In this document: piece after piece, positions 1 through 11,202 of the stretch
Position numbering within the stretch: the first letter of the stretch is position 1
Layout of the letters: every line of letters starts with the position of its first letter
Origin: Candidatus Firestoneibacteriota bacterium
Lineage (GTDB): Bacteria; Oederibacteriota; D2-FULL-39-29; JBDRBU01
DNA length: 11,202 nucleotides
Reading direction: 5' to 3'
Assembly: GCA_043822305.1 (NCBI GenBank)
Contig: JBDRBU010000071.1
Span: 1 to 11,202 of the forward strand
Program-made: the position numbers and the translations under genes
Notes under the pieces: generated by a model
Databases searched by the model: none
What the model saw: the letters and a program-made list of their open reading frames with translations, nothing else
Told to the model about the DNA's origin: nothing

Positions 1-72
1 TTTGCTAAATAATATTTTATGGTTAAGTCCTCTTACACGAAATTTCAATTTTGGATTATAATAAACATTCAT
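1..72 (-). CDS. 5' end of a probable DUF559/Vsr-like endonuclease-domain gene (partial, possibly degenerate; runs off window)
   Basis: ATG at 72 opens MNVYYNPKLKFRVRGLNHKILFSK. YNPKLKxRxRxL resembles the N-terminus of DUF559 proteins. A CCCCCTT..AAGGGGG palindrome lies directly upstream. Only 24 codons are visible. Confidence 0.45.
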   Translation of the reverse strand, partial: MNVYYNPKLKFRVRGLNHKILFSK

Positions 73-79
73 AACAACA

Positions 80-110
80 ACCCCCTTGATCCCCCTTAAC
101 AAAGGGGGAA
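80..110. repeat. Short C/G-run palindromic element (ACCCCCTTGATCCCCCTTAACAAAGGGGGAA)
   Basis: Stem TCCCCCTT (90-97) / AAGGGGGA (102-109) with a 4-nt loop, preceded by a second CCCCCTT (81-87). Confidence 0.7.
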
Positions 111-162
111 TACAATCCTCACGGCTTTCACTGACTATTTACGTAAAAATAGTGTCCCTTTT

Positions 163-642
163 TTAACTTTTTACTTCTTCATGAAGTAATTTTAAAAGAT
201 ATTCAACTTGGGCTAATTTCAGTACTTCCTCTTTTGTTGTACCAGTTTTTTTGCTTGCATTCAATTTCTGTTCTATGATTTCCTCTAAAACATCATCACT
301 TTCTGTTATTATGTTAATATATTTAACTCCAGTGAAATATTTCCTTACACCTTTCTCGTCTCTCTCAGACACTCTAATTGCCTCTGCAAAGATTTTTATG
401 GTATTATCAGAACTTGGAAAATAAATTTTCATCGTAATCTTATCCTTAACTTTTAAAGGTTCTTCTGTTATTAAAAGAGCGCCATCCCCACTCATATCTT
501 TTGTTTTTATATCATTAAATTTCTGAAAAATTTCTTTAAATTTGCCTAATTTCTCGTCTTTTAGAACTTTATATTTCACATCAAGTGAACACTGCCATCG
601 CGGGTACTTTCTCTTCTCTATTAACAGTTCTCCTCTTGTCAT
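163..642 (-). CDS. PilZ-domain protein (putative c-di-GMP receptor)
   Basis: 159 aa. RxxxR (RKYPR) and DxSxxG (DMSGDG) motifs in PilZ order, beta-rich core, C-terminal helical tail. Confidence 0.85.
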   Translation of the reverse strand: MTRGELLIEKRKYPRWQCSLDVKYKVLKDEKLGKFKEIFQKFNDIKTKDMSGDGALLITEEPLKVKDKITMKIYFPSSDNTIKIFAEAIRVSERDEKGVRKYFTGVKYINIITESDDVLEEIIEQKLNASKKTGTTKEEVLKLAQVEYLLKLLHEEVKS

Positions 643-659
643 AGATTTACTATCCTAAT

Positions 660-697
660 ATAGTTGCCCAATTCATTGGGCATAAAACCTGATGAAT
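660..697 (+). repeat. REP-like palindrome plus truncated partner
   Basis: ATAGT-TGCCCAAT(665-672)-TC-ATTGGGCA(675-682), followed by CCTGATGAAT (688-697), which looks like the start of an inverted partner. Confidence 0.6.
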
Positions 698-700
698 GGA

Positions 701-728
701 GTCGGGGTCGTCCCTGACCCCGACATAC
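701..728 (-). repeat. GC-rich REP-like hairpin
   Basis: Perfect 9-bp stem GTCGGGGTC (701-709) / GACCCCGAC (716-724) with a 6-nt loop. GTAT at its foot on the minus strand; no U-tract. Confidence 0.6.
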
Positions 729-743
729 ATTATATTTCACATC

Positions 744-2096
744 TCAAAAATTCATCTTTACTACTGTCTCTATATGATATGTATTTGGGAACATATCTAT
801 TGGTTGAATCTCATTTATTTTGTAACCTTCTTTAATTAGAACTTCAATGTCTCTGGCCAGAGTGGCTATATCACATGACACATATATTATATTACTTATA
901 TTCAATTTCTTTAAATTCAAAAGAATTTCATAACTCACACCATTTCGTGGTGGGTCCAATATTACTGTATCAATATTTAACTTTTCTTTCATTAATTTTA
1001 CTAAAATATTTTCTGCTTTTCCGCATAAAAACTTACAATTTGTAATATTATTTATTTTTGCATTATTTTTCGCATCAGAAATTGCTTCCCTTACTTCATC
1101 TAGGCCAATAACTTCTTTAAACAAATCAGCAACAAATAATGATATTGTCCCAACTCCACAATATAAATCTAAGGCTAGACTGTTCTTATCGCCTTTTATA
1201 TAACTCTTAATTAATCTATACAAAGTTAAAGTTTGTTCTGTATTGGTTTGAAAGAAAGAAAGCGGAGAAAAGTTATATTCTATCCCATCTAAAACTTCTT
1301 TTAATATACCCTCCCCATAAACTTTAACTGTTCTATCACCCAAAATTACATTTGTTTCCTCTTCATTAATATTACATAAAATTGAAATATATGGAAACTT
1401 CTGTCTAACATATTCTATAACACTTCTTACACTTTCTAAATCTTCGTTTTTTAAAACAAAAATTACAAATAAATTATCTCTTGTTTCACTTCCTCTAATC
1501 ACCAGATGCCTTAAGGTTGGTATATTAAAATTAACCTTCTCTAAAAATTTCTTTATCTCTTTATAAACATCATTTATGCTTTTTAAAATCAAATGACAGT
1601 CTTCAAGATTTATTACATAATGGCTTCTTAAAGCATAAAGCCCAATCTTCCTTTTTTGAATATCAACCGGAAATTGAGTTTTATTTCTATAATAAAAAGA
1701 TTTATTTGCCGGTATTATTGGATTTATGGTCACATCTTTCATATTAATAGTAGCCGCAGGCTTTAGCCTGCGTATTGTATTCTCAAGCAACAAGTTTTTA
1801 TATTCAAGTTGTTTTTTGTAATCAATATCCTGCCAGTGACATCCGCCACACTCTCCAAAACTAGGACATTTTGGTTTAATTCTAAACTTTGAAGGGTTTA
1901 GTACTGATAAAAGTTTTCCTCTGGCAAAATTTTTTCTAACTTCTGTAATTAAAACTTTTACTTCATCTTCCGGGACAACATATGGAATAAACACAACAAA
2001 ATTATCAATCTTGCCTATTCCATCAGGGCTATTGGCTAATGCCTCTATTTTTAATATAACATTATCTCCAACTTTTATAGGTTGACTCATCTTCAA
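744..2096 (-). CDS. rlmD: 23S rRNA (uracil-C5)-methyltransferase, RlmD/RumA family
   Basis: N-terminal TRAM domain, Fe-S motif CPSFGECGGC, YRNK, SFFQTN, SAM motif DLYCGVG, DPPR, catalytic YVSC, DMFPNTYHIE. True start may be the ATG at 2090. Confidence 0.93.
   Translation of the reverse strand: MKMSQPIKVGDNVILKIEALANSPDGIGKIDNFVVFIPYVVPEDEVKVLITEVRKNFARGKLLSVLNPSKFRIKPKCPSFGECGGCHWQDIDYKKQLEYKNLLLENTIRRLKPAATINMKDVTINPIIPANKSFYYRNKTQFPVDIQKRKIGLYALRSHYVINLEDCHLILKSINDVYKEIKKFLEKVNFNIPTLRHLVIRGSETRDNLFVIFVLKNEDLESVRSVIEYVRQKFPYISILCNINEEETNVILGDRTVKVYGEGILKEVLDGIEYNFSPLSFFQTNTEQTLTLYRLIKSYIKGDKNSLALDLYCGVGTISLFVADLFKEVIGLDEVREAISDAKNNAKINNITNCKFLCGKAENILVKLMKEKLNIDTVILDPPRNGVSYEILLNLKKLNISNIIYVSCDIATLARDIEVLIKEGYKINEIQPIDMFPNTYHIETVVKMNF
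1750..1776 (+). repeat. GTAG-family REP element inside rlmD
   Basis: GTAGCCGCAGGCTTTAGCCTGCGTATT; stem CGCAGGC/GCCTGCG; 26/27 identical to 2129-2155. Confidence 0.85.
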
Positions 2097-2128
2097 TTTT
2101 GTTTCTTTCTTTTTGTTTCTTTCTTTTT

Positions 2129-2155
2129 GTAGTCGCAGGCTTTAGCCTGCGTATT
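2129..2155 (+). repeat. GTAG-family REP element (intergenic, gatB-rlmD)
   Basis: GTAGTCGCAGGCTTTAGCCTGCGTATT, preceded by ~2.4 tandem copies of TTTTGTTTCTTTCT (2097-2130). Confidence 0.85.
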
Positions 2156-2161
2156 TATTTT

Positions 2162-3613
2162 TTACTTTATTTTCTCTTTCAGTATTTTATTCACTATCTG
2201 TGGATTAGCCAGCCCACCGGATGCCTTCATAACTTGCCCAATCAAATTTCCTATTGCTTTTTCTTTACCGCTTTTATACTCTTGGACTATTCCCGGATTA
2301 TCGCAAATAACTTTTTCTACTATTTCAGTTATAACTTTCTCATCGGTAATTTGAACTAATCCTTTTTTCTTTACTATTAACTCCGGATCTTCTCCGGTAG
2401 AGAACATCTCTTCAAATACCATTTTCGCAATCTTACTACTTATGACACCATCATCTATTAGTTTTATCAACTTCACTAATTTTCCGGGTCTAATTGGAGA
2501 TTGAGTTATCTCAATATTATTTAAATTAAGTAGTCCAGATAAATCAACCATAACAAAATTACTTATAGCCTTTGGTTTGTTGTAAAGCGAAACACATAAT
2601 TCAAAATAATCCGCAATATCTTTAAATGATGTTAATACCTTCGCATCGTATTCAGGTAAATTATACTCCTTAATAAATCTTTGTTCTCTAATTAAAGGCA
2701 ATTCTACCAGACTCTTTTTAATCTCTTCTATCATTTCTTTTGTTATATTTAAAGGCATAAGGTCGGGCTCCGGAAAATACCTGTAATCATGCGCTTCTTC
2801 CTTTGTTCTCATAGGATATGTAATACTTTCATCAGCATTCCAAAGTCTCGTTTCCTGAACCAACTTTTCACCATTTTTTAACGAATGAATCTGTCTAACT
2901 GATTCATACTCTAATGCTTTTTGAACATTCTTAAATGAATTTAGATTTTTAATCTCAATCTTTTCACCTAATTTATCTTCTCCTCTGACTCTAACTGAAA
3001 TATTAGCATCACATCTAAGTGTTCCTTTCTCCATATCACAATCAGAAACATCAATATACTGTAAAATACTTTTTAATGTCCCCAGATATTCATATGCTTC
3101 CTCTGGAGAACGGATATCCGGTTCTGAAACAATCTCAAGCAAAGGAATTCCAGTTCTATTTAAGTCTACTAAACTTTCTTCTGCCGTTCCAATTTGACCG
3201 GAAGCACTTATATGCACAAGTTTTCCCGCATCCTCTTCCAAATGTACTCTTTTTATTCTAATTCTCTTTTTAATACCATCAACTGTCCTATCAACATAAC
3301 CATTCAAAGATAAAGGCTTATCATACTGAGATATCTGATAGTTCTTTGGTAAATCCGGATAAAAATAGTTTTTTCTATCAAATTTGCTATACTCCTGAAT
3401 TTCACAGTTTAAGGCTAAGGCAGCTCTTAGAGCCAGTTCTATCGCTTTTTTATTTAAAACAGGCAAAACTCCAGGAAGCCCCAAACATACTGGACAGGTT
3501 TGAGAGTTTGGAGGAGAACCAAACTTAGTTGAACATCCGCAAAAAAGTTTTGATTCTGTCTTTAAGTGAACATGAACTTCTAAACCAATGACTATTTCAT
3601 ATTCTTCTGCCAT
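2162..3613 (-). CDS. gatB: Asp-tRNA(Asn)/Glu-tRNA(Gln) amidotransferase subunit B
   Basis: [75 protein letters not shown]-terminal YqeY-like domain. RBS AGGAGG upstream. Confidence 0.98.
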
Positions 3614-5175
3614 ACTTCCTCCTGTTTCAAATTAAAAACAGTAATCTCAATATTTTTGAAATAACTCAGGATATCTACTAACAAATTAAATCTACCTTCT
3701 TCATCTAAAATACCTTCTGAGAGTTTAATATGAGCAGCATCAACTATATCCTCATTAAAAGTCGGGTCCATGCCAATCCACTTTCCAACATAAACTTCTA
3801 TCCACATATGGTAATAAAACTTATCTTTCATAAGAACTAATCCACCACATACTTTAGTTGGCACTCCTACCGCTTTACACAAAGCACTGGCTAAAACAGA
3901 ATGCTCGGTACAATCACCTTCTTTCAATTCAAGTGTTTCTCTGGCAGAATTAAACCCGACACTAAAATTTTTATTCTTAACAAAATCATAAACCCAGTTT
4001 ATAATCTTTTTTGCTGCTTTAAAGGAATTCTTTTCTTCTCCAACAATTTTCTTTGCTGTTTCAATTATGCCCTTATCGCTTGACTGTTCATATAATGTTT
4101 CTTTTAAATATTTCTCATAATTTTTATCTAAGATTGGAATACTTATTGCCTGAGAATCATCAAATTTTTCTTTTTTTATAGAACATATTGCTGTCTTATC
4201 TTTTATAATATTAATACATGTTCTTTCTATATTTTCGCCAGAAAGATTTTTAGGAATTCCACTTTTAAAAAATATACTAACATTCAGACCAACTACATTT
4301 CTGGGGTCATCGACACTCCTGTTTGACTTAATAGCATATTCAGATATAATATCAACACTTCCCGAATATTCTTTTAACGCATCTTCTTTATTTGTTTTAA
4401 CCATAGTGATTCCTAATTGAGCAAATTCGGACTTTAAGGTATACCCTTTCTTATCAATATAATGAGTAGAAATAATACCTTTTAGTTCTGTCTCAACTAT
4501 AAAAAATTCTTTTCCATGACTTTCCATAGTGTAATTATAATATTTAGGAATGGTTGCATCCTTTGGCAGACCATCTTCTTTTCTTAATTCTTTCACATTT
4601 ATATTTATACTTTCAACCTTCATAGTATCTTTACTGAAAGTTTTGACTTTAAATCTGTCACCAACTTTGTACCCCTTTGTTCTTAAGTATTCATCAACAT
4701 TATCATCAAGTATAACATCTTTCTCGAAAGGTATCTCATATTCATTAGTTAAACCTGCTAATTTACTTTTGATATAAAGTTTTTTATTTTTTAATTTACC
4801 TTCAATCTCTCTATGACTTTCCCTAGTGTCCATAAAATGTTTAGGAATGGTTGCATTTTTTAGCAGACCATTTTGATTACCCATTGTTTCAATGTATTTA
4901 AAAAACAAAGGTGTTAAATCTTCTTTTAAATAGCAAGTAGAATCTGCTTTTAAATGAATATTGGCCTCAAACCGTTTCAAATTAATATCCATAAAAATAG
5001 TTTCTTTTAAACAACCTTGATTTTCATAATCAGATTTCTCAAGTCCATCATAACAGTAACCTATTTTAACATCTTCAATATAAACATTAAACCAATGAAC
5101 CAAAGGTAATTCATAACTAAATCCATTAATACAGCAAACAAAAATTATTAAAAAAATTATTGATATTTTTTTCAT
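3592..5175 (-). CDS. Exported transglutaminase-like (Cys-His-Asp) domain protein
   Basis: Signal peptide [20 protein letters not shown] from 5175 (alternative GTG start at 5187). Catalytic motifs [21 protein letters not shown]. Overlaps the gatB start by 22 bp. Confidence 0.88.
4516..4574. repeat. 59-bp intragenic repeat, copy 1
   Basis: 50/59 identical, ungapped, to 4813-4871. Encodes [19 protein letters not shown]. Confidence 0.9.
4813..4871. repeat. 59-bp intragenic repeat, copy 2
   Basis: Encodes [19 protein letters not shown]; 297 bp (99 codons) from copy 1, same frame. Confidence 0.9.
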
Positions 5176-5208
5176 TCCTTTTTTCACTTTCTTTACTTTA
5201 TTTGCTCG

Positions 5209-5247
5209 TGTCATTGCGAGGTCGCCTGAGGCGACCATGGCCATCTC
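5209..5247 (+). repeat. GTCATTGCGAG-type palindromic element
   Basis: TGTCATTGCGA-GGTCGCC-TGA-GGCGACC-ATGGCCATCTC with a 7-bp perfect stem. Lies within a 71-bp segment flanked by the 13-bp direct repeat CTTTCTTTACTTT (5187-5199, 5271-5283). Confidence 0.75.
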
Positions 5248-5306
5248 GTAGTTAACGGATTTCAGTGAACCTTTCTTTACTTTCTTTTCTTTTTTTACTA
5301 TTTTTA

Positions 5307-5382
5307 TGGAGCTGACGGTCGGATTTGAACCGACGACCTGCTGATTACGAATCAGCTGCTCTACCAACTGAGCTACATCAGC
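5307..5382 (-). tRNA. tRNA-Thr (anticodon CGT), 76 nt, encoded CCA
   Basis: GCTGATGTAGCTCAGTTGGTAGAGCAGCTGATTCGTAATCAGCAGGTCGTCGGTTCAAATCCGACCGTCAGCTCCA folds into a full cloverleaf: acceptor GCTGATG/CGTCAGC, anticodon stem GCTGA/TCAGC, T-loop TTCAAAT. Confidence 0.98.
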
Positions 5383-5393
5383 GTCTGATTAGT

Positions 5394-5422
5394 ATTGTAA
5401 CAAATTTAAAGCGTTTTATCAA
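5394..5422 (-). promoter_or_regulatory. sigma70-type promoter for the intact tRNA-Thr
   Basis: TTGATA (5422-5417), 17-bp spacer, TACAAT (5399-5394), with extended -10 TG. Confidence 0.8.
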
Positions 5423-5465
5423 TTTAATATCTAAACTATAAGCTAAAAATTGCCTTTAAGTTAAC

Positions 5466-5476
5466 CTGTCCAAATT
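5466..5476 (+). repeat. Arm-site-like motif near the left island end
   Basis: CTGTCCAAATT, 10/11 match to the tandem unit CTGTCCGAATT at 9178-9199. Confidence 0.5.
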
Positions 5477-5758
5477 TTATTTAAAAATTGACTGGGTTCA
5501 AAAACATATAAATCTGGCATTTTTCATTGTAATATAAAGACTTCACAATAAAAATAATAGAACAGATATTCCATTCAATTGAAAAAAATCAGATACTCTA
5601 ATTACATGAACTAACAGTGTATGTTTTTAACTTGCAAAAACAAGCTAAATATTAGTAATTGGATTAACTCATTGACTATCTGATTTAAAGTTAGGGGTTT
5701 TAAAAGATTTTTCTGACTTACTATTAAGAATTCATCCATAATTTATCTGTTCTAAAAA

Positions 5759-6037
5759 TTAAAAATTCGGGAATGGTATTTTAATAGAATCATTAATCTT
5801 TATTTCTGAATCAATAATATCTATTTTTTCCACATCACTAATTTCCTTAGAAAATATTCGTTTCAAATAGAAATTGTTTAGATTAATAATGGCTATTCCC
5901 TCTCCTCTTGTACCAATAATTAAATAGGGTCTTTTTATCTTTAATACAGTAGTCCAACTATACATATCTTTTGGATGGAATAGCGGTAACAGAGTACAGT
6001 AACCTTCTTTTTCATTTTCTTTTTCATATTCTCCACT
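5759..6037 (-). pseudogene. 5'-truncated gene fragment, beta-propeller-like C-terminus
   Basis: The frame stays open 24 codons upstream of the ATG at 5965, back to a TAA at 6038-6040. YLIIGTRGEGIAIINL resembles a propeller blade. GGAG (6031-6034) plus ATG (6027) is in a different frame. Confidence 0.45.
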
Positions 6038-6049
6038 TTAGTGCTTCAG

Positions 6050-6586
6050 TTACAAAATTAGTATACTATCAATTATTGCTTTATCTGCATATTTCGTGTA
6101 ATTATTACTATTTATATTTCCATAAATATTATTACTACTACATGAAATCCCAAAACTCATTTTTCCTTGTTTCTTAAAAATAGCAACAATACCTTCACCG
6201 TATACTATTTCTGGTACTCCATATACTTTTACTGCCTCTGCAAGTGTCGAACCTACGTGAATACCTTCTTTAGTCTTACATCTTGGACTTATTACTGTTA
6301 TCCTGTATATTTTTCCTTTGTCTTCTTCTAAATAAAATAATTTTTCACCTTTTTTTTCTTTAACAAATAAAATCGGGCATTTTTCCCCTTCAAGTTCTAT
6401 GGTGCTTTTTTCACAAATAAACCGTTTGGAAAGTATCTTTTCAGCTTCTTTTATATCTTTTCCTACCTTCACCCCTTCAATTGATGAATCACCAGGAATA
6501 ATATATTCTTTTTTGTCTGTATCGAAAGATTCGGTATTGCAACCGATAATGAACAATAGCACTAAAATCAATTTTATCTTGTTCAT
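6050..6586 (-). CDS. Lipoprotein of unknown function
   Basis: 178 aa. Signal peptide with lipobox-like IIGC. Two related motifs, IEGVKVG and KEGIHVG. GAGGA RBS upstream. Confidence 0.8.
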   Translation of the reverse strand: MNKIKLILVLLFIIGCNTESFDTDKKEYIIPGDSSIEGVKVGKDIKEAEKILSKRFICEKSTIELEGEKCPILFVKEKKGEKLFYLEEDKGKIYRITVISPRCKTKEGIHVGSTLAEAVKVYGVPEIVYGEGIVAIFKKQGKMSFGISCSSNNIYGNINSNNYTKYADKAIIDSILIL

Positions 6587-6602
6587 CTTTCATCCTCTTT
6601 AA

Positions 6603-6664
6603 ATCATACTATATTAATAGTTTTGTTAAAGAAAAAACAGAGTAAAAATGTCCGAATTCTGTCC
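6603..6664 (-). promoter_or_regulatory. Promoter-like block plus TGTCCGAATTCTGTCC repeat upstream of the 178-aa gene
   Basis: 6603-6630 is 22/28 identical to 9144-9171 (minus strand TTTAACAAA...TATGAT). 6649-6664 is identical to 9179-9194. Confidence 0.7.
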
Positions 6665-6670
6665 ATAGTT

Positions 6671-9124
6671 TTAATCGAATAACTTTAAAATATCCTCACA
6701 AAATCTCAGTTTAAGGTATTTTGCTCCCCTGAAAGCAGATGTGCTATAAAGCATCCAATAAATGCCCTCTTTATCTTGTGTTAAAAAATATTTACCAACC
6801 CAAAAAGTAGTAAGACGTTTGGGATTACTCCAAACAACTCCGTCATCCGAATAACATAAATAAATACTAGTTTTGTTATAAGAAATATAAATTTTGTCTT
6901 TATTATCACAAAAAACATTAAGACCATCATAGTAATCCGGTGGCTTACTACCACTGCGTCTATCCCATATAACCACCTTAGGTTCTGACCAGATTTTACC
7001 ATCTTTTGATGTGCTTACTTTAAGATATGTTATTTCATCACAGTAATTCTCTAAATCCCCTTTGACTTTTTTCTCTTTAGACCTCCATCTTTCAACCCAA
7101 GTGGCAAAAAAATTGCCTTTTGAATCTTGAGTAATTTTAACTGTATTCCAAGTCCTTCTTTCATATTCGTCATCTTTTGGTGGATCATAGATTATGTATT
7201 TTTCTGTAATATTTTTAAAGTCATTTGTATAACTTACGCTAAGAAGTTTTGCATTCGGATCGTGATGCGCAAGACAATACTTACCATTATTTAAGGGGAA
7301 AATACTGTAATCAAGATGCCCTTCTTTAAACATAATTGGTGTTGTCCAATCACGCATGTTATTGGTAACAGTAGTATAAACCCCAACCATATCGGAAGAT
7401 CTATACTCTGAAGATAAATGAACACTTGACCCTCTCTGAAAAACAAGGCATAAATCCTCTTTTACCTCATATAGTAATAAATGAAAATCATCATCAATAG
7501 AATTAAAAACCAGTCGTTCTGGTTGTTGCCATAATTTTTTGTTTTTAGTATCATTCCAGGAAATATATATATCTTTGTCTTTATCTTTTTCTTCCTGTGC
7601 CCAAAAAATAATATCTGGTTTGTCATTTATTCTATGTAAAATTTTCAAATCATATATCATCCCATCTGTTTTTGCTATCGTAACTGGTTCGCTCCAAACA
7701 CCATTTTTATCTTTGTCTTCTATAACATAATTTCTTTTTACTTCTTGATTTTTCCCAATCTCGATTTCTTCAACAATAGGTTTGAGTTTTAAGTTTGGAT
7801 CATCATCGGAATACGCGGTTATTTCTAATTTGTGCTTGCCTGCTGGTATACCGGATACAACAAATGGCGTTGATCTAAAAGGTTTATCATCCATCCAAAC
7901 ATCAGCTTCATCAGGAATTGAAGTAACATTCAGAGTTCCGCTATCCTCTGATATTGGTTTAAGTTTGAAAGATATATTCCATTCAAAGAGCAAAGAATTT
8001 TGCTCACTTATTTCTAAAATTATATTTTTCACACCTTCTAGCAATATACTTTCTCCTTCTTTTGTTGTTTTATCACTACTCTTATTTACTAAATTTATAA
8101 ATTGTTTTATTTCTTTACCAATCCTTCTCGGAAATGCAGGGAAACTCGTAAAATACATTTGGCTGTAGCAATACGGACTTTCAGGTTTATTGTTTTTGGC
8201 TGTTAATCTTGTTTTTAAACTCTCTATCGTATATCCTTTAGGCGATTTAAATACATATTTCCAAATTCTGGTGGAACTATTTTTAATATAAGGTTTTCCA
8301 TTCTCGTCCATTTTCCAACGGCCAAGGAAATAATAAAAAGCATTCTCGTATTTTGTGTTTTCACCGACTTTTTCTTCATAAAAAGGCTTTTGTTTGTTTA
8401 TTTCAATAATATGTGGGAACTGAGGAGTATTCACATCTTTTTCATATTGGCGCATATATAACTCGAGTAATTCGTATAATGACCTATCTTTATCACTATC
8501 AAATAAATAAGATACAGCCTTTTGATAATATTCCATTGCTCCTCTTTCATTCCCCATTTTTTTATGAAATTGTGCAATCTTGTATAATATTCGCCCTATT
8601 AATTTCCATTTCTCGTAAACCCTATCATCTTTCCTATTTTTTCTTACCATGTCATGAACTACATTTCCAGTTTGTGCAATTCCAATATCATTTTCCAGTT
8701 TTTTAAGTTGTTCCTTGCTTACCATTGATTCAAAGATATTCACAGTTTTTTCGTAAGCAGTAATTGCCTTTTTATAATCTTTTAATGCCTTTTCGTATAT
8801 TTCTCCTATCTCAATGCTTATATCAAAAAGCTGTTCCCTTTCAACAAGTCCTTCATTCGCCACTATTTCATTATATTCTTCAATTGCACTCGAATACTCT
8901 CCTCGGTAAAAATACATCTTACCAAGTAAATATTTTGAATCATAATATTTATCATTATTATTTTCAACTTGTTTCAGTTCCACAAGGGCTTCAGAATATT
9001 TTCCATCTTTAAAAAATTCCATTCCTCTGTCATAACGATAGGGATTATGGATTTTTTTAATTGCACAGGAAAAAGAAATAAAAATAACACATATCAAATA
9101 AAAAGATTTGAATTTTCTCCACAT
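6671..9124 (-). CDS. Lipoprotein with TPR repeats, PEGA domain and BNR/Asp-box (sialidase-fold) beta-propeller
   Basis: Signal peptide ending SFSC. TPR-like helices (YLLGKMYFYRGEYSSAIEEY; IGEIYEKALKDYKKAITAY). PEGA-like GTLNVTSIPDEADVWMDD..TPFVVSGIPAGKHKLEI. Asp-boxes SKDGKIW and SDDGVVW. Confidence 0.82.
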   Translation of the reverse strand: MWRKFKSFYLICVIFISFSCAIKKIHNPYRYDRGMEFFKDGKYSEALVELKQVENNNDKYYDSKYLLGKMYFYRGEYSSAIEEYNEIVANEGLVEREQLFDISIEIGEIYEKALKDYKKAITAYEKTVNIFESMVSKEQLKKLENDIGIAQTGNVVHDMVRKNRKDDRVYEKWKLIGRILYKIAQFHKKMGNERGAMEYYQKAVSYLFDSDKDRSLYELLELYMRQYEKDVNTPQFPHIIEINKQKPFYEEKVGENTKYENAFYYFLGRWKMDENGKPYIKNSSTRIWKYVFKSPKGYTIESLKTRLTAKNNKPESPYCYSQMYFTSFPAFPRRIGKEIKQFINLVNKSSDKTTKEGESILLEGVKNIILEISEQNSLLFEWNISFKLKPISEDSGTLNVTSIPDEADVWMDDKPFRSTPFVVSGIPAGKHKLEITAYSDDDPNLKLKPIVEEIEIGKNQEVKRNYVIEDKDKNGVWSEPVTIAKTDGMIYDLKILHRINDKPDIIFWAQEEKDKDKDIYISWNDTKNKKLWQQPERLVFNSIDDDFHLLLYEVKEDLCLVFQRGSSVHLSSEYRSSDMVGVYTTVTNNMRDWTTPIMFKEGHLDYSIFPLNNGKYCLAHHDPNAKLLSVSYTNDFKNITEKYIIYDPPKDDEYERRTWNTVKITQDSKGNFFATWVERWRSKEKKVKGDLENYCDEITYLKVSTSKDGKIWSEPKVVIWDRRSGSKPPDYYDGLNVFCDNKDKIYISYNKTSIYLCYSDDGVVWSNPKRLTTFWVGKYFLTQDKEGIYWMLYSTSAFRGAKYLKLRFCEDILKLFD

Positions 9125-9143
9125 TTTACATATCCCCTTTTTT

Positions 9144-9199
9144 ATTATACCATTATTATAGATTTGTTAAATAAAAACTGTCCGAATTCTGTCCGAATT
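9144..9199 (-). promoter_or_regulatory. Promoter-like block plus tandem 11-bp repeat upstream of the 817-aa gene
   Basis: Extended -10 TGGTATAAT (9152-9144). Perfect tandem CTGTCCGAATT x2 (9178-9188, 9189-9199). Confidence 0.72.
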
Positions 9200-9316
9200 T
9201 TCTGGTCAAAAGAGGTTAAATCTGATTAAGTCTGAAAAATACAGAATTCAGATTTTTCCTTACGTTATCAATACTTACTAGTAAAAATAAGAGGAGCATG
9301 TAATCCATTTTTTGTT

Positions 9317-9356
9317 TTACGAATCAGCTGCTCTACCAACTGAGCTACATCAGCGT
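9317..9356 (-). pseudogene. Displaced 5' half of tRNA-Thr (att junction)
   Basis: Identical to 5345-5384. The sequence diverges immediately after the anticodon loop TTCGTAA. Confidence 0.92.
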
Positions 9357-9362
9357 AGAAAT

Positions 9363-9391
9363 ATTATAGCAAATTTAAGTGGTTTTAGCAA
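9363..9391 (-). promoter_or_regulatory. sigma70-type promoter upstream of the tRNA fragment (probable native tRNA promoter)
   Basis: TTGCTA (9391-9386), 17-bp spacer, TATAAT (9368-9363), extended -10 TG. 23/29 identical to 5394-5422. Confidence 0.82.
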
Positions 9392-9477
9392 ACTAACTTT
9401 TTAAAATAGTTTTTAAAATAGAACAAAATAGAAAGAATGATGAAAAGTTTAAGAGGTTTAGAAGCAGGCTGTGGTGC

Positions 9478-9486
9478 TGTGGATAA
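9478..9486 (-). promoter_or_regulatory. Perfect DnaA box (TTATCCACA)
   Basis: TGTGGATAA on the + strand, intergenic; only one perfect copy seen. Confidence 0.35.
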
Positions 9487-9689
9487 CTTTGTAAAGGGGT
9501 GGGTCATTTTGATTACAAAAAATGGGACTTTTTACTTGCAATTTACACATGTTAGTAATATATACTGTGTTTTCTTTCTTGCTTTATATGTTTTTTTATC
9601 CTTTGGTTTATTTTGTTTACAACAGCAAAAGTTCTTAATAATAACAAATACAAGGTACTTTTTAGGACATCGGCAGTTGTCCCAAGTTT

Positions 9690-10817
9690 TTATTTTTTCT
9701 GTTTACCATCTGAAAACAGCAAACCATAATGTACATTACGGCCTTTGCCCGGAAGCTGATACAGTAACTTTTTTTCCAGCAAATCAGCAATCTCTCTAAA
9801 GGCCGTAGCCCGGCTGGTTTTTGTCAAACCGACATATTTACGGGTAGTCAGCCCGCCGGTAAACCCATTAGGGACGGCTTCAAGCATCCGGCTGATTACC
9901 TTTTTTTGCCTTGCATTAAGTTCTGATTGCGCATGTTTGTTCCAGAAATCCGACTTCATGAATACTCCGGCAATTATGTCTTGAGAACGTTCAATTGACG
10001 CTTTCAGGTTTTGAATGAACCATAAGAACCATGCTGTGGTATCCTTCCGACAGCACTGTACATCCTCCAGCACCTTATAATATGATTCCCTTGAACGCAT
10101 GATCTCCGAAGAAAGGCTGTAGTATCGCACATTAGTTTTCTCGTCCTGTGAAAGCGCCATGTCCGTGATAGCCCTTGCCAGTCGCCCGTTGCCGTCCTCA
10201 TAAGGATGAATGGTAAGGAACCTCAAATGCGACGCCGCCGCGCGCAAGACACCATCCATGCCGATCCGCGAGATTTTCCACCAATCAAGAAAAAGCGAAA
10301 TCTCATTTTTAAGGCATCCCACTGGAAGAGCTTCATAGTGAATCTTTTCCTTGCCAATAGGCCCCGACACAACGCGCATTGGCGCGCTTCCCCTGATTTT
10401 CCCCGTCTTTATTTTTCTAATGCCGGAATAACCGGAAGGAAACAAAGAAGCCTGCCAGCTGTTAATCCTTTTAAGGGTAAGTGGTTTATTATGAAACCGC
10501 ACGGCATCCAGAAGGACATCTACAAGACCGTCAACATTTCTATCATGAGGGCCGATACCGGCAGGCAATCCAAGCTTTACTGCCACGGACGAGCGGACGG
10601 CTTCAGCACTGAGTTTTTGTCCCTCGATCTCGGCGGTATGGACCGTTTCTTCGACCAGAACGGCTCCCTGTGCTTCAGTTTCCAGTTTCAGGTCCAAAGA
10701 AGCGACACGGCCGAGTAATTTTCCCTGTAACACTCTCAACTCGCTCAAAGGCCCAAGCAAAACAGAATCATCGTATTTAAAATCATACCAGTTTTTACGC
10801 GACCAGATATACTGCAT
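9690..10817 (-). CDS. Fic family protein with N-terminal DUF4172-like region and C-terminal winged HTH
   Basis: Fic motif HPYEDGNGRLAR; inhibitory-helix motif TAEIEG; N-terminus MQYIWSRKNW; C-terminal LTTRKYVGLTKTSRATAFREIADL. GGAG RBS. Confidence 0.93.
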   Translation of the reverse strand: MQYIWSRKNWYDFKYDDSVLLGPLSELRVLQGKLLGRVASLDLKLETEAQGAVLVEETVHTAEIEGQKLSAEAVRSSVAVKLGLPAGIGPHDRNVDGLVDVLLDAVRFHNKPLTLKRINSWQASLFPSGYSGIRKIKTGKIRGSAPMRVVSGPIGKEKIHYEALPVGCLKNEISLFLDWWKISRIGMDGVLRAAASHLRFLTIHPYEDGNGRLARAITDMALSQDEKTNVRYYSLSSEIMRSRESYYKVLEDVQCCRKDTTAWFLWFIQNLKASIERSQDIIAGVFMKSDFWNKHAQSELNARQKKVISRMLEAVPNGFTGGLTTRKYVGLTKTSRATAFREIADLLEKKLLYQLPGKGRNVHYGLLFSDGKQKK

Positions 10818-10832
10818 TCTAATCTTCTCCCG

Positions 10833-10901
10833 TGAAGCGATTACCCATTTAATCGCCTCATATTATGATACGATTATAGCATATAATCGCCCGACCGTCA
10901 A
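10833..10901 (-). promoter_or_regulatory. fic promoter with two palindromic operators
   Basis: TTGACG (10901-10896), 17-bp spacer, TATAAT (10878-10873). Inverted repeats TGAAGCGATTA/TAATCGCCTCA (10833-10860) and CGATTATA/TATAATCG (10871-10889). Confidence 0.8.
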
Positions 10902-11111
10902 GTATAAAACACAAAAAAATCTTTTGTTATCATAGATGGGTAACAGTATTGTATAATAGAGAAGGTGTAGATCCTCAAAGACGGAGTAAATTCCATAGTA
11001 AAAGCCGAGATTTATTCCATAGTGTTTATACCACATTTTAGAACTTATCTCAATGTTTTTCGATGAACAGAAATTGATCACCTCCTCTATTTTAAGATTT
11101 GATAACATCAT
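10863..11111 (-). CDS. Hypothetical protein, possibly a truncated remnant
   Basis: ATGA overlap with the upstream ORF stop. The 3' end runs through the fic promoter. No recognisable motif. Confidence 0.3.
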   Translation of the reverse strand: MMLSNLKIEEVINFCSSKNIEISSKMWYKHYGINLGFYYGIYSVFEDLHLLYYTILLPIYDNKRFFCVLYLTVGRLYAIIVS

Positions 11112-11202
11112 TTAAACTTCCTTTTTGAAAAGTAAAAATCAATTATATCCTCTTCACCAATCATTCTTGCCTTCTCATTTCGCTTTATTTCAATTATTTT
11201 TA
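11108..11202 (-). CDS. 3' end of an unknown CDS entering from beyond the window
   Basis: Open frame KIIEIKRNEKARMIGEEDIIDFYFSKRKFK ending TGA at 11110-11108. Confidence 0.45.
   Translation of the reverse strand, partial: KIIEIKRNEKARMIGEEDIIDFYFSKRKFK

Follow-up and report, generated by a model that had tools for sequence, protein, structure and literature searches.

An integrase-less island on the 5′ side of a tRNA-Thr gene as the likely fossil of a rare, already known kind of island

Introduction

Tyrosine integrases of the lambda type use arm-type sites on both arms of attP. In streptococci, CIMEs are integrase-less, cis-mobilisable elements flanked by the att sites of ICEs; they sit at the 3′ end of a protein-coding gene, and their mobilisation in trans has been shown.

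The 5′-side geometry is documented but rare: of the 3919 islands in Table 1 of the Islander study, 159 have a 5′ fragment of the tRNA gene and 3760 a 3′ fragment (PMC4383910). The same table counts 2083 islands with an anticodon-centred site. Archaeal elements that recombine with the 5′-distal part of a tRNA gene have also been described (Krupovic and Bamford 2008; Krupovic 2010; Gaudin 2014; Cossu 2017; cited in PMC6563490). CalSub-E1 in tRNA-Ser is an archaeal 5′-side example, and recombination on this side is there termed 'considerably less frequent' (PMC6563490).

Here we analyse a tRNA-Thr locus on contig C71 of a bacterial genome; 'the window' is the whole stretch of DNA analysed, 11,202 nt. 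The island next to the tRNA gene (island 1) is probably a fossil of a rare, already known island kind, a good example rather than a new mechanism. As in CIMEs, its cargo is bounded by attachment sites and comes without a recombinase of its own, with tandem accretion at one site; unlike CIMEs, it lies at a tRNA gene, and mobilisation in trans is shown for CIMEs only. Lambda-type systems are resembled in the apparent domain layout of an integrase encoded on contig C9, and in paired repeats of 11-nt period that would flank the tRNA fragment on both sides. In contrast to those systems, only the P′ pair is intact in the window, and the arm sites are putative.

With the Islander 5′-fragment islands (Hudson, Lau and Williams 2015; PMC4383910) the locus shares an intact tDNA with a co-oriented terminal fragment on the expected side, and with Islander islands more widely a probable place in the anticodon-centred crossover class and the occurrence of tandem arrays at one tDNA (PMC4383910). 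Islander, as described there, accepts only islands that contain an integrase gene (PMC4383910), and would discard island 1, which lacks one. The present host also differs in being an uncultured, AT-rich lineage. The archaeal elements have in common with this locus 5′-side recombination and arrays formed by re-use of one site, but theirs are archaeal hosts, proviruses and plasmids (PMC6563490), whereas the present locus has a bacterial host and a sigma-70-type promoter, and the integrase appears lambda-like, with three domains.

Results and Discussion

An intact tRNA-Thr gene and its displaced 5′ half

The minus strand of 5307-5382 encodes tRNA-Thr with anticodon CGT (ARAGORN), and the Rfam tRNA model RF00005 matches 5310-5382 with 74.7 bits. 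A repeat search found a direct repeat between 5345-5400 and 9317-9372, of which the first 40 nt are identical. The features are as follows.

5307..5382, minus strand: intact tRNA-Thr(CGU) (ARAGORN; Rfam RF00005)
5307-5344: tRNA-Thr nt 39-76, chromosomal side
5345-5382: tRNA-Thr nt 1-38, island side
5345..5384, unstranded: repeat copy A, within the functional tRNA-Thr gene, 40/40 identical to 9317-9356
9317..9356, unstranded: repeat copy B, displaced tRNA-Thr 5′ fragment (nt 1-38 plus 2 nt), without the 3′ half

The 40 bp consist of tRNA-Thr nt 1-38 and 2 nt upstream, and in the alignment the two copies cease to be identical after the final base of the anticodon loop, TTCGTAA. An exact repeat of 40 nt is far beyond chance in this 31.6% GC contig. 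The intact gene and its cognate fragment at 9317-9354 are co-oriented on the minus strand and match at 38/38 positions; the fragment, nt 1-38, comes from one end of the tRNA gene and, read in the tRNA sense, is found 3.9 kb upstream of the intact copy.

Each copy is preceded by a promoter-like sequence.

5394..5422, minus strand: predicted promoter A, TTGATA-17-TACAAT with TG (promoter scan)
9363..9391, minus strand: predicted promoter B, TTGCTA-17-TATAAT with TG (promoter scan)

Both have a sigma-70 score of 10/12, and they are identical at 23/29 positions. In this AT-rich DNA the scan found 22 promoter-like sites in 5100-9700, compared with 24.7 ± 5.5 in shuffled sequences, so the total is no higher than the chance expectation; A and B are the only two of the 22 with a TG before the −10. 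The initial annotation had reported both the repeat over tRNA nt 1-38, ending at the anticodon loop, and two related sigma-70 promoters with a 17-bp spacer and extended −10; repeat search, promoter scan and alignment reproduced these observations.

The start predicted for promoter A lies at about 5387, 5 nt ahead of tRNA-Thr, and from its sequence promoter A would be expected to drive the intact gene. Promoter B is now directed into the half tRNA and then an 817-aa gene, and no minus-strand terminator-like site is listed between 9316 and 9124. Against the native tRNA-Thr promoters of order-level relatives, A and B are identical at 18-22/29 positions, and promoter A is homologous to the tRNA-Thr(CGU) promoters of those relatives. 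A promoter of the 5394-5422 type at the native locus of relatives had been put forward as evidence against an island-borne promoter; this comparison is non-discriminating, as A and B resemble the relatives' promoters about as much as they resemble each other.

Island 1 carries cargo but no recombinase

Island 1 and its contents are as follows.

5385..9316, unstranded: island 1, 3932 bp between the exact repeat copies, three co-oriented ORFs
5759..5965, minus strand: 68-aa ORF, no family match
6050..6586, minus strand: 178-aa predicted lipoprotein, no family match (lipobox recognised by eye)
6598..6671, unstranded: internal copy of the 9139-9201 segment, including ATGTCCGAATTCTGTCC (repeat families D4, D7, D10)
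6671..9124, minus strand: 817-aa TPR / PEGA / BNR-like predicted lipoprotein, cargo

Pfam searches identified no recombinase among the three ORFs. None of the five PF00589 matches in a six-frame scan of the genome falls on contig C71, and tblastn with the C9 integrase (E ≤ 10) gave no match on this contig. In the integrase-to-tRNA family typified by the C9 integrase, the co-oriented integrase gene ends 40-160 nt upstream of the intact tRNA. At tRNA-Thr, 5383-5758 (376 nt) is non-coding and is followed by the 68-aa ORF, which may not be a real gene, and integrase similarity is absent. The initial annotation had proposed a mobile island. The repeat geometry agrees with that proposal, but an interval that lacks an integrase or other recombinase gene is not a self-contained element, and for this reason the 3.97-kb circle predicted earlier is not expected unless an integrase works in trans.

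The cargo does not look foreign, because its GC content equals that of the genome, the 178-aa protein has a match in relative G010 and a paralogue of the 817-aa protein is encoded elsewhere in this genome. The G010 match is 61% identical, inside the 44-68% range of the flanking orthologues, and its locus (L045) has no tRNA within the 16 kb covered. The paralogue is a 792-aa open frame on contig C70, similar in two segments (35% and 25-27% identity). The internal copy at 6598..6671 lies directly upstream of the 178-aa gene and is either the relic of a second island end or an upstream region common to the two cargo genes.

A transposon or insertion sequence was also considered and rejected. Among the 25 longest of 102 inverted repeats, none has arms within about 150 nt of the island ends (5385 and 9316), there is no transposase within 5385-9316, and an IS21 element found at this locus lies outside the island.

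The P′ junction belongs to an integrase-associated family

The two ends of island 1 next to the tRNA sequences contain the following features.

9179..9301, minus strand: island-side junction, P′ arm (nhmmer profile match; conserved blocks)
5466..5474, unstranded: single CTGTCCAAA unit (TTTGGACAG in the tRNA sense)

An nhmmer profile was built from seven P′ arms with the Thr copies left out. It matched 9179-9301 at E 6.3e-8 over profile positions 14-134, the only match outside the training set with E < 0.1 in the 2.15-Mb genome. Genome-wide there were four matches below E 0.1, each following a tRNA fragment. The P′ arm contains the conserved blocks ...GCTCCTCTTATTT... and AATCAGATTTAAC (9209-9239), and one stretch of it is 27/31 identical, at the same offset, to the junction of tRNA-Ser copy 3, a score reached by 0/300 random pairs. 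A tandem pair of CTGTCCGAA with an 11-nt period, at 9178 and 9189, is read as a pair of putative arm-type integrase sites. These similarities support the assignment of the junction to a family made by a clade of tyrosine integrases encoded upstream of, and co-oriented with, tRNA genes.

On the other side, the unit at 5466..5474 and the paired TGG.CAC repeats at integrase 3′ ends (L080, L090, L092, L093 and C9) are equally far from the tRNA. The unit is possibly the last relic of an integrase 3′ end and P arm, a tentative reading: the P arm of island 1 has one unit where intact elements have two, and the best match between P and P′ in the island (12/13) was reached by 50/300 random pairs and is not significant. 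The P′ profile matched neither this unit nor the internal copy at 6598..6671.

The same geometry recurs in this genome and in relatives

Eight partial tRNA copies are present genome-wide, seven of them 5′ fragments ending at nt 25-43 (three Ser, one Arg, two Thr and one Phe-like). The Ser copies form a tRNA-Ser(UGA) array on contig C102, in which intervals of 4.2 and 6.4 kb separate three exact fragments (nt 1-42/43); they end at nt 42-43, the island 1 fragment at nt 38. The intact tRNA-Ser(UGA) is on contig C9, 43 nt past the stop codon of a gene for a tyrosine integrase of 362 aa (PF00589, E 6e-43). This protein combines a catalytic domain with a SAM-like core-binding domain; the arm-binding match at its N terminus is weak, Arm-DNA-bind_2 being sub-threshold (E 0.0018, 18.7 bits versus a cut-off of 22).

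In the phylum, integrase loci at least 39% identical, among the best 30, had a co-oriented tRNA 46-161 nt downstream in 10/11 cases; the eleventh runs off its contig. Across genome contigs, a same-strand tRNA lies downstream in 31/80 integrase loci, and in three of these (L090, L092, L093) it is tRNA-Thr(CGT). Displaced 5′ fragments were found in 6/6 in-phylum relatives tested, ending at nt 37, 39, 39, 43, 43, 43 and 45. In G002 and G010 the fragment is on the same contig as the tRNA, upstream and co-oriented, at 19.6 and 37.4 kb respectively, and the integrase adjoins the tRNA. The tRNA fragment is preceded (at about 70-95 nt) and followed (at about 110-140 nt) by paired repeats of 11-nt period. 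No displaced fragment was found in L092, the only genome tested from outside the phylum, and at the same-strand locus L091 a downstream 3′ fragment takes the place of a displaced 5′ fragment.

These recurrences bear on whether the promoter and tRNA 5′ half were simply copied by a local rearrangement, such as segmental duplication, illegitimate recombination or gene conversion. The missing recombinase and the native-looking cargo, with the GC content of the genome, would suit such an event. It is nevertheless already disfavoured, and we regard it as very improbable: the breakpoint coincides exactly with the end of the anticodon loop, four tRNA types here and all of the relatives tested show fragments that end at nt 37-45, and the sequence past the fragment matches the family profile. 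Moreover, the two copies are identical in their tRNA part but differ by 21% in their promoters, a contrast that a recent duplication does not predict.

Island 1 as a probable decayed remnant

Island 1 is probably a decayed, integrase-less remnant of a tyrosine-integrase island that recombined in or at the anticodon loop and inserted on the 5′ side of the tRNA gene. The circular form would have carried, in order, the integrase gene, a short promoter-bearing spacer, a copy of the tRNA from nt 1 to about nt 38-45, and the P′ arm. On integration, the promoter and 5′ half of the resident gene would be pushed upstream, giving copy B (9317-9356), and the intact gene would then combine the resident 3′ half (5307-5344) with a promoter and 5′ half brought by the element (5345-5422). 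A later deletion would have removed the integrase gene and most of the P arm, which makes it most likely that island 1 is immobile now. Two proposals of the initial annotation are upheld here. The rarer 5′-side geometry is borne out by the 5′ fragment displaced upstream, with identity ending at the anticodon loop, and by the P′ junction in the integrase-clade family; an island-borne promoter for the intact tRNA agrees with the position of the 5′ half and promoter on the island side, where the promoter is presumably active.

Alternatively, island 1 may never have had an integrase, being an att-flanked satellite or cassette moved in trans by the integrase of a full-size tRNA-Thr element, in which case mobility may persist. 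The full identity of the repeat copies (40/40) and the P′ arm, which retains a perfect tandem arm-type-like pair and matches the family profile, are compatible with this, and intact integrase-to-tRNA-Thr(CGT) loci exist elsewhere (L090, L092, L093). The 4.2- and 6.4-kb intervals of the Ser array likewise contain no intact integrase, but one of them retains the last 13 codons of an integrase gene, which implies deletion and not original absence. Furthermore, no integrase with arm sites matching those of island 1 is present in the 96.8% complete assembly, the C9 integrase being flanked by a different arm motif, GGGCACGATTTGGGCAA, the P arm has a single unit, and neither a circle nor an empty site was observed. 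We therefore consider trans-mobilisation unlikely, and prefer loss of the integrase from a once complete island.

A probable tandem array at the tRNA-Thr locus

Upstream of copy B in the tRNA sense, the locus continues into contig C19.

9357..11202, unstranded: start of older island 2, continuing into contig C19 to the fragment at C19:3014-3052
9690..10817, minus strand: Fic/DUF4172 gene, GC 48-49% in a 31.6% GC genome
10988..11202, unstranded: end of an IS21-family element
C19:172-930: IS21 IstB
C19:896-2314: IS21 IstA
C19:2385-2405: other end of the IS21 element

Further upstream by about 5 kb, at C19:3014-3052, is a third, co-oriented tRNA-Thr 5′ fragment. It matches at 34/36 positions over tRNA nt 4-39, and its first bases and promoter are decayed. 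Beyond it on C19 are genes for peptidase M28, RtcB and FecR and other housekeeping genes. Contigs C71 and C19 are linked by an exact overlap of 141 nt and by the 21-nt terminal inverted repeats of one IS21 element, one on each contig.

By its sequence, the tRNA-Thr locus looks like a two-island tandem array. The initial annotation implicitly took copy B and its promoter for the native attB side. Because of the third, decayed copy on the adjoining contig, copy B is probably not the native site but a relic of an older island. Integration at this locus would have occurred at least twice: the older island, from 9357 to C19:3013 with the Fic gene and the IS21 element, would lie behind the still older decayed copy C near the housekeeping genes, and island 1 would be the last arrival.

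The left flank (PilZ, RumA, GatB, a transglutaminase-like gene and tRNA-Thr) is syntenic with 12/12 order-level relatives. The upstream neighbours of tRNA-Thr differ among these relatives and from the present genome, the nearest genomes compared belonging to other families. No displaced tRNA-Thr fragment was found in the 12 within flanks of 52 nt to 7.9 kb (more than 4 kb in 8/12), and none has homologues of the island genes at its tRNA-Thr locus. A metagenome scan gave one relative, with a contig ending 10 nt beyond the tRNA.

An assembly or binning artefact, in which sequences from more than one strain or organism were joined at the repeat into one contig, is the least probable of the explanations considered. 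The draft has 125 contigs and is probably a metagenome bin, and the 48% GC segment at 9600-10900 is alien-looking. Against this, contig ends in this assembly overlap by 141 nt, far more than the 40 bp of the repeat, so collapse or creation of the repeat during assembly would not be expected. Each repeat copy also has unique flanks on both sides, the left flank is the syntenic one, and further contigs and genomes show the same architecture. From its composition, the Fic/DUF4172 gene in the high-GC segment appears to be foreign cargo of island 2.

The tRNA-Thr gene, its displaced 5′ half and two promoters

Contig C71 (11,202 bp) was taken whole from a draft genome of 125 contigs (2.15 Mb, 31.6% GC). 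Its single tRNA gene, tRNA-Thr(CGT), lies at 5307–5382 on the minus strand (ARAGORN; Rfam agrees), and an Rfam search of the window returned nothing besides this tRNA. A repeat search of the window gave a direct repeat, 5345–5400 and 9317–9372, whose first 40 nt are identical. In tRNA numbering, the identical part is nt 1–38 plus 2 upstream nt, and identity runs to the final base of the anticodon loop and no further. ARAGORN, the repeat search and alignment thus agree with the initial annotation, which had described a 40-bp repeat of tRNA nt 1–38 that stops at the end of this loop. The copy in the intact gene is called A and the displaced one B. The promoter scan placed one promoter at each copy:

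5422→5394, minus strand: promoter A, TTGATA-17-TACAAT, score 10/12, TG before the −10
9391→9363, minus strand: promoter B, TTGCTA-17-TATAAT, score 10/12, TG before the −10

The two are identical at 23/29 positions and share the 17-bp spacer and extended −10, as had been claimed from the sequence. The number of promoter-like sites is at the chance level for AT-rich DNA (22 vs 24.7 ± 5.5), and among the 22 sites in 5100–9700 only promoters A and B have the TG before the −10.

The promoter of tRNA-Thr(CGU) is conserved in order-level relatives, in the form TTGCTAAAAC...TTTGCTAAAAT, and promoters A and B are each identical to these at 18–22/29 positions. Since both resemble the native promoters of relatives, both descend from chromosomal tRNA-Thr promoters of the lineage. 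Similarity alone, at 18–22/29 to relatives and 23/29 between the two, does not mark either as native. The initial annotation had held that finding the 5394–5422 promoter at the native locus of relatives would count against an island; because A and B are both this near to the relatives' promoters, this comparison does not discriminate. An identical tRNA part joined to promoters that have diverged by 21% would be better explained by two attP regions acquired on separate occasions than by a recent duplication at the locus. In its acceptor stem, the tRNA-Thr of the window has a wobble pair, U6-G67, where 12/12 relatives and a metagenome relative (L042) have U6-A67.

The interval between copies A and B

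Three ORFs, co-oriented on the minus strand, occupy the interval between the copies (island 1):

68 aa, minus strand: no family match
178 aa, minus strand: predicted lipoprotein, no family match
817 aa, minus strand: TPR, PEGA and weak BNR-like matches, lipoprotein-type N-terminus

No integrase or other recombinase was found between copies A and B. A six-frame PF00589 scan of the genome gave five matches, none of them on C71, and tblastn at E ≤ 10 with the genome's one island-type integrase, encoded on contig C9, gave no match on C71. The interval 5385–9316, proposed earlier as a self-contained element, is therefore without an integrase of its own by both searches. Its GC content equals that of the genome. 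All three ORFs point the same way as promoter B, and the scan shows no terminator-like site on the minus strand between this promoter and the ORFs. A 792-aa paralogue of the TPR protein is encoded at C70:19376–21103, ~1.7 kb downstream of tRNA-Glu(CTC) and on the same strand.

A third copy and a tandem array

To the left of the tRNA, the order PilZ, RumA-like methyltransferase, GatB, transglutaminase-like protein, tRNA-Thr is kept in 12/12 relatives fetched. To the right of copy B we found the following:

9690–10817: Fic/DUF4172 gene, GC 48–49% over about 9600–10900 vs 31.6% for the genome
10988–11202 into C19:1–2551: IS21-family element spanning the contig boundary, IstA and IstB between its termini, and the transposase relic next to it
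C19:3014–3052: copy C of the tRNA-Thr 5′ half, same orientation as copies A and B, 34/36 over tRNA nt 4–39

The last 141 nt of the window are the first 141 nt of contig C19, and the 21-nt terminal inverted repeats of the IS21-family element fall one on each contig (window 10988–11008, C19:2385–2405); the overlap and the split termini together make C71 and C19 adjacent. The Fic/DUF4172 gene is clearly foreign from its GC; its NCBIfam matches, to Fic adenylyltransferase and 'mobile mystery protein B', are weak and far below threshold. The IS21-family element, of which a partial second copy lies on C70, is apparently inserted in another transposase gene, with ~50 C-terminal codons left (C19, about 2400–2551, read by eye). 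Copy C has a damaged 5′ end and a shortened promoter spacer, and beyond it lie peptidase M28, RtcB, FecR-domain and other housekeeping genes.

The simplest reading of this arrangement would be two successive insertions at the tRNA-Thr locus. Copy C would be the oldest boundary preserved, the C-to-B interval, with the Fic gene, the IS21 element and the transposase C-terminal relic recognised by eye, would be the older island, and the B-to-A interval the younger. Two successive insertions would make promoter B itself probably element-borne rather than native. Copy B had been taken as the native site, a view made improbable by the third copy, which turns the pair into an array.

The locus in relatives and in other DNA

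No displaced tRNA-Thr fragment was present in the available upstream flanks of 12 relatives. These are members of other families and have different genes upstream of the tRNA, a PilT-type ATPase in one family and ABC transporter genes in another; as candidate integrases these neighbours were ruled out by those identities. In a DNA search with the whole window against 30 relatives, none of the same family, matches were confined to the left flank, the tRNA and the gene of the 178-aa protein. When metagenomes were scanned for exact matches to the 38-nt 5′ half, 10 loci came up, nine of them from unrelated organisms sharing the tRNA half. The tenth, L042, is a relative (transglutaminase-like protein 56% identical) whose contig ends 10 nt past the tRNA. 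Viral contigs gave 0 matches.

Other displaced tRNA fragments and the tRNA-Ser array

Partial copies were sought genome-wide for each of the 42 tRNAs. Eight were found, seven of which are 5′ fragments ending at nt 25–43.

Partial tRNA copies in the genome, with the intact tRNA-Ser(UGA) gene
C102: tRNA-Ser(UGA) nt 1–42/43, three exact copies
C72:1327–1368: tRNA-Arg(CCU) nt 2–43
Copies B and C: two tRNA-Thr 5′ fragments
C94:290–332: Phe-like, nt 1–25
C102:29555–29612: Arg pseudo-tRNA nt 15–72, inside the Ser array, the eighth partial copy
C9:18111–18199: intact tRNA-Ser(UGA)

The three Ser fragments (C102:18645–29350) are spaced by 4.2 and 6.4 kb. At the intact gene (locus C9:18111–19330), a co-oriented 362-aa tyrosine integrase ends 43 nt before the tRNA; its domains are PF00589 (E 6e-43), a SAM-like one and, below threshold, an arm-binding one. 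The tRNA-Ser array is of the same kind as the window array, and larger. In one Ser interval, each end carries a 25-nt motif, TTTTGG[TG]CACGATTTGGGCAAATTT, with 24/25 identity between the two, a score reached by 0/300 random pairs, and the tRNA-proximal motif is what remains of an integrase gene's last 13 codons. The C94 5′ half matches tRNA-Phe over its first 25 nt, but its anticodon stem-loop reads CGT (Thr); it heads a contig with many methyltransferase and helicase genes.

The two ends of island 1

The P′ arm is the island-side junction beyond a displaced fragment. Just beyond copy B, in the tRNA sense, a 27/31 block shares its offset with the block of Ser copy 3, and 0/300 random genomic pairs score as high. 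Junctions beyond displaced fragments were fetched from four relatives (G002, G007, G008 and G012), and an HMM was built from seven arms, these four plus the three of the Ser array, leaving out both displaced Thr copies. Searched against the whole genome, it matched window 9179–9301 at E 6.3e-8 (profile positions 14–134), the only match at E < 0.1 besides the three training sequences; the next, at E 0.13, lies on C72 at the Arg fragment's junction. Read by eye, the pattern of the family runs from the fragment to a GCT.TTC.CTT.TTT block, a TCAGATTTA block and two TGG.CAC-type repeats of 11-nt period, about 110–140 nt from the core. The window has them as CTGTCCGAA at 9178 and 9189. By the shared block and the HMM match, the island-side junction of the window is a member of the family of the Ser-array and relatives' P′ arms.

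The P arm is the end near the intact tRNA. Intact elements (the C9 integrase locus and L080, L090, L092 and L093) have a TGG.CAC pair in the last codons of the integrase, about 60–95 nt before the tRNA. The window has one TGG.CAC-type unit at the right distance, 5466–5474, where the P′ HMM gave no match, and an unbiased comparison of the two island 1 ends gave 12/13, which is not significant (50/300 random pairs reach it). From the single unit and the absence of significant likeness between the ends, we infer that 5425–5758 is what a deletion of the integrase gene left behind.

Geometry of the integrase clade

Homologues of the C9 integrase at E ≤ 1e-30 occur in 38/99 genomes of the phylum. 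Among the best 30 in-phylum loci, which were fetched, 11 are at least 39% identical; ten of these have a co-oriented tRNA 46–161 nt downstream, and the eleventh runs off its contig. Distant homologues (≤ 35% identity) mostly have an opposite-strand tRNA or none. In the genome_contigs set, which covers many phyla, a same-strand tRNA lies within 600 nt downstream at 31/80 integrase loci, three of them, L090, L092 and L093, with tRNA-Thr(CGT), and an opposite-strand tRNA at 13; the remaining loci have no tRNA, no room or a partial match.

The 4-kb flanks of 109 integrase loci held no upstream 5′ fragments, so whole-genome searches were needed to find them; what these flanks did contain was a small number of 3′ fragments and partial copies of other kinds (L086, L091, L105, L109, L114). 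Whole-genome searches found displaced 5′ fragments in 6/6 in-phylum genomes tested and none in the L092 genome, the sole out-of-phylum genome tested.

Displaced tRNA fragments in six in-phylum genomes
G012: tRNA-Gly nt 1–45, another contig
G007: tRNA-Ser nt 15–43, 2.2 kb upstream
G002: tRNA-Gly nt 1–37, 19.6 kb upstream, same contig and strand, integrase adjoining the tRNA
G010: tRNA-Met nt 1–43, 37.4 kb upstream, same contig and strand
G008: tRNA-Glu nt 1–39, twice, other contigs
G021: tRNA-Leu nt 1–43 and a 3′ fragment nt 32–89, other contigs

With the fragment upstream on the same contig in two cases, the reversed geometry of the clade is seen directly there, and the other four in-phylum genomes are consistent with it. 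Within the same broad integrase family, L109 has the conventional geometry, with a 3′ fragment (nt 32–86) 4.9 kb off on the integrase side, and L091 has a 3′ fragment (nt 31–77) 3 kb downstream of a same-strand tRNA with a co-oriented integrase upstream. From these two fragments, both geometries within the broad family seem to use the anticodon loop.

Relation to known tRNA islands

Of the 3919 islands in Table 1 of Islander (PMC4383910), 3760 have a 3′ fragment, 159 have a 5′ fragment, and 2083 have an anticodon-centred site. Several archaeal cases are cited in PMC6563490, together with Zhao and Williams 2002; a literature text search on 5′-half integration found no paper. Given the Islander 5′-fragment class and these cited cases, the rare geometry is already known, and the window is another member. 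Island 1 differs from Islander islands in one criterion, an integrase inside the interval; despite this, it probably works like and descends from the known tDNA-island kind. The proposal of an opposite-geometry tyrosine-integrase island thus stands for its geometry and mechanism class, and falls for self-containment and, probably, for a native copy B.

A further reading, which we consider improbable, is that small integrase-less intervals would be more than debris, namely cassettes stacked 5′ of tRNA genes by the integrase clade, a stacking that may be likened to that of integron cassettes. Each arrival would put the prior strong tRNA promoter, with the half tRNA still joined to it, before its own co-oriented cargo. 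Promoters of the promoter B type would drive cargo, the 817-aa lipoprotein for example, from a transcript that begins with a half tRNA, and the cassettes would still move in trans.

The window is a clean sequence-level example of a minority geometry among tRNA-targeting islands, one in which mobile DNA supplies the promoter and 5′ half that a housekeeping tRNA needs. The wider result may outweigh it: one integrase clade, in many uncultured phyla, has its gene immediately 5′ to the target tRNA and on the same strand, and displaced 5′ fragments accompany it in every in-phylum genome tested. Island-finding pipelines that demand an integrase per interval will miss small integrase-less array members, and annotation pipelines may take displaced promoter and half-tRNA units for noise.

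Other repeats in the window

Short GC-rich intergenic hairpins at 692–740, 1737–1776, 2116–2155 and 5206–5290 recur on many contigs; some have GTAG in front (e.g. GTAGCCGCAGGCTTTAGCCTGCG), and they are REP-type in look. The left end of the contig (1–149) carries a ~140-nt repeat with 77–100% identity on >20 other contigs, often at contig ends. Within the transglutaminase-like gene, a 65-nt direct repeat (4513–4577 and 4810–4874, 83% identical, 297 nt apart) is probably an internal domain duplication.

Follow-up and report, generated by a model that had tools for sequence, protein, structure and literature searches.

Two lipoprotein genes in the window (the whole stretch of DNA analysed here, 11,202 nt) stand behind the same upstream block, and this raises the question of what the block is: the recombination site of a cassette system, a shared regulatory region, or part of a mobile element. 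We conclude that it is most likely the protein-docking arm, together with the first promoter, of mobile islands piled up in a tRNA-Thr gene. The locus would then most likely exemplify the stacking of small tRNA islands, a route of island building already known, and would not represent a novel integron-like system of cassettes.

The core of the block is a 16-mer, TGTCCGAATTCTGTCC, with exact copies on the plus strand at 6649–6664 and 9179–9194 (start-to-start distance 2530 nt) and no third copy in the 2.15-Mb assembly; none of 200 dinucleotide-preserving shuffles contained two matches to it. The right-hand copy belongs to a tandem of two 11-mers, CTGTCCGAATT, at 9178–9199 (minus strand, twice AATTCGGACAG), whereas the internal tandem at 6648–6669 reads ATGTCCGAATT then CTGTCCATAGT; both tandems are assigned to the minus strand. 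The 11-mers at the boundary repeat in direct orientation, and a repeat scan of the window found no inverted partner within the block. Next to each tandem lies a promoter- and ribosome-binding-site-like stretch on the minus strand, copy A at 6598–6636 (TTTAACAAA, 13 nt, TATGAT) and copy B at 9139–9177 (TTTAACAAA, 13 nt, TATAAT, preceded by TGG). The two are identical at 30 of 39 positions, and their homology continues into the ribosome-binding site. The 16-mer is 100% conserved between the copies, the adjoining 39 nt just 77% identical, and the register of the promoter-like stretch relative to the 16-mer is shifted by one 11-nt unit (spacing 2541 versus 2530); in total only about 75 nt are shared. 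The shared upstream block reported in the first-pass annotation is thus real.

Cargo B (6671–9124, minus strand) encodes a putative lipoprotein of 817 residues with TPR, PEGA and BNR-like regions recognized by Pfam. Its stop codon lies 6 nt from the end of the internal 16-mer, as had been noted, and the tight unit of about 2.53 kb described on that basis measures 2530 nt. The gene's alignment with a paralogue on contig C70 extends to residue 816 of 817, which rules out truncation; the paralogue's locus shows no comparable tRNA-fragment junction. Cargo A (6050–6586, minus strand) encodes a putative lipoprotein of 178 residues, and its homologue in the relative G010 (73% nucleotide identity) stands in another context, without the block. 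Both proteins start with a signal peptide of lipoprotein type whose last residue is Cys (MNKIKLILVLLFIIGC and MWRKFKSFYLICVIFISFSC), called by eye from the sequence and not by a predictor, and tblastn detected no similarity between the two genes, in agreement with their description as unrelated. Farther from the right end, a gene-poor stretch (5477–6049, minus strand) contains only a 68-residue ORF (5759–5965; 92 residues from stop to stop) and is possibly decayed cargo; the earlier view of this position as a decayed fragment is plausible. The 178-residue protein, the 92-residue remnant frame and the ORFs at 9437–9799 and 10863–11111 have no match in Pfam or NCBIfam. A Fic/DUF4172 gene identified by Pfam (9690–10817, minus strand; GC 43–49% versus about 31%) would be the cargo of an older second island. 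The cargo genes here are lipoproteins, defence systems and toxin–antitoxin genes.

The scar of integration lies in a tRNA gene. An intact tRNA-Thr(CGU) occupies 5307–5382 on the minus strand (ARAGORN; Rfam tRNA, 74.7 bits), and an identity block comprising the att core and tRNA positions 1–38 (5345–5383) is repeated exactly at 9317–9355 (blastn, 38/38). The second copy is a displaced 5′ half of the gene, 38–39 nt long by blastn and repeat search, on the same strand and upstream of the intact gene. ARAGORN and Rfam call no tRNA at 9317–9355, and over 5000–9800 Rfam reports nothing except the tRNA-Thr. Each copy has a promoter-like sequence on the minus strand scoring 10/12 in a promoter scan: TTGATA, 17 nt and TACAAT with TG before it for the intact gene (5394–5422, on the island side), and TTGCTA, 17 nt and TATAAT with TG before it for the displaced half (9363–9391, pointing into the island). 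The two promoter regions are 77% similar, and the displaced half together with its promoter region spans 9317–9396; TTGCTAAAACC of the displaced promoter also occurs in the tRNA-Thr upstream regions of relatives of the f2 family. Recombination had been placed at the 16-mer, but the scar is the anticodon loop of tRNA-Thr.

The two sides of this island are organized around that scar. The core-proximal part of the right arm (9200–9316, minus strand) carries TTAATCAGATTT at 9218–9229 and GCTCCTCTTATTT at 9285–9297, as seen when seven arms are aligned, and GCTYCYCTTATTT has three matches in the genome, all 17–20 nt after a tRNA-fragment crossover. The right-arm tandem follows 122 nt from the anticodon-loop end. 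On the left arm there is a single unit (5464–5476; CTGTCCAAATTTT on the plus strand, AAAATTTGGACAG on the minus strand), 83–96 nt upstream of the tRNA 5′ end, in the same position as the left-arm units of three tRNA-Ser elements and with 12 of its 13 positions identical to the right-arm unit AAAATTCGGACAG. Beside the internal tandem, neither a tRNA fragment nor a proximal arm motif was found.

The tRNA duplication and its surrounding architecture are common to seven tRNA-fragment junctions across the genome, at tRNA-Thr, tRNA-Ser and tRNA-Arg. Contig C94 carries a second Thr(CGU)-type 5′ half, C102 three exact tRNA-Ser 5′ halves and C72 a tRNA-Arg 5′ half. A pair of direct repeats with an 11-nt period begins 118–122 nt past the anticodon loop in all seven junctions. 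The repeat sequence varies between elements; the distance is 122 nt on C94 and on C71, the contig of the window, and 118–121 nt in the other five (Ser3, 122 nt), regardless of the downstream gene. A matching unit lies 66–96 nt upstream of the restored 5′ half in the four elements checked, and one tRNA-Ser island carries the tandem block on each arm, the two copies sharing an identical stretch of about 18 nt. The same short repeat therefore occurs on both arms at set distances from the core (7/7 on the right, 4/4 on the left). The Thr-type arm itself, searched as TTCGTAA-N(105-135)-GGACA-N6-GGACA in 99 genomes of the phylum, matched only this genome (G000), at two sites on C71 and C94, both exactly 145 nt long, and none of the other 98. 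In viral contigs the pattern matched 116 stretches, which is chance level, and the one match that follows a tRNA follows a complete tRNA rather than a fragment.

Relatives lack the inserted segment at the corresponding locus. Eleven of 12 relatives' loci keep the order tRNA-Thr, transglutaminase-like gene, GatB, and within the stretch fetched none of the 12 contains a second 5′ half or island genes. A third, degraded tRNA-Thr 5′ half (34/36) lies at C19:3017–3052. Contig C19 shares 141 exact nt with the right end of the window, and an IS21 copy adjoins this overlap. If the end overlap joins the two contigs, the older second island would extend to the degraded third half.

No PF00589 match and no integrase of any kind is encoded on C71, and none was found for the tRNA-Thr islands. 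In the sister array, a 362-residue integrase (Phage_integrase, E 6e-43) is encoded 46 nt upstream of an intact tRNA-Ser on C9, and its first 70 residues match Arm-DNA-bind_2 (PF12167) with E 8.6e-5 and 22.9 bits against a cut-off of 22. Among homologues of this integrase, a co-oriented tRNA lies just past the integrase 3′ end in 12 of the 30 best loci of the phylum, and in 9 of the 10 closest loci after the genome's own.

Outside this genome, exact matches to the 16-mer amount to at least 118 stretches in genome contigs and at least 121 in metagenome contigs. The matches listed come from all phyla, in a number near the estimated chance level, and none of them has the promoter-like stretch beside it. 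A few AT-rich loci bear extra units. Of the five annotated long loci, one has an integrase within 4 kb (L177, a prophage); a tRNA-like core considered in this prophage was rejected, as Rfam finds no tRNA there. The other four are ordinary chromosomal, intergenic loci with no integrase.

With moderate confidence, we read the window as a stack of small integrase-less islands at tRNA-Thr(CGU), inserted by a heterobivalent tyrosine integrase whose crossover site is the anticodon loop, with tandem CTGTCCGAATT as its arm-type sites and with island 1 fused from two islets. The elements would carry the 5′ half of the tRNA and its promoter, unlike the common case, and each integration would rebuild the tRNA gene and displace the old 5′ half and promoter upstream; the intact tRNA-Thr would consist of a 5′ half from the island and a chromosomal 3′ half. 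The tandem units would be arm-type integrase-binding sites, a pair on the arm that adjoins the displaced fragment and a single unit on the arm that adjoins the rebuilt tRNA. Because this contig encodes no integrase, binding of the units by integrase is proposed by analogy. The homologous stretch beside the units would supply the element's first promoter directed inward, along with its ribosome-binding region, and these stretches may be active promoters. The internal copy is probably a weld between two related islets, one with gene B and the other with gene A. The likely cause of the fusion would be the loss of about 250 nt between the arm units of adjacent islets, which are direct repeats of each other; this loss would have taken out the tRNA fragment and the core-proximal arm in between. 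As no tRNA fragment adjoins the internal copy, this step is a reconstruction, and no unfused intermediate was encountered.

Several observations count against this reading. No integrase was found for the tRNA-Thr islands, the internal copy has no tRNA fragment next to it, and the left arm has only one unit, with one mismatch. Four of the five annotated public loci with the 16-mer show no integrase within 4 kb, none of the 98 other genomes of the phylum carries the Thr-type arm, and C71 is linked to C19 by the 141-nt overlap beside an IS21 copy. In both copies, moreover, promoter-like hexamers follow immediately downstream of the tandem, an arrangement typical in form of an activator site. The tandem 11-mers might be a transcription-factor operator (for instance of a winged-helix response regulator, with direct repeats one helical turn apart) that co-regulates both lipoprotein genes, the block being a duplicated regulatory region unrelated to integration. 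The 11-nt period, the homology through to the ribosome-binding site, the better conservation of the 16-mer than of its flanks (which also speaks for arm-type sites), and the four intergenic, integrase-free public loci, sometimes with extra units, are all compatible with an operator. The first-pass annotation had itself envisaged a binding site upstream of many ordinary genes; a search of the 2.15-Mb assembly found only two tandem blocks, which lie within the same tRNA-bounded island, with a single unit beside the tRNA, and TTTAACAAA-N13-TATRAT at only two places, copies A and B. Pfam finds no regulator gene in the window, and promoter-like matches are not more frequent in the region than in shuffles (22 versus 21.9). 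The right-hand copy and the C94 pair are both placed exactly 122 nt away from the anticodon-loop scar, and at five further junctions other repeat sequences keep a distance of 118–122 nt from it, irrespective of the gene downstream. We consider an operator unlikely. Alternatively, the right-hand copy could be an arm site and the internal one no former element boundary, having arisen when a plain segmental duplication, or an illegitimate recombination event, set a copy of the arm-distal promoter region before gene A. The shortness of the shared part (about 75 nt) and the lack of a tRNA fragment or core-proximal motif by the internal copy agree with such an origin, but the 23% difference in the promoter part and the one-unit register shift look like two diverged relatives rather than a recent local copy, and the intact end of gene B lies 6 nt from the units, as expected if these were the left arm of its own islet; this origin has a slightly smaller chance still of being correct.

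Insertion and excision of promoter-bearing cassettes by recombination at the 16-mer, the integron-like system first suggested, would explain why promoter and gene B form a 2.53-kb unit between exact direct 16-mers, the internal one abutting a stop codon. Yet there are only two copies in the genome, no recombinase on the contig and no palindrome, the site being a direct tandem. Among the genome's five PF00589 matches, the two proteins tested, both non-Xer-sized recombinases, score well short of the NCBIfam integron-integrase cut-offs. The block does not exceed its control in 11 genomes of the order (10 near-matches versus 20 for the reversed control pattern). The site is instead placed relative to the tRNA crossover, a fixed 122 nt from the scar, with analogous tandem 11-mers 118–122 nt from the scar at six other junctions. 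Such a system is very improbable. The proposal of an accretion system thus holds in that foreign gene modules have been added at one site, and lacks support as regards integron-like recombination at the 16-mer; the alternative offered with it, collapsed tandem islands of one family, is the one that the evidence favours. A more elaborate variant, which we regard as speculative and doubtful, supposes single-gene islets, each headed by arm units, promoter and ribosome-binding site, that were stacked at the tRNA by an integrase replacing the 5′ half and were then welded by deletion between repeated arm units, with the units doubling as operators through which integrase or excisionase occupancy sets expression of the first cargo gene. 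If true, islet welding and operator arm units would make a functional analogue of the integron on tRNA att machinery.

Read as a stack of tRNA-Thr islands, an apparent new cassette system becomes a readable example of tRNA-linked island growth. The locus would be of the less common type, replacing the tRNA 5′ half and promoter, in an AT-rich, uncultured lineage that has been little studied. From the seven junctions emerges a clean att architecture: a core, a proximal motif and, at about 120 nt, an arm pair. It could serve to delimit islets that have no integrase and that standard island finders, which demand one, discard. Cargo genes may be driven by displaced tRNA promoters and by promoters adjacent to the arms.

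Heterobivalent tyrosine integrases use arm-type sites, such as P1, P2 and P′1–3 of lambda; these short direct repeats, specific to each element, occupy both arms at fixed core distances, and the integrase reads them with its N-terminal arm-binding domain. The units here resemble them by analogy, being short direct repeats on both arms, at fixed core distances and element-specific, but the Thr-type units are known from sequence alone, their cognate integrase is missing, and one pair stands directly against a promoter-like stretch. Integrons consist of IntI, attI and attC cassettes, the attC sites being imperfect palindromes. Common to integrons and this locus is the successive addition of gene-sized modules at one place; here, however, there is no IntI, the sites are unlike attC, as the first annotation had seen (direct tandem 11-mers, no imperfect palindrome), the scar is a tRNA anticodon loop, and the modules carry their own promoter-like region. 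CIMEs, known from tandem accretion at ICE attachment sites in streptococci, are att-bounded, lack recombination genes of their own, lie in tandem with related elements and are mobilized by a related incoming element. Judged from its sequence, the window would fit them in its att-site bounds and in having no recombination or transfer genes, although it offers no conjugation or mobilization context.

Two published accounts of islands at tRNA genes are close to the locus as well. In Table 1 of the Islander paper (Hudson, Lau and Williams 2015, PMC4383910), a 5′ tDNA fragment is given for 159 of 3919 islands, which makes the type seen here a minority, and 125 tandem arrays are counted. As that paper presents its islands, they share with ours an intact tDNA with a co-oriented end fragment upstream (here tRNA-Thr at 5307–5382 and the exact 38-nt 5′ half at 9317–9354, on the same strand), crossover in the anticodon loop, arrays in tandem at a single tDNA and a restoring sequence carried by the island. 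They differ in having a tyrosine integrase inside the island, found here in the sister tRNA-Ser array (C9) but not on C71, so that Islander's integrase filter would reject the islands of the window (PMC4383910); island 1 also appears to be two welded islets. In the tycheposons of Prochlorococcus, as outlined by Hackl et al. (bioRxiv 10.1101/2020.12.28.424599), each new integration at the same tRNA moves older elements further inward, leaving islands with scattered partial tRNAs, degenerate remnants, and adaptive or defence cargo. The phylum is another and so, as far as tested, is the integrase family, but with the islands of that account (10.1101/2020.12.28.424599) our locus has in common the stacking at one tRNA, the partial tRNAs, the remnants and the adaptive or defence cargo.

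The larger genes of the window (contig C71 of a 2.15-Mb, 125-contig assembly with a G+C content of 31.6%) all lie on the minus strand. Those for a PilZ protein, a RumA-like methyltransferase, GatB and a transglutaminase-like lipoprotein (163–5175, in this order) are followed by tRNA-Thr(CGU) (5307–5382, minus strand), a gene-poor stretch, gene A (a 178-aa lipoprotein; 6050–6586), gene B (an 817-aa TPR/PEGA/BNR-like lipoprotein; 6671–9124) and a Fic/DUF4172 gene (9690–10817). Short, G+C-rich intergenic hairpins are present in this AT-rich window at 701–724, 1751–1775, 2131–2153 and 5218–5238, two of the four being near-identical (GCAGGCTTTAGCCTGCGTA).

A repeat scan revealed that positions 1–38 of the tRNA, to the 3' edge of the anticodon loop (5345–5383), recur exactly at 9317–9355 (repeat family D1), and that the upstream sides of both 5' halves share a 77%-similar stretch (family D6). 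These upstream stretches also gave the top promoter-scan matches in the region, where promoter-like matches overall were at shuffle level (22 versus 21.9): TTGATA-17-TACAAT for the intact tRNA (5422–5394, minus strand) and TTGCTA-17-TATAAT for the displaced copy (9391–9363, minus strand), each with TG in front. In the direction of the tRNA, the order is promoter and 5' half, 3.9 kb, then promoter and whole tRNA, which is the signature of an element that integrated at the anticodon loop and supplied a new promoter and 5' half. The displaced promoter, one of the two best matches, faces gene B, so an orphaned tRNA promoter may drive the island genes.

Of 12 tRNA-Thr(CGU) loci taken from relatives in the order and class, 11 have the same transglutaminase-like, GatB, RumA and PilZ genes after the tRNA, the twelfth being too short to show them; neither an additional 5' half nor any island gene is present in the retrieved stretch of any of the 12. 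The displaced promoter (TTGCTAAAACC...) is closer than the current one to the relatives' tRNA-Thr upstream regions, in keeping with an older age of the displaced copy. The intact tRNA has a U6–G67 wobble in its acceptor stem, possibly a vestige of the gene's hybrid origin; position 67 is A, giving a Watson–Crick pair, in all 12 relatives. Contig C19 shares 141 exact nt with the right end of the window, and a third, degraded tRNA-Thr 5' half (34/36) lies ~3 kb into it, past an IS21 copy and followed by ordinary M28 peptidase and RtcB genes. The Fic region between the 9317–9355 fragment and the C19 fragment has a G+C content of 43–49%. The IS21 copy (IstA and IstB; C19:172–2314, locus L268) sits at the C71/C19 junction, inside the older Fic-carrying island.

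The repeated 16-mer described in the first-pass annotation is exact at 6649–6664 and 9179–9194 (0 of 200 shuffles gave two matches), and the promoter-like stretch reported beside it is likewise real (6598–6636 versus 9139–9177, 30/39 identical). At 9178–9199 the 16-mer is enclosed by a tandem 11-mer, CTGTCCGAATT twice; the internal copy (6648–6669) reads ATGTCCGAATT then CTGTCCATAGT, the register of the promoter-like stretch differing between copies by exactly one 11-nt unit. One extra single unit, CTGTCCAAATTTT, occurs at 5464–5476. Both the tandem block and the previously proposed pattern TTTAACAAA-N13-TATRAT are confined to the same two places in the whole assembly; the block is therefore no regulon box in this genome, and its occurrence upstream of many genes, raised earlier as evidence against cassettes, is not seen. 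Eleven other genomes of the order gave 10 near-matches to the block versus 20 for a reversed control pattern. The 16-mer is perfectly conserved versus 23% divergence in the adjoining stretch, which fits a protein-binding site, either arm site or operator.

Similar junctions are found elsewhere in the genome. On contig C9, a 362-aa tyrosine integrase lies 46 nt upstream of tRNA-Ser(UGA) on the same strand, and contig C102 holds three exact copies of the first 42–43 nt of this tRNA, 4.2 and 6.4 kb apart. Among the cargo of the array (C9:18111–19330, L269; C102:18645–29350, L267), a TPR lipoprotein is paired with a MORN protein, and a DUF5615 gene with a TOTE-type AEP primase-helicase. Contig C72 has a tRNA-Arg(CCU) 5' half. 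The Thr(CGU)-type 5' half on contig C94 differs in its acceptor stem from the single tRNA-Thr(CGU) of the genome, and its intact partner is absent from the assembly. On C94 (L266; 289–470 and 14266–14880), a GGACAC tandem 122 nt past the 5' half is followed by HicAB, several DNA methyltransferases, a restriction enzyme, a helicase and a 204-aa tyrosine recombinase comprising the catalytic domain only.

Aligned from the crossover inward, seven junctions share a proximal motif, GCTYCYCTTATTT, whose 3 genome-wide matches all fall at junctions, and a motif resembling TTAATCAGATTT. Next comes a direct-repeat pair of 11-nt period, which starts 118–122 nt past the anticodon loop in all seven. The pair varies by element: GGACAG, GGACAC, GGTCACG/GGGCAA, TGACACA/TGTCAC, TTACACAG/TAGCAC, AGTCACA/GGTCAC and TGTTCC/TGTGCC. 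A composite Thr pattern (anticodon loop, 105–135 nt, GGACA-N6-GGACA) was found only in this genome among the phylum's 99, with two matches, each 145 nt long. In 4/4 elements checked, the opposite arm has a matching unit 66–96 nt upstream of the following 5' half, and both arms of one tRNA-Ser island carry a tandem block identical over ~18 nt. At C102:29540–29760, the arm belonging to the third tRNA-Ser fragment is followed after ~60 nt by a tRNA-Arg(CCU)-like 3' part (positions 15–72) and then by an arm resembling the C72 junction, possibly as a nested or attP-like arrangement. Three tandem AAAATGTCC units on contig C78 (34582–34620) lie ~210 nt from a tRNA-like match (34830–34905), in an orientation that looks opposite to the arms of the seven junctions.

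Over residues 1–70, the C9 integrase scores just above cut-off for the arm-DNA-binding family PF12167, and its homologues occur in 38 of the phylum's 99 genomes. Among the best 30 loci (L402–L430), a co-oriented tRNA comes right after the integrase 3' end, towards which its own 5' end points, in 12 (and in 9 of the 10 nearest homologues, the genome's own set aside); an opposite-strand tRNA, presenting its 3' end, follows in 7, and 11 have none within the stretch covered. The family appears to use tRNA genes from either side.

We read the CTGTCCGAATT pair as a putative arm-type site pair on the displaced-fragment side of the island, with the single unit at 5464–5476 as its probable counterpart on the opposite arm. 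The 39 nt of homology would provide elements of this type with their first inward-facing promoter and RBS region. Beside the internal copy, neither a tRNA fragment nor the proximal motif was found, and the stop codon of gene B, which is intact to its last residues, is 6 nt away. The simplest history would be a tandem of two related islets, carrying gene B and gene A respectively, presumably welded by a ~250-nt deletion from the left-arm unit of the B islet to the right-arm pair of the A islet. The integron-like accretion first proposed finds no support, contig C71 having no integrase and its frame being a tRNA-Thr 5'-half duplication; the alternative offered with it, collapsed tandem islands of one family, is supported.

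The 16-mer units could also serve as an operator, a role that could coexist with that of arm sites, since some evidence runs counter to the latter: no integrase was found for the Thr-type units, on C71 or otherwise, and among the matches listed, one of five annotated public 16-mer loci has an integrase context, the other four being ordinary chromosomal intergenic sites. Nor was a Thr-type arm found in the 11 genomes of the order, the 98 other genomes of the phylum or viral contigs. In a public prophage with the same 16-mer (L177), two units follow the integrase stop codon and three more lie 130 nt on, preceding terminase and portal genes; its integrase is only 24% identical to that of C9.

Accretion and CIMEs are known in streptococci, and arm-type sites are textbook lambda biology. 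In the Islander catalogue (Hudson, Lau and Williams 2015, PMC4383910), 159 of 3919 islands leave a 5' tDNA fragment, 2083 have anticodon-centred sites and 125 tandems are counted; 5' tDNA fragment, anticodon-loop crossover and tandem arrays are likewise features of the window locus. In tycheposons (Hackl et al., bioRxiv 10.1101/2020.12.28.424599), successive integrations drive older elements inward and partial tRNAs and remnants stay, a stepwise integration at a tRNA that the locus resembles. The locus belongs to an already known kind of tRNA-linked island.
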